From NCBI GenBank assembly GCA_038231435.1, contig JBBRLJ010000013.1, forward strand, positions 53,480-117,479: 64,000 bases of DNA, read 5' to 3'. The notes under the pieces are model-generated. The model was not told the DNA's origin, did no database searches, and saw only the letters and a list, made by a program, of their open reading frames with translations. Shown here one piece after another: positions 1 to 64,000 of this stretch. Position 1 is the stretch's first letter, and every line of letters starts with the position of its first letter. The DNA is from Planctomycetota bacterium (lineage in GTDB: Bacteria; Planctomycetota; UBA11346). The position numbers and the translations under genes are program-made.

Positions 1-178
1 CGTTATCGGCGGCCGGCATCGCAGCGGCCGAGTACAGCAACGCCATGAGGCAGTGCGCGAGCCATTGTCCTTGAGGTCCTTGAGGTCCTTGAGGTCCACG
101 AGAGCCGCGCTGGCCTTGCCGCGCGGGCCGCGTCGGGTTCGCGATGGTGGGCGTGCGCCGCGCAGCGGGATCACCCAT
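1..178 (-). CDS. 5' part of a hypothetical exported/membrane protein downstream of DUF58; runs off the window
   Basis: ATG at 178 overlaps the DUF58 3' end. The open frame reads MGDPAARRT...GPQGPQGPQGQWLAHCLMALLYSAAAMPAADN to the window edge and ends in a signal-like hydrophobic stretch. Confidence 0.55.
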   Translation of the reverse strand, partial: MGDPAARRTPTIANPTRPARQGQRGSRGPQGPQGPQGQWLAHCLMALLYSAAAMPAADN

Positions 179-1129
179 GGATCCGCCTGCGGCGTTCCTT
201 GAAGAAACGCGTGAGCGCCGACAGCGCGCTGCGGTCGGTGCGCAGATCGACGAGATCGCAACCCGCGCCCTGGAAGGCCTCCTGGGTGCGGCCGCGCGCC
301 GCCCGCCAGGCATCCGCGTAGCGGGCGCGGGACCTGGAGCCCCCGCGCAACGCCAGCACCTGCGAGCCCTCGGGATCCTGGATCAGCAGCGGCGCCGATC
401 CCGTGGGCAGCGCCTCTTCGCCCGGATCGGTGACGCGCAGGCCGACGACGTCGTGCCGACGCGCGGCGCGCGCGAGCGAACCGGCGAAACGCTGCACGCT
501 GCCGTCGACCGGGAACAGGAAATCAGAGATCACGAAGCATACCGCGCGACGCTTGGCGACCCTGCCGAGCTCGTCGAGGGCCTCGGGCAGCCCGGTCGCC
601 AGCGAGGTCCCGAGCAGGCGCGGCGCGGCGAGCACCTCGCGCACCAGGCGCATCGCGTGGCCGCGGCCCTTGCGCGCCGGCAGGTGCAGCTCGGTGCGGT
701 CGCTGAAGAGCACCAGGCCGATGCGGTCGTGGTTACGCAATGCGGTGACGCCGACCACCGCCGCGGCTTCGGCGGCGAGCGCGATCTTCGCGCGCGGCGA
801 GATGCCGGGGATCGCGCCGAAGCGCATCGACGCGCTGACATCCACCAGCAGCATGGTGGTGAGCTCGCGCTCCTCGCGGTACACCTTCACGTACGGCCGG
901 CCGGCGCGCGCGGTGACATTCCAATCGATGGTGCGGATGTCGTCGCCGGGCGTGTACTCGCGCACCTCGTCGAATTCCATGCCCTGGCCGCGGAATGCCG
1001 ACCTGTAGCGCCCCGCGGCGAGCGACGACACCATGCGATTGGTGCGCAGCTCGATGCGTTTCACCTGGCGCAGGATGTCCTTCAGATCCGTTGCGGCTTG
1101 GGTGTTGGATTGCTGTCGCGCTGGCAGGC

Positions 1130-1133
<4 letters not shown>
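171..1133 (-). CDS. DUF58 domain protein (VWA-like MoxR partner)
   Basis: Motifs GRYRSAFRGQGMEFDEVREYTPGDDIRTIDWNVTAR, VKVYREERE, LLVDVSASM, VISDF. 4-bp overlap with MoxR. Confidence 0.93.
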
Positions 1134-2170
<1,037 letters not shown>

Positions 2171-2456
2171 GACGGCTCCAGGCGGGGGACCACGGACGGT
2201 CCGAGAACGGGCACACAGGTGACGTGCGCGTCATAGCGGTCTTTCTGCCTTCCGGAACCGGCCACGTCGCGCCAGGCCCTGGTCCGGGGACAACCTGGGT
2301 GACGGGCCAGCGGCACGCGGCGGTGGCCGGGGGCCGAGGCCGCCGCGGTGGATGACCGCGTCATGGACATTCGTCGCCACCGCGGGGCCGCACCACCGGC
2401 TCGTCCCATGGCCGGTCGGTCACGGTATCGTCGATGTCGGGGCTCGGCCGGCTCGC

Positions 2457-5400
2457 TCAGGGATACGGGCTGTCGGCCGCGTAGCTCAGGCCCTGCGGCA
2501 CGCCGCCCTGGTCGTCGCGGATGCGCATCACGAAGCCCCAGCCGCCGCCGCCTTGGGTGATCAGCAGCAGCACGTCGTTCCAGCCCGCATGCAGCTTGAC
2601 GCCTGGCACCTTGTCCTGATCCGCGGTGATGCCGCGCGCGCCGGCGAACGTGTGCACGCAGACGCCGTTGACGCTGACGCGCACACCGTCATCGCTGCCG
2701 AGCCACAGCTGCACCACGCGATCGGCGTCGGCGTGCACGTAGACGTGGGCGTGGGCGCCGACGTTGCTGCCGCCGATCAGGCTGCCGAGGTCGACGGGGC
2801 CGTCGGCGGACACGTACTGCCAGTCGCCGCCGCGCGCGGGATGCACGTTCTCATCGATGAGCGGCTTGTCGACCTTCATCGGATCGATGCCCTGCTTCAC
2901 CGCGCCGACCAGGTATTCGCGGATGTAGCCGTCGCCCACCGGCAGGCCGGGCTGGGGCGTGAAGGCGAACACGCCGGCCGCCGCCGCGCCATCGCTGGCG
3001 CGCACGCCGCTGAAGGTCATGTGCTGTTCGGCGCCGAGCGGCCAGGCACGGTCGGCGGTCAGGCGCAGCAGGCGGCCGTCGGCTGCGAGCGCGACCGCGG
3101 TGATCGCGAGCCCGTCGACATGGAAAGAGGCGGCATTCTTGGCCGAGGTGGGATCGATGGGCTTGCTCGACTGCAACGTCAGCACGGTGCCGACCGCGGA
3201 TACGCAGCGCCAGTGCGGCGGGCCGACGGTATCGGTATAGACCACCTCGCCGAATCCCTCGGGATCCATGACGGGCAGGCTGGCCGCTCCGCCAGCGGAG
3301 GCCCAGGCGACCTCGCCGCCGGCCGCGCCGCGCAGCACCAGCTGCAGGCGCGACACCGCGCCGAGCGCGGGATCCCCGCCTACCAGGCTCGCCGGCAGCT
3401 CGGCTTCGATGCGCCAGCCGCGCTGGGTCCGCGCGCCGAAGCAGGGCAGGATCTGCGCGCCGATGGCGGCATGCGCGCCGCCATCGGCGCCGCCATCGGT
3501 GAGGGTGAATTCGACGCGTTGCACCGGCTTGACCGGTTCATCGGCCGCGCGCGGCCTGGGCTCGGCGGCGGCGCCGACGATCATGATGATCGCGGCGGAA
3601 GAGGTCGGCGCGGCACCCACCTTGCCAACATGGTCCCAGGCGGCGCGACCGCCGAAGAGCGAGAAGGCGACGCCGGTGAGGGTCTTGCCCTCGAGGCCGA
3701 GACTGCTCGCCGGCACCTCGAGCCGCGCCCAGACTCCTGCCTTTGGCAATTCGCCAGCGTGGAAGCGGCTCGGCCCGGCCGCGCCCCAAGCCAGCTGATC
3801 CGCACCCCAGTACGCGCGATGCTCCCACGAGCCGTCGTTGAACTGCATCATCACCTCGGTGGGTGGATTCGCGGGATCGAGCCACACGTACGCGAGCAGG
3901 CGTTCGCCCGCGGCGATGGGCAGGCCGGGATTGGCGTTGGCGAAGTAATGTTGGTGCGGTCCGCCGGCGGCGTTCGAAACGCTCGCGGCAGCGCCGCTGA
4001 ATGGCTTGGGATCGGCCGCCCAGGTCCAGGCGTCGCCGCCATCGGCGGTGGGCGCGGCTCCCGGCGGCAGCGCGTCCTCCACCCACACGGTCTCAGCCGG
4101 CTTGGCCGCCGTGGCGTCTTTGGCATCTTTGGCACTGCCGTCCGCGAAGGTCGGATCCACCGCCTCGAAGCCGACGTAGAGCTTGTGCTCCCCGTGCAGC
4201 AGGCGCGCTTCCAGCGACAGTCCCTGCGCCGAGACGGCGGTGGCGAGCGGCGTGGCGCCGGCGAATTCCTTGAAGTCGCCGTCGGCGGAGAAGCCTCCGT
4301 CGATGCGCGGTACGCTCGCGCTGCGCGCGGGGATGAAGGCGCTGACCTTGACCACCGCCTCGCCGTCGTCGTCGCGCGCGGTGAAGATAATGTCGCGGGT
4401 GCCGCGGCCGATGTGCTCGACTGGCAGGGTGGCGGCAAAGGAGCCGTCGCCGCTCGCGCCATCGCCGTGGCGGCCGTCGTCGAACAGCGGCACGTCCTCG
4501 GAGCCGTCGCCGCGCGGGATGCGCGCGACCACGCTCTTCAGCGGTGCCGCGTCTCCACCGCCAGACACCGACAACACCACGTCCTTGCCGTCGGGGCCCA
4601 GGCGCACCGCGGCGCCGGCGAGATGCGGCACTGGACGCGCGATCAGGGTGAGGTCGTCGAAGTCGTAGGTGCGCGGAGCGCCGTCCTCGACGGTGAGCTG
4701 CATCTGGCGCAGGCCGAAGGGCGAGGCCTTCGAGCCGAAGGTCAGGTCGGCGAGCGGGATCGAGACGAAGCGCCAGGCCGGCCCTACGTCGGGCGCGTAG
4801 CGAGCCAGGTCCACCAGGTGCGACTTCTGACCGTTCTGGATCCCGGATCCCGAGCCGTCGTCATCGAGTTCGATCTTCAGCCGCGGCGGCCCCGGCTGAT
4901 CGGAGCGGATGTAGAAGCCGATCATCTTGTGGCGCGAGGTGTCGGTGCCGCCACCCCAGCCGTTCCAGCCCCAGCCGGCGCAGCCCGGCCCGGTGACGGT
5001 CAGGCGCAAGTGGGTCTTGCCGCTCAGCGGATGCTCGGACGAGCGGGCGATCGAGACGCCGCCGCCTCCACCATTCCACAGCGCGTCGTTGCCGGCGTTC
5101 TCGCCGTTCCACAGCACCGCGTCCACGGTGTTCGGCATCACCGTGAGCAGTGCCAAGCCGTGGGCGGACTCGCCGCCCTTGACGACGTTCACCGGCAGGG
5201 CGAACTGACCGGAACGCGGCGGTGCGACCTTCGCTACGCGCGCCGAGTACACGCCATCGCCGGCGGCTAGGTCTCCATCCTTGCCGTCGTCGTGCATTGG
5301 AACCGGTGGGACGACGGTGGGGGCGGGATTGGCGAGCGGCGAGAGATCGATCGAAACCTCGGCCCCGGCCGGAGCGCGACAGGTGAAGAGCACCGCGTCG

Positions 5401-6461
5401 ACGCCGGCGACGGCGGCGGCGGGGCTCGCGCGCAAGGCGGTGGGCATCGGGCCGCGGCGCGCGGGCGCGCCGCGGTAGAGGTCGCCGTTGCGGCAGGCGT
5501 AGAGCATCGAGCCGCCGGCGTTCGCGGCGATGGATGAGCCCTCGCGCGCCCACGCGGTGGCGGCGAAGCCGTCGTCGAGCTTCTCCCAGGTGGCGAAGCC
5601 GTCGCGCGAGCGCATCACGCCCTGGCCGGCGGGATCGTACGCGTAGACCACCTCGTCCTTCGCCGAGCTCCAGCCGACCGCGACCGACACCGCGTCGGCC
5701 TCGGGCGGGCCCGGGTCGGGCTTGCGCATGGTGATGCCGAAATCGTCGCTCACGCTCAGGCCGGCGCCCTCGGTGCCGAACCACACGCGCTGCGGATCGA
5801 GCGGGCTCGCCACCAGCGCGCGCGGTGGCTCGGTGAGCACGCACAGCCAACCGCGGCTGGCATCATAGCGGAAGAAGCCATCGCCCTGCGCGGCGTTGCG
5901 TCCGGCGAAGAATACGGCGTTGGCCAGCACGATGCAGTCGTCGGCGCCGTAGTCCTCGGCGAACACCCGCCAGGTGCGTCCGCCATCGATGGTCATCGAG
6001 ATGCCACGCTCGGCGAGCGAGTGGGTGGCGTAGATGGTGGTGAAGCTGGAGTCGCCGGCCGCGAACGCCAAGCAGCGGATGCGCGCGTGGGCCAGGCCGT
6101 GATCGGCGCCGCCGAGCGCGTTCCAGCCCGCACCGCCGTCGTCGCTGCGGAAGACGCCTGTGGCGGCAGTGCCGGCGTAGAGCGTCGCCGGACGGTTCGG
6201 AACCACCAGCAGGGCGGTGATCTCGCCGAGCTGGGGCGCGGCGGGGAGCGCCGTGAAGGTGTCGCCGCCGTCGCGGGTCGCGACCAGGCCGGACGCGGTC
6301 CACACGTAGGCGGTCTCCGGATCGATGGACGACGGGAAGACGCGCGTGGCCCCGGAAACACCATCGACGACGTGCCAGGCGAAGCCGTCATCGACGGCGG
6401 CAGCCTGGCCCGCGCAGACGAGCACCGCCGCCAGCGTGGTCGCGAGCCGGACGCCGATCAT
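2457..6461 (-). CDS. Large secreted multidomain protein (Asp-box beta-propeller, two choice-of-anchor-X-like motifs, CBM-like and Ig-like modules)
   Basis: Signal peptide. Asp-box repeats (TRDGGDTF, RSDDGGAGW, TIDGGRTW, SDDFGITM, SRDGFATW). Motifs MHDDGKDGDLAAGDGVYS and LFDDGRHGDGASGDGSFA. C-terminal LGSDDGVRVSVNG...LHAGWNDVLL beta-sandwich. Confidence 0.8.
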   Translation of the reverse strand: MIGVRLATTLAAVLVCAGQAAAVDDGFAWHVVDGVSGATRVFPSSIDPETAYVWTASGLVATRDGGDTFTALPAAPQLGEITALLVVPNRPATLYAGTAATGVFRSDDGGAGWNALGGADHGLAHARIRCLAFAAGDSSFTTIYATHSLAERGISMTIDGGRTWRVFAEDYGADDCIVLANAVFFAGRNAAQGDGFFRYDASRGWLCVLTEPPRALVASPLDPQRVWFGTEGAGLSVSDDFGITMRKPDPGPPEADAVSVAVGWSSAKDEVVYAYDPAGQGVMRSRDGFATWEKLDDGFAATAWAREGSSIAANAGGSMLYACRNGDLYRGAPARRGPMPTALRASPAAAVAGVDAVLFTCRAPAGAEVSIDLSPLANPAPTVVPPVPMHDDGKDGDLAAGDGVYSARVAKVAPPRSGQFALPVNVVKGGESAHGLALLTVMPNTVDAVLWNGENAGNDALWNGGGGGVSIARSSEHPLSGKTHLRLTVTGPGCAGWGWNGWGGGTDTSRHKMIGFYIRSDQPGPPRLKIELDDDGSGSGIQNGQKSHLVDLARYAPDVGPAWRFVSIPLADLTFGSKASPFGLRQMQLTVEDGAPRTYDFDDLTLIARPVPHLAGAAVRLGPDGKDVVLSVSGGGDAAPLKSVVARIPRGDGSEDVPLFDDGRHGDGASGDGSFAATLPVEHIGRGTRDIIFTARDDDGEAVVKVSAFIPARSASVPRIDGGFSADGDFKEFAGATPLATAVSAQGLSLEARLLHGEHKLYVGFEAVDPTFADGSAKDAKDATAAKPAETVWVEDALPPGAAPTADGGDAWTWAADPKPFSGAAASVSNAAGGPHQHYFANANPGLPIAAGERLLAYVWLDPANPPTEVMMQFNDGSWEHRAYWGADQLAWGAAGPSRFHAGELPKAGVWARLEVPASSLGLEGKTLTGVAFSLFGGRAAWDHVGKVGAAPTSSAAIIMIVGAAAEPRPRAADEPVKPVQRVEFTLTDGGADGGAHAAIGAQILPCFGARTQRGWRIEAELPASLVGGDPALGAVSRLQLVLRGAAGGEVAWASAGGAASLPVMDPEGFGEVVYTDTVGPPHWRCVSAVGTVLTLQSSKPIDPTSAKNAASFHVDGLAITAVALAADGRLLRLTADRAWPLGAEQHMTFSGVRASDGAAAAGVFAFTPQPGLPVGDGYIREYLVGAVKQGIDPMKVDKPLIDENVHPARGGDWQYVSADGPVDLGSLIGGSNVGAHAHVYVHADADRVVQLWLGSDDGVRVSVNGVCVHTFAGARGITADQDKVPGVKLHAGWNDVLLLITQGGGGWGFVMRIRDDQGGVPQGLSYAADSPYP

Positions 6462-7486
6462 GGTCGCCCCAGCACCAGGGTGCGTGCGAGCGCGCCGTCG
6501 TTACCGGAGCCAGCTGGGTCGCCGGAGCCGCCGGAACCGACCGCCTTGGTCGCGCCCTTGCCCGCATCGAAGATCGTCGCCGGGACGCCGTCGCCATCGT
6601 CCTCGAGCCCGGCCACCTCGGCGAGCACGCGGCGACCGGTGAAACCCTTGTGGTCGTTGAGGTCGTTGATCGCGGCGCGCGGCTCGGCCTCGCCCTCGGC
6701 GAACGGCGCTCCGGCGTAGACCAGGCGGTAGATCTCCTGGTTCTCGCGCCCATGCACGATGGTGCCGCGGTCCTTGTCGGTGTTGGGATCCTTCTCCTCG
6801 CCATTGAGGAACTGGTTCTGGTACCAGGCCACGGTGGCGAACGCCGCGCCGTTGAAGGCGTCCAGGAGTGGCGTCTCCGGCTTCAATGCGCGCAGCAGGA
6901 ACTCGCAGAAGTAGGGGGCGCTCTGCTTGACGTTCGCGCACAGGACCACCCGTCCGGGTTTGGCGAGCGCCTTCGCCCAGGCCGCTCCCTCGGGAGCCAT
7001 GACCAGCACCGCTGCGTGCTTCGCACGCAGCGGCAGCAGCGCTTTCGCGACCTCGGCGTCGGCGAGATCGGGCCCCACCAGGCACAGCTTGCCGACGCCC
7101 TCCGATTGGTAGCCGTGGCCGATCAGCACCACCACCGCCTGATCGTCGGGCGCGCAGGCCTTGGCCAGGTCCTCGAGCGCGTGCACCACCTGTTCTCGTG
7201 AGGCCGATCCGTTGTCATGGGAGTTTGTGGCTCCGGTGGATGACGCCGCGCCGGCGAGCACGCGCACGTTCGCCGCCGGGACCTTCTCCTGCTCGAGCAC
7301 GTGTTGCCAGCCGGCGGTCCAGCGGCTGAAGTTTCCCGCCCAGGCGGCGCCCTCGCCCGGGTCGCCGGCGATGATCACCGCGCGGCACTCGGCGGCGGTG
7401 GCCGAGCCGAGGCAGAGAGCGAGCACGCAGCATCGCATCCAGCAGCGCATCCTGCATCGCATCCAAAATGTCTTCATGGGCTCCAT
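6458..7486 (-). CDS. Secreted caspase/peptidase C13-like fold protein
   Basis: Signal peptide. AVIIAGDPG, ASREQV..AL..LA and VVVLIGHG match the caspase-hemoglobinase-fold N-half; late LEDDGDG motif. No catalytic Cys is evident. Confidence 0.6.
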   Translation of the reverse strand: MEPMKTFWMRCRMRCWMRCCVLALCLGSATAAECRAVIIAGDPGEGAAWAGNFSRWTAGWQHVLEQEKVPAANVRVLAGAASSTGATNSHDNGSASREQVVHALEDLAKACAPDDQAVVVLIGHGYQSEGVGKLCLVGPDLADAEVAKALLPLRAKHAAVLVMAPEGAAWAKALAKPGRVVLCANVKQSAPYFCEFLLRALKPETPLLDAFNGAAFATVAWYQNQFLNGEEKDPNTDKDRGTIVHGRENQEIYRLVYAGAPFAEGEAEPRAAINDLNDHKGFTGRRVLAEVAGLEDDGDGVPATIFDAGKGATKAVGSGGSGDPAGSGNDGALARTLVLGRP

Positions 7487-7496
7487 CCTCGAAGGC

Positions 7497-8234
7497 CTAG
7501 TGCGTCAGGCAGTAGACGACGGTGTTGACGCCCATCTTGATGGAATCCTTGCAGTACTCCTGGTTCAGGTTCTGGAACCCGACCCAGCCGCAGTGGATAT
7601 CGCCCGAGGTGCACAATGCCATCAGGCGGCCGGTCTCGTGGTCGAACACGCCCATCGCCGGGTGCACCTCGCCCTGCACCCACGGCACGTGCTCGAGTTT
7701 GTAGAAGCAGGTGTAGATCTCGTGATCATCCGGAACCTCGCGCACCACCTGGTCGGGGAACAGGCGCTTCATCTCGCTGCAGAACGAGGCGTAGAACAGG
7801 CTCTCGTTGGTCTGGTTCCACACGCAGTCGTCGGCGAGCAGGAAGCCGCCGCGCAGCAGGTACTCGCGCAGATTCTTGCCGTCGACCTCGGAGAGCTTGA
7901 AGTGCGCCTCGGAGGTCATGAACACGAACGGATACTGCATCAGCTGATCGGGATGGGCGAGGTTCACCACGACCGGATCGACCAGCACGTTGATGTTGGT
8001 CATGGCCTTGAGCGAGTCGCGCAGCTTCTGGTCGCCGATCGGCCAGGCGTCCCACTTGTCCGGCAGGTTCTCGGTGCAGGTGAACTGCAGGCGCGGAAAG
8101 AAGAACTGACCGGTCTGTACCAGCTGCTGGGCGTTCCTCGGCGCCGGATCGGCCGCCGAGGCGTTGGCGAGGACGCAGGCGAGGAGCGCCAGCGCACGCA
8201 GGATGAGGCGTGGGTTCATGGGTGTCCCGTTCAT
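7497..8234 (-). CDS. DUF4159 domain protein
   Basis: YPFVFMT, LREYLLRGGFLLADD, FPD...VPDDHEIY, GDIHCGW, MGVN.VVY.LTH. Start at 8234 overlaps the upstream stop (ATGA). Confidence 0.88.
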   Translation of the reverse strand: MNGTPMNPRLILRALALLACVLANASAADPAPRNAQQLVQTGQFFFPRLQFTCTENLPDKWDAWPIGDQKLRDSLKAMTNINVLVDPVVVNLAHPDQLMQYPFVFMTSEAHFKLSEVDGKNLREYLLRGGFLLADDCVWNQTNESLFYASFCSEMKRLFPDQVVREVPDDHEIYTCFYKLEHVPWVQGEVHPAMGVFDHETGRLMALCTSGDIHCGWVGFQNLNQEYCKDSIKMGVNTVVYCLTH

Positions 8235-10534
8235 GCGAGGCCGGTCTTGCGTCTGACGATCCATTCGAGGAACCAGCACAGCGCGATCGCGAGCAGCAGC
8301 AGGGGGGCGTCGCGCAGCTCGCGTTCGTCGATGGCCTCGGCGGCGACCTTGCGGTTCGAGGCGTGCGCGACGATCGCCTCGATGGCCTTGTCGAGCTTGC
8401 CCTGCAGGTCGACGGTGCCCTCGCCGGCCTCGGCGATGCGCGTGAGCGCGGCGCCGTCGAGATCGGGGTGCGAGAACTCGGGCGACGAGCGCACCGCGCT
8501 GAACGCGGCGGTGCGCGGCTCGAGCACACCCGCGCCGCCGCCCGCCGCGGGCAGCTCGGCGGTGGCGGCGATCTCATAATCGCCGACGTCGTTGGGACGA
8601 TAGGTGGCGCGGTAGACGCCCTCCTCGCCGAGCACCCACGGCAGGGTCAGCTCGTCGATATGGCCGAACGGGTCCTTCACCTTCGCCGTCACCGTGGCAC
8701 TGTTGGCTGGGCGGTGGGCCCGGTCGAGCACCTGCGCGGTGATCGTCACCTGCTGGCCGACGTCGGCGACGCCGACGTCGGGCTCGACGGTCAGCAGTTC
8801 CTTCGAGCCGGCCGCCAGCCAGCGGATCATCTGCGACCAGAAGCGGCGGAAGCTGTCGTCGGCGGCTGGCTTGAGCATCTTCCAGCGCCAGCTGTTGGCC
8901 GAGGCGAACGCGGCCACGCGGCCGGCGCCGACGTCCTGCACCGCGAGCAGCACCTGCGCCGGGCTGCCGCCGCTGGCCGGACGCTGCGCGAGGACGTGCG
9001 CGCCCGGCTTTGCCGAATACAGCGGATTGAGCCCCTTGAGCAGCGGCATCACGTGCCATTGGCTGGCGTTCTCGGCCGGATCGGACGCCAGCGCGAGGAT
9101 CTCGTGCTCGGTGCCCTCCTTGGTCAGCTCGAACGGGAATTCGCCAGCATCGAAAGCTCCGGCGGATGCGCCTCCGAGGCGCACCGGCAGAAGCTCGGCC
9201 ACCGGCGTGTCCGCCCAGCCGCCGAGATTGAACGAATTGGTGCCGCCAAGCATGAGCAGGCCGCCGCCGCGCACCGAGACGAAGTCCGAGATCAGCTTCT
9301 GCTGGTCGGCCGGAAACTGCGCCGCCTCGATGTCGCTGAGGATGATCGCCTTGAAGCGGCCGAGTGCCTCGGCGGTCTTGGGGAAGCCGTTCGCGAGCGC
9401 GGTGCCCTCGTCACCGCTGGTGTACCAGCGGTCGTGACCGAGGCGCAGCAGGGTGACGACCTTGAACACCTTGTCATCGGACATGCAGCGGCGGATGAAG
9501 GCGAATTCGTGGCGCGGCGAGCCCTCGACGAACAGCACCTCGACGCGCGATTCCTGGAGATCGATGCGGAAATCGCGGCGGTTGTTGTCGAGCAGCTTCT
9601 CGCCGCCCACCGCGGGGATCTCGATGCGGTAGGTGGAGCTGGCGCCCTCGGCCGAGTTCTGGTCGCCGCCGCCGCCGGCGATGAACGACAGCGTCGCCGT
9701 CTGCGGTCCGTCGCCCTGGGGCGGCAGCTCGACGTCCTTGATGAAGGTGTCGCCGCGGAAGAGCTTCACCTCGATCGGTCCGCTGATCGCGCGCCGCGCG
9801 ACGCTGACCCCGACCTCGACCAGCGAGCCGGCCTGCGCGGCGCGCGGATGGCGCACCGCGGTGATCGCGGCGTCGGGTCCTGAGCCGACGCCGCCGAAGC
9901 CCACCGCGTGCACCGCGGTGCCGCGGCCGGCGGCGTAGCGCGCCATGGCCTCGGGATCGCCGCCGGTGGTATCCACGCCGTCGGTGAGCAGCAGCATCGC
10001 CTCGAGCGGTACGCCGCGCACCGACTGCGCGATATCCTTGATCCCGGCCGCGAGATGCGTGGCCTCGTCCCCCGCGGCGAGCGCCCCGAGCCGGGCAGCA
10101 TCCAGCGGTCGCACCGCGTTGCCGAAGGCGAACAGGCGCACCTGCCCGGCTTTGGAAAGCCGTTCGAGCGCACTGGCCGAGAGCGCGTCGCGCGCGGCGT
10201 CGAGTCGGCTGGGTCCGCCGGCGGAGAGGCCCATGCTCTTTGACGCGTCGATCGCCACCGCGATGACGCCCGAGGCGTCGTCCTTCTGGCGCAGCCGCAG
10301 CACCGGGCCGAGCACTGCCGTGATCAGCAGCGCGACGCCGATGGTGCGGAATGCGACCAGGGCGAAGCGGCGCGCGCGCGTCAGACGCGGTGCCTCGCGG
10401 CGGTACAGCCACCACATCAGCAGGGCAACGCCCGCGAGAGCGAGGACCGCGAGTTCGGGGCGCAGCGGATGCGCCAGGCCCAGCTCTCCGGCTCGGTAGT
10501 CAGCGGGCGCGTACTTGATCAGCCAATCCAGCAT
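8231..10534 (-). CDS. Membrane-anchored VWA plus glutamine-amidotransferase-like domain protein
   Basis: N-terminal TM helices, MIDAS-like DASKSM and LLTDG, VLFVEGSPRHEF, GGGLLMLGG, SWRW, FWSQMIRWL, terminal EWIVRRKTGLA. Start reassigned to MLDWLIKY. Confidence 0.85.
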   Translation of the reverse strand: MLDWLIKYAPADYRAGELGLAHPLRPELAVLALAGVALLMWWLYRREAPRLTRARRFALVAFRTIGVALLITAVLGPVLRLRQKDDASGVIAVAIDASKSMGLSAGGPSRLDAARDALSASALERLSKAGQVRLFAFGNAVRPLDAARLGALAAGDEATHLAAGIKDIAQSVRGVPLEAMLLLTDGVDTTGGDPEAMARYAAGRGTAVHAVGFGGVGSGPDAAITAVRHPRAAQAGSLVEVGVSVARRAISGPIEVKLFRGDTFIKDVELPPQGDGPQTATLSFIAGGGGDQNSAEGASSTYRIEIPAVGGEKLLDNNRRDFRIDLQESRVEVLFVEGSPRHEFAFIRRCMSDDKVFKVVTLLRLGHDRWYTSGDEGTALANGFPKTAEALGRFKAIILSDIEAAQFPADQQKLISDFVSVRGGGLLMLGGTNSFNLGGWADTPVAELLPVRLGGASAGAFDAGEFPFELTKEGTEHEILALASDPAENASQWHVMPLLKGLNPLYSAKPGAHVLAQRPASGGSPAQVLLAVQDVGAGRVAAFASANSWRWKMLKPAADDSFRRFWSQMIRWLAAGSKELLTVEPDVGVADVGQQVTITAQVLDRAHRPANSATVTAKVKDPFGHIDELTLPWVLGEEGVYRATYRPNDVGDYEIAATAELPAAGGGAGVLEPRTAAFSAVRSSPEFSHPDLDGAALTRIAEAGEGTVDLQGKLDKAIEAIVAHASNRKVAAEAIDERELRDAPLLLLAIALCWFLEWIVRRKTGLA

Positions 10535-10535
10535 G

Positions 10536-13142
10536 TCAGCGCGCCGCGGGCGGTTCGTCGGCGGCGAGCGCGCGCAGGTAGTCGGCGACCGCCTTCTGAT
10601 AGGCGGCGGGGATCGGATCCTTGAGGAAGCCGCGCGCGGCGGCGCCATCGCGCTCCTTCTCGATCAGCCGGTCGATCATGCCCTCGAGCTTCTCGACCTG
10701 CCGCACCAACCGGTCGACGCGCTGCAGGCTACCATCGAGATCGTCTTCAAAGCCGGTGCCCTGCTTCACCTGCTCGCGCAGCCGCGCGACCTCGTCAGGC
10801 GCCACCGGCGCGAGGCGAGCGAGCGTCTGCTCGAGCTGTTCGCGCAGCTTGGTGGCCGAGGCATCGATGGCCTTGCCAAGGTTCGCCGAGAGTTTGCCGC
10901 CGTGACTGCGCTCGCTTCCCGCCCCCGAACCCTTGCCCGTGCCGTCGGCACCGGCGCCTGGCGCGCCGGTGGGTTCGGCGTCGCTCGCGGGACCGCCGGC
11001 GGTCTTGTTCGCGGGATCCGGCTTGTCGCCAGGCTGGGGAACTTTGCCGGTTTTGTCGTCCGGCTTCGCGGCTGGATCGGCGCCGCCCTTCGCCGCAGCA
11101 TCCGGCTTGCCGGAGCCTGGTTTGCCGCCCGCGTCGGTTCCGGGTTTGTCGCCTGGCTTGTCGCCGCCCTTCACTACGGAGCCCGCGGCCGCCGTGGCAT
11201 CCGGCTTGCCGGCCGCTTCGGTTCCAGGCTTGTCGCCAGTCTCGGTTCCCGGATCGCCCTGGGCCTGCGCGCCGGCTGCGGTCTCGGCGGCGCGTTCGAG
11301 TCCGCGCAGCTCGCTCGAGATGCGTTGCAGCGAGGCGAGATCCTTGCGCAGCATCGCTCCACCGCCGCCGGTGAGCGCCTGGTCGGCGGCCTCCACGCCG
11401 CCGCGCGCCTCGGCGAGCGCGGCCTTCACCTTCGCCATCGCCTCGGTGGCCGCGCCGAGATCGCCATCCTTCAGCGCCATCGCCGCATTCACCGCCTGTT
11501 GCGGCGCCTTGCTGTCCTTGAGGCCCTTGGCCGCACCGGCGAGCGCGTCGCGCGCCGCGGTCTGGTTGCTGCGCGCGCCGCCGTCGGCGGCGTCGCCCAT
11601 GGCGCCGGCGAGCTCCTTCAATTCGGCTAGCGCGGCATCGACCTCGCCCTTCACCTTGCCCTGCTCGACCATCAGCTCGGTGGCCTTGTCGCGCCGCGAG
11701 GTCTGGTCTCCTCCGCCCTGGCCGAGGTCACGGGTGCGCGCCATCACCTTGTCCTGGCGCGCCTGCAGCTCGGTCAGGCGCTGGGCGAGGCTCGCCACCG
11801 CCTGCTGCGCGCCCGCGGCCCCGGCGGCGTCGGTGCCGGCGTTGGCGGCGGCGATCATGCGCTCGGTATTGCGCGCCGCGGCCTCGGCTCCGGCCGTGTC
11901 GCCAGCGCGCATCTTCTCGGCGGCCTGGGCGGCGGCATCGGCGGCGGCATCGAAAGCGGCGGCCATGGCTTCGTCGCCGCGCCCCTCGCGCATCTTCTGC
12001 GCCTGGGCGCGCAACCCTTTCGCAACCGCGTCCTGCTGCTCGGCGAGATCACCGCCGGCCGCTCCGGCCTTGGCTGCATCGGATGTGCTAGTCGGCTTGC
12101 CGACCGCGCCATTGGGAGCGATTGCGTCGGTCTTCGCGGCATCGGCCACTGCCTGGGCATCGGCGGTGGCGCCGCCGGGCTGGTTTCCAGCGGGCTTGTC
12201 GCCCGGCTTGCCGGGCTTGTCTCCCGCCGCGGCGCCGGCCGCGGTGGTGCCAGCGGGCTTGTCGCCTGGTTTGTCGCCAGTCTGGGCGCCCGCGGTCTGG
12301 GTGCCCGGCTTGTCCCCGGGCTTGTCGCCTGGCTGGCCAGCGGCCTGGACTCCGGCCGGCTGATCGCCTGGCTTCGCTCCCGCCGGCTTGTCACCAGGCT
12401 TGTCCCCTGGTTTCCCGGCGCCCGCGGGCTGCGCACCAGCCGCCTGGGCGCCCGCGGGCTTGTCACCAGCGGCCTGCGGCTGTCCGGCGGCTGCAGGCTT
12501 CTGCGCGCCAGCTGCGGCCTGCTGATCCTTCTTAGGATCTTGCTTCGGATCAGCCTGCTGCTGATCCGGGTCCTGCTGCTGATCGGGGTCGGGCTTGCCG
12601 CCACCACCGGCGGTGGCCTGGGCGTGAAGATCCTTCAGCTTCTTGGTGATGTCTTTCTGCTTGGTCTCCAATTCCTTGGTGACGTCCCGGCTCTCCTTCA
12701 CCAGCTTGCGCAGGTGCAGGCCCTTGTAGTCGTACTCATCGGCGGCCAGCTGGCCGCCGCTCTTGGCGATCTCGAGCATGGTCTCGATGCCGCCGAGGGT
12801 CTCGAGCTTGTCCGCGGACGTGCCCTGCTCCTCGCGGAAATCCCCGGCGCCAACGGTGATCGTCTCGGGGACGATCAGGCCGAGCTTGCGCTGCAGGGCG
12901 AGCGCCTTGCGGAACTCCTCTGCCGCCGCGCCCGGCTGGTTCTTCTCGGTGAGCAGCGCATAGGCCGCATCGATGTGGGTATTCGCCTGGTCGAGGATGG
13001 CATGCTGTTCTGGGGTGAGCGTCACGTGCTTCGGGCCGGCGAGATGGCGGATCTTGGTACCGTCGGCGGCGGTGCCGGAGGTGGCGGCGGAGGCCGCGGG
13101 TGCGGCCATGGCGATGGCGAGCAGGGCGGTGGCGATCTTCAT
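10536..13142 (-). CDS. Secreted coiled-coil/low-complexity protein (DUF4175-like) with GDKP repeats
   Basis: Signal peptide, Ala/Gln-rich helical segments, many GDKP units, and C-terminal DPIPAAYQKAVADYLRAL as seen in such operon proteins. Confidence 0.7.
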   Translation of the reverse strand: MKIATALLAIAMAAPAASAATSGTAADGTKIRHLAGPKHVTLTPEQHAILDQANTHIDAAYALLTEKNQPGAAAEEFRKALALQRKLGLIVPETITVGAGDFREEQGTSADKLETLGGIETMLEIAKSGGQLAADEYDYKGLHLRKLVKESRDVTKELETKQKDITKKLKDLHAQATAGGGGKPDPDQQQDPDQQQADPKQDPKKDQQAAAGAQKPAAAGQPQAAGDKPAGAQAAGAQPAGAGKPGDKPGDKPAGAKPGDQPAGVQAAGQPGDKPGDKPGTQTAGAQTGDKPGDKPAGTTAAGAAAGDKPGKPGDKPAGNQPGGATADAQAVADAAKTDAIAPNGAVGKPTSTSDAAKAGAAGGDLAEQQDAVAKGLRAQAQKMREGRGDEAMAAAFDAAADAAAQAAEKMRAGDTAGAEAAARNTERMIAAANAGTDAAGAAGAQQAVASLAQRLTELQARQDKVMARTRDLGQGGGDQTSRRDKATELMVEQGKVKGEVDAALAELKELAGAMGDAADGGARSNQTAARDALAGAAKGLKDSKAPQQAVNAAMALKDGDLGAATEAMAKVKAALAEARGGVEAADQALTGGGGAMLRKDLASLQRISSELRGLERAAETAAGAQAQGDPGTETGDKPGTEAAGKPDATAAAGSVVKGGDKPGDKPGTDAGGKPGSGKPDAAAKGGADPAAKPDDKTGKVPQPGDKPDPANKTAGGPASDAEPTGAPGAGADGTGKGSGAGSERSHGGKLSANLGKAIDASATKLREQLEQTLARLAPVAPDEVARLREQVKQGTGFEDDLDGSLQRVDRLVRQVEKLEGMIDRLIEKERDGAAARGFLKDPIPAAYQKAVADYLRALAADEPPAAR

Positions 13143-13143
13143 G

Positions 13144-14955
13144 CTATTTTCTCTCCACGAGGAAGTCGGCGATGCGTTTGCATTCGGCGCGCAGCTGTTC
13201 GTCGGTCATCTTGGCGCGTTTCGCATCGAGATCGTGCGAGGCGCCGATGAGGGTGATGAGCTCGGGGGCAGAGGGCGCGTGCTTGGCGCCGGTCTCGGGC
13301 CAGCCGCCGTAGTGGGCGGCGCTCTCGAGCGCGCCGACGGTGATCGAATACACGTCGCTGCTCGAGACCTGTCCCTTGAGGTCGACGGCCTCGACATGGA
13401 AGACGATCGAATCGCCGCGTTTCACCTCCTTGCGATCGCAGAGCGCGATCTGGAACTCGGCGACCTGGATCTTGCCCGCGCCCAGGGTCTCGCGGCGGAC
13501 GACCACCGGGTCCTCGAGCCCATAGGCCATCACCAGGCGGACCTCCTTCAGTGCGATGTCGTCCTCGGCGCGCGCGGCGATGGCGATCTCGGCCATCGGG
13601 TGCACCTGGGTGTCCGCCAACGGATACAGCAGTTCGATGGTCGGTGGGCCGTCGCGGCGGGACACCACCGGCCACGGTCCTTCGATGCCTGAGACCGGGT
13701 TGCCGTCGGCGTCGATCGCCGAGAGGCGCCACTGGCCGTCCGCCGAGAGGGTGAAGGTGCCCGTGGCCTTGGCGTTCGTGATGGTCAGGGCGCCGGCCTT
13801 GCTCCCCGGTGCCTGGAGCGTCCCCGACGAGAGCGGACCGCTGGTCTCGAGATCCACATCCACCACCGTGCCTTCGACCGCATCGATCGCTCCGGCGGCG
13901 GCTTGGTGATCGGGCAGGTGCAGGTAGGCGGGATAGCGCAACACCATGGTGGCGTGCTTGAGGCTCGCCGAGTCGTAGACGGTGATGGGGAATTCCGACG
14001 ATTTCGCCGGCCCCATGGTCACCGCGTAGGCGGTGTCGACGGTGAGGTCGGGCAACATCGCCTGGAAGGCCTCCGGATGAGCCGGGTCCTCGGTCATCGG
14101 CAAGGTGCGCCACTGGCCCGCGCTGTCGCGCCAGGTCAGGGTGGGCGGCTCGGTGACGCGGTTGGCGCTGGCGTGGACGCGCAGGCCGTCGCCGCGACGC
14201 ACCCGTGCCGCTCCTGGCTGTACGTGCAGCTCGATCGGCGCAGGGATCTTGGCCTGCTGCTCGGCGAGGATCTCGTGGTTGCGGCGGTCGATGTCCGCCT
14301 TCTTCTTCGCCGCCACCAGCTCGGCCTGGTTCATCGGCACCGTCGTCCAGGGCGCGAGCACGCGCGCGAACTCGTGCGTCGCCAGTCCGGGACGGACGCC
14401 CGCAAAACCGAGCACCACGGCGCACGCCACACCTGCGGCGAGCGCGCGGCGCCCCAGTCGGCGCCGGTCGATCATCGACCACGGGCTCACCAGTGCCGCC
14501 TGCGCCAGGCAGTCGTCGATCAGGGCGAGGGCCAGCTCATCGCGCAGCGGATCGGCGCCCGGACGGATCTCGACCGCGGCGACCATCGCCCCGGCCAGCG
14601 CCGGCACGCGCGATTCGATGTGCAGCGCGACCTGCTCGTCGCTGATCCGGCGCCGCCAGGGCGCGGCGATCATCAGCGCCGCGCTGGCGACGAGGGCGGA
14701 GAGCGAAGCGCCGAGCAGCGCCCAGCGCCAGGGTGCTTCGAGATGGTACGCGCAATCGATCGCCACCAGCACCAGGACGAGCAGGCAGGCCTCGGCGAGC
14801 ACCGTGGCGACACCCGCAAGGATGCTGGCGCGTCGCCAGGCGCGGCGCACCGCATCGATGCGCTGCGAGAGCGGGAGCGAGCGCATGCCCTCGGCCCCGA
14901 TCTGGTCTCCATCCGGTCGGCTGTCGGGCAGGTTGTCGGAGACGGTGCCGTGCAT
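13144..14955 (-). CDS. Membrane protein with Ig-like periplasmic domains (DUF4175-like N-terminal half)
   Basis: Three TM segments, VALHIESRVPAL, YPAYL, DGPPTIEL..P, AEDDIAL, VFHVEAVD. Start set at MHGTVSD, abutting the upstream stop. Confidence 0.75.
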   Translation of the reverse strand: MHGTVSDNLPDSRPDGDQIGAEGMRSLPLSQRIDAVRRAWRRASILAGVATVLAEACLLVLVLVAIDCAYHLEAPWRWALLGASLSALVASAALMIAAPWRRRISDEQVALHIESRVPALAGAMVAAVEIRPGADPLRDELALALIDDCLAQAALVSPWSMIDRRRLGRRALAAGVACAVVLGFAGVRPGLATHEFARVLAPWTTVPMNQAELVAAKKKADIDRRNHEILAEQQAKIPAPIELHVQPGAARVRRGDGLRVHASANRVTEPPTLTWRDSAGQWRTLPMTEDPAHPEAFQAMLPDLTVDTAYAVTMGPAKSSEFPITVYDSASLKHATMVLRYPAYLHLPDHQAAAGAIDAVEGTVVDVDLETSGPLSSGTLQAPGSKAGALTITNAKATGTFTLSADGQWRLSAIDADGNPVSGIEGPWPVVSRRDGPPTIELLYPLADTQVHPMAEIAIAARAEDDIALKEVRLVMAYGLEDPVVVRRETLGAGKIQVAEFQIALCDRKEVKRGDSIVFHVEAVDLKGQVSSSDVYSITVGALESAAHYGGWPETGAKHAPSAPELITLIGASHDLDAKRAKMTDEQLRAECKRIADFLVERK

Positions 14956-16985
14956 CAGGTCCTCGACGCCGCTTGGGCCAGCCGCAACTCGATGGGGAGC
15001 AGCGCGGCGAGCGCGATCAGGAACCACCAGCCGAGATTCCAGCGGCGCTCGGCCGCCAGTTTTTCGTCAGGCATCAGCACGCGTTCCAGCCCACGCCCCA
15101 CCGCGCGCACCTGCACCTGGGTGGGCGCGGTCACCAGCTTCTCGACTTCGGCGACCTCGAGCGCGGCGAGCTGCGATTCGCGCGCGTCGGCATTCACCGC
15201 ATAGAGCGTGATCGCGCCATCACCCGGACCGGGGCCCGCCGCCGACCGCACCGTCCAGATGCCGGGCTGGCCGAGCGACACTGCGGTGGGCGCCGCCACC
15301 GCGCGCTCATGGCCGGCCGGGTCCACGACGGTCGCACCCGCCGGCACCGCCACCGTCTCGCCAGCGGCGAGCGAGCGCGAGCGCTGGGTGCGCGAGGCGA
15401 GCTGACGCAGCGATTCGCGGATGAAGGGCACGAACAACGGATGCAGCGGGAAGTAGCTGGCGCGGCGATCCAGGCACCCGGTGAACAGCAGCACCGTGCC
15501 GGCGCCGCGGCGGGCCTCGATGAGGGCAGGCCGTTCGTCGTCGAAGCGCATCACCACATGCGCATCCTGGCTGTCCATGACGTCGGCGGCGCCAGAGAAA
15601 CGCGCCGCGCCGAGATCGGACTTGCCGTCGCCAATCAACGCCGCCACCAGCGGATGCGTGGCGTCGGCGGCGACCAGGTAGTGCGAGCCCTCGCTCCAGG
15701 CGCGCATGCGCGCGGGTAGCAGGCTGCCGAGCGCCGCGTTGAAGCGCGCCGGGTCGATGCCGGGCCCGAGGCCGATGAGCAGCCCGCCGCCGGCGCGTAC
15801 GAACGCGTCGAGCCGCTTCGCATCGTCCGCGCCCAGGCTCTCGACCGCGGTGAGCACCGCCACGTCGCGGCCCTTGAGGTCCCCGAGCGAGCGCTCGATC
15901 TCGGCAGCGTACGGCGATTCGGCGCCGGAATTCAGCGCCATGCCCACGTAGTAGGCCGAGTCGGAAGCGCTGTCGTCGCTCGGATTGCCGTCGAGCACCG
16001 CCACCCGCACCTTGTCGACCACGCGCGCCACGAAGCTGAAGCTATCGTCGCCGGGAAGCGCGATGGGCGCGGCGAGCAGCGACACCGAGGCTGGATGGTC
16101 GCCAGCGGCGCGCACGGTGCCCACCAGCGACGCCACCGCCTCGCCATCCTGGGGCAGATGAACCGTGCGGCGGTCGAGCTCCTTGCCGTCGACGATGAGC
16201 TTCGCGTCGACGGTGCGTTCGGGGCCGCTGTTGGCGATGCGCGCGGTGACGGCGAGGTTGCGCTCGCTCGGCGTGATCTCGGCGGGGAACGAGCCTCCGC
16301 TGATCGCCACCGCGCCGTCGGTCTGCACGTCGCCCCCGCCAACCTTGTGCACGCGCACCGTCCAGCCGGTGGGCGGATGGCGGGGCTCGTGGGTGCGCGG
16401 GAAGCCGATCGCCTGGAGATCGGAGATGAGGTGGATCTCTCCGGTCGATCCGCGCACGCTGTCGATCGCGCGATCCAGTGCGGCCAGCGCGTCGGTGCCG
16501 GCGCCGGTGGGCGCGGCGCGCGCGATCATCGCCGCGGCGTCGTCGCGGTCCTTCGCGGCGCCCACCGCGGCGCTGCCGACGTCGGCGAAGGTGGCCACGG
16601 CGAGCAGCGCTCCGCCCGGAGACTTGGCGAGCACGGCCTCGGCCTCGCGTCGGGCATCCTCCATGCGCTTGCCGATGGTCATCGAGCGCGACACGTCGAG
16701 CAGGATGACCACCTCGTGCTGCGAGGTGCCGGTGGGGCCGGAGCCGCCGCCGACCAGCGGCCTGGCGAAGGCGGCGATCAGCAACAGCACGCAGGCGATG
16801 CGCAGCGCGAGCAGCAGGTTCTCGAGCCAGCGGCGGCGCGTCAGCAGCTGGCGGCCCTCGCCCTTGAGGAAGCGCAGCGACGGGAAGAGCACGCGCGTGA
16901 GCCGTTCGCGCAGGAGGATGTGCAGGATCAGCGGCACCGCCGCCAACGCCGCCAACCACAGCAGGCCCGGGTTCAGCCAGCTCAT
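14955..16985 (-). CDS. BatA domain plus VWA protein
   Basis: BatA N-terminus MSWLNPGLLWLAALAAVPLILHIL...FPSLRFL, LLDVSRSM, LISDLQ, FVRAGGGLLI, AVNADARES, C-terminal TM. Confidence 0.9.
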   Translation of the reverse strand: MSWLNPGLLWLAALAAVPLILHILLRERLTRVLFPSLRFLKGEGRQLLTRRRWLENLLLALRIACVLLLIAAFARPLVGGGSGPTGTSQHEVVILLDVSRSMTIGKRMEDARREAEAVLAKSPGGALLAVATFADVGSAAVGAAKDRDDAAAMIARAAPTGAGTDALAALDRAIDSVRGSTGEIHLISDLQAIGFPRTHEPRHPPTGWTVRVHKVGGGDVQTDGAVAISGGSFPAEITPSERNLAVTARIANSGPERTVDAKLIVDGKELDRRTVHLPQDGEAVASLVGTVRAAGDHPASVSLLAAPIALPGDDSFSFVARVVDKVRVAVLDGNPSDDSASDSAYYVGMALNSGAESPYAAEIERSLGDLKGRDVAVLTAVESLGADDAKRLDAFVRAGGGLLIGLGPGIDPARFNAALGSLLPARMRAWSEGSHYLVAADATHPLVAALIGDGKSDLGAARFSGAADVMDSQDAHVVMRFDDERPALIEARRGAGTVLLFTGCLDRRASYFPLHPLFVPFIRESLRQLASRTQRSRSLAAGETVAVPAGATVVDPAGHERAVAAPTAVSLGQPGIWTVRSAAGPGPGDGAITLYAVNADARESQLAALEVAEVEKLVTAPTQVQVRAVGRGLERVLMPDEKLAAERRWNLGWWFLIALAALLPIELRLAQAASRT

Positions 16986-17926
16986 CCCGCCCTCCCGCGG
17001 CGATGCAGCCATTCGGCGAGCGCCAGGTCGAGCGGCTGGCTGGTGTCGAAGACCACGTGGTCGATGCCGAGATCGGCCATCATCGCCTTCACCGCGTCCT
17101 GATGACGGTTGAAGCCTTCGAGGTAGGCGGTGCGCGCCGAACGCGCCGAGGTGACGATGCGCTCGTTGGTCTCCAGGTCGGTGAACTCGGTGAGGCCGTC
17201 GAAGGGGAATTCGAGCTCATGGGGATCGAGCACCTGGAAGACCAGCACCTCGTGCCCGGCGAAGCGCAAGTGCTGCAGCGCGGGCGCGAGCGGTGCGAGA
17301 TCGCCGAGCAGGTCGCTGATCAGCACCACCATGCCGCGGCGGCGGATGGCCTCGGCGGCACGGTGCAGCGGCTCGTGCAGCGAGGTCTCGCCGCCGGGTT
17401 CGGCATTGGCGAGCTCGGTGAGGATGCGCTGCAGGTGGCTCTGGCGCAGCTTGGCGGGCAGGAAGGTGCGCACTTCGTCGTCGAAGATGGCGAGCCCGGC
17501 GGCGTCGCGCTGGCCCATCATGAAGAAGGCCAGGCAGGCAGCCATGCGCGTCGCGTACTCGAGCTTGGTGCGCGTCTGCGGGCTTCCTTCCTTGCCGGAG
17601 CCGTAGCCCATCGAGGCGCTGGCGTCGACCAGCAGGTGGCAGGCGAGGTTGGTCTCCTCTTCATACAGTTTCAGGTAATGCCGGTCGGTCTTGGCGTAGG
17701 CCTTCCAGTCGATGCGCTTCACGTCGTCGCCCGGGACATACGGCCGGTACTCGGCGAACTCGACGCTGAAGCCGCGGTAGGGCGAACGGTGGAGGCCGAG
17801 GATGAAACCCTCGACCACGGTCTTGGCCAACAGCTCGAGGTTGCCCAGGCGCGCGAGCGCCGCCGCGTCGAGCAGGTCGATGCCCGCCGTGCGATCGTCG
17901 CCTTTCGCTCCTTTGCCGAGAGCCAT
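16982..17926 (-). CDS. DUF58 domain protein
   Basis: GLHRSPYRGFSVEFAEYRPYVPGDDVKRIDWKAYAKTD, YEEETNL, LVDASASM, LISDL. Confidence 0.95.
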   Translation of the reverse strand: MALGKGAKGDDRTAGIDLLDAAALARLGNLELLAKTVVEGFILGLHRSPYRGFSVEFAEYRPYVPGDDVKRIDWKAYAKTDRHYLKLYEEETNLACHLLVDASASMGYGSGKEGSPQTRTKLEYATRMAACLAFFMMGQRDAAGLAIFDDEVRTFLPAKLRQSHLQRILTELANAEPGGETSLHEPLHRAAEAIRRRGMVVLISDLLGDLAPLAPALQHLRFAGHEVLVFQVLDPHELEFPFDGLTEFTDLETNERIVTSARSARTAYLEGFNRHQDAVKAMMADLGIDHVVFDTSQPLDLALAEWLHRRGRAG

Positions 17927-17928
17927 GC

Positions 17929-18947
17929 CTACAGTCCCGAACGCGGCGGCTCGACCGCCTTCAGGAGTTTCTCGACCAGCTGCTCTGAACCGATCTTGGC
18001 CGCGTCGGCCTTGAAGTTCGGCACGATGCGGTGGCGCAGCACTGGCAGCGCCACCGCCTTGACGTCGTCGACCGAAGGCGCGAGGCGGCCCTCGAGCGCC
18101 GCGCGCGCACGCGCCGCCAGCACCAGGTACTGCGAACCGCGCAGGCTGGCGCCGATCGAGACGAACTGCCTGATGAAGTCGGGAGCGGTGGCGTGCTTCG
18201 GCCGCGACGCCGCGGCCAGGCGCACCGCGTAGCGCGCTACCGCCGAGGACACCGGAAGCGCGCGCACCACGCGCTGGGCTTCGAGCAGCTGCTCGGCGCT
18301 GAGCGCCGATTCGATCGCGGACTTGGTCTCGGAGGTGGTGCGATCGAGGATCGCCAGCTCTTCGTCCTTGGTCGGATAGCCGATCACCAGGCTGTACATG
18401 AAGCGGTCCTGCTGCGCGAGTGGCAGAGGGTAGGTGCCTTCCTGCTCGATCGGGTTCTGGGTCGCGAGCACGAAGAAGGGCTCGACCAGGGGCCGCGTCA
18501 CGCCGCCGCTGGTGACCTGACGTTCCTGCATGGCTTCTAACAGCGCCGCCTGGGTCTTGGGCGGTGTGCGGTTGATCTCGTCGGCGAGGACGATGTTGCT
18601 GAAGATCGGCCCTTCGACGAACACCAGCTTGCGCTTGCCGCCTTCCTCTTTCAGCACCTCGTAGCCGACGATATCCGACGGCATCAGGTCGGGCGTGAAC
18701 TGGATGCGCTTGAAGGACAGCGCCAGCGCCTGGCCGAGGCTGGCGATGAGCAGCGTCTTGGCGAGGCCCGGCACGCCGGTGATCAGGCAGTGGCCGCCGG
18801 CGAAGAAGCTGGTGAGCACGTCGTCGACCACGCGGTCTTGGCCGACGATGGCCTTGCGCACCTGTGCGAGCACCGCGGCGCGCGCCGCCTGCAGGCGCTG
18901 CACGTGCTGGGCTCCGAGCGGAGCGGAAGCGGGGGCTGACGCGGCGC

Positions 18948-18951
<4 letters not shown>
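17929..18951 (-). CDS. moxR: MoxR-family AAA+ ATPase (canonical motifs)
   Basis: GHCLITGVPGLAKT, RIQFTPDLMPSD, LADEINRTPPKTQAALLEAMQE, ATQNPIEQEGTYPLP. Start at 18951 overlaps the upstream stop. Confidence 0.95.
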
Positions 18952-19973
<1,022 letters not shown>

Positions 19974-20114
19974 GCGTCCTCCGAGGTTCGTCCATCGTCA
20001 GTATGCCGTCCATGACCGCCACAGCGCAAGCGCGCTCGGCCCGAGCCCTGTCAGTCTCTCTCCCGCTCCGTCCAGGTATCACCAGTGCGTCCGCCGCCGC
20101 CTGCGCGATCCACG

Positions 20115-22187
20115 TCAGCGCGCCAGCTTCGTCGGAACAGGCTTCCCGGCGGTTGTCGGCTTGGTCGACGCCGGCTTGGCGCCAGTCTGCGGTCTGCTCC
20201 CGGCCAAGGCGGGATTCTGGCCAGCGCCCATGGCGAGGGCAGAGGTGCCGGCGGTGGGGGAAGCCTCGGCGACCTCGCTCGCGTGCTGGAGCAGATCCAG
20301 CGTCTCCATGCCGTCCTTCTTTCCAACGTTCGCCGCGGCCAGGCGAGCCTTGGCGATCGTCTGCTTGGCCTGATCGATGGCCCCGATCGAGACTGACAGC
20401 GCGGCGTAGTCCGCGAGGGCCTGGATCGGCGCGCCATCCTTGGCTGCGTAGCAGCGGGCGATGGCGTGGAAGCTGGCGGGTTGGAGCGTGGTCCATGGCA
20501 GCTGCATGGAACCCTCCTGCAGCTTCACGGTGACATCCTCTTCGGTCGCGCTCTGCACGGTGCCTGTCACGCTCTTGTGGTTGAAGTCTATGATCGTGGT
20601 CGGCGCCTGGCCGCCGCCGGTGATCGCGCGCTGGATGGTGCGCGCGGTGGCGCCCTCGGTGGCGGCCTGCAGGGCCTTGCGCTCGGTCGGCGTGAGTGAC
20701 GGCTTGGACGCGCCAGCGGGTGGCGCCGGCGCGCCGGCGAACACGATCACGGTGAGCGAGTAGGCGGGCAGCTGGCGCGCCAGCGCCTTGTCGATCTTCA
20801 TCGCCTTCGGCGCCGGCAGATCCTCCTCGGCGGGTTTCGGCGCGGGCGTCTCGTTGTAGACGACATCGCTGTCGCCGATCTTGCCGGTGGCGCCGACCAT
20901 GGTGTACACCTGCGCCAGCTTGCCCTCGGGCTTGAAAGCGGAGAACGACGCGCTGACGCCGATCTCGTGGTCGGACTTGTTGATGAGCATCAGCTGCAGC
21001 CCGCCGTTCCGGTCCTTGGTGGCGTAGGCGCTGAGCACGTTCGCCTCGTCCGCCGGATTGGTCAGAGGCAGCGCTAGCGAGCCCATGCGCGCGGCCATGG
21101 ACAGCGCGTAGAATGTCGGGCTGGCTGTGTTCTCGCTCTTCGGCTCGCCTTTCATCGATAGCACGCCCCAGCCGTGATCGATGTGCTGCAGGCAGAAATG
21201 GGTGTGCCCGGCCACCCCGGTGCGCAGGAACATGCCGATGCAGTCCGCGCAGCCGAGTGCGTTGGCGAGCCCGTACGCCGAGGTGTTCTTGTCGCCGCCG
21301 CCCCAGTTCCATTCGGTGATGTACAAAGGCAGCGGGCGCGAGTCATAGTCGGTGAGGGTCTTGTGCAGGTAGTCCCAGCATCCCTGCCAGCCCTGGGCGG
21401 TGCCGCGGGTCTTCTCCCACGGCCCGTCACCGCCGCCTGGATACCAATGGATCGACACCGCGTCGGCGAGGCCGTCGCCCTTCTTGTCGCCGTGCGCGGC
21501 CATGAACTTCTCGATGGTCTTCTCGTGCCACCAGAACCAGGTGTTGGTGGCGGCCGGGCCCATCACCCGAGCCTTCGGATCGGCCTCGCGGATGGCCAGC
21601 ACCTGTTCGGCGTACTTGGCGTTGTACCACGCGTAGTTCTGATCGAGGTTCTCCTTGTGCGGGCCGTCATTCTCGGGCTCGTTGCCGATCTCCCAGAAGG
21701 CGACCTTGATGCCCGCGGCGGCGGCGGCCTTGACCCAGGCGGCGGCGTGCGCGCCCGAGCTGTCGAATTTCGATTTCCCGCCCTTGACCTTGTCGTCGTA
21801 CTCGCCGTCGTTGGCGATGTCGGTCTGGAAGATCATCTCCGCGCCGGCGTTGTGCGCGAACGACCAGGCCATGTCGGGCGTGATCGTCGACCAGCCGGTG
21901 TTCAGGGGCTGTTCCCAGTCGTACCACTGGCACGGGCATCCGCCGGGGAAGCGCAAGAGTCCGAGGCCCATCTGGGCGACGGCCTTGCGCGTGCCCGGGG
22001 TGTCGCCGGTGGAGTTCCACAGCGCGCACAGGTTGTTGCCGCTGAAACGTTCTGCGACCGCATGCAGGGTCGTCGCGTCATCGACCGCGAGCGCGATGTC
22101 CTCGGCGCGCACCTGGGTTCCTCCCATGGCCAAGGCGACGACCAGAGCGATGATGTCAGTGGACGACAGATGGACGCGGGGGTGCAT
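20115..22187 (-). CDS. Secreted clan GH-A glycoside hydrolase (GH44/51/79-like) with extra C-terminal domain
   Basis: Signal peptide, LLRFPGG, WEIGNEP (acid/base), VSIHWYP, YITEWN (nucleophile), LSAYAT...LMLINKS...LPAYSLTVI beta-domain. Start reassigned from the over-long ORF. Confidence 0.82.
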   Translation of the reverse strand: MHPRVHLSSTDIIALVVALAMGGTQVRAEDIALAVDDATTLHAVAERFSGNNLCALWNSTGDTPGTRKAVAQMGLGLLRFPGGCPCQWYDWEQPLNTGWSTITPDMAWSFAHNAGAEMIFQTDIANDGEYDDKVKGGKSKFDSSGAHAAAWVKAAAAAGIKVAFWEIGNEPENDGPHKENLDQNYAWYNAKYAEQVLAIREADPKARVMGPAATNTWFWWHEKTIEKFMAAHGDKKGDGLADAVSIHWYPGGGDGPWEKTRGTAQGWQGCWDYLHKTLTDYDSRPLPLYITEWNWGGGDKNTSAYGLANALGCADCIGMFLRTGVAGHTHFCLQHIDHGWGVLSMKGEPKSENTASPTFYALSMAARMGSLALPLTNPADEANVLSAYATKDRNGGLQLMLINKSDHEIGVSASFSAFKPEGKLAQVYTMVGATGKIGDSDVVYNETPAPKPAEEDLPAPKAMKIDKALARQLPAYSLTVIVFAGAPAPPAGASKPSLTPTERKALQAATEGATARTIQRAITGGGQAPTTIIDFNHKSVTGTVQSATEEDVTVKLQEGSMQLPWTTLQPASFHAIARCYAAKDGAPIQALADYAALSVSIGAIDQAKQTIAKARLAAANVGKKDGMETLDLLQHASEVAEASPTAGTSALAMGAGQNPALAGSRPQTGAKPASTKPTTAGKPVPTKLAR

Positions 22188-22245
22188 GATTCCTCGGGAT
22201 TCCGTGTTCATTCGACGCGTGGACAGGTATTGGGCAGGTATCTGG

Positions 22246-23664
22246 TCAGGGAGCGGAGTCGTGCACTTCGGCGGGCATGGCGACCGGAGAGGTGACGACC
22301 AGCGCGTCGATCGACAGCGGCACGGCGCGGTCGCGGGACGTGGCGCGCAGGCCGAGATGCAGCCTTCCACCGGTCGAGCCGCCGGCGGAGATCCCGTCGG
22401 CATAGCGGAACCGCGCCACCGGCTCGTCGTCCACCAGCGCGCGCCATTCGTGTTCGGCGAACAGGAAGCGCACGCGATGCGTTCCGGCGGCGAGGTCGAC
22501 TCGCGCCGGATCGCGGGCCTCGACCTCCCAGGCCACCGCTTCGCGCGCGCCGGGTTCGAGCGAGTCGAGCGCGAGCACGTCGATGCGCCAGCTCTGCGCG
22601 GTGACCGGACCGGTGAAGCTGAAGCTGAGCTCGGCGCCGCGCGCCAGGTCGATCGCTTCGCTGGTCGCGAGCATCGCGTCGTGCGCAGCGGTGTCGTCGG
22701 CGTCGATCTCGGCGCGCGTCGGCAGCTGCCACACCGGCAGCATGCCGAAGCGGCGCCAGCCCGCCCAGGCGATCGGCGCCGAGGCGCTCTTGCCGGCGCC
22801 GTGGACAGCCGGGCTCGCGACCGACCCGGCGATCGCCGAGCGTCCGGCCGGGACCTCGACCGTCGCACCGTCGGCGAGGCGGAGCAGGCCGACCAGGCCG
22901 TGCTCGACCGCGAGGCGTGCGCCGGCGGGCTCGCGCGAGAACGTGAAGCGCGTGCCGATGACCGTCGCCTCGGCTTCCGACGCAACCACCTTCAGGGGTT
23001 TCCCGGGCGGCTGCTTGGCGACTTCGGCGGTGACCGCGCCCGAGCCGAGCTCGATGCGCTTGCCGCTGCCGCCTTCGCGCAGCGTGGCCAGGGAATCGGC
23101 GCCGAGTTCGATGGTGGTATCTTCGTGGTTCCAGCGCACGGCCAGTACGCCGCCACTGGAAGCCAGGGCGTCGCCGTCGCGCACCTCCATGCCAGGAGAC
23201 GCGGGGATGTCGTCGCCGCCGCGGTGCACCAGCGCCCCGGGCGCGGCATCGGAAATCACCGCGATCGCCGGGGCGAGCGGCACGGAAGGCTTGGCGAGGA
23301 CCATCGCGCCCACCGCGACCGCGAGGCTGGCGGCGATCGCCGCGCCGGCGGTCCACCACGGCCAGCGCGGTGCGTGGCTGGGGATGAGGCTGGCGATGGG
23401 GATAGCGGCGGCCGCTGCGGCGGTCGCCGTCGCCGCGGGCGCGCGGATGAGCGCGACGCTCAGCAGGGTGTGGTCGAGGAAGCGGCGGCGGTTGGCCGGA
23501 TCATCGAGCGCCGCGGCGAAAGCGAGCTCCTCGGCTGGCGTCAGCTCGCCCGCCTGGTGCTTGACGATCAGCTCGGAGAGACTCTCAGCTTGGCCGCTGC
23601 CATCGACATCGCCTTTGCCATTGCCAAAGCTGGGCGCGCCGCGTGCGGGATCTTCGGCGCTCAT
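22246..23664 (-). CDS. FecR-family anti-sigma factor with C-terminal beta-sandwich
   Basis: N-terminal anti-sigma helices, one TM, FecR motif L.SGAVTAEVAKQP...ATVIGTRF...LAVEHGLV. Coupled to the ECF sigma. Confidence 0.88.
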   Translation of the reverse strand: MSAEDPARGAPSFGNGKGDVDGSGQAESLSELIVKHQAGELTPAEELAFAAALDDPANRRRFLDHTLLSVALIRAPAATATAAAAAAIPIASLIPSHAPRWPWWTAGAAIAASLAVAVGAMVLAKPSVPLAPAIAVISDAAPGALVHRGGDDIPASPGMEVRDGDALASSGGVLAVRWNHEDTTIELGADSLATLREGGSGKRIELGSGAVTAEVAKQPPGKPLKVVASEAEATVIGTRFTFSREPAGARLAVEHGLVGLLRLADGATVEVPAGRSAIAGSVASPAVHGAGKSASAPIAWAGWRRFGMLPVWQLPTRAEIDADDTAAHDAMLATSEAIDLARGAELSFSFTGPVTAQSWRIDVLALDSLEPGAREAVAWEVEARDPARVDLAAGTHRVRFLFAEHEWRALVDDEPVARFRYADGISAGGSTGGRLHLGLRATSRDRAVPLSIDALVVTSPVAMPAEVHDSAP

Positions 23665-24194
23665 GGCTGGGCCTCCGCGAGCCGCCGGCCAATGCAGTCG
23701 AGCAGCTGGTCGCGGATGCGCGCGAGCGCGGTGATGACACCGCGCGGCGTGCGCCGCGTGGCCGCCGAGATGTCGGCGATGGGCAGGTCGCGCTGGTAGC
23801 GCAGCTCGAGCAGCTCACGCGCCGGCGCCTGCAGCTGCGCGCGGCAGCCCGAGAGCGCGTCCTTCATCAGGCCGATGCGCTCCAGTCGTTCGTCACCTTC
23901 ATCGAAGGCGCGGTCGATGAGGTCGAGCAGGCGGTCGCCGGGCACGGTCTTCGAGGTGCGCTGCTCGCGCCAGTGCTTGAGCGCCAAGTTGCGTCCGACT
24001 CCGCGACACCAGGCCTCGAGATCGGCGATCACCTCGCCGCGCTCGAGCGCGTCGGCCAGGGCGACGTAGACTTCCTGGAACAGGTCCTCGGCCAGCGAGC
24101 GATCCCGGACGACCGCCAGGAGGTAGGCGTAGAGCCGTTCGCGGATGTCGAGGAAGGCAGCGCCAGCGAGCTTGAGATTGGCGAGCATGGTCAC
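23661..24194 (-). CDS. ECF sigma-70 factor
   Basis: LYAYLLAVVRDRSLAEDLFQEV (region 2), WCRGVGRN, region 4 RELLELRY...IADIS...LARIRDQLLDCI. Confidence 0.93.
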   Translation of the reverse strand: MTMLANLKLAGAAFLDIRERLYAYLLAVVRDRSLAEDLFQEVYVALADALERGEVIADLEAWCRGVGRNLALKHWREQRTSKTVPGDRLLDLIDRAFDEGDERLERIGLMKDALSGCRAQLQAPARELLELRYQRDLPIADISAATRRTPRGVITALARIRDQLLDCIGRRLAEAQP

Positions 24195-24293
24195 TCAGAG
24201 GGTTCCCCGACGACTCTCGGGTAAGCCCACGGCCGCGTGCCGGCATCGGGCTATGTGTGACACCCCTCGGTGAAAATACGATTCAAACGAAGC

Positions 24294-26545
<2,252 letters not shown>

Positions 26546-26584
26546 CCGTATCTTGCCCGACGAGCACCCCACACAAGCCGCTTT

Positions 26585-26810
26585 CTGTTTCGGGGGCTTC
26601 GCCGCCGAGCCCCCACGTCCTTTGTCGTCCTGCTATTTTTGCGGGGGCTTCGCCCCCGGGCCCCCACGCGCCTTTGTCGTCCTTCTTTTTGTCCGCCGGG
26701 CGGCCAAAAAGTTTGCGTGATGGGCTGCGCCCATTGTTCACGCAAACCAGGACTCGGCGGCCGGTGGCTTCGCCACAGGTTAGACGGGGGCTTGCCCCCG
26801 AACCCCCGCA
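26585..26810. repeat. Cluster of GGGGGCTT(C)GCCCCC hairpins, including an approximately 50-bp tandem duplication
   Basis: CGGGGGCTTCGCC(G/C)CCG(A/G)GCCCCCACG...CCTTTGTCGTCCT occurs twice (about 26590 and 26642), with a third related hairpin at about 26785. Confidence 0.75.
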
Positions 26811-26933
26811 AGGCCAACGATCCGCGCTGTGATGCCATAAGTCGGGGGCCCCATCGCTCCGCGATGGGGCGGGCGCCGAGGGGCGGTCGGCGGATACAAT
26901 CGGCGTAGCCGATCCGCCGACGATTTCGCAGCG

Positions 26934-27020
26934 CAGCGGAGAAATCGAGCCGCGACAAAGCCCGTGGGGTAGGCCGCAGGCCGTAGGGGCGGAGCCCCTG
27001 ACACAAACAGCGAGCCCCTG
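26934..27020. repeat. Structured intergenic repeat family B
   Basis: Its reverse complement closely matches 63766-63853. Contains the hairpin GTAGGGGCGGAGCCCCT. Confidence 0.85.
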
Positions 27021-27022
27021 AC

Positions 27023-27787
27023 TTAAGAATGCCTGCGCCAGAGCGGCTCGTGCGCGTAGCGCACGCGGTCGAGGCACAGGCCGTGGGCGGGGGCCTGCTG
27101 CTCGCCGGCGGGGGAGTCGTCGCCGCGCAGGGCGCGTTCGAGGTCGTCGCGCGAGCAGGTGCCGTTCGCGACCGCCACCATTGCGCCAACCAGGCTGCGT
27201 GCCAAGCGGTAGATGAAGCCGCTGCCATCGAGCGTGCAGATCAGCGCCTTGCCTTCGGTGTGCCACGCGACCGATTCGATGGTGCGGATGGTGTCCTCGC
27301 GCGCCTCGCCGCGGCGCGAGAAGGCGCGCCAGTCGCGGCGTCCGGGGATCGGCGCGGCGGCTGCGCGCAGCGCCTCGAGCGAGAGGCGGAAGGGCGGACG
27401 CCACGAGGTGCGGCGGACGAAGGGATCGGCGTTGGTGCCGTTGTCGATGCGATAGGTGTAGGTCTTGCCCACCGCCATGTGGGTCGCGTGCCAGTCGTCG
27501 TCGACGTCGGCGACGGCCAGGCAGGCGAGATCCGCGGGCAGCTGCGCCGCGAGAGCGTGGTGGAGCGCCTCTGGCGTCCACGGTCGCGCGAGCTTGGCGT
27601 GCGCCACCTGGCGGCGTGCGTGCACGCCGGCGTCGGTGCGTGAGGCGCCAACCGGCGCGGCGGCCGGCTCGCCAATGCGCGCGAAGGCCGCATCGAGCTC
27701 GCCAGCGACGCTGCGCCCGTCCTTCTGACGCCACCAGCCGAGGAAGTCGGTTCCATCGTACGCGAGGAGCAGGGCATGTTGCGGCAT
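27023..27787 (-). CDS. truA: tRNA pseudouridine(38-40) synthase
   Basis: AYDGTDFLGW, GASRTDAGVHARRQVAH, K.Y.YRI, GSGF.Y, APAHGLCL. Confidence 0.95.
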   Translation of the reverse strand: MPQHALLLAYDGTDFLGWWRQKDGRSVAGELDAAFARIGEPAAAPVGASRTDAGVHARRQVAHAKLARPWTPEALHHALAAQLPADLACLAVADVDDDWHATHMAVGKTYTYRIDNGTNADPFVRRTSWRPPFRLSLEALRAAAAPIPGRRDWRAFSRRGEAREDTIRTIESVAWHTEGKALICTLDGSGFIYRLARSLVGAMVAVANGTCSRDDLERALRGDDSPAGEQQAPAHGLCLDRVRYAHEPLWRRHS

Positions 27788-27894
27788 GGGAGCGAGGTGC
27801 TGTGGAGGTGTGGGCGTGGGTGTACGGCGTGCGGCGGGCCTGCCGACAATGCCGGCATGCTAGGTTGCCGCTTGGCCGACGCTAGATTGCCGTC

Positions 27895-28692
27895 ATGGCT
27901 CAGGCGCACGATCCAGGTGACTCCGCGCCGCACGCCGCGCGCCGCACGCCGGACGCCCTGCCGATCGTCTACATCGCCGGAGACGTCCATCTGCACGGCG
28001 ACGAAGGCGATGGGGCGCCCTTCCTGCGTTTCCTGGATCTGCTGGGACAGCGTCCGCCTGCGCGACTGGTGCTGCTCGGCGATCTCTTCGAGTACTGGCT
28101 CGAGACCGGCGCGGCGGCGAGCCGCTACGCGCTCGCACTCGAGCGCCTGCGCGGGCTCAAGGACGCAGGCTGGCGGCTCGACCTGGTGCGTGGCAACCGC
28201 GAGCTGGCCGGCGGTCGCCTGCTCGCGGCGCGCACCGGCTGCGCGATGCACTGGCCCAAGCTCGATGTCGAGCTCGGGCCAGCGCGCGTGCGCGTGGTGC
28301 ACGGCGACCGCCTCTGTCACGATCCCGGCTATCACTTCTTCTCGGCCTGGATCCGCAGCTTCTGGCACCGCAGCTGGCAGGATCTGCATCCGGCGTTCGT
28401 CCAGGACGCGGTGGCGCGCGGACTGCGTCGCCGCAGTCGCTCGAAGCAGCTCGCGCGCCCGCGCTCGACGGTCGCGCCAGCGAAACGCCGGGTGTTCATC
28501 GATCGGCGCCGCGTGCAGGGCGCGGCGCGCGGTGTCGACACGGTGGTCGCCGGACACATCCATGAATCGTGGCGCCGCGAGATCGGCGGCGTCGACCTGA
28601 TCCTGGTCGGCGATTGGCCAGGCACGATCGGCCATTGGCTCGAAGGCCACGCCGACGGTCGCATCGAGTGCGTCGAGCGGGATTTCGCCTAG
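27895..28692 (+). CDS. lpxH: LpxH-like UDP-2,3-diacylglucosamine diphosphatase (metallophosphoesterase)
   Basis: GDVHL, LLGDLFEYW, GNRE, HGD, GHIH, GDW. Confidence 0.8.
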   Translation: MAQAHDPGDSAPHAARRTPDALPIVYIAGDVHLHGDEGDGAPFLRFLDLLGQRPPARLVLLGDLFEYWLETGAAASRYALALERLRGLKDAGWRLDLVRGNRELAGGRLLAARTGCAMHWPKLDVELGPARVRVVHGDRLCHDPGYHFFSAWIRSFWHRSWQDLHPAFVQDAVARGLRRRSRSKQLARPRSTVAPAKRRVFIDRRRVQGAARGVDTVVAGHIHESWRREIGGVDLILVGDWPGTIGHWLEGHADGRIECVERDFA

Positions 28693-28766
28693 CCGTCGGC
28701 GCCGACCACGGGTCGGGGCGCTGCAATGTCTACAACCGACACTATCGTGCTGTCCGAGGTACCCCC

Positions 28767-29561
28767 ATGTCCAGCTTCCGCGCCTCCAACCAGATGGCGG
28801 CCTTCTTCGGCGTCATGACCTTCGTGACGCTCGGCACCGCGGTGGCGTACGCGCTGGTGCACTGGCTGGGGATCCCGACGGGATCGTTCAGCGTCTGGCT
28901 GGTCTCGCTGCTGATGTTGTGGTGGCTGGTGGTGGTGGTCACCCTGCCGTGGAACCTGCACTTCCAGGCGCGCGCGGTGATCGCCGATGCGTTGCGCTCG
29001 CAGGAACAGTCCATCCGCGTCGAGGCCCGTGACCTCAGCTACGTCAAACGCTGGGCGAAACTCTCGCTGATCGCGGCGATCGCCCTGCACCTGCTGTCCG
29101 CCGGCGGCTTCTATCTGCTGGCCGCGTATGACGTCACGCCGGTCGGGTATTACGGTGCGGTCGCCGCGCTGGCCCTGGTCGGATTGCGACCGGCGATCCG
29201 CGCCTACGAGTACGTCGCTGAGCGCATCGCCCAGATCGGCAAGGAGGTGCGCTTCCCGCGCGACGATGTGCTCGCGCTGCGCTCCGAGGTGGAGCAGCTG
29301 CAGCGGAGCGTGAAGGCGCACGCGGATCGCCTGGATCTCGAGGTTCCGGAATCATGGGCGGCGAAGAGCGAGGCCACCATTCGCGCGCTGCGCGCCGACA
29401 TCGAGGCGTCACGCGCCGCGCTCGAGGATCTCCGCCGCGCCAACGAGGATGACCACCGCCAACTCGCGCGCGGCGCCGAGCAGGCGGCAGCGCGCATCGG
29501 CGAGGACGCGCAAGTGCTCGGCCACGTGCGCGAGCTGGTGCGGTTCTTCAAACAAGCGTGA
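28767..29561 (+). CDS. Hypothetical membrane protein (four TMs plus C-terminal coiled coil)
   Basis: Hydrophobic segments followed by a heptad-rich tail. GAGG upstream of the ATG. Confidence 0.75.
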   Translation: MSSFRASNQMAAFFGVMTFVTLGTAVAYALVHWLGIPTGSFSVWLVSLLMLWWLVVVVTLPWNLHFQARAVIADALRSQEQSIRVEARDLSYVKRWAKLSLIAAIALHLLSAGGFYLLAAYDVTPVGYYGAVAALALVGLRPAIRAYEYVAERIAQIGKEVRFPRDDVLALRSEVEQLQRSVKAHADRLDLEVPESWAAKSEATIRALRADIEASRAALEDLRRANEDDHRQLARGAEQAAARIGEDAQVLGHVRELVRFFKQA

Positions 29562-29636
29562 GGTCGTACAGAGGCGGCGCCGTGACGGCGCGAGGACCGT
29601 CCGGGCGAAGCTGGCCGAGGATGCGCGGTCGCTGAT

Positions 29637-30071
29637 TCAGGCGGCGACGGCGACGCCCTGGTGGTAGGCGGTGCGCGCAACCAGGCGGCCGTTCAGGTCC
29701 CAGGATTTCCAGGTGCCGGTCGGAACACCGTCGGCGTATTCGGATTGGCTGGCGAGCGCGCCATCGGCGTGCCACTGCGTCCAGCGGCCATCGGGGCGAC
29801 CATTGCAGAAGCGGCCCGCCGCTTCCTTGGTGCCGTCCTCGCGGCGCGAAACGTACGCGCCGTGCGCGACGCCCATGTGGAACTCGACGTCGCGGCGCGT
29901 GCTGCCGCCGATGCCCCAGAACATCCAGCGGCCATGGCGCATGCCGTTGACGGTATGGCCCTCGCTGAGGATGCCGCCGTCCACGCACAGGGTGACGGTC
30001 GCCTCGCAGACCTCGCCGCCATCGGCATCGAGCACCAGCACCGTCTCGTCGCTGAGGAGTTCGTCGTTCAT
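29637..30071 (-). CDS. MORN-variant repeat protein (YwqK-like)
   Basis: Repeats G..HG.W..W...G (NGMRHGRW, MGVAHGAY, NGRPDGRWTQW, DGVPTGTWKSW). Confidence 0.82.
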   Translation of the reverse strand: MNDELLSDETVLVLDADGGEVCEATVTLCVDGGILSEGHTVNGMRHGRWMFWGIGGSTRRDVEFHMGVAHGAYVSRREDGTKEAAGRFCNGRPDGRWTQWHADGALASQSEYADGVPTGTWKSWDLNGRLVARTAYHQGVAVAA

Positions 30072-30198
30072 GCTAGAAGAACGGCGGCGCCCGGGGTTAT
30101 GACAGCCTTTCTGGACGGCGCGGCGCGGTCTCCTGGAGCCCCTGGGAGCGCCGATGCAAGCGCTTGGGCGCGGAGGGTTTGGCCATACGCTGCCGGAG

Positions 30199-31341
30199 AT
30201 GACCTTTGCCACCATCCCTGAAGTCCTGGCCGCGCTCAAACGCGGGGAGATCGTCATCCTCGTCGATGACGAGGAGCGCGAGAACGAAGGCGACGTGATC
30301 ATGGCCGCCGAGTTCGCAGACGCGAAATCGATCGCCTTCATGGCCACCAAGGCCTGCGGCCTGATCTGCCTGCCGATGGAAGGGCGCATGCTCGACCGCC
30401 TCGGCCTGCCGCTGATGAGCCGCGACGAGCACTCGCGCTACGGCACCGCGTTCACGCTGTCGATCGAGGCGCGCCATGGCGTGACCACCGGCATCAGCGC
30501 GGCGGATCGCGCGCACACCATCCGCACCGCCATCACCGACGACGCCAAGCCGGAAGACATCGTGGTGCCGGGCCACGTATTCCCACTGCGCGCGCGCGAT
30601 GGCGGCGTGCTGGTGCGCGCCGGGCACACCGAGGCGACCGTCGACCTGCCGCGCCTGGCCGGGCTCAAACCCGCGGGCGTGCTCTGCGAGATCATGAAGC
30701 CCGACGGCACCATGGCGCGCCTGCCCGACCTCATCGAGTTCGCGCGCACGCATAAATTGCTGCTCGCGACCATCGCCGACGTCATCGCTTACCGCGAGGC
30801 GCGCGAGAGCCTGGTCGAGCTCGCCGCCGAGGGCGCGGTCGACACCGACCACGGTTCGTTCCGCGCCTATTCGTACCGCAACGTCCTCAACGGCGAGCAC
30901 CACCTGGCGTTCGTCGCCGGCGATCGCCTGCGCCCCGGAGCCGAATGCCACGAGCCGGTGCTGGTGCGGGTGCACAAGGAATCGGTGCTCAGCGACGTCT
31001 TCGTGCGCGCGCCCGGAGCCATCGATCCGCGCACCTGCATGGCGCAGATCGCCGCGGCCGGAGAGGGCGTGATGCTCTACGTCCACGACTCCGCGGGCCG
31101 CAGCGCGCCTGCGCAGCTGGTGGGCCTCGGCGGAATCGACCATCGCGGCACGCCGCAGTCGCAGATCTCGACCGATCCACGCGACTATGGCATCGGCGCG
31201 CAGATCCTGCATCACCTCGGCGTGCGCCGCATGCGTCTGATCACCGGCAGTGATCGGCACATCAGCGCGCTGTCAGGGCATGGGCTCGAACTGGTCGAGC
31301 GCGTGCGGCCCACCGGCAAGGCCTCCGGAGGGGCGGCCTGA
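30199..31341 (+). CDS. ribB: DHBP synthase fused to a degenerate GTP cyclohydrolase II domain (RibBX-type)
   Basis: VDDEERENEGD, TAFTLSIEA, TTGISAADRA, PGHVFPL, RAGHTEA. The C-domain has VRVH and RDYGIGAQIL but lacks the Zn cysteines. Confidence 0.93.
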   Translation: MTFATIPEVLAALKRGEIVILVDDEERENEGDVIMAAEFADAKSIAFMATKACGLICLPMEGRMLDRLGLPLMSRDEHSRYGTAFTLSIEARHGVTTGISAADRAHTIRTAITDDAKPEDIVVPGHVFPLRARDGGVLVRAGHTEATVDLPRLAGLKPAGVLCEIMKPDGTMARLPDLIEFARTHKLLLATIADVIAYREARESLVELAAEGAVDTDHGSFRAYSYRNVLNGEHHLAFVAGDRLRPGAECHEPVLVRVHKESVLSDVFVRAPGAIDPRTCMAQIAAAGEGVMLYVHDSAGRSAPAQLVGLGGIDHRGTPQSQISTDPRDYGIGAQILHHLGVRRMRLITGSDRHISALSGHGLELVERVRPTGKASGGAA

Positions 31342-31940
31342 TGGCCGAGGACCTGATGGCGCGCGAGCTGCCGGCGGAGCTCGCCCTCCTCGTCGATTCC
31401 GAACTCGAGAACGGCGAACGCATCGCGTGGACGGGGCAGCCGCGTCTGCGGCCGTTCCCCCTCGGCTCAATTCCGCTGGTGCTGTTCGGCCTCCCCTGGA
31501 CCGCGTTCTCGGTGTTCTGGATGTGGGCCGCATCCGGCGGCATGACCCGGCACGCTGCCACCGCCGAGGCGGTCCAGACCACGCCCATGGACGTGATGTC
31601 GATGGTGTTCCCATGGTTCGGCTTGCCGTTCGTGCTGATCGGGGTCGCGTTGCTGACCTCGCCACTGTGGATGCACGTCGCCGCGCGCCGGACCGCATAC
31701 GTCATCACCGATCGCAGGGCCTTCATCCTGAAGCGGGGACGCACGGTGGGCGTGCGCAGCTTCACCGCGTCGGATCTGCGCGGGGTGGAACGCACCCAAT
31801 ACGCGGACGGATCCGGAAACGTCGTGCTCCAGGCGCCACTCATCGCCACCGGCAGCGACCGGCTGCCGGTGGTGGCATTCCTCGGCGTCCCCGACGTCAA
31901 GCACGTCGAGGAGTTGCTGAGGAACCTTCCCAAGCGGTAG
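31341..31940 (+). CDS. Membrane protein with bacterial PH-like domain
   Basis: LENGERIAWTGQP, two TMs, YVITDRRA, DGSGNV. Confidence 0.75.
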   Translation: MAEDLMARELPAELALLVDSELENGERIAWTGQPRLRPFPLGSIPLVLFGLPWTAFSVFWMWAASGGMTRHAATAEAVQTTPMDVMSMVFPWFGLPFVLIGVALLTSPLWMHVAARRTAYVITDRRAFILKRGRTVGVRSFTASDLRGVERTQYADGSGNVVLQAPLIATGSDRLPVVAFLGVPDVKHVEELLRNLPKR

Positions 31941-32050
31941 AAGCTGCCTGCCCGTGGGTGGCCAGTCAGCGGTCGAATGGGCAGGGACGGGGCCGGGGAC
32001 GGCACTTGCCCAGCGGGCGCGCGCGTAGAATGCGCGGACAGGGAGTCGCC

Positions 32051-32407
32051 ATGCTCAGAGAGATGCTCCAGGCCAAGCTGCACCGCGGAGTCATCACCGA
32101 GTGCCGCCTCGAGTACGTCGGCAGCCTCACCGTCGACATCGATCTGATGGAGCGGGTCGGGATGATCGAGCACCAGAAGATCCAGCTGCTCAACTGCAAC
32201 AACGGCTATCGGCTCGAGACCTACCTGATCGCGGGCGAGCGCGGCAAACGCGAGATGAAGGTCAACGGCGCGGCAGCGCGCCACGCCTACCCGGGTGATC
32301 GGGTGATCGTCGCGGCCTTCTGCATGTATTCGGAAACGGAGCTGAAAGGCTATCAGCCCAAGGTGCTGGTCCTGAACGAGCGCAATGAGGTCGTCGACGG
32401 CAAGTAG
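32051..32407 (+). CDS. panD: Aspartate 1-decarboxylase
   Basis: KLHR, Y.GS.T.D self-cleavage site, NG.RLETY.I, NGAAA, GDRVI. Confidence 0.96.
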   Translation: MLREMLQAKLHRGVITECRLEYVGSLTVDIDLMERVGMIEHQKIQLLNCNNGYRLETYLIAGERGKREMKVNGAAARHAYPGDRVIVAAFCMYSETELKGYQPKVLVLNERNEVVDGK

Positions 32408-32500
32408 GCCGCCCGTCCCATCGACGGCTGTCTAACGTGCAAGCAGACGATGTGGCCGGATGAAGGCCGCATGTCTACACCTCGGTGCGCACGAGCCACC

Positions 32501-32701
32501 ATGACGACGTCCGACCATCAGACTCCGACCCCGTTCGAGGATCCGCTGCGCGAAGCCGTCGAGCTCGCGAAGCGGATCAACCGCCGCCTCAGCGAGCGCG
32601 TCCTGCCTCCGGAGAACGGGATCCCCGCGCCGCCGAGAGCAGAACCCGCGGCTGACGCGGCTCCTGACGACGCGCCTCCGCCCGGCCGAACCCAGGCCTG
32701 A
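32501..32701 (+). CDS. Small hypothetical protein
   Basis: Fills the panD-queC gap and contains the amphipathic helix DPLREAVELAKRINRRL. No family recognised. Confidence 0.4.
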   Translation: MTTSDHQTPTPFEDPLREAVELAKRINRRLSERVLPPENGIPAPPRAEPAADAAPDDAPPPGRTQA

Positions 32702-32762
32702 CGGCGAGCTGCTGTCCAGTCGCGCCAGCTTGCCCCTGGCCCCGCCGCGCAGAACATCCGAC

Positions 32763-33443
32763 ATGGACCTGGATGCCACCGCCGCAGTCGTGCTGCTCTC
32801 GGGTGGCCAGGATTCCACCACCTGCCTGGCGTGGGCCCGCGCGCGCTTCACGCGTGTGCTGTCGCTCGCGATCGACTACGGCCAACGCCATCGCATCGAG
32901 CTCGACGCCGCCGCCACCATCGCGCGGCTGGCAGGCGTACCGCACGCGTTGGTCCCGTGCGACAGTTTCCGCACCTTGGGCGGCAATGCGCTCACCGGCA
33001 GCGAGGCGGTCGAGGACGGGGTGCGCGAACGCAACCACCTGCCCAATACCTTCGTGCCCGGCCGCAACCTGATCTTCCTCACCCTCGCTTCGGCGTTCGC
33101 GTACCAGCGCGGCGTGGCCAATCTGGTCACCGGCGTCTGCGAGACCGACTACAGCGGCTATCCGGACTGCCGCGAGCAGACCATGGCGGCCATGCAGGAG
33201 GCGCTGCGCCAGGGCATGGACGCGCCCTTCGTCATCCACACCCCGCTCATGCGCTTGACCAAGGCCGATACCGTGCGCCTGGCGCGCGAACTCGGCGCGC
33301 TGCCGTTGCTCGCACACAGCCACACCTGCTACAACGGTGCGGTGCCGCCGTGCGGGACGTGTCCGGCCTGTCAGCTGCGCGCCAAGGGTTTCGCCGAGGC
33401 CGGCGTCGCCGATCCACTGGTCGCCAGGCTCGCTGAGCGATGA
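32763..33443 (+). CDS. queC: 7-cyano-7-deazaguanine synthase
   Basis: LSGGQDSTTC, DYGQRH, TFVPGRN, DYSGYPDCR, TCY...CGTCPAC..R. Confidence 0.97.
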   Translation: MDLDATAAVVLLSGGQDSTTCLAWARARFTRVLSLAIDYGQRHRIELDAAATIARLAGVPHALVPCDSFRTLGGNALTGSEAVEDGVRERNHLPNTFVPGRNLIFLTLASAFAYQRGVANLVTGVCETDYSGYPDCREQTMAAMQEALRQGMDAPFVIHTPLMRLTKADTVRLARELGALPLLAHSHTCYNGAVPPCGTCPACQLRAKGFAEAGVADPLVARLAER

Positions 33444-33517
33444 GTGGCGCTATCACCAGCGCTATCACCAACGCTATGAGCGGCAGCCGCATCGCGCGCG
33501 CGCGAACAGGGAGCGCC

Positions 33518-34450
33518 ATGCTCCGTTGCCTCCGCGCCGCCATCATCGTCATCCTGGCGCTCGCGTCGGACCGGTCGATCGGCGCCGCCGAATCGCCGCG
33601 GGGCGCACCCGCCGAGTCCAAGCCTGCTGATCCGCTCATAGGCTGCTGGAAGGCCGACGCCGCCGGAGGCGGCTTCATCCGCTTCGCTCCCGATGGCTCG
33701 TGCGGCTGGATCGAGGGCGACGGGCCGGCGACCTTCGCCCGCGCCGTGGTCACGCCCGGGATGGTGGCCATGTCCATGATGGGCACGCGCGTGCTCGTGC
33801 CGTACACGATGAACGGTGATCGCCTGACCCTGACCAATGAAGGCCATCCGCAGGACTATCACCGCAGCGCGACCGTGCCCGCAGAGCTGGAGCCGAAGCC
33901 GTTGACGCTAGGCGCGCGGAAGCCGGTGACCGCCCAACGCACCGCTACGATCACGGCCGAACTTGCGCAGCGCGAGAAGAACGATCAGGCGGTGCGCAAG
34001 GAAGCCGCGCAGGCCGCCAACGAAGGCGCGGTCGACACCGACAACACCGCGTACCTGACCGCACTGGTGACCGAGCTCGGCTGGATCGACGTCGAACGCT
34101 TCGGTCCCGACGCCGCGAACGCGGCCTTCCTGATCGTCCAGCACAGCGGAGATCTGTCGCTCATGCTCGCTGCCCTGCCCGGGATCGAACAGGACGTGCA
34201 GGCCAAGCGTCTCGACGCCCAGGCCTACGCCCTGCTCTACGACCGCCTGCAGCTGCGCCTCGGCGGCAAGCAGCGCTACGGCTCCCAGATCGGTACCGTC
34301 GGCCAGTCCGGCCTGTTGGTCCTCCCCCTCGAGGACCCCGACCACGTCGAAGCCCGCCGCCACGCCATCGGCCTCATGCCGCTCTCCGACTACCTGAAGT
34401 TCTTCAAGCCCCAGAACGGCGGCAAGGACGTCCCGTTCTCGGACGATTAG
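33518..34450 (+). CDS. Secreted DUF6624-like protein
   Basis: Signal peptide after GGGAG. DQAVR, D..N...L, AAFLIVQHS, YALLYDR...G.KQRYGSQ, RR.AIGL.PL. Alternative start at 33440. Confidence 0.8.
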   Translation: MLRCLRAAIIVILALASDRSIGAAESPRGAPAESKPADPLIGCWKADAAGGGFIRFAPDGSCGWIEGDGPATFARAVVTPGMVAMSMMGTRVLVPYTMNGDRLTLTNEGHPQDYHRSATVPAELEPKPLTLGARKPVTAQRTATITAELAQREKNDQAVRKEAAQAANEGAVDTDNTAYLTALVTELGWIDVERFGPDAANAAFLIVQHSGDLSLMLAALPGIEQDVQAKRLDAQAYALLYDRLQLRLGGKQRYGSQIGTVGQSGLLVLPLEDPDHVEARRHAIGLMPLSDYLKFFKPQNGGKDVPFSDD

Positions 34451-34513
34451 CCCCAGGCAACGCGCCACCCCCGAGCAGCGCGAAGCGCCTGCTCCCAACC
34501 TTCCCTGCTCCCT

Positions 34514-34593
34514 GCTTCCTGGGGGGCAGCGCGGCGTGAGGCCCCGGTCGGTAGGGGCAGCGCGATGTTGGGGGGCCGTAGCCCCCCAACCGA
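34514..34593. repeat. Repeat family A, long copy
   Basis: GGGGGGCAGCGCGGCGTGAGGCCCCGGTCGGTAGGGGCAGCGCGATG core is shared with the 40926 and 56042 copies. Confidence 0.92.
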
Positions 34594-34596
34594 CAG

Positions 34597-35043
34597 TCAG
34601 CGGTCCGACGTATCCGGCCCATCGATCAACGCGATGCGCCGCGCGTGACGCTCGCCCGCGAACGGGGTCTCGAGCCAGACCCGCACGATGTCGAGCGCGA
34701 CCTCGATGGTCACCATGCGCTGGCCGATGGCGATGGCGTTGGCGTTGTTGTGTTCGCGACCGAGGCGCGCGGTCTCGACGTTGAAGCAGTAGGCGCAGCG
34801 CACGCCCTTCACGCGATTGGCGACGATGGCTTCGCCGTTGCCCGAGCCGCCGAGCACGATCGCGCGCTCGCAATCGCCGCGCGCCACCGCCTCGGCCGCG
34901 GGCCTGATGAAGAGCGGGTAATCGCAGGGTACGTCCGATGACGTGCCGAAGTCGCGCACCTTGTGGCCCGCGCCGCGCAGGTAGTCGCTGATGCGCTGCT
35001 TGTAGGCGAAGCCGGCGTGGTCGGACGCGATGGCGATGAGCAT
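34597..35043 (-). CDS. rpiB: Ribose-5-phosphate isomerase B
   Basis: IASDHAG, DYP, GGSGNGE...ANR, R.HNNAN, F.G.RH.RRI. Confidence 0.95.
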   Translation of the reverse strand: MLIAIASDHAGFAYKQRISDYLRGAGHKVRDFGTSSDVPCDYPLFIRPAAEAVARGDCERAIVLGGSGNGEAIVANRVKGVRCAYCFNVETARLGREHNNANAIAIGQRMVTIEVALDIVRVWLETPFAGERHARRIALIDGPDTSDR

Positions 35044-35116
35044 GGCTAGACCCCGGGGGACGTCACGGCTGGGTGCGGCTGTCGGCATTCTCACCCTGGT
35101 GGGCAGGGCGCAACTT

Positions 35117-35172
35117 TCTGTTGGGGGGCTACGGCCCCCCAACATCGCGCTCCGCGCTGCCCCCCAGGAAGC
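35117..35172. repeat. Repeat family A, short copy, inverted
   Basis: GTTGGGGGGCTACGGCCCCCCAACATCGCGC-TCC-GCGCTGCCCCCCAGGAAGC. Confidence 0.9.
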
Positions 35173-35225
35173 CGGGGGAATGGTAGTTCAGAAACAGAGT
35201 GTAGCTATTCCTGTAGCGCAGATCC

Positions 35226-36464
35226 CTACCAGACGTAGGCGTCGAGGAGTTGGTCGAGGGTCTGGCGGGGGCGGGCGAGGGCGACGCGGTCGCCGTCGAC
35301 CACCACCTCGGCGGGGAGGGGGCGGGTGTTGTAGGTGCTGGCCATCGACATGCCGTAGGCGCCGGCGTCGCGCAGGGCGAGCAGGTCGCCGACCTGGGGC
35401 ATGGGCAGGACGCGGTCACGGGCGAAGACGTCGCCGCTCTCGCAGATGTTGCCGACCACGTCGACGGTGGCAGTGGCGGCATCGGGGCGCGTGAGGTTGT
35501 CGATGCCGTGGTAGGCGCCGTACATGGTCGGCCGGACCAGGTGGTTGAAGCCGGTGTCGCAGCCGACGTAGGTGCGTCCGGGGATGGTACGCGCGCCGTC
35601 ACGCGAGTCGGGATTGGCCTTCACGCTGGTGACGGTGGTCAAGAGCGAACCGGATTCGGCGACCAGGAAGCGCCCCGGTTCGAGGCGCAACTCGAGCCGG
35701 CGTTCGCGCCGGTGCAGTTGCGCGTAGCGACCGGCGAACTCGCTCATCAGCGCGCTCGCGGCGCGACCAAGCGACGCGAGATCCATCGCCTGCTCGTCCG
35801 GGCGGTACGGGATGCCGATGCCGCCGCCGAAATCCACCCACTCCAGATGGGGCAGCTCGCGAGCCACCGCCAGGATCACTTCCATCGCGCGCACGAACGC
35901 GCTGGCATCGAGGAATCCCGAACCGATGTGCATGTGGCAGCCGACCACGCGGATGCCGGTCTCGCGCTCGATGCGCGAGACCTCGCCCACCAGGCTGTGG
36001 TGGACGCCGAACTTGGTCATAGGGCCGCCGGTGCAGATCTTCTCGTTGGCGCCGTCGCCGATGTCGGGATTGAAACGCACCGCGCAGGTCTTGGCCCCCG
36101 CGCGCGCGAGCCTCGCCAGGCGATCGAGGCTGCCGCAGTTCACGATGACGCCCTGGCTCATGGCCAGCGCCATCTCCGGGTCGTCCATGTTGTTCTCGGT
36201 GTACACCACCAGCCGTGGGTCGACTCCGAGCTTGAGCGCGATGGCGACCTCGCCGGCCGACACCGCGTCGATGCCGAATCCCTCGGCGACGATGGCGCGC
36301 GCCACCGCCGGACAGGGGTTGGCCTTGATGGCGAAGAGCGGCTGGAACGGCTGATACGAGATGCAGCGCTTCAACGACCGCGCGCGCTCGCGCACGACCG
36401 CGAGATCGTACACGTAGAGCGGCGAGCCGAAGCGGGCGATCAGGTCGCGGGGGGTGGGGGGCAT
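35226..36464 (-). CDS. lysA: Diaminopimelate decarboxylase
   Basis: FGSPLYVYD, AIKAN (PLP Lys), DAVSAGE, KFG, HMHIGS, DFGGG, EPGRFLV, GNICESGD, GAYG.SMASTYN.RP. Confidence 0.95.
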   Translation of the reverse strand: MPPTPRDLIARFGSPLYVYDLAVVRERARSLKRCISYQPFQPLFAIKANPCPAVARAIVAEGFGIDAVSAGEVAIALKLGVDPRLVVYTENNMDDPEMALAMSQGVIVNCGSLDRLARLARAGAKTCAVRFNPDIGDGANEKICTGGPMTKFGVHHSLVGEVSRIERETGIRVVGCHMHIGSGFLDASAFVRAMEVILAVARELPHLEWVDFGGGIGIPYRPDEQAMDLASLGRAASALMSEFAGRYAQLHRRERRLELRLEPGRFLVAESGSLLTTVTSVKANPDSRDGARTIPGRTYVGCDTGFNHLVRPTMYGAYHGIDNLTRPDAATATVDVVGNICESGDVFARDRVLPMPQVGDLLALRDAGAYGMSMASTYNTRPLPAEVVVDGDRVALARPRQTLDQLLDAYVW

Positions 36465-36490
36465 GGCGTCGATCGGGAGTGTGGGTGTGA

Positions 36491-36645
36491 GAGGCTAGAG
36501 GCTAGAGGCGCGAGGCCAGAGGCCAGAGGCGGGGAGGTCGGGCGGGAGGGGGCGGAGGCGGATAGCGGATGGCTGGAAGCGGACTACCGAGAGCTGGCCC
36601 GGTCTTCGGTCTTCGAGCTTCCCCCTTCTCCCTTCTCCATCCACC
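36491..36645. repeat. Degenerate heptamer tandem-repeat blocks in the divergent lysA-helicase intergenic region
   Basis: GAGGCTA x2, GAGGCGC, GAGGCCA x2; GCGGA-type units; GGTCTTC x2 and CCTTC-type units. Confidence 0.7.
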
Positions 36646-36660
36646 CCGCCGCGGACGATC

Positions 36661-38046
36661 ATGCTCCTCGCCATGATCACCCTCGGCTTCGATGACGGCA
36701 CCCTGGTGATCGACGGGCTGGGCGAGCACCTGGCGCTGGTCGAGGAGCTCTGCCGCTGGGACGCGCGCGTGTCGCGGCATCGCGCCAGCGCCATGCATTA
36801 CGCCGAGATCCTGCGCCGGCTGCATGGCCGCGCCGCGTACGACGACCACGCCAAGGCCTACGCCGAGCTCGACCTGAGAGAGCTGGCGCCTCGGCCGCTG
36901 CGCGCCTATCAGCAGGTGGCCCTCGACGCGTGGCTCGCCGCCAAGAAGCGTGGCTACATCGTGCTGCCGACCGGCGCCGGCAAGAGCTACGTCGCGCTGC
37001 GGGCGATGATCGCCGCGGGCCGCTCGACCCTGGTGCTCGCGCCGACCATCGATCTGGTGCAGCAGTGGGCGCGCGATCTCGAAGAGCGGCTCGGTCGCCC
37101 GATCGGCCAGTACGGCGGCGGCGAGAAGCGCCTCGAGGACATCACCGTCGCGACCTACGATTCGGCCACGCTGTTCATGCCGCACCGCGGCGCGCGCTTC
37201 GGCCTACTCATCTGCGACGAATGCCACCATCTGCCGGCCGCGGTCAACGCCACCGCCGCCGAATGCAGCATCGCGCCATTCCGGCTCGGACTCTCGGCGA
37301 CGCCCGAGCGCGTCGACGGTTCGCACGAGCGGCTCGATCTGCTGCTCGGGCCCGAGGTGCACCGCTCGCACATCACCGAGCTCGAGGGAAACTTCCTTGC
37401 CTCGTACCAGGTCGAGGTGGTGCACGTAGCCCTCGATCCCGACGAGCAGGAGGCGTACACCGAGAACCGGCGCGAGTACCTGGCCTTCGCGCGCCGCGCC
37501 GGCGTCGACTTCGGCGCCGCCGACGGCTGGGCGAAGTTCCTGGCCTCGGCGGCGCGCGATCCGCAGGGCCGCGCCGCGATGCGCGCCTACCGTGAGCAGA
37601 AGCGGCTGTCGCGCGCCAGCCGGGCGAAGTTGCGCACGCTGTGGGATCTGCTGCGCGAACACGCCGGCGAGCGCACGCTGGTGTTCACCGAGGACAACGA
37701 CACCGCGTACGAGATCGGCCGGCAGGCGATCCTGCCGGTGCTCACCCACCACACCGCGTCCGCCGAGCGCAAGGCGATGCTCGGCGCCTTCCGCGATGGC
37801 CGGCTGCCGGTGCTGGTGACCAGCAAGGTGCTCAATGAAGGCATCGACGTGCCCGAGGCCTCGGTCGGTATCGTGGTCAGCGGCTCGGGCAGCGTGCGCG
37901 AGCACGTGCAGCGCCTCGGGCGCATCCTCCGCCCGGCGGCGGGAAAAGTGGCGATGCTCTACGAGATCCTGTCGGCCGGCACCGCCGAGGCGTACACCTC
38001 CGAACGCCGGCAACGGCACGCGGCGTTCGGGCAGGAGGAGTTGTGA
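36661..38046 (+). CDS. XPB/Ssl2-like SF2 helicase
   Basis: LRAYQ, LPTGAGKS, DECHH, GLSATPER, VLNEGIDVP, QRLGRILR. Start may be 36673. Confidence 0.92.
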   Translation: MLLAMITLGFDDGTLVIDGLGEHLALVEELCRWDARVSRHRASAMHYAEILRRLHGRAAYDDHAKAYAELDLRELAPRPLRAYQQVALDAWLAAKKRGYIVLPTGAGKSYVALRAMIAAGRSTLVLAPTIDLVQQWARDLEERLGRPIGQYGGGEKRLEDITVATYDSATLFMPHRGARFGLLICDECHHLPAAVNATAAECSIAPFRLGLSATPERVDGSHERLDLLLGPEVHRSHITELEGNFLASYQVEVVHVALDPDEQEAYTENRREYLAFARRAGVDFGAADGWAKFLASAARDPQGRAAMRAYREQKRLSRASRAKLRTLWDLLREHAGERTLVFTEDNDTAYEIGRQAILPVLTHHTASAERKAMLGAFRDGRLPVLVTSKVLNEGIDVPEASVGIVVSGSGSVREHVQRLGRILRPAAGKVAMLYEILSAGTAEAYTSERRQRHAAFGQEEL

Positions 38047-38071
38047 CATCCAGTGGGCGCTGGCGCGAGAC

Positions 38072-38210
38072 GGGAATGTCCGTCGTCCGTCGTCCGTCGT
38101 CCGTCGTCGGGGCAACGGGCGGCGCGAGCGAGGCTCTCGTTCTACCACCAGTCGTCGTCGGACGACGGACCACGGACGGCGAACGTCCCAACGACGGCCG
38201 ACGGACGGTC
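38072..38210. repeat. (GTCCGTC)4 with a degenerate inverted block forming a long hairpin
   Basis: GTCCGTC x4 at 38078-38105 is complementary to CGGACGACGGACCACGGACGGCG at about 38159-38181. Confidence 0.8.
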
Positions 38211-38212
38211 GC

Positions 38213-39496
38213 ATGCTGACCCGCGACCTGCTGCGCTGCGCCGTCGCTGACGGCAAGGTGGTGCCGAAGCTGCTCAAGGCGACGCCCGCGAACCTGGCGC
38301 TGGCCGAGCGAGTCGTCGCCTATTGGCGCGCGGGCATCGGGCAACGGCGCGGCGAACTCGAGGACGGTCTGACCCCCGTCCTGCACCAGAGCCGCGCCTT
38401 GCAGGTGGCGCGCGGCATGAGCCGCCTGGTGCTCGACGGCTGCCGCTTCGCCGAGTCGGCCTCGGCCCATGCGCTGCGCGAGCGCGCGCTCGTGGCATCG
38501 GCGGGGCTGATGTCCGAGCCGGCCGCCACCAGCGACGCGCATCGCGCCGCGGTGGCCGCCGTGTTGGCGGTGGATCCCGAGGCCCTGCGCACCGGACTCT
38601 ACGGGGATCTGCCCGATTTCGATCTGCTCGAGGATGCGCCCGAGATTCCGCCGCGTCGGCTGATCGAGATCTACAACCTCTCGCTCTGCCAGGGGCTGCT
38701 GCTGAGTGCGCGCGCGCTGCGCGTCGAGATCGGCGACACCGATACCGGCATGCGCAGGAAGCTGCTCAAATCGCTGCGCTTCCGCCGCCTGCTCGCCGAG
38801 GTTTCCCATGCCGGCGACAGCACGGCCGATGCCGCCGGCGGCGATGCCGATGCCGATGCCAATGCCGATAGGCGCGGGGTCCTGCGCTTGGAGATCTCAG
38901 GGCCGGCGAGCGTGCTCGATCAGGCGTCGCGCTACGGCATGCAGCTGGCGCAATTCCTGCCCGCGCTTGCGTGCGCGCGGCACTGGCGCGCCGAGGCCGA
39001 GGTGACGGTGAACGCGCGCATCGGCGGGCGCTCGAGCGGCACGCTCGAGCTGTCGGACGCGAGCGGGCTGGTCGGCGATACCGCCTTCCTGGGTCACGTC
39101 CCCGAGGAGCTCAAGACGTTCGGTGCCGCGTTGCGCGCACGCTTCCCCGAGTGGCGATTGCAGGAGGCGCAGCTGCTGCCGCTACCCAGCGGAGAGCTGG
39201 TGGTGCCGGACCTGCAGATCGTCGTCGCCGGGCGCACCGTCGCTGTGGAGTTCTTCCACCGCTGGCATGCGTCGGCGTTGGCCCGTCGCCTTGAGCAGCT
39301 CGCGCGCGGCCTGGCTCCGCTGCTGGCGATCGGTGTCGACCGCGCGCTGGCGAAGACCTCCGCGGTGGCTCCGCTGCTGGCGTCGCCCGCGTTCGCCCGT
39401 CACGGTTTCCTGTTCAGCGACATCCCGGTGCCGCGCGCGCTGGCCGAGGCGGTCGAACGTCTTGCTCCGACGGGCACTCCGCCCGCGGTGGGATGA
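38213..39496 (+). CDS. DUF790 / Bax1-like endonuclease
   Basis: MLT.DLL, LYGDL, YNLSLCQGLL, ISGPAS....SRYGMQLA.FLP, PD...E nuclease-like motif (VPDL...VEFF). Lies downstream of the XPB-like helicase. Confidence 0.85.
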   Translation: MLTRDLLRCAVADGKVVPKLLKATPANLALAERVVAYWRAGIGQRRGELEDGLTPVLHQSRALQVARGMSRLVLDGCRFAESASAHALRERALVASAGLMSEPAATSDAHRAAVAAVLAVDPEALRTGLYGDLPDFDLLEDAPEIPPRRLIEIYNLSLCQGLLLSARALRVEIGDTDTGMRRKLLKSLRFRRLLAEVSHAGDSTADAAGGDADADANADRRGVLRLEISGPASVLDQASRYGMQLAQFLPALACARHWRAEAEVTVNARIGGRSSGTLELSDASGLVGDTAFLGHVPEELKTFGAALRARFPEWRLQEAQLLPLPSGELVVPDLQIVVAGRTVAVEFFHRWHASALARRLEQLARGLAPLLAIGVDRALAKTSAVAPLLASPAFARHGFLFSDIPVPRALAEAVERLAPTGTPPAVG

Positions 39497-39520
39497 CCGA
39501 CCGCCAACGGCGGGCGGGAC

Positions 39521-40762
39521 TCAACCGCTGGCGGCGGCGGGCTTGGTCAGCACCTGCTGGGTCAGCTCGGAGAGATCGCGCGCGAGCTGCGGATCGGTCT
39601 TGAGGCGCTCCTCGGCCTGGCGTATGCCATACAGCACCGTCGAGTGGTCGCGGCCGCCGACCATGCCGCCGAGAGCGTCGAGGCTGTGGCCGGTGAGCCG
39701 GCGGCCGAGCAGCAGCGCCATCTGCCGCGCCTGCGCGATCTGGCGATGGCGGCGCTTGCCGGCGATGTCGCCGGGGCGCAGTCCGAAGCGATCGGCGACC
39801 ACCTGCAGGATGCGATCGAAGCTCGCCACCTCGGGCGACGCGCCGGGCCGTTCGCCCTCGATCAGGCGTTCGGCGAGGCGCGACACGTGGTGCATGTCCG
39901 GCGCGAAGGTATCGACCATGCGCGCGAGCTCGGCGGCCTCGATGCCGTCGGCGGCCGGGCCGGCCAGGCGGCGCAGCAGGGCAAAGCGCGTCTCGCTGTG
40001 CGGCGCCTCGATCGCCACCGCCAACCCCCAGGACAGGCGCGTGACCAACCGGTCCTCGATGCCGCTCAACTTGCGCGGCGCGTGGTTTCCGGCGAAGACC
40101 AACTGCTGGCCGCGATCGAGGCAGCTGTTGATGAGGTGGAACAGCTCTTCCTGCGCGAGCTTGCGGTTGGCGAGCGCTTCGACCTGGTCGAAGACGATGA
40201 CCACGGCCTCCTCGACGCGGGTGCGCAGTTCGCTGGCGCCGCGATCGGCGAGGCTCTGCGCGTCGCGCGCGACGAAGTCGGGGCCGGTGAACTCGAGCAC
40301 GCCGGCATCGCCGACCGCCAGCCGGTATTCGCTCGCGATCGCCGACAGCAGGTGGGTCTTGCCGCTGCCCGCCGGCCCGTGCAGGTAGAGGGGATTGTGC
40401 TCGAGGCCGGGCGCCTCGACCGCGCGCTGGCAGGCGGCGAGCGCGAGCTGGTTGCCCGGATCCTGGAGGAAGGTGTCGAAGCGCTGCTCGCCGGCTCCGG
40501 CCGCTACCGTGGTCTCTTGGCGACAGACGAGGTTCAGCCCGAGGCCGCGCGCGCGCAGCACCCGCCGGGCGAGCTCCGCGGCGTGCTCGCGGAAGACGTC
40601 GCGCCACACCTGGTTGGGGAACACCGCCACCACCACCTTGCCCGCGGCCGGGCGCAGGCGCATGGTCGGCAGCAGCACCTCGGCCAGCTCCGGCGGCAGC
40701 GCCGCCGCCAGTTCATGCATCAGCTCGGCGCTCGCCGCGGCGAAGCTCTCGGTGCCGGTCAT
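39521..40762 (-). CDS. dnaA: DnaA-family protein (atypical, probable paralog)
   Basis: FDTF...N..A, NPLYLHGPAGSGKTHLL, QEELFHLIN, RL.TRL.WGL, domain IV ARQMA...GGRDHSTVLYG. Confidence 0.88.
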   Translation of the reverse strand: MTGTESFAAASAELMHELAAALPPELAEVLLPTMRLRPAAGKVVVAVFPNQVWRDVFREHAAELARRVLRARGLGLNLVCRQETTVAAGAGEQRFDTFLQDPGNQLALAACQRAVEAPGLEHNPLYLHGPAGSGKTHLLSAIASEYRLAVGDAGVLEFTGPDFVARDAQSLADRGASELRTRVEEAVVIVFDQVEALANRKLAQEELFHLINSCLDRGQQLVFAGNHAPRKLSGIEDRLVTRLSWGLAVAIEAPHSETRFALLRRLAGPAADGIEAAELARMVDTFAPDMHHVSRLAERLIEGERPGASPEVASFDRILQVVADRFGLRPGDIAGKRRHRQIAQARQMALLLGRRLTGHSLDALGGMVGGRDHSTVLYGIRQAEERLKTDPQLARDLSELTQQVLTKPAAASG

Positions 40763-40925
40763 CAACGTGTTCCTGCCGGCGAGCCCATGGGGCCACCGAT
40801 CCTAGGTACAGGGCGACGAAGCCAATGCGCAGAACCCGGTCGATGATTTGCGAAACGGGCATCGCCGCGACGATGTCCATCCGATGATGGAGCCCGGCGC
40901 GCCAGCGCTTCTCCAGCCCTCGCTT

Positions 40926-41015
40926 CCCGTTTCTACCCGGGGGGCAGCGCGGCGTGAGGCCCCGGTCGGTAGGGGCAGCGCGATGGTGGGGGGGGGGGGG
41001 CCGTAGCCCCCCAAC
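40926..41015. repeat. Repeat family A, long copy with G13 run
   Basis: Same core as the 34514 copy. Abuts the stop of the PilM-like gene. Confidence 0.9.
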
Positions 41016-42571
41016 TAAAAGTCTTTGATGGCGATCCGGTAGAGGAACGGCTGGTTGTCGACGTTGATCGGTTTGGGCACCTGGGTCAGGCCGGTGATTG
41101 GCGCGTAGCGCCGGCGGATGCCCTGCTCGAAGTTGTGCAGCACCGCGTCGGTACCCAGTTTGCCCGCGGACTTGGCATAGCCCTCGATCTCGACCTGCAC
41201 CTGCTCGCTCTGGCGGGTGACGCGGTAGCTGGTCAGCACCACGGGGCAGGTCGCAGGATCCTGCTGCGCGCTGATCGCGGCCAGCAGTTCGATCGCGACG
41301 CGTCCCGGGCGCCGATGGGCGTCGAGCCACGTGAGCCTGGCCGCCGCCTGGGAGCGCGCATCCTGGAGCTGCTCGAGCTTCTTCTGCTGGCCCTCGGCGG
41401 TGGGCACCAGGCCGTCGTTGGCGTCGCCCTGCAGCACGTGCACCGCCGCCGACGCGCGGCCGATGTCGATTTCGCGGCGGACGATGGCGAGGACGAACAG
41501 GGCGACGATCAGCGCGGCGGCCACGCGCATCGCCCCCTGGGTGCGCCAGAACAGCGAGCTGGTGCTGCGTTCATCCGCGAGTGCGTCGAGCTCGAAGCTC
41601 GGGGCCTGCGACGCGCCGATCACCGCTGTCCATGGACTGGGCAGGGCGGCGAGACGGTCCATGTCCTCGGACGGCAGCGCGGAGAGCACGCCCGAGAACG
41701 GATTGAGCAGCTTGACCGGCAGGTTCGCGCGCTCGCGCAGGGTCTCGGCGAAGCCGATGACCTGGGCGCCGGCGCCGGCGAGATGGATGGTGGCGGGCTC
41801 GAACTTGTCGATCTTCATCTGCGTCTTGGCGAAGCGCACCGTGGCGGTGACGCTGGCGGCGAGCGCCCCTGCCTGCTTCGAGATCAGCTCGCGCAGATCC
41901 TCGGGCGCGCCCTTGCCGAGCTTGGTGATGAGCTTGGCCGCGTCGGCCTCGGACACGCCGCGCCGCTCGGCGACGTTCTTGATCAGTTCATCCATGCCCG
42001 GGGTCTGGGTGCGGATGAAGACGATTTCGCCGTTCTGCACCAGGATGAGATGGAGGCGCTTGCCGCCGACGTCGACGATGATCGACTGGCCGCTCTCCTC
42101 GGGTTCCTGGGCGCGATAGGCGCGGTAGACGCCCAGCGCCGGCGGCAGCAGCGCGGCGAGCTTGCCGCCGTGCGCGGCCAGGCTCTGCTTCAAACGGTCG
42201 ATGAGCTTCTGCTTGGTCACCAGCGCGAGCAGGCGCAGTTCGCCTGCCGCGTCGTTGAAGCCGGCCTGGACCGAGTGCCACGAGACCGTGACCGGATCCT
42301 GGCCGTCCCCAGACATGCTCGCGACCTCGAAGCGCACCAGCTTGTCGAGCCGTTCGGGGTTGGTGGCGGGCTGCACCATGCTGCGCAGCAGCATGTCGTC
42401 GTGGTGGAGGAGCACCGCGACCCGCCCCAGGGGGCCGGTGATCGGGGCGGCGGCCAGGGCCAGCAGGGGGTCCGCGCCGGGAGGCACCGGCCAGCTCTCA
42501 AGGCCCACGATCCGGTGCTCGCGCTCGCGCGCGAGCCGGATCGCCGAGCCGGTGATTTCGATGATATTCAT
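41015..42571 (-). CDS. PilM-like actin-fold protein fused to a TM and a PilN-like domain
   Basis: IEITGSAIRL, VRFE, IVDVGG, FIR, G..S..AE-like segment, IHLAGAGA, LNPF, then TM, coiled coil and VEIEGYA. Confidence 0.78.
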   Translation of the reverse strand: MNIIEITGSAIRLAREREHRIVGLESWPVPPGADPLLALAAAPITGPLGRVAVLLHHDDMLLRSMVQPATNPERLDKLVRFEVASMSGDGQDPVTVSWHSVQAGFNDAAGELRLLALVTKQKLIDRLKQSLAAHGGKLAALLPPALGVYRAYRAQEPEESGQSIIVDVGGKRLHLILVQNGEIVFIRTQTPGMDELIKNVAERRGVSEADAAKLITKLGKGAPEDLRELISKQAGALAASVTATVRFAKTQMKIDKFEPATIHLAGAGAQVIGFAETLRERANLPVKLLNPFSGVLSALPSEDMDRLAALPSPWTAVIGASQAPSFELDALADERSTSSLFWRTQGAMRVAAALIVALFVLAIVRREIDIGRASAAVHVLQGDANDGLVPTAEGQQKKLEQLQDARSQAAARLTWLDAHRRPGRVAIELLAAISAQQDPATCPVVLTSYRVTRQSEQVQVEIEGYAKSAGKLGTDAVLHNFEQGIRRRYAPITGLTQVPKPINVDNQPFLYRIAIKDF

Positions 42572-42783
42572 GCGCGGCTCCGATTGACCAGCAGGGCAGC
42601 ACACCTTAGAGCGGGAGCGGGGGAGGCCAATAGCCCCTGGCTGGTGCCATTCCAGTGCGGGAGCCAGTGCGGGAGCCAGTGCGAGAGCGGGCTGCATGAC
42701 CCAGGGGATTTTTCCCGGCCTGGGCGGCTGTTCTTGCGCCCCTCGGCGGACGGTTTAGGGTCACCGTGAAGCGGGAGTAGCGC

Positions 42784-43839
42784 ATGCGCGTGCGTCTCTG
42801 GGGGGTGCGAGGTTCGCTGGCCACCCCCATGTCCTCCCTGCAGCTGCGCGACAAGGCCCGGGCCCTGCTCGCCGAGGCCACCCCCGCGGACATCGCCTCG
42901 GGTGAGGCCATCGAACGCTACCTGGATCGCTCGCCTCATAGTTGGACCTACGGTGGCAACACCAGTTGCGTTGAAGTGTCCTTCGATGACCAGCTCTTCG
43001 TCCTCGATTCCGGGACCGGGCTGCGCTCATTGGGGATGAAGCTCAAGGATGAAGGACGCGATCGCGGCGTCGGCATCAACATGTTCTTCACCCACTTCCA
43101 TTGGGACCACATCTGCGGCTTCCCGTTCTTCCCGCCCATCTACATGCCGGGGCGGACGATCGACGTGTGGTCGGGCCGCAGCGACGCGGCCGAGCTCCTG
43201 GCCGTGCAGATGGGCAGCGCGCACTTCCCGGTGAAGTGGGACAAGCTGCCGAGCACCATCACCTGCCGCCAGTTGCCCGAGGACCAGGCGAGCATGATCG
43301 CCGGTGCCGAAGTGCGCATCCTGCCGCTGATCCATCCCGACCGCGCGTTCGGTTACCGCATCTCCCAAGGTGGCCACACGGTCTGCTATCTCACCGACAC
43401 CGAGGTCTCCAAGAACCCGTTCCGCCTCGCCGAGACCTACTCCGCATTCGTCGCCGGAGCGGACGTGGTGATCGTCGATGCGATGTATGGATTCCTCGAA
43501 TACCACGACAAGGTCAACTTCGGCCATTCGACGATCTACAACTTCATCGATTTCTTCAAGGACGCCGACATTGGCGAACTGGTGATCTTCCACCACGATC
43601 CCATGGCTGGCGACCCCGCCGTCACCCAGCTCTGGAACGATGCCATCCGCTACAAGGCAGTGATCGCGCCAAACGCCACCTGGAAGCTCAGCGCGGCTTT
43701 CGAGGGCCAGGATTGGAACTTCGAAGGCACGGTCGGCCAGAGCCAGCACCTGCACGAGAAGAAGGTGGCGAAGCCCAAGGTGGCAGCATCAGCCACCACG
43801 GCCGCGCGTCGCAAGCCCTCCGCTACCAAGCGCAAATAG
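42784..43839 (+). CDS. MBL-fold metallo-hydrolase
   Basis: WGVRGS..TP, YGGNTSCVEV, LDSGTG, THFHWDHICG, HP...GYRI, TDTE, GHS, FHHDP. Confidence 0.92.
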   Translation: MRVRLWGVRGSLATPMSSLQLRDKARALLAEATPADIASGEAIERYLDRSPHSWTYGGNTSCVEVSFDDQLFVLDSGTGLRSLGMKLKDEGRDRGVGINMFFTHFHWDHICGFPFFPPIYMPGRTIDVWSGRSDAAELLAVQMGSAHFPVKWDKLPSTITCRQLPEDQASMIAGAEVRILPLIHPDRAFGYRISQGGHTVCYLTDTEVSKNPFRLAETYSAFVAGADVVIVDAMYGFLEYHDKVNFGHSTIYNFIDFFKDADIGELVIFHHDPMAGDPAVTQLWNDAIRYKAVIAPNATWKLSAAFEGQDWNFEGTVGQSQHLHEKKVAKPKVAASATTAARRKPSATKRK

Positions 43840-43996
43840 CCTTCTCGGCCCCCGCGGGGAGTCGCGCCCGATTCCTGGAGAGCCTGTCGGGCGTGTCGTG
43901 GGCGCACCATCGGGAAGCGCGCTGGGGACGAAAGTTGCAAACAGGGTGCGGCCCCGAATACTGGGGGGCCCCATTCCGTCCAGCGACGCAGGTGCC

Positions 43997-45178
43997 ATGC
44001 TGCAAGTCAAACCGCAATTGAAGGAACTGCTGCAACAGCATCTTTCCCAGAAGGGTGTCAGCATCCGCGTCTTCGCCGAGCGTACCGGCATGAGTTATCC
44101 GACGGTGCTCTCGCTGCTGCACAAAGGGAGCGTTCCGCGCAAGCCCGAGCACCGTGAATCGGTGCGGCGCGAATTGGGCCTCGACCAGGACGCCTGGGCC
44201 TCGGTCATCGCCGCCAGCCAGAAGGACGGCATCGACATCCCCGAGGACGGGCCGCTCACGCTCCAGCAGCTGGTGCTCAAATCGCTGCTTTCGCAAGGCT
44301 TCACCGAGCAGTCCTTCTCGAAGCTCTCGGACATACCGTACCCGACGCTGATGGGCATGACGCGCAAGGGCGCGATCCCGCGCGCGGACACCCTGGCCCT
44401 CTTGGGCGAGAAGCTCGGCCTGACCCAGGAACAGATCGACGAGGCGGTGGAGCTGAGCCGCGCGCTCAAGCGCGACGGCGACGACACGGCCGACGACGCG
44501 ATCGCCGAGGTTCCCAGCTCAGAGGCGCTCTCCGACGCGCCGAACCTCGCGCAGCTGGTGGCAGATCACATTGCCGGCTCTGGCGCCAGCATCGCGCACT
44601 ACGCGAGACAGCACGGCGTGCCGTACCTGAGCTTGACCAAGCTGTTGAACTCCGGCGTGCCGCCGCGGCGCAAGAGCATCCTCGAGCCGCTCTCGCGAGC
44701 GCTGGGATTGAGCGAGCAAGCTTTCGAGACCAGCCTGATCAAGAGCAAGCAGTCGCCGACCCCCGCCTCGGCCAAGCGCGACGACGTGGCGATGACGCCG
44801 CTGCAGGAAGCGCTGCATCGGCTGGTCCAGGCCAAGGGCTTGACCACCAAGGCGTTCTCGGAACTCGCCGATCTCAGCGTGCTCACCGCCACCAAGCTGC
44901 TCAAGCACGGCGATCTCCCCGGACGCACCACCACCCACGACAAGTTGCGCAACCTGCTGCAGGTCACGCCAGAGGAATACCACGACCTGCTCGAGCGCTC
45001 GCGCGAGACCGGTCGCGAATCCGAGGAGCGGCCGGCCGCGTCCACCGCGATGCCGTACATCGCCCCGGCGCCGGCAGCGTCGACCGGACCGTCGGTGTCC
45101 GAGCTCGCTGAGCTGATCGAGCGCCTGAATCCGCGTCAGCGCGAGGCGCTCAAGAGTTTCATCCTGACGATGGTCTGA
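43997..45178 (+). CDS. Protein with four tandem XRE/Cro-like HTH repeats
   Basis: Four similar units: FAERTGMSYPTVLSLLHKGSVPR, FSKLSDIPYPTLMGMTRKGAIPR, YARQHGVPYLSLTKLLNSGVPPR, FSELADLSVLTATKLLKHGDLPG. Confidence 0.78.
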   Translation: MLQVKPQLKELLQQHLSQKGVSIRVFAERTGMSYPTVLSLLHKGSVPRKPEHRESVRRELGLDQDAWASVIAASQKDGIDIPEDGPLTLQQLVLKSLLSQGFTEQSFSKLSDIPYPTLMGMTRKGAIPRADTLALLGEKLGLTQEQIDEAVELSRALKRDGDDTADDAIAEVPSSEALSDAPNLAQLVADHIAGSGASIAHYARQHGVPYLSLTKLLNSGVPPRRKSILEPLSRALGLSEQAFETSLIKSKQSPTPASAKRDDVAMTPLQEALHRLVQAKGLTTKAFSELADLSVLTATKLLKHGDLPGRTTTHDKLRNLLQVTPEEYHDLLERSRETGRESEERPAASTAMPYIAPAPAASTGPSVSELAELIERLNPRQREALKSFILTMV

Positions 45179-45998
45179 TCGCGATTCCTCCTGGGTCACT
45201 GACCTCGCCTTTGTCCGCGCTTCTATTCGCGCCTCCATCCGCGCCTCCATGTGTGCCTTCAATCGAGGAAGGAGCGGAGTGATCGGAGGCATTCGCGAGC
45301 CCCGCCGCGTGCAGGATCGGGCGCGCGTCGTCACCGCGCGGCGTGCGCGCCAGGCAGGCGAGCGTGATGCGCCTGGCTCCGCCGGCCCTCATCGCGCTCG
45401 CCGCCGCGGTTGCGGTGGCGCCGCTGGTCAGCAGGTCGTCGACCAGCACCACGTGCTCGGGCGCGGCGCCGCGGCAAGCGAACAGTCCATCGACATTGCG
45501 TTCGCGCTCGCGCGCCGCCAGGCGGTGCTGCTCCGCCGCTGCCCGCGTCGGCAGCAGCAGCTGGCGCGCGCGCAGGCCATGGACGCGGGCGATTCGCCAC
45601 GCCAGCGCCGTCGCCAGGTGCGGACCGGATCGGCGCCCCGGTGAGGGTGGAAGCGGGACCACCACGGTGGCGGGATGTGGGTTCTCGAGCGCCGGAGTCA
45701 GGAGCGTCAGCACGCGCACCGCGGCCGGGCGGGCGCCGGCCTTGGCGGCGCGCACTAGGTCCTCGATCACGCCCTCGTACGAGCATGCGATGGCCACCTC
45801 CTGGATGTTCGGCAGCCCGCGGCCAGCGCAGTTGCGGCACGGCGCCGATTTGGACGGGCGGGGGGTAGCGCACCAGGGGCAGGGATGATGGAGCCTGACC
45901 ACCGCATGAAGGCAGGCCGCGCACAGATCAGGGCCGGCGGAGACACGGCAGGCGGGGCAGACCGAGGGCAGCAGTAGGTCGAGGAGGGCGGTGAACAT
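45159..45998 (-). CDS. comF: ComF-family protein (double zinc ribbon plus PRTase)
   Basis: LLDLLLP..CPAC, LC..C, CPWC, CRNC, LVDDLLTSGAT. Confidence 0.88.
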   Translation of the reverse strand: MFTALLDLLLPSVCPACRVSAGPDLCAACLHAVVRLHHPCPWCATPRPSKSAPCRNCAGRGLPNIQEVAIACSYEGVIEDLVRAAKAGARPAAVRVLTLLTPALENPHPATVVVPLPPSPGRRSGPHLATALAWRIARVHGLRARQLLLPTRAAAEQHRLAARERERNVDGLFACRGAAPEHVVLVDDLLTSGATATAAASAMRAGGARRITLACLARTPRGDDARPILHAAGLANASDHSAPSSIEGTHGGADGGANRSADKGEVSDPGGIAIRPSSG

Positions 45999-46198
45999 GG
46001 CATACGCCTAGCCCTTCCCCCATGAGAAGCCCATGAGAAGCGCAAGCGCGGGCGCGGGCAGGGGCTGGATAGGGGCGACAGCTATTCCCCCACGAGCGCT
46101 GTCGAGGCTATCCAGGCGCGGGCGATCCGTGGATGGCGGCCACGGGTAGAATCGTCGTTCGGCGAGACTGGCTCACGGAGCGCACCAAGGAGCACGTC

Positions 46199-47110
46199 AT
46201 GGCAGTACGATCGATTTGGAGCGGCGCGATCAGTTTCGGGATCGTCAACATCCCGGTGAAGCTGGTGTCGGCGGTGAAGGAGAAGCAGCTGCGCTTTCAT
46301 CAGATCAGCGAATCAAAAAAGGTGCGCGTGCGGCAGAAGCTGGTGCCCGAAGGTTCGGACCAGGAGATCTCGCGCGACGACATCGTGAAGGGCTACGAGA
46401 TCGCCCCCGAGCAGTATGTGGTGATCGAGGAGCAGGAGCTCAAGGCGCTGGCGGCCGATAAGAGCCGCTCGATCGACATCGTGGACTTCGTGGGGCTCGA
46501 GCAGATCGATCCGATCTATTACGACACGCCGTACTACGTCGTCCCGGACGAGCGAGCCGGACGCGCCTATTGGCTGCTGTGCGAGGCGATGCGGCAGTCC
46601 GGGAGGGTGGCGATCGCGCGCTTCGTGATGCGCAACAAGGAGATCCTCGCGGCGATCAGGCCGGTCGAGGGCGGACTGTGCTTGGAGACCATGCACTTCC
46701 ACGACGAGGTGCAGGCGCTTGAACAGGCGGCGGGGCACGCCAAGCCGGTGAAGCCCCAGGAGCGCGAGCTGAAAGTGGCGCAGCAGATCATCGATTCGCT
46801 GACCACGACCTTCGATGCCACACAGTATGAGGACGAGTACCGCAAGCGGGTCATGGCCTTCATAGAGAAGAAGGCCGAGGGCAAGGTCGAAACCATCGCC
46901 GAGGAGCCGGTGCGCAAACAGGGCAAGGTGCTTGATCTCATGGCCGCGCTCGAGGCGAGTCTGGGTCAGGTCAAGAACCGCAAAGGCGGTGGCCGCCAGT
47001 CGGACGATGCGGAGCACGGACGCCCTGGCGCGCACCGCGCGCGCAGCGGACGACCGCACCCGCATGCCCAAGCAAAGGCCGAGCACAAGCACCCGAAGCG
47101 CGCTGGCTGA
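46199..47110 (+). CDS. ku: Ku NHEJ DNA end-binding protein
   Basis: RSIWSGAISFGIVNIPVKL, IVKGYE, IDPIYYDTPYY, YEDEYR, DLMAALEASL, basic tail. AAGGAG RBS. Confidence 0.96.
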   Translation: MAVRSIWSGAISFGIVNIPVKLVSAVKEKQLRFHQISESKKVRVRQKLVPEGSDQEISRDDIVKGYEIAPEQYVVIEEQELKALAADKSRSIDIVDFVGLEQIDPIYYDTPYYVVPDERAGRAYWLLCEAMRQSGRVAIARFVMRNKEILAAIRPVEGGLCLETMHFHDEVQALEQAAGHAKPVKPQERELKVAQQIIDSLTTTFDATQYEDEYRKRVMAFIEKKAEGKVETIAEEPVRKQGKVLDLMAALEASLGQVKNRKGGGRQSDDAEHGRPGAHRARSGRPHPHAQAKAEHKHPKRAG

Positions 47111-47163
47111 ACCGAGGCGGCCGGTGTTAGCTCAATGAATCCCGAGAGCACGAAAGACGCCAT

Positions 47164-48273
47164 ATGCCGAAGGCCATCACCGTCACCATCGCGGGCAAGC
47201 AGCTGAGCCTGTCGAATCTCGATAAGATCATGTATCCCGAGGCGGGTTTCACCAAGGCCCAGGTGATCGATTACTACACGCGAATTGCGCCGGCGATGCT
47301 TCCGCACCTCAAGGACCGGCCGATCTCGCTCAAGCGCTTCCCCGACGGTGTCGACGGCATGTTCTTCTACGAGAAACGCTGCCCTGCCCATCGCCCTGGG
47401 TGGGTCGGAACCTGTTCGATCCCGGTGAAGCACGGCGAGATCGCCTTCTGCACGGTCGACGGCGTCGAGACCCTGGCGTGGCTCGCCAACATCGCGTGCC
47501 TGGAGATCCACGCGTATCTCTATAAGCGCACCGCCCCCGACGTGCCGACCATGATGGTGTTCGACCTCGATCCCGGCGAGCCGGCCACCCTGCTCGACAG
47601 TTGCCAGGTCGGCCTGCACGTGCGCCGGCTGCTCGCCGCCGATGGGCTCGAATGCCTGGCGAAATCCTCGGGCTCCAAGGGCCTCCACCTCTACGTGCCG
47701 CTCAACACTCCGACCACCTTCAAGCGCACCAAGTCGTATGCGCGCGCGGTGGCGATCGCGCTCGAGAAACGCTTTCCCGAGCGGGTGGTGAGCGTGATGG
47801 CCAAATCCGAACGCGTGGGGAAGATTTTCATCGATTGGAGCCAGAACGATGCGGCGAAGACCACCTGCTGCGTGTACTCGCTGCGTGCGCGCGCCCGGCC
47901 CACGGTATCCGCGCCGCTGTCATGGCCGGAGATCGAGCGCGCGGCGCGCTCGGGCGACGTCTCGGGACTGGTGCGCGAAGCCGGCGCGGTGCTGGCCTCG
48001 GTCGAACGCGAGGGCGATGCGTTCGCCGCTCTCGAGAGCCTGAAGCAGAAGCTGCCGGCGGCGGATCCAGCCAGCGGCGAGGCCGGCGAAGCGCACCCCG
48101 CCACGACGTCGCGCTCGGGCGATTCAACGGCCACGCGCAAGCCCGCACGGGGATCGGGGAATTCGCTGGTCAAGCCGCGCGGCAAGCCAGCGACTGGTCC
48201 AGGGAAAAGACCGGCGAAACCGGCGGCGGGGCGCGCATCGCCCCGCCTAGCGCGCGCGACCAGGAGCCGCTGA
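47164..48273 (+). CDS. ligD: Stand-alone LigD polymerase (PrimPol) domain protein
   Basis: LSNLDKIMYP, RFPDGV, FYEK, FDLDP, KSSGSKGLHLY, IDWSQN, YSLRAR..PTVSAPL.W.E. No ligase domain. Confidence 0.92.
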   Translation: MPKAITVTIAGKQLSLSNLDKIMYPEAGFTKAQVIDYYTRIAPAMLPHLKDRPISLKRFPDGVDGMFFYEKRCPAHRPGWVGTCSIPVKHGEIAFCTVDGVETLAWLANIACLEIHAYLYKRTAPDVPTMMVFDLDPGEPATLLDSCQVGLHVRRLLAADGLECLAKSSGSKGLHLYVPLNTPTTFKRTKSYARAVAIALEKRFPERVVSVMAKSERVGKIFIDWSQNDAAKTTCCVYSLRARARPTVSAPLSWPEIERAARSGDVSGLVREAGAVLASVEREGDAFAALESLKQKLPAADPASGEAGEAHPATTSRSGDSTATRKPARGSGNSLVKPRGKPATGPGKRPAKPAAGRASPRLARATRSR

Positions 48274-48290
48274 GCGGCGGCGGAGCCGAC

Positions 48291-49223
48291 TCAGTTCAGG
48301 TCGAGCTTGCCGAGCGCCGACTTCGCATCGGGATCGCGATCGGCGGCCTTGCGGTACCAGTCGCCGGCGCGATGGAGATCCTTCGCGACGCCGGTCCCGA
48401 GTTCGTAGCAGCGGCCGAGCCGGTACTGCGCGCGCGCATTGCCCTGCTCGGCGGCCTTGAGGTACCACGCCGCCGCGCTCGACGCATCCTTGTCGATGCC
48501 CTTGCCGGTTTCGAAGTAGAAGCCGACCATGTTCTGGGCGTCGGCATCGCCGCGATCGGCGGCCTCCTGGTACCAACCGAGCGCCTTCTCATAGCTCTGC
48601 GGAACCCCTTGGCCCTTCGCGTAGCAGACCGCCAGGTTGTAGGCCGCATCCACGTGACCCGCCCGCGCGGCCTGCTGGTACCACCAGGTGGCCTCGGCGA
48701 GATCGACCGCGCAGCCGATGCCGGCTTTGCAGTAATGCGCCAGGCTGTACTCGGCCTCGGCGTCGCCTTGGCGAGCAGCCACGGCGTACCACTGGAAGGC
48801 TTGGCGCGGATCCTTGGCGATTCCATCGCCGTTCGCGTAACACACAGCGAGATTGTACTGGGCCAGGACATGGCCTTCCTCGGCCGCGGCCCGGTACCAA
48901 CGCACGGCTTCGGCCAGATCCACCGCCATGCCCCTGCCGAGCTGGTTGCAGAGGCCGAGCGAGAACGCGGCATTGGCGTGTCCCTGCTGAGCCGCCTTGA
49001 GATACCATGCCGCGGCCTTGGCCGGATCGGCACTGACGTAACGGCCGGTATCGTAGCACATCCCGAGCGTGTATTCGCCTTGGGGGTCGCCCTGTGACGC
49101 CGCAGAGGAGATGGTCGCGAAGGTGCCGTCCTGTTGGTTCGAGGTCTCGGCCTCGGCGCGCAGGGTCGTCGCCACCGCGGCAGTCAGCAGCAGTGGCATC
49201 AGCAACAGGCGACGTACGAGCAT
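48291..49223 (-). CDS. Secreted Sel1-repeat protein
   Basis: Signal peptide plus about seven A..WY..AA.QG...AQ..LG..Y..G.G repeats. Confidence 0.92.
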   Translation of the reverse strand: MLVRRLLLMPLLLTAAVATTLRAEAETSNQQDGTFATISSAASQGDPQGEYTLGMCYDTGRYVSADPAKAAAWYLKAAQQGHANAAFSLGLCNQLGRGMAVDLAEAVRWYRAAAEEGHVLAQYNLAVCYANGDGIAKDPRQAFQWYAVAARQGDAEAEYSLAHYCKAGIGCAVDLAEATWWYQQAARAGHVDAAYNLAVCYAKGQGVPQSYEKALGWYQEAADRGDADAQNMVGFYFETGKGIDKDASSAAAWYLKAAEQGNARAQYRLGRCYELGTGVAKDLHRAGDWYRKAADRDPDAKSALGKLDLN

Positions 49224-49488
49224 GGGTCTTCGCTCCATCGGGTCCGGCGCTGTCGCAGGGTGGGCGGAGATCTCCGTGGGCCCCTCGACGTGCACAGACG
49301 AACGGCGTCATCGTATAGGGACGCTGTCGATGGCTACAGCATTTTCGCTGGACGTGTCTAGCGTTGCAGAGTGTTCCTCTCCATCAACAAGACCGGCGAC
49401 GGCGTCCAGAATTGGGCCCACATTGCCGAGTCGAAGGATGTGCCAGGGCTTGCGTCATGTGAAGGCTCTTGCGGCTATCCTCGTCGAG

Positions 49489-50157
49489 ATGAAGACCAAG
49501 CCATCGACGTCGACGCATTCCGCAGGATCTTCGCCAGGTGCCTGCCCGCCCTGCAACCCGTTCAGCAAGGCGATCCAGCGGCTCTCCGCCGCGCTCACCC
49601 GTTGGACCGGCAGTTCGACCGCGTTCCTGCTCGCGGTACTGACCATCGTCTGCTGGGGAGCGAGCGGCCCGCTGCTCGGCTTCTCAGATAGCTGGCAGCT
49701 GGTGATGAATACCATCACCTCGATCATCACCTTCTTGATGGTGTTCCTGATCCAGCGGGCCCAGAACAAGGACTCGCTCGCGATCCAGCTCAAGCTCAAC
49801 GAGATCGTCGCCGCGGTGAACGGAGCCAACAACCGCATGATCGATGTCGAGGACCTCAGCGAGGAGGAGCTGCGCGAGCTGCATGGACGCTACCAGAAGC
49901 TCGCCAAGCGCGTCGGCGACTCGGTTGAATCGATCCGCACCGACGGGAAGCGTCCCGCTGGCGACACCTCGGAGGTGACCAGCGAGGCGTCATCCGGGGG
50001 CGATCGATCTGAAGCCCCAAGGTTCCCGGATGCCGACGCGATCCGTGGTTCCCTGGCGGGCCCGTTGGAGCGGCGGCGAAGTCCTCCGGCCGTGCGCAGC
50101 GACGGCGTGAAGCCGGGGGGGCCTCGGCCGAAGCACGAGTCGCGCGAGATCCCCTGA
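49489..50157 (+). CDS. Low-affinity iron permease family protein
   Basis: FSDSWQLVMNT.TSIITFLMVFLIQ..QNKD..AIQLKLNE. Confidence 0.88.
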   Translation: MKTKPSTSTHSAGSSPGACPPCNPFSKAIQRLSAALTRWTGSSTAFLLAVLTIVCWGASGPLLGFSDSWQLVMNTITSIITFLMVFLIQRAQNKDSLAIQLKLNEIVAAVNGANNRMIDVEDLSEEELRELHGRYQKLAKRVGDSVESIRTDGKRPAGDTSEVTSEASSGGDRSEAPRFPDADAIRGSLAGPLERRRSPPAVRSDGVKPGGPRPKHESREIP

Positions 50158-50220
50158 TCATCTGCTGGCCGGGTACAAACGTGCTTGCGCGGACCACCTG
50201 ACAGCGTCACACCAAGGGCG

Positions 50221-51762
50221 ATGCCCCCATCGCCTCAGCCATTGGCCTCGTCACTACGGTCATCGGTGGCGCCCTTCGTCCGCATGTTCCTCGGGAAGGC
50301 GCCATCATGGTACAAGTCACTGATCGCCGTCGCCTTGCTGGCAAATCCCCTGGCGTACGCCGGTATCGCCGCATGCGTCTCGCCAGCTGCGGCTTCGTGC
50401 GTTGTCGGTTGGCTGATGATGGGGGAATTCATCGCCACCTTGGCGATGGCCCTCGCATGCTATCCGTTGCTGCCCGGCGGACTGATCGCGCTCGAGGCCA
50501 TCCTGCTCGGGCTGTGCCCGGTGGATGCGCTGTATGCCGAAGCGCACCGCAACTTTCCGGTCATCCTGCTGCTGGTGTTCCTGGTCGCGGGCGTGGGCTT
50601 CCTCAAGGAGTGGCTGTCGGCGGTGTTCACGCGGGTGCTGTTCTGCACGCGCTCCAAGATCGCGCTCTCGGCGATGTTCTGCGCCATGGGCGCGGTGCTG
50701 TCGGCGTTCCTCGACGCGCTCACCGTCATCGCCGTTCTGATCACGGTATGTCGTGGCTTCCATGACGTCTACCATGACTGGCGATCTCGCAGCAGGGACC
50801 GCGACGAGGCGGAACTCGACAGCTTCCGCGCCTTCCTGCGCTCGCTGGTCATGCACGCGGCCATCGGCACCGCCTTGGGCGGGGTCGCGACCATGATCGG
50901 CGAACCCCAGAACCTGCTCATCGCCCATGTTGTCGCCGAGCGGCTGCCTGCGCGCGCCGAGCACTGGGGTTTCATGGGGTTCCTGCTGCGCATGTCGGTG
51001 GTGACGGTGCCGACCCTGGCCGCTGGCCTGGCGGTCACCGTCGTCTGCGAGCGATTCCGGATCTTCGGCTACGGCGCGCGCATGCCTGACACGGTACGCG
51101 AGGCGCTATCCAAGCAGGAACGCGAGCGTTCGGCCGCGCGCACGCCGATCGAGCGCGGGCGCCTGTGGGTGCAGGGGGCGTGCGCATTGCTGCTGGTCGC
51201 GGGACTTGCATTCCACTGGGCCGAAGTCGGCATCCTCGGGTTGTTCCTGATCGTGGTGGCCACGTCATTCACCGGAGTGAGCGATGAGCACCGCATCGGC
51301 CTGGCCTTCACCGAGAGCCTGCCATTTGTGGCGCTGCTGGTCGTGTTCTTCGCCATCGTGGTCATGATCGATGTCCAGGGTCTATTCCGCCCGATGATCG
51401 CCGCCGCGCTCGCCCATGGTGAACGCGGCCAGCTCACCGGCTTCTTCTGGGGAACCGCGGTGCTCAGCACCATCTCGGACAACGTCTTCGTGGCCACCGT
51501 CTTCATCAATGAAGCCGCCGTGGCTCACGCTTCGGGTAGGGTCTCGGATGCCCAGTTCGAGCGGCTCGCCATAGCGATCAACGCCGGCACCAACATTCCG
51601 TCGGTGGCGACTCCGAACGGCCAGGCCGCGTTGTTGTTCCTGCTCACCAGCTCGCTCTCACCACTACTCCGCCTCGGCTACGCGCGCATGTGCGTGATGG
51701 CCCTGCCGTACGCGATCGTCACGACTGTCGTCGCATTCGCATGCGTGTTCCTGTTCGTGTAG
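50221..51762 (+). CDS. nhaB: Na+/H+ antiporter NhaB
   Basis: FLGKAPSWYK, EFI.TLAMAL.CYPLLPGGL, LSAFLDALTV, TMIGEPQNL, SDNVFVAT, GTNIPSVATPNGQAA. Confidence 0.95.
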   Translation: MPPSPQPLASSLRSSVAPFVRMFLGKAPSWYKSLIAVALLANPLAYAGIAACVSPAAASCVVGWLMMGEFIATLAMALACYPLLPGGLIALEAILLGLCPVDALYAEAHRNFPVILLLVFLVAGVGFLKEWLSAVFTRVLFCTRSKIALSAMFCAMGAVLSAFLDALTVIAVLITVCRGFHDVYHDWRSRSRDRDEAELDSFRAFLRSLVMHAAIGTALGGVATMIGEPQNLLIAHVVAERLPARAEHWGFMGFLLRMSVVTVPTLAAGLAVTVVCERFRIFGYGARMPDTVREALSKQERERSAARTPIERGRLWVQGACALLLVAGLAFHWAEVGILGLFLIVVATSFTGVSDEHRIGLAFTESLPFVALLVVFFAIVVMIDVQGLFRPMIAAALAHGERGQLTGFFWGTAVLSTISDNVFVATVFINEAAVAHASGRVSDAQFERLAIAINAGTNIPSVATPNGQAALLFLLTSSLSPLLRLGYARMCVMALPYAIVTTVVAFACVFLFV

Positions 51763-51829
51763 CCGAGGCGGTCATCCAAGGTGGGACGGCGATCGGCCAC
51801 GCCGCTCGATAACGCCTTCAAGCAGCCGG

Positions 51830-52339
51830 CTAGCCGCCAAGGCCTGCCCAACGCGACGGCGAGTGCAGCGACCACATCAGCTCCTCGCGCTCTTCCATCG
51901 AGGGGGCGGGGTGGATCGGCCGCGGCGGCGCATCCAGCAGCTCGGCGATGCGGTTGGCGATGGCATGGTAATCGTCGTACACCGTCGGCTTCCACAGGTA
52001 GAAGTCGGCTCCGAGCTTGAAGCAGCGTTCGACATGGCGCATGTCGTCCGATCCGGACATCACCAGCACCGGGACGGAGCTCAGGCGTTCCTTGCTCTGG
52101 ATGTGCTGGAGGACGCGGAAGCCATCCTTGCGCGGTAGGAACAAGTCGAGCACGATCAGGTCGAGGGTGACGTTCTCGAGCGCGAGCCGGGTGAGGAACT
52201 GGATCGCGTCCTGGCCGTCGCCGGAAATGTGGAAGATGGCGCTGACGCCCGCGTCCGCGCAGGCCTCCTGGATCAGGTCGAGATCCTGGCGGTTGTCATC
52301 GACCAGGAGGATTTGCGGCAAGTCCTTCATGCGCTCCAT
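51830..52339 (-). CDS. Single-domain response regulator
   Basis: ILLVDDN, DGQDA, LDLIVLDLFLPRKDG, VMSGS, GADFYLWKP. Start uncertain (52339 or 52330). Confidence 0.88.
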   Translation of the reverse strand: MERMKDLPQILLVDDNRQDLDLIQEACADAGVSAIFHISGDGQDAIQFLTRLALENVTLDLIVLDLFLPRKDGFRVLQHIQSKERLSSVPVLVMSGSDDMRHVERCFKLGADFYLWKPTVYDDYHAIANRIAELLDAPPRPIHPAPSMEEREELMWSLHSPSRWAGLGG

Positions 52340-52421
52340 TCCAGAGCGACCATTGTACCCAGCCAGCATGTATCGACACGGGACCTCGGGCAAACCTACC
52401 ACGTGCTTGCGCCTGGCCTGC

Positions 52422-52852
52422 TCAGGCCATGTAGCGGATCAGCGACGTCGCCATGTCCAGGTAGTCCTCGACCGAGCTCGGCTTTACCAGGTAGTCGGTC
52501 GCGCCCAACGCTTTGGCCTGGGCGCGGTCTCCTGGCTGGGCGGACGAGCTCAGGACCACCACTGGGATCCCGGCGAGCGCCCGATGCTGGCGAAAATAGG
52601 ACAGCAGCTCGAATCCGTTCATCCGCGGCATCTTGATGTCGACTAGGATCAGATCAGATCAGATCAGATCGGGCCGGGCAGCGCTCGCGTCCATGACCTT
52701 GGTCAAGTAGCGCACCGCGTCGAGACCATCGAACGCGGTCGCGACCGGGGGGGGGGCAGCTCCGCCTCCGTGAAGACCTCGACGGCCAAGCGGATGTCAC
52801 CGGGATTGTCATCGACCACGAGGATGAGGCTGGTCTTGTCGTCAACGTGCAT
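52422..52852 (-). pseudogene. Response regulator disrupted by a frameshift at a C10 run and an in-frame stop in a GATCT repeat
   Basis: MHVDDKTSLILVVDDNPGD...[frameshift at 52747-52756]VATAFDGLDA...PDLI*SDLILVDIKMPRMNG...GATDYLVKP. Confidence 0.85.
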
Positions 52853-52927
52853 CGTCGGCAGTATATGTTCGCTGGAGCACAGGCGGATCCTTCACCGGCC
52901 CAAGCTCCGCAATCCACGTGTCCACGA

Positions 52928-52963
52928 CATCACCATCACCATCACCATCACCATCACCATCAC
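52928..52963. repeat. (CATCAC)6 microsatellite
   Basis: Six perfect copies in the divergent intergenic region. Confidence 0.95.
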
Positions 52964-53068
52964 CATCGACCCTCGCCATAGCCGAGACGCCGCTACCGCG
53001 GCTGGTCCGACGGCCTTCGTCGTGGCACATCTGCTGGCAATGATCGGTCTTCTGCCGATAACCGCTCC

Positions 53069-54217
53069 GTGAGCGCTACCGGTTATCTGCAGACCTGCGA
53101 GGCCTGCGAGCATGAATTCCGCGCCGGCTCGCGGCTGGTGGGCAAGCGCGTGCTCTGCCCATTCTGCCTCAGGCCCATGACCATCGCCGCTCCGCCGATG
53201 ATCGAGGATCCGCTCAGTGGGCAGGAGCTCGCTGGCTGCAAGCTGATCCGCAGGCTCGGCACCGGTTCCCTCGGCGTCGTCTATGAAGCCGAGCAGCACA
53301 AGGTCGAGCGGCGCGTGGCGATGAAGATGCTGTCGAGCAAGGCGGCGGCGGACGAGCGCATCGTCGAGCGTTTCCAGCGCGAGGCCAAGCTCTGCGCGCA
53401 GATCCAGCACGCGAATGTCGTCGGCATCTACGATTTCGGTTTCGATCGCAACGTCCACTACCTGACCATGGAGTACGTGAACGGCACCACCATGTCGGCG
53501 CTGATCGACGAGTCCGGGCGCATGCCCCTTCAGCATAGCGGCCGGCTCATGCTGCAGGTGGCGCGTGCGCTCGAGCACGTGCATTCGCTCGGCATCGTGC
53601 ATCGCGATATCAAGCCGGCCAACATCCTGGTGAACTCGCAAGGCGTGGCCAAGCTCGCCGATCTCGGGTTGGCGAAGAAGGTCGACCTCGGACCAAACGA
53701 CCAGCAGCGCCTGATCACCATGCAGGGGATGGTGCTCGGTTCGCCCGCCTACATGCCCCCGGAGCAGATCCAGAACGCCCGCGAGGTCACCAAAGCCGCG
53801 GACATCTACGCGCTCGGAGCGACGTTCTACCATGCGCTCACCGGCGCGCCGCCATTCGACGGCGTCAGCGGTCTCGAGGTGATGACCAAGGTGCTGCGCG
53901 ACCAGACGCCCCCGGTCGAGAGGCTGGCGCCGGGATTGCCGAAGGGCGTCGCCGAGCTGATCACGCGCATGCTCGACAAGGACCCGGCCAAACGCCCGCA
54001 GGATGCCAGCACCGTGATCATCCAGCTCGAGGACATCCTCTACAATCTCAGCCGCTCCTCCGCTCCAGCCCCGGCCAAGCCCAAGCGAACGGGCTTCCGC
54101 CTGCTGGTGTGCGTCCTGCTGCTCGCGAACGTAGCGCTGTGGCTGTTCCTGCTCGCGCGCTGGGGCCAGCTGCCCGGCGTGGCCGCCATCCTGCGCTCGT
54201 GGGGCCTGCCCAGCTGA
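53069..54217 (+). CDS. Hanks-type Ser/Thr kinase with N-terminal Zn ribbon and C-terminal TM
   Basis: CEAC...CPFC, LGTGSLGVVY, VAMK, HRDIKPANIL, DLGLA, GSPAYMPPEQ, DIYALG. Confidence 0.94.
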   Translation: MSATGYLQTCEACEHEFRAGSRLVGKRVLCPFCLRPMTIAAPPMIEDPLSGQELAGCKLIRRLGTGSLGVVYEAEQHKVERRVAMKMLSSKAAADERIVERFQREAKLCAQIQHANVVGIYDFGFDRNVHYLTMEYVNGTTMSALIDESGRMPLQHSGRLMLQVARALEHVHSLGIVHRDIKPANILVNSQGVAKLADLGLAKKVDLGPNDQQRLITMQGMVLGSPAYMPPEQIQNAREVTKAADIYALGATFYHALTGAPPFDGVSGLEVMTKVLRDQTPPVERLAPGLPKGVAELITRMLDKDPAKRPQDASTVIIQLEDILYNLSRSSAPAPAKPKRTGFRLLVCVLLLANVALWLFLLARWGQLPGVAAILRSWGLPS

Positions 54218-54352
54218 TCGCCGGCCCGGCGCGACGTCCCTGGCATCTCCCAGGAAGATTCTCCAGGTAATACGTTTCAAATTCCATGGTTCCGGCGTGG
54301 CCGGCGCTATCGTCCCTGGTGAGTCCCTCCACCCCCGACCGCCGAGCCGCCC

Positions 54353-56074
54353 ATGTCCAGCACCAGCAAGACCGCAGTATCTCCCGAGGCCTCTGGAGCC
54401 CGCGCTTTCCTGCCCGGCCAACCGTGGATGGATACCGAGGGCACGCCGATCGAGGCGCACGGCGGTGGCATCCTGTTCCACGACGGCGTGTATTACTGGT
54501 ACGGCGAGGACCATCGCCACGGGATCTGGAACAAGACCGGCATCTCGTGCTACTCATCGACCGACCTGCTGCACTGGACGAACCAGGGCGTGGTGTTGCC
54601 GAAGCAGGCGCTCGAAGAGGCGTTCCAGGACACCGGAGTCATGGAGCGTCCGAAGGTCATCTATAATCCTCGGACCAAGCTGTTCGTGATGTGGGCGCAC
54701 ATGGACGACCGCCCGTACAAGGTCGCCTCCGCCGGCATCGCCACCTGTGCGATCGCGCACGGCATCTTCACCTATCATGGGTATTCGCGCCCCATCCCGC
54801 ATCCCGCCGGTGGCATCGATGCGGATCCGCTCACGCGCCAGAAGGAGTTGGGTTCGACCTTCCGCGACATGAACCTCTTCGTCGACGACGATGGGGCTGC
54901 ATACGTGTTCTACGCCGCCGAGGACAACGCCACCATGTACGTCAGCCGGCTGAACGAGGATTTCACCGGCGTGGCCACGCCGGCGGTCGAGGGCGTCACC
55001 TGGGCGCGCATCTTCATCAACCGCTCGCGCGAAGCGCCGGCGCCGTTCAAGCATCGCGGCCGCTACTACGTCGTCACCTCGGGCTGCACGGGCTGGGGCC
55101 CGAATCCGGCGGAATACGGCGTCGCCGAGCGCATCCTTGGGCCGTGGCGGGTGGACGCCAACCCGTGCCGCGGCGCCGGTGCCGAGACCACCTTCCGCTC
55201 CCAGAGCACCTGCGTCATCCCTGCTCCCGGCAAGCCCGCCGGATCGTTCATCTACATGGGCGACCGTTGGGATTCGGACCGTCTCGAGAAGTCCACCTAT
55301 GTATGGTTGCCATTCGTCATCGGTGATGACCGCGCGATCTCGCTGGAGTGGTTCCCGCGCTGGGAGCTGTCAATCTTCGACGATCGGCCGACGAGCCTCG
55401 AGGCCCCGCGGACCCGAGCCGTGGGCGACACGCGTCTAGAGTGGGACGTGGTGCCGCGCGCGCACGGGTATCGCGTCTTCCGCAACGGCTTGCACATCGC
55501 CACCACCATCGACGCAGGATCGGATCTGCCGCCGGTGCTGGCCGGCCGGGCGTACGCCTACACCGTCGTCGCATTCGCGCTCGGCGCGGCCGATTCGCCG
55601 CCATCAGATGCGGTGATCATGCACCAGCAGCGCGCGCGGGACATCTTCCTCAGCGAACTCGAGGCGGATCACGCCACGCAAGGCTATGGCACGCTCAAGC
55701 GCGACCGCTCGGTGGTCGATGCGCCGCTGCGGATCGGCGAGCGCGCGTTCGCCCGGGGCCTGGGCACGCACGCCGTCAGCACCATCGCCTACGGCATCGG
55801 CGGACGTTACGCCTCGTTCGAGGCCTGGGCCGGCGTCGACGCCCAGTTCAAGCGCGGCACCATGTCGTTCGAGGTCTACGCCGACGCGCGCAAGGTCTTC
55901 GACAGCGGACTGATGCGCCACGAGACGCCGGCGGTGCACGTCGAGGTGTCGATGAACGGAGTACACGAGCTCAAGCTGGTGGTCACCGACGGCGGAGACG
56001 GCATCGATCAGGACCACGCGGTGTGGGGCGACGCCAGGCTTTCGGTTGGGGGGCTACTTCCTACGGACGGCTGA
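54353..56074 (+). CDS. GH43-family glycoside hydrolase with FN3-like and NPCBM/NEW2 domains
   Basis: AHGGG...YYWYGE, ERPKVIYN, RDMNLFVDDDG, REAPA, SGCTGW.PN, SQST, MGDRW. C-terminal RGLGTHA...DGGDGI..DHAVWGDA. Confidence 0.92.
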   Translation: MSSTSKTAVSPEASGARAFLPGQPWMDTEGTPIEAHGGGILFHDGVYYWYGEDHRHGIWNKTGISCYSSTDLLHWTNQGVVLPKQALEEAFQDTGVMERPKVIYNPRTKLFVMWAHMDDRPYKVASAGIATCAIAHGIFTYHGYSRPIPHPAGGIDADPLTRQKELGSTFRDMNLFVDDDGAAYVFYAAEDNATMYVSRLNEDFTGVATPAVEGVTWARIFINRSREAPAPFKHRGRYYVVTSGCTGWGPNPAEYGVAERILGPWRVDANPCRGAGAETTFRSQSTCVIPAPGKPAGSFIYMGDRWDSDRLEKSTYVWLPFVIGDDRAISLEWFPRWELSIFDDRPTSLEAPRTRAVGDTRLEWDVVPRAHGYRVFRNGLHIATTIDAGSDLPPVLAGRAYAYTVVAFALGAADSPPSDAVIMHQQRARDIFLSELEADHATQGYGTLKRDRSVVDAPLRIGERAFARGLGTHAVSTIAYGIGGRYASFEAWAGVDAQFKRGTMSFEVYADARKVFDSGLMRHETPAVHVEVSMNGVHELKLVVTDGGDGIDQDHAVWGDARLSVGGLLPTDG

Positions 56075-56175
56075 TGCCCCTAAGGGCATCTGAGATCGCT
56101 TCGCGATCCCCCCAACATCGCGCTGCCCCTACCGACCGGGGCCTCACGCCGCGCTGCCCCCCGGGAAGAAACGGG
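56042..56175. repeat. Repeat family A, inverted copy with extra internal hairpins
   Basis: GTTGGGGGGCTAC...CCCCCAACATCGCGCTGCCCCTACCGACCGGGGCCTCACGCCGCGCTGCCCCCC. Overlaps the GH43 3' end. Confidence 0.88.
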
Positions 56176-56249
56176 CAGCTGAATGAAGAGCAGGCGCCGA
56201 GGGCGCTGCTCGATCACAGCGGCATACACGAGAAGCCTCAGTGCCCCCG

Positions 56250-56993
56250 TCATTCGCCTAGGTAGGCGGCCTTGACCTTGGGGTCGTCGAGCAGTGCGCT
56301 CGAGGGGCCGTCGAGCACGATGCGGCCGGTCTCGAGCACGTAGCCACGGCCGGCGCACGACAGGGCGAGTTTGGCGTTCTGCTCGACCACCAGGATCGCC
56401 AGGCCCTCACGGTTGAGCTCACGGATCGCGGCGAAGATGCGCTGGACCAGGATCGGCGCGACGCCCATCGACGGTTCGTCCATCAGCAGCAGCGCTGGTC
56501 GGCTCATCAGCGCGCGCGCGATCGCGAGCATCTGCTGTTCGCCGCCCGAGAGCGTACCGCCTGACTGGGCCTTGCGCTCGGCGAGGATGGGGAAGAGGGC
56601 GAAAGCGCGCTCGAGATCGCGCTGGATTCCGGCGGAATCGTCGCGGATGAACGCGCCGAGGCGCAGGTTCTCCATGACCGTCAGACGCGGGAAGATGCGG
56701 CGGCCCTCGGGAACCTGGGCGAGGCCGAGCCGCACGATCTCGTGCGCCGGCGTGCGCGCGATGCTCGCGCCCTTGAAGCGGATGTCGCCCGCGTTTGCGC
56801 GCACGATCCCCGAGCAGCACATCAGCGTGGTGGTCTTGCCGGCGCCGTTGCTGCCGATCAGGGTGACGATCTCGCCGGCACGCACGCTCAGCGACACGCC
56901 CTGCAGCACGCCGATCGCCCCGTAGCCGGCGTGGACGGAGTCCAGTTCGAGCAGGACATCCCTCGTCGAGGCCGGACCCTCGGCCGCGCTCAT
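56250..56993 (-). CDS. livF: Branched-chain amino acid ABC transporter ATPase
   Basis: GSNGAGKTT, VPEGRRIF, LSGGEQQMLA, MDEPS, VEQNA, YLG. Confidence 0.95.
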   Translation of the reverse strand: MSAAEGPASTRDVLLELDSVHAGYGAIGVLQGVSLSVRAGEIVTLIGSNGAGKTTTLMCCSGIVRANAGDIRFKGASIARTPAHEIVRLGLAQVPEGRRIFPRLTVMENLRLGAFIRDDSAGIQRDLERAFALFPILAERKAQSGGTLSGGEQQMLAIARALMSRPALLLMDEPSMGVAPILVQRIFAAIRELNREGLAILVVEQNAKLALSCAGRGYVLETGRIVLDGPSSALLDDPKVKAAYLGE

Positions 56994-58024
56994 GCCTGCT
57001 CCGCGCCGAGATAGGCCTCGATGACCTTGGGATCGGCGCGCACCTCGGCGGGCGTGCCCTCGGCGATCTTGTGTCCGTAATGCAGGACCACCACCCGATC
57101 GCTGATGCCCATCACCACGCGCATGTGATGCTCGATCAGCAGGATCGTCACCCCGCTGTCGCGGATGCGGCGGATCAGCGCGACCAGCTGGTCGCCTTCC
57201 GTCGGATTCATCCCCGCCGCCGGTTCGTCGAGCAACAACAGCCGTGGTCGTGACGCCAGCGCGCGCGCGATCTCGAGACGGCGCTGGTGGCCGTAGGGGA
57301 GGCTGCCAGCCGCGACGTCGGCGACATCGCGGAGGCCGACGAATGCGAGGAGCTCCTCGGCGCGCGTGGCGGCCTCGCGCTCCTCGCGCCGGTGGCGCGG
57401 CAGGCGCAGAATGGCGTCCCAACCGCGCGCTCGCAGGTGGGCGTCCATGCCGACCAGCACGTTGTCGAGCGCGCTGAGCTCGCGGAATAGCCGGATGTTC
57501 TGGAAGGTGCGCGCCACGCCCGCGCGCGATACCCGCTCGGGCACGCGGCGCGCGCGGCTCCAGACGCTCCATGCCCCCGCCGCGCCGATGGCGAAGCCGA
57601 GGATCGCCGCGCCCAGCGGCCAGCCAGTCTCGCCGAGACGATGCATGAACGCTACGGCTGCCCGACCCCACGGCATGGCCTGCCTGTAGGTGTACGGCTC
57701 GTCGACACCGACGCGCCAGAGATCGAGCAGGTCGATGCCGATGGCGGCGATGGCCGCTGTGCCCAGTCCGATGGCGGCCCAGCCGAGCGCGGCGCGCCAG
57801 CCCAGTGGCGCGGCCACGTCGCGTCCATCGATGGCCACGGATCCCGAGGTCGGCGGATGGATGCCGGTGACGGCGTTGAACAGCGAGGTCTTGCCGGCGC
57901 CATTGGGGCCGATCACGGCCAGGATCTCGCCGGGCATCACGCGGAAGCCGACGTTGTCGACCGCGGTGAGCCCGCCGAAGCGCAGGGTCAGATCGCGCAC
58001 CTCGAGCGCCGGCGCGATGCTCAT
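56990..58024 (-). CDS. livG: Branched-chain amino acid ABC ATPase with internal hydrophobic insertion
   Basis: GPNGAGKTS, ARTFQNIRLF, LPYGHQRRLEIARAL, LDEPAAG, IEHHM. Confidence 0.93.
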   Translation of the reverse strand: MSIAPALEVRDLTLRFGGLTAVDNVGFRVMPGEILAVIGPNGAGKTSLFNAVTGIHPPTSGSVAIDGRDVAAPLGWRAALGWAAIGLGTAAIAAIGIDLLDLWRVGVDEPYTYRQAMPWGRAAVAFMHRLGETGWPLGAAILGFAIGAAGAWSVWSRARRVPERVSRAGVARTFQNIRLFRELSALDNVLVGMDAHLRARGWDAILRLPRHRREEREAATRAEELLAFVGLRDVADVAAGSLPYGHQRRLEIARALASRPRLLLLDEPAAGMNPTEGDQLVALIRRIRDSGVTILLIEHHMRVVMGISDRVVVLHYGHKIAEGTPAEVRADPKVIEAYLGAEQA

Positions 58025-59079
58025 GTCTTCGCTCCGCCGGTGGGCGCGCCCGCCGAGGCCGGGCGGCGCATCCTAGCGCGCACCTCGCGCGCCGGCAGCA
58101 AGCCCTCGGGCTTGAAGCGCATGGCCAGGATCAGCGCCAGGCCGAAGACCATGAACTTCCAATTGTTGGGCGAGGCGAGCACGCTGCCGCTGGAAGCCTG
58201 GTTGCCGAGCGCGTCGCTCAGGCGCACCAGCACGATGCTGTTGAAGCCGAACATCAGCAGCGAGCCGAGCAGCACGCCCGGGATGCTGCCCATGCCGCCG
58301 ACGATCACCGCGCACAGCACCATGATCGACATCTGGAAGTCATAGTATCCAGGCTCGACGCTGGTGCCGACCAGGGCGGCGTTGAGGGCGCCGCCCGCCG
58401 CGCACAGCGCGGCGCCCCAGCTGAACGCCGACAGCTTGGCGCGCGCGGCGTTGACGCCCGAGGCGCGCGCCGCCAACTCATCCTCGCGCACCGCCACCCA
58501 GGCGCGTCCGACGCGCGAACGGCGCAGGTTGCGGCACAGCGCGACAGCAGCGATCGCGAAGGCGAGGTACAGGTAATAGAAGGGGAGATTGCGCTCGGTG
58601 GTGAACGCCAGGCCGGGCAGCACCGGATGCGGCACCGGATTGATACCGGTGGTGCCCTTGGTGATCGGCTCGAGATTTTTGAGCAGATCCTGGACGATCT
58701 CGCCGAAGCCGAGGGTGACGATGGCGAGGTAATCTCCGCGCAGGCGCATGGTCGGCAGGCCCAGCAGCGCGCCGACCGCGGCCCCGATCGCGGTCGATGC
58801 GCCCAGGCCCCACCAGAATCCGAGACGGAACGGATAGATGTCGCAGGTGAGGATGCTGTAGGCGTAGGCGCCGATCGCCACGAATGCGGCGGCGCCGAGA
58901 TTCAGGAGGCCGGTGAAACCAGTGACGATGTTCAGGCCCAGGCCGATGACGGTGAAGGCGAAGATGGTCGGCATCAGCTGCGAGATCCGCCAGCCCTGCG
59001 GTGCCAGCAGTTCGAGTCCGGGCATGACCACCGCGAAGGCGATCAGCGCCGCCGCGAATGCCCAGCGGTAGCGGCTCAT
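58021..59079 (-). CDS. livM: Branched-chain amino acid ABC permease
   Basis: GLNIVTGFTGLLNLG, RLRGDYLAIVTLGFGEI, GRAW.AVREDE.AA, GGMGSI.G. Confidence 0.94.
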   Translation of the reverse strand: MSRYRWAFAAALIAFAVVMPGLELLAPQGWRISQLMPTIFAFTVIGLGLNIVTGFTGLLNLGAAAFVAIGAYAYSILTCDIYPFRLGFWWGLGASTAIGAAVGALLGLPTMRLRGDYLAIVTLGFGEIVQDLLKNLEPITKGTTGINPVPHPVLPGLAFTTERNLPFYYLYLAFAIAAVALCRNLRRSRVGRAWVAVREDELAARASGVNAARAKLSAFSWGAALCAAGGALNAALVGTSVEPGYYDFQMSIMVLCAVIVGGMGSIPGVLLGSLLMFGFNSIVLVRLSDALGNQASSGSVLASPNNWKFMVFGLALILAMRFKPEGLLPAREVRARMRRPASAGAPTGGAKT

Positions 59080-60020
59080 ACCTTCTCCCGCACGTGCGCG
59101 CCGAGGATGCCCGACGGCCGGAACACCAGCACCAGGATCAGCACCGCGAACACCAGCACGTTGGTCCACTGCGTGGCGATCAGGCCGTCCGACGCCGCTC
59201 GCACCACGCCGATCACCAGCCCGCCGAGCACTGCCCCGGGGAGGTTACCGATGCCGCCCAGGACCGCAGCGGTGAAGGCGTCCATGCCGATGCGGTAGCC
59301 CATCTGGAAGCTGATGGTGTTGTTGTACAGCGAGTACACCACCGCAGCGACGCCCGCGAGCGCGCCGCCGATGATGAAGGTGGCGCCGATGACGCGGTCG
59401 ACGTCGATGCCCATGAGGCGGGCCGCGGTGGGATTCTGCGCGGTGGCGCGCATCGCCGTTCCCAGGCGCGTGCCGCGCACGAATGCCGACAGCGCCAGCA
59501 TCAGCGGCACCGTCACCACCGCGACCAGCACGTCCTTCAGGGTGAGCAGCACCGGACAGCCCTGCCAGAGCAGGTTGGTGGTCGAGACCAGATCGGGGAC
59601 GCTCTTCGGCGCCGACGCGGCCTTGCCGCCGTCGAACACCGCCATTGGCGCGCCGCCCCAGAACAGCCCGATATTCACGAAGATGAACGACACGCCGATC
59701 GCCGACACCAGGGCGGTGAGCTTCGGCGCCTCGCGGATCGGCCGGTAGGCGAGCCGATCGACCGACCAGTTGATCGCCGCGCAGAACACCGGGGTGACCA
59801 CCAGCAGCACGGCCAGGCCGATGAGCGGATGGTGCTCGAGCCCGCACGCGCCGACGATGGTGAGCGAGAAGAACGCTCCGAGCATGACCAGGTCGCCGTG
59901 GGCGAAATTGATCAGCTCGATGATGCCGTAGACCATGGTGTAGCCGAGCGCCACCAGAGCGATGATCAGGCCGTTGGTCAGGCCGATGATCAGCAGCTGG
60001 AGGAGGGTCGGCCAATCCAT
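59076..60020 (-). CDS. livH: Branched-chain amino acid ABC permease
   Basis: ALGYTMVYGIIELINFAHG, G.AMRA.AQN..AA.LMGI, FTAAVLGGIG, RPSGILG. Confidence 0.95.
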   Translation of the reverse strand: MDWPTLLQLLIIGLTNGLIIALVALGYTMVYGIIELINFAHGDLVMLGAFFSLTIVGACGLEHHPLIGLAVLLVVTPVFCAAINWSVDRLAYRPIREAPKLTALVSAIGVSFIFVNIGLFWGGAPMAVFDGGKAASAPKSVPDLVSTTNLLWQGCPVLLTLKDVLVAVVTVPLMLALSAFVRGTRLGTAMRATAQNPTAARLMGIDVDRVIGATFIIGGALAGVAAVVYSLYNNTISFQMGYRIGMDAFTAAVLGGIGNLPGAVLGGLVIGVVRAASDGLIATQWTNVLVFAVLILVLVFRPSGILGAHVREKV

Positions 60021-60122
60021 CGCGGGTAGGTTGCGGGGGGAATCGGGGAATTCCAGGGTGGCGGTGGGGGAGCGGGGTGTTGACTGGTTGGACAGGTTGG
60101 GGGATGCGTCGATCACGCAGGG

Positions 60123-60358
60123 GAGGGCTCGAAGGTGAGAAGGCTGGAAAGCTCGAAGGCTCGAAGGCTCGAGAGACGGCAGATGGTTGCGGGCCATGAC
60201 GACGTTGTTTGGGCATTCTAGCCTTCTCACCTTCTCACCTTCTCACCTTCTCACCTTCTTGCCTTCTTGCCTTCTCCACTGCTTGTCGGATGTCGGTGGA
60301 ACAGAGGCAGGTGAAGGCTCGAAGGCAAGAAGGCTCGAAAGCTCGAAGGCTCGAGGGC
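60123..60358. repeat. Three blocks of 8-mer GAAGGNNN tandem repeats in alternating orientation
   Basis: 60123-60175 GAAGGCTC-type; 60218-60277 (TCACCTTC)4(TTGCCTTC)2; 60313-60358 GAAGGCTC/GAAGGCAA. Confidence 0.9.
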
Positions 60359-60406
60359 AGCCGACGGCACGTGTGTTGTGGGCGTTCTCCCCGGCGGCGC
60401 GATTGT

Positions 60407-60488
60407 CGCGATCGTCCTCGGCGTCAAGGCCAGGCCGCGGTGGCCGCGGTGGCCGGAGCGGCCAGCCTTGACCCCGAGGACGATCGCG
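60407..60488 (+). promoter_or_regulatory. Conserved structured leader (three-way junction on a long stem), copy 1
   Basis: CGCGATCGTCCTCGG pairs with CCGAGGACGATCGCG. It encloses GTCAAGGC-CAGG-CCGCGG-TGG-CCGCGG-TGGCCG-GAG-CGGCCA-GCCTTGAC. Function unknown. Confidence 0.65.
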
Positions 60489-60512
60489 CAGTGGGGCGCA
60501 AGGAGAACGGAC

Positions 60513-60866
60513 ATGGAGAGATTCGAAGATTTGAGCGTGTGGCAGCGGGCGGCGGGGTTGGCGGAGAAGATTCGGGAAGAGCGGGGACTGCAGCGCAGCG
60601 GCGATGGATTGCGCGGACAGATCCGTCGGGCGGCGGCTTCGATCGCCTACAACATCGCCGAAGGGCACGGACGCGCGAGCGAGGGCGACTTCCAGCGCTT
60701 CCTGGCGATTGCAGGTGGCTCGTGCGCTGAAGTGCAGGCGCAGCTGCGCATGGCATCGCGAAACGGTTTCATCGCGCGTGAGCGTTTCGTCACGATGCTC
60801 AACGAAGCGATCGCGATTGGATTCATGATCCGCAATCTGCGGCGGCGGCTACGGCCGCCGCCGTGA
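60513..60866 (+). CDS. Four helix bundle protein (23S rRNA IVP / bAvd-like family)
   Basis: FEDLSVWQRA, QIRRAAASIAYNIAEG.GR, F.RFLAIA.GS.AEV.AQL. AAGGAG RBS. Confidence 0.92.
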   Translation: MERFEDLSVWQRAAGLAEKIREERGLQRSGDGLRGQIRRAAASIAYNIAEGHGRASEGDFQRFLAIAGGSCAEVQAQLRMASRNGFIARERFVTMLNEAIAIGFMIRNLRRRLRPPP

Positions 60867-60870
60867 GACG

Positions 60871-61215
60871 TCACGTATTGACGACGTATCGGCGCAGGGC
60901 GCTGAGCATCCAGCCGATCTGTTGGGCGGTATCGATGAGAACGATGAACGAGTCGCGATCGAGATGGCCGCAGGCGTGAGCTCGGCGCAGCTGGCTCTGG
61001 GCTTCGGCGCACGATCCATTGGCGATCGCCAGGAAGTGCGCGAACTGTGGCGCGCTGCCGCGCTCGGATCCTTCGGCGATGTTGTCAGGGATTGATGCTG
61101 CCGAGCGCCGCAACTGCGACGCCGCTTCATGACGCATCCGCACCGCGGCCTTCTCGACCGCCACCGCGAGATCCTGCGCCTTTTGCCACACGATGAGCTT
61201 TTCGAACTGAGCCAT
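60871..61215 (-). CDS. Four helix bundle protein (23S rRNA IVP / bAvd-like family)
   Basis: FEKLIVWQKA, QLRRSAASIPDNIAEG.ER, FAHFLAIANGS.AE..SQL. AAGGAG RBS. Confidence 0.92.
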   Translation of the reverse strand: MAQFEKLIVWQKAQDLAVAVEKAAVRMRHEAASQLRRSAASIPDNIAEGSERGSAPQFAHFLAIANGSCAEAQSQLRRAHACGHLDRDSFIVLIDTAQQIGWMLSALRRYVVNT

Positions 61216-61241
61216 GGTTGTGCTCTCCTTCGCACCCACCC

Positions 61242-61326
61242 AGCGGACGCGCGCAGCTGTCAAGGCTGGCCGCTTCGGCCACCGCGGTTCTTCCGCGGCA
61301 TGGCCTTGACAGCGAGCACGTCCGCT
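61242..61326 (-). promoter_or_regulatory. Conserved structured leader, copy 2
   Basis: On the minus strand AGCGGACGTGC..GCT pairs with AGC..GCGCGTCCGCT. It encloses GTCAAGGC-CATG-CCGCGG-AAGAA-CCGCGG-TGGCCG-AAG-CGGCCA-GCCTTGAC. Confidence 0.65.
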
Positions 61327-61427
61327 ACGATCGCGATTCCGAGGAGAGCCCGACACGAACCGTGCCTCTATCTCTTCCCTCTTCCCAACTTTCTACTTCT
61401 TCACCTACAAGTCGTCCGTCCGTCCGC

Positions 61428-62624
61428 TTATTCCCCCAACAACTTCACAAACTCGAAATCTCCGCCCTTCACCACATTCCCGCTGACCATCTTCTGGCTG
61501 GTATCCCCATTGGCGTCGAACGACCACTTCCCGAGCGCTCCATCGAAGTCCTTGGTCGCGGCCACCGCCGCGCAGATCGCGGCGCGATCCTTCTTGCCGG
61601 CGCGGGCGATGGCGTCGAGCACCACCTTGGCCGATTCGTAGCCGTACACCGCGTAGACCTCCGGATCGGAGCCGTACGTGGCCTTGTAGGCGTCGACGAA
61701 GGATTTGCCCTTGCCGGTGAGCTGGCTGGGCGGCGCGCCGCCGAACGTGACGTAGCAGCGTCCATCGACGTTCTGCGCGCCGGCGGCGGCGATGAAGGCC
61801 TTCTCGTAGCAACCGTCGGGCACCATCATCTTGCAGTCGAGTCCGCCCGAGATCATGTCCTTGGCGACCTGTCCGGCATTGTTCTGGGTGGTGCCCCCGA
61901 AATACACCAGATCGGGCTGGCCCTGCTTCATCTTGGTCACCAGCGAGCGGTAGTTCGACGCCTTGCCGTCGATGCCCTCGACGCCGAGGATCTGGATGCC
62001 GAGCTTCTCGGCGTTCTTGCGGAAGCTCTCGGCGATGCCTTTGCCGTAGACCTCGCGGTCATTGAGCACGAAGGCCTTCTTCACGCCCATCTCCTTCGCC
62101 CACTTGGCGGCGGCTTCGCCCTGGATGTCGTCAGCGGGCACGATGCGGAAGTAGGTGACCTTGCCGCTCGGGCGGTAGACGTCGGGTTCGTTCTTCTCGC
62201 CCTGGCCCGGCTTGGTCAGGCCGGTGGCGGTGTTGGCGGGGCTGACCATCACCAGGCCGGCCTGGTTGAGCTTGGGCATGGCGATCTTCGCCGCGCCGGA
62301 ATTGTAGGTGCCGATGTAGGCCATCACGTCCGGATCGCGGATCGCCTTGTCGGCGTTCGCGCCCTCGACCGCGGGATCCCACTGGCCCTTCTCGGGCGAG
62401 GCGTCGTCCCAGTCCTGATAGACGATCGTGAACTCGCCTGCCTTGGCTCCGGCTTCCTTGACCGCCATCTTGATGCCGTTGACGATGGTCGTGGTCTGCG
62501 CATTGGCGCTGCCGGTGCGCGGCAGGCTGGAGACGATGGTGATGGTCTCGGCTGCTCCGACCGTGGGGCTCAAGGCGACGAGGACGGCCGAGGTGGAGAT
62601 GATGGCGGCGAGGAGTGGGCGCAT
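61428..62624 (-). CDS. livK: Branched-chain amino acid ABC substrate-binding protein
   Basis: Signal peptide, P.TG, IG.YNSG, SPANT..GLT, FR..P.DD.QG, YGKG, YA.YGY. Confidence 0.92.
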   Translation of the reverse strand: MRPLLAAIISTSAVLVALSPTVGAAETITIVSSLPRTGSANAQTTTIVNGIKMAVKEAGAKAGEFTIVYQDWDDASPEKGQWDPAVEGANADKAIRDPDVMAYIGTYNSGAAKIAMPKLNQAGLVMVSPANTATGLTKPGQGEKNEPDVYRPSGKVTYFRIVPADDIQGEAAAKWAKEMGVKKAFVLNDREVYGKGIAESFRKNAEKLGIQILGVEGIDGKASNYRSLVTKMKQGQPDLVYFGGTTQNNAGQVAKDMISGGLDCKMMVPDGCYEKAFIAAAGAQNVDGRCYVTFGGAPPSQLTGKGKSFVDAYKATYGSDPEVYAVYGYESAKVVLDAIARAGKKDRAAICAAVAATKDFDGALGKWSFDANGDTSQKMVSGNVVKGGDFEFVKLLGE

Positions 62625-62902
62625 GGGGCCTCCGATGGGCGCGTACCCTAGCAGGTCGACGAAAGCCGGTCGACGATAAACGTCCCGTCCTCGCCCGACT
62701 TCCGTCCATGCCCGTGTAGGTCCAAGGCGGCCTCGGGGGGTTGCCGAGGTGCGAGGGTGTCCGGATCCCGGCCCGGGCGTCATCAGTGCCTAGAGCGGAC
62801 GTGCTCACCTGGTGGAGAGGTCGCACGCCGTCCCTTCGTTCCGCCGGGCCGGGGCTTGTGCCCGTGGAGGTCCGAATCATGCTTCCGAACCCTGGAGAAA
62901 CG

Positions 62903-63760
62903 ATGCTACGCACATCCTCGCTGACCTGCCTGCTCGCCGCGATTGCGCTCACCGGATGCGCCGAGGATCAGGCCACGCCCCGGACCGATCCGCCGAAGCC
63001 GGCGACGGCGCCCGCCGCCAAGTCCGACCCAGCTAAGCCGGCTGGAGACGCGGTTGTCGGTGAAGCAAAGCCAGTCGTCGGTGAGACCAAGCCGGGCGCC
63101 GAGCAGGGTGCCGATCCTGCCGCCAAAGGCGATCCCAAGTCGGTGCGCATGCAGGCGAGCTTCCAAGTCGGACTCCAGATGGGCGACTCGGTGAAGAAGT
63201 ACGAGCTCGATCCAGCCGAAGTGGTCAAGGGCATCCAGGCCGCCACCTCGGCGAACCCGCCGACGGTCGACATGCAGGCATTCCAGGCGCTGATGCAGCA
63301 GTACCAGGCCGAGATGCAGGCGGCGCTCGCAGAGCGCGGCAAGGGCAACATCGAGAAGAACAAGGTGTGGCTCGCCGAGAACGGCAAGAAGACCGGCATG
63401 ACCACCACGCCGAGTGGCCTGCAGTACGAGGTCATCACCGCTGGCGCCGGCAAGCAGCCCCTCGAGACCGACACCGTGAGCGTGAACTACAAGGGCTACC
63501 TGCCCGATGGCACTGTCTTCGATGAGTCGTCGAAGCATGGCGGCCCCGCTACCTTCCCGCTGCACGGCGTCATCAAGGGCTGGACCGAAGCGCTGAAGAT
63601 GATGAAGGAAGGCGACAAGTGGCGCATCTTCCTGCCGTCGGACCTCGCCTACGGACCGGCCGGCAGCCCTCCGACCATTCCCCCCAACCAGCTGCTGATC
63701 TTCGAGGTCGAGCTGATCAAGGTGCTCCCGCCGCAGCAGGGCGGACCGCAGGGGCCTTGA
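62903..63760 (+). CDS. FKBP-type peptidyl-prolyl isomerase lipoprotein (Mip/FkpA-like)
   Basis: Lipobox LTGC, TT.SGLQY, VNYKG.L.DG.VFD.S, VIKGWTE, P.DLAYG, IPPN..L.FEVEL. Confidence 0.95.
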   Translation: MLRTSSLTCLLAAIALTGCAEDQATPRTDPPKPATAPAAKSDPAKPAGDAVVGEAKPVVGETKPGAEQGADPAAKGDPKSVRMQASFQVGLQMGDSVKKYELDPAEVVKGIQAATSANPPTVDMQAFQALMQQYQAEMQAALAERGKGNIEKNKVWLAENGKKTGMTTTPSGLQYEVITAGAGKQPLETDTVSVNYKGYLPDGTVFDESSKHGGPATFPLHGVIKGWTEALKMMKEGDKWRIFLPSDLAYGPAGSPPTIPPNQLLIFEVELIKVLPPQQGGPQGP

Positions 63761-63765
63761 CCTTC

Positions 63766-63853
63766 CAGGGGCTCCGCTGTTTAGTCAGGGGCTTCGCCCC
63801 TACGGCCTAGCGGCCCCCCCCCCGGGCTTTGTCGGGTCTCGATTTCTCCGCTG
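63766..63853. repeat. Repeat family B, second copy
   Basis: CAGGGGCTCCGCTGTTTAGTCAGGGGCTTCGCCCCTACGGCC...GGGCTTTGTCG...CTCGATTTCTCCGCTG matches the reverse complement of 26934-27020. Confidence 0.85.
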
Positions 63854-64000
63854 TTTAGTCCGAGCTTCCCCCCTTAAAAGCCGCAAGTCCCTGAAGCCAC
63901 TCGATTACCTAGTCTATTCGTACCCATGTAAATACACATATTCATGTTGATATAATAGATGTGTCATCACATTATATTCCCATGTATATCGACACCGTCC

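Follow-up and report, generated by a model that had tools for sequence, protein, structure and literature searches.

A fold-back leader of convergent PF05635 genes in a planctomycete chromosome, a probable single-stranded-DNA promoter

Two small genes of the PF05635 (IVP) family lie tail to tail between livK and livH in a planctomycete chromosome, and each of them is led by a fold-back element. This element-plus-gene unit is repeated in the genome, is absent from orthologous sites in relatives, is under purifying selection, and shares its core with plasmid establishment leaders. From sequence comparison, we consider it probable that the element represents a new family of single-stranded-DNA (ssDNA) promoters, recruited by a transposase-less chromosomal cassette whose gene pair would be expressible from either strand.

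Single-strand promoters are known from the leading regions of a few enterobacterial plasmids. To our knowledge, PF05635 is a very common family with no known function outside diversity-generating retroelements (DGRs). Our literature searches, with most subscription papers outside their scope, returned no description of the element or of the cassette.

Results

A convergent gene pair in the liv operon

Positions are those of the window, the whole stretch of 64,000 nucleotides that was analysed. Gene A (60513-60866, plus strand, 117 aa) and gene B (60871-61215, minus strand, 114 aa) end tail to tail with 4 bp between their stops. They sit between two minus-strand host genes of an amino-acid transporter operon, identified by NCBIfam/Pfam, livK upstream of the insert (61428-62624) and livH downstream of it (59076-60020). 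Both proteins passed the PF05635 and TIGR02436 cut-offs; their family HMM scores were 94 and 98 bits against a cut-off of 33.8, and 90 and 91 bits against 24. The two proteins are 46% identical. The product of gene A is basic (pI about 11), and that of gene B is a sequence relative of XCC0516, matching its structure PDB 2GSC (E 1e-11). From the likeness to 2GSC, we infer that both would adopt its four-helix-bundle fold and form pentamers.

The insert does not lie within an rRNA gene, since its flanks are livK and livH and an Rfam search gave no rRNA match. A scan for standard promoters with 16-18 nt spacers and for terminators found none; an 11-bp GC hairpin without a T-tract occupies the last codons of gene A at the gene-gene junction (60839-60864). 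Three 8-nt tandem arrays, of GAAGGCTC type, CCTTCTCA type and again GAAGGCTC type, form the left edge of the insert (60125-60358), and adjacent arrays are mutually inverted. Degenerate 7-8-nt repeats with GGAAGAG-type and GGAC sequences run from the livK stop to the leader of gene B (61372-61426, minus strand).

Element A (60383-60509, plus strand; from folding, 71 bits with the covariance model) carries a branched head (60423-60472), pairs a TTCTCC tract with the RBS region through its basal helix, and includes the gene A ribosome-binding site (RBS) AAGGAG (60500-60505, plus strand). On its gene-distal arm, sequence and logo predict a -35 box, TTGACG (60422-60427, minus strand). The predicted -10 box, GACAAT, lies 14 nt from it (60402-60407, minus strand) and is unpaired in the fold from A(-11) on. 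Element B (61222-61349, minus strand; folding, 88 bits) includes the RBS AAGGAG of gene B (61225-61230, minus strand). Its distal arm carries a predicted -35 box, TTGACA (61306-61311, plus strand), and 14 nt away a predicted -10 box, TACGAT, in a mismatch bubble (61326-61331, plus strand). From the box spacing, transcription of gene B is predicted to start at or just before this RBS.

The gene pair, its 4-bp junction, its livK-livH position and a branched core shared by the two leaders had been described in a first-pass annotation of the sequence, and sequence and family HMMs bore this out. The promoter boxes of the distal arm, the flanking 8-nt arrays and 23 further copies in the genome had gone unmentioned there.

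Fold and covariation of the element

Both strands of elements A and B folded with z-scores of -7.7 to -9.3, and none of 200 shuffles was as stable. The first-pass annotation had described a core of about 50 nt just ahead of the RBS, about 25 nt before the ATG. The element in fact spans about 130 nt, with the RBS itself paired in its basal helix, and the end of the core is separated from the RBS by about 27 nt and from the ATG by about 40 nt. A TTCTCC or CTCTCC tract pairing with the RBS region is followed by a stem of 22 pairs and then by a variable head. Both copies have the GTCAAGGC/GCCTTGAC stem, which closes the CCGCGG and TGGCCG-RAG-CGGCCA hairpins, as annotated (29-nt arm 97% complementary), and the outer stems do differ in sequence and pair in both. 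The annotated three-way junction stands as a branched core in the two copies, but not as the conserved part: what is conserved is the stem with the promoter-like boxes, and the heads vary from one to three hairpins.

The stem covaries, which the first-pass annotation had named as support for its proposal. We found 149 cells with two-sided changes against 49 ± 5 in shuffles, an excess that is inflated by the relatedness of the sequences, and such changes occurred in 11 of the 22 main-helix pairs. Altogether 92% of stem cells were paired, and slid stem registers were just 33-47% paired. The absence of an Rfam family, likewise named there, was seen at gathering level for the region and for 15 related loci. 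The element pattern had 0 matches in viral contigs.

Fold energy does not separate the two strands (35 of 66 leaders). In 45 of 46 sequences, one pair of the stem reads U-G on the sense strand, which makes an A-C mismatch on the template strand, and A(-11) stands opposite G in 71% of leaders (n=66), a wobble in RNA; these two features suit an RNA fold. C(GNA)G mini-loops showed a strand preference in relatives. In IVP leaders outside this genome, 33 of 48 heads had them on the template strand and 4 on the sense strand, and in leaders of other genes the numbers were 45 of 49 and 1. This genome's own heads had no strand bias (1 versus 2 of 14). The C(GNA)G motif is an unusually stable DNA hairpin, according to the accessible part of PMC13037366.

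Promoter-like boxes on the distal arm

We collected 49 leaders through the protein rather than the pattern; nine leaders without the anchor were cut by contig ends (7), masked (1) or without element (1). The truncated leader G004_L048 was removed and identical arms were collapsed before logos were made. Read on the template strand, the distal arm has the form TTGACN-14 nt-(T/G)AnnnT. A(-11) was present in 48 of 49 leaders and so was T(-7), while neighbouring positions were variable. Position -12 was G in 29 of the 49 and T in 19, and host promoter-like sites showed no peak for G there. A(-11) and T(-7) are the bases that sigma70 flips out. Over 66 leaders, Watson-Crick pairing was found for A(-11) in 2% and for T(-7) in 6%, and the five positions before A(-11) were paired in 82-94% (shuffles 34-61%).

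Between the boxes lie 14 nt when counted along the distal arm and 15 along the template arm; the template bulge is gone from the type-A copies here, that of gene A included (8 of 66 leaders have offset 0). The partner arm, which faces the gene, retains TTGAC and has no -10 at 15-19 nt. Among the 93 metagenome arms from the matches listed, nAnnnT stood at 14 nt (10) or 15 nt (44) on the distal side, and at 13 or 14 nt (18) and never at 15-19 nt on the proximal side. A second family has three additional base pairs after TTGAC, which shift the internal motif by 3 bp, yet TAnnnT is still 15 nt from the -35 box in all 3 copies. An alphaproteobacterial subclass is without T(-7) and has no consistent downstream gene.

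TTGACN-TAnnnT sites of the host peaked at a spacing of 15 (22 sites); spacings of 16-18 had 15-17 sites apiece and the remaining ones about 5, so short box spacing is normal in this host. The short-spacing sites include ones before tRNA-like sequences with the same -10 hexamers as the elements. At 14 nt, the genome has 7 non-element sites over a background of about 5. Housekeeping-type promoters of this genome appear to have TTGACN and a spacer of 15-18 nt with mode 15, shorter than the 17 of E. coli.

A repeated cassette without a linked mobilising enzyme

The genome contains 17 PF05635 genes, and the element precedes all 16 that have an assembled 5' end. A profile search gave 9 more copies beyond these gene-linked 16: two opposite a deleted partner gene, four in two fused gene-less doublets, one truncated and two cut by contig ends. 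Element and gene are a unit, as the first-pass annotation had proposed, and the unit recurs in this genome and in relatives; the additional copies that it had named as support number 23 here.

Six convergent pairs account for 12 of the 17 genes, and the A-with-B pairing was seen three times. All 6 sites with close IVP pairs in this genome had the genes convergent, as did 8 sites elsewhere, beside a single divergent case and a small number of tandem fragments. Identity of gene A with four other type-A genes is 81-87%, and four type-B genes share 72-81% with gene B. A local inverted duplication was rejected as the origin of the pair: identity is 72-87% to same-type copies elsewhere and 46% between partners, so the pair was copied as a unit. 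In 20 comparisons between copies, dN/dS was 0.08-0.38 and dS 0.4-1.0, which indicates that the copies are old and their proteins constrained by purifying selection.

Many cassettes (11 genes) lie directly after the stop of a co-oriented host gene. Of 16 element loci, 15 had a 6-9-nt array within 400 nt, compared with 8% for random windows, yet just 19 of the 296 array clusters were close to an element. Genome-wide, there are 159 clusters of 7-8-nt tandem arrays, mostly without an IVP gene and often beginning at a stop codon. These clusters are possibly scars or landing sites.

A side observation concerns base composition. For about 350 nt, the strand that leads into each cassette end is rich in G and poor in C. 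In the window this C-depletion halo covers 61428-61550 (the livK 3' end) and 60020-60120, and the last 40 or so codons of livK are depleted of C at third positions. In 11 host genes next to cassettes, C made up 0.11 of third positions over the final 20 codons, versus 0.44 genome-wide. Compared with empty-site orthologues, C sites had changed at 15 of 18 and 19 of 21 positions, mostly to G, and G sites at 0 of 11 and 1 of 8. The halo is present in most relatives and is weaker at gene-less 7-8-nt arrays (26% vs 5%). Our best guess is strand-specific damage of exposed ssDNA.

No mobilising enzyme for the cassette was found in this genome, which is 88% complete. It gave no match to the reverse transcriptase family PF00078, no ArdC gene and no full-length Y1 transposase, only one unlinked partial Y1 match of 25 bits over 56 positions. 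The cassettes examined had no target-site duplication, long inverted flank or sharp boundary. ComEC and DprA are present. A complete integron (intI, an AT-rich cassette and attC) lies at L405:6061-7990, 2.5 kb from a solo IVP cassette, and its attC shares a CGTGCTCGG/CCCTGCGC internal-loop motif with the element stem. That the element itself is an attC was rejected, R boxes being found in 0 of 19 elements; a genome-wide attC scan gave 0 matches, though it also missed the integron's real attC. The unit likely spreads without a transposase of its own.

Empty sites and distribution among relatives

Here livK and livH are about 1.4 kb apart; in four relatives the spacer is short and insert-free (62 nt in one), the kind of empty site that the first-pass annotation had proposed to look for. 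Four insertion sites were compared in relatives, with two-sided synteny confirmed for liv and mutS only and three orthologous loci having less than 500 nt of flank; the element was found in 0 of 18 orthologous loci and the gene in 0 of 14 checked. Contigs from four DNA sequencing runs yielded no usable empty-site joint. A different, REP-like repeat of the GGGGCTTCGCCCC...CTTTGTCG type follows the FKBP gene in the window (63775-63850), and repeats of this type also occur in the relatives' empty livK-livH and mutS spacers (L001, L413, L025).

PF05635 copies ranged from 0 to 52 per genome in 31 genomes. A covariance model trained on 46 IVP leaders matched 8 of the 31: this genome, five relatives with 10-19 IVP genes, and two others, of which one had a copy away from any IVP gene and the other a weak hit. 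This weak hit was the only one among the 15 IVP-less genomes. In a sample of the phylum, the model matched 4 of 151 genomes; in the loci opened, an IVP gene came next in 15 of 17, and the remaining two were cut by contig ends. Many IVP genes in the phylum have repeat arrays only and no element, and in a quick protein tree the element-bearing proteins clustered (2 changes versus 16 shuffled).

Several other arrangements were observed. One genome (G026, L071-L090) contains 52 matches to PF05635, many of which have stops; they lie in near-identical repeats whose left edge is sharp and follows TAAC, and the element is missing. This is a separate and apparently recent expansion of an IVP cassette. 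Two convergent pairs enclose intervening DNA, about 300 nt with an AT-rich ORF-like stretch in one and about 2 kb in the other (L369, L012), which suggests that the doublet can carry cargo. At L149 and L150, one IVP gene has two tandem copies of the element ahead of it, and a single copy precedes an unrelated membrane-protein-like ORF.

The same core precedes plasmid genes

The exact stem pattern was found in at least 132 stretches in genomes and at least 125 in metagenomes. Among the genome matches listed, 48 of 128 distinct ones precede an IVP gene; the 41 other downstream ORFs included 9 DUF932, 5 ArdC, 4 RadC and 2 antirestriction genes, and 19 without a Pfam match. Among the metagenome matches listed, an IVP gene was downstream in 7 of 123, and 51 ORFs from the 80 long-flank loci among these matches were scanned. 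For the 15-nt subclass, all 30 ORFs among the matches listed were DUF932 (13), ArdC (7), RadC (4), antirestriction (4), ParB (1) or methylase (1) genes; 16 ORFs of the alphaproteobacterial-type subclass, again among the matches listed, had no common family.

One core copy matches 139 plasmids, 123 of them typed conjugative. In three of four such plasmids that were opened, the core lies directly before radC, among ardC, kleA, DUF932 or ssb; the fourth has no annotated gene at the core. A model made from IVP leaders only scored three plasmid radC leaders at 41-47 bits. In leaders of plasmid leading regions, the RBS falls outside the basal helix, and tandem same-strand copies precede successive leading-region genes. 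The accessible parts of PMC11541004, PMC9849209 and PMC12672017 place DUF932/ArdC/antirestriction/RadC-type families in leading regions under single-strand promoters. The copies in our genome are chromosomal and stand between housekeeping genes; a leading-region location, in putative leading regions, was seen only for the plasmid relatives of the core.

In the alphaproteobacterial-type subclass, gene-less doublets of about 300 nt were observed (L231, L243, L275, L278; Roseiarcus, Bradyrhizobium). They consist of the element, a central palindrome and a second inward-facing fold-back with TTGACG, and this doublet looks like a dispersed non-coding repeat.

Discussion

We propose that the element would act when the template strand is single. 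The two arms would then pair, with the distal arm supplying -35 and -10, A(-11) and T(-7) pre-melted in the fold and the RBS helix as downstream duplex, and RNA polymerase would start at the RBS and read into the gene. In double-stranded DNA (dsDNA), the boxes would be directed away from the gene, their 14-nt spacing falling slightly short of the host's usual 15-18, and the gene-facing arm, lacking a -10, would leave the gene off. A convergent pair would offer one expressible gene per single strand. On a more speculative level, expression may take place when the cassette arrives as ssDNA by uptake or conjugal transfer, and the Avd-like protein may help the insert to be retained.

Several lines of evidence are consistent with this ssDNA promoter. 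The core stands before plasmid DUF932, ArdC, antirestriction, RadC, ParB and MTase genes, A(-11) and T(-7) are conserved and unpaired, the second family keeps TAnnnT at a fixed 15 nt, and host spacing peaks at 15. Template-strand GNA loops in relatives, the layout of ssp2 of the F plasmid, the convergent pairs and the presence of ComEC and DprA also fit. On the other side, the 14-nt spacer is below the host dsDNA range and shorter than in the validated ssDNA promoters compared, type-A copies have lost the bulge, and G(-12) is found in 29 of 49 leaders. The sense-strand U-G pair, A(-11) facing G, equal strand energies, the lack of GNA bias in the own genome and the lack of a sequence match to an F promoter also count against it, as do the alphaproteobacterial subclass without T(-7), the failure to find a mobilising enzyme, a target duplication or a sharp end, and the non-independence of related sequences.

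Some of these points would be met by a cis-acting RNA leader, in which the basal helix hides the Shine-Dalgarno sequence and the gene stays untranslated in host read-through transcripts, possibly with the protein bound. A perfect duplex of at least 6 bp is kept in the RBS region of 60 of 66 leaders with many different sequences, the U-G pair is invariant on the sense strand, the cassettes of 11 genes lie right after a co-oriented host stop, and Avd works with RNA according to the accessible part of 10.1101/344556. We nevertheless regard the RNA leader as unlikely. It leaves unexplained why the antisense arm has TTGAC and, at a fixed distance, the A and T, why GNA loops lie on the template strand, and why the same core stands before unrelated leading-region genes whose RBS falls outside the basal helix. 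The presence of that core before unrelated plasmid genes, and in other phyla, also leaves unsupported the earlier suggestion of an RNA motif bound by the four-helix-bundle protein. Shine-Dalgarno occlusion may be a real secondary effect, and blocking of translation is plausible too, given the RBS-region duplex.

The first-pass annotation had also raised the recognition end of a small mobile cassette; we found no evidence for a recombinase recognition end. In a fuller form of this idea, the element would be the end of a non-autonomous mobile element, folded as ssDNA for an HUH transposase or integron integrase acting in trans, and the pair would be two inverted ends. Doublets of inverted elements with two, one or no genes between them, gene-less doublets in Alphaproteobacteria, the patchy copy number (0-52) and an integron integrase whose attC has the same internal-loop motif all speak for such an end. 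We think it quite improbable, as attC R boxes (RYYYAAC...GTTRRRY) are in 0 of 19 elements, the Y1 enzyme is a 25-bit fragment of 56 positions, target duplications and sharp boundaries were absent, solo copies have one element, and tandem same-strand copies precede successive leading-region genes. Finally, the opposite strand does read TTGACA-N14-TACGAT, and the genome has 7 sites outside the elements with the same 14-nt spacing; the boxes could be an ordinary outward dsDNA promoter for antisense RNA or read-out into host genes, with the hairpin incidental or a terminator. The 7 sites are near the background of about 5, however, and such a promoter explains neither pairing that is kept up to exactly -12 and lost at -11 nor a partner arm with TTGAC and never a -10 at 15-19 nt. 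We give it very little credence.

For the ssDNA promoter, we see about even chances that convergence serves to make either strand usable; the stability of inverted copies could likewise promote convergence. Spread through DNA uptake and recombination at repeat arrays is a tentative suggestion. From the likeness to XCC0516 and bAvd, the proteins may have a role in nucleic-acid handling. A wider scenario, which we find rather doubtful, is that a selfish cassette took over the "zygotic induction" of plasmids, transcription from ssDNA only. With its genes facing inwards, whichever strand a competent cell takes up would yield one Avd-like pentamer and could prime the second strand of the cassette. 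The protein would secure insertion at repeat arrays between host genes, leaving the halo of C loss, and PF05635 would be an establishment factor for incoming DNA.

The elements form a compact family that occurs in several phyla, is not in Rfam, and links plasmid leading regions to PF05635. If the ssDNA promoter is real, PF05635 proteins would be made only on ssDNA, which would explain their silence in ordinary growth, and the convergent pairs would be explained. A direct assay would be available, and a chromosome would be shown to use a single-strand promoter.

Folded single-strand DNA with GNA mini-loops in dispersed intergenic copies is familiar from attC cassettes, REP/RAYT and IS200/IS605. 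The element resembles them in all these respects, but it has promoter boxes and is without R boxes and without a linked transposase. Among relatives of the proteins, S23p is the protein of 23S rRNA intervening sequences (PMC4990558), bAvd of DGRs is a positively charged pentamer (10.1101/344556), and XCC0516 forms five four-helix bundles by a title cited in PMC10053308, as far as the accessible parts of these sources go. Within the literature searched, accessible in part, no promoter-like fold-back leader is reported for XCC0516, S23p or bAvd. Like S23p genes as portrayed there, ours ride on an apparently selfish insert, but the cassette lies outside rRNA; unlike DGR avd, no reverse transcriptase was found in the genome (88% complete).

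The closest likeness of layout is to the ssDNA promoters of conjugative plasmids, which the accessible parts of PMC9849209, PMC12672017, PMC11541004 and bioRxiv 10.64898/2026.01.09.698686 divide into Frpo/ssi (class 1), ssp2 before klcA/ardA (class 2) and an MTase promoter (class 3). By sequence, the element is not in classes 1-3 (Frpo, ssp2, ssp3), and model R1 had no match at E<=1 in F plasmid 50000-67500. F ssp2, a validated single-strand promoter whose class has mapped start sites by the available text of PMC12672017, carries TTGCAT-15 nt-TAAGAT on its distal arm, a mismatch at -10 and a branched head; its spacer of 15 compares with 14 here. As far as those papers are accessible, our element has in common with Frpo/ssp a long fold-back immediately ahead of the RBS, the placing of -35 and -10 on the arm away from the gene, a branched head, a short spacer on the distal arm with additional bases on the template arm, and the -10 mismatch, and relatives of the same core precede the same gene families. 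By the same accessible text it is shorter, about 130 nt against 300-400, and unlike Frpo/ssp it is chromosomal, multi-copy and placed before PF05635 genes, often in inward-facing pairs.
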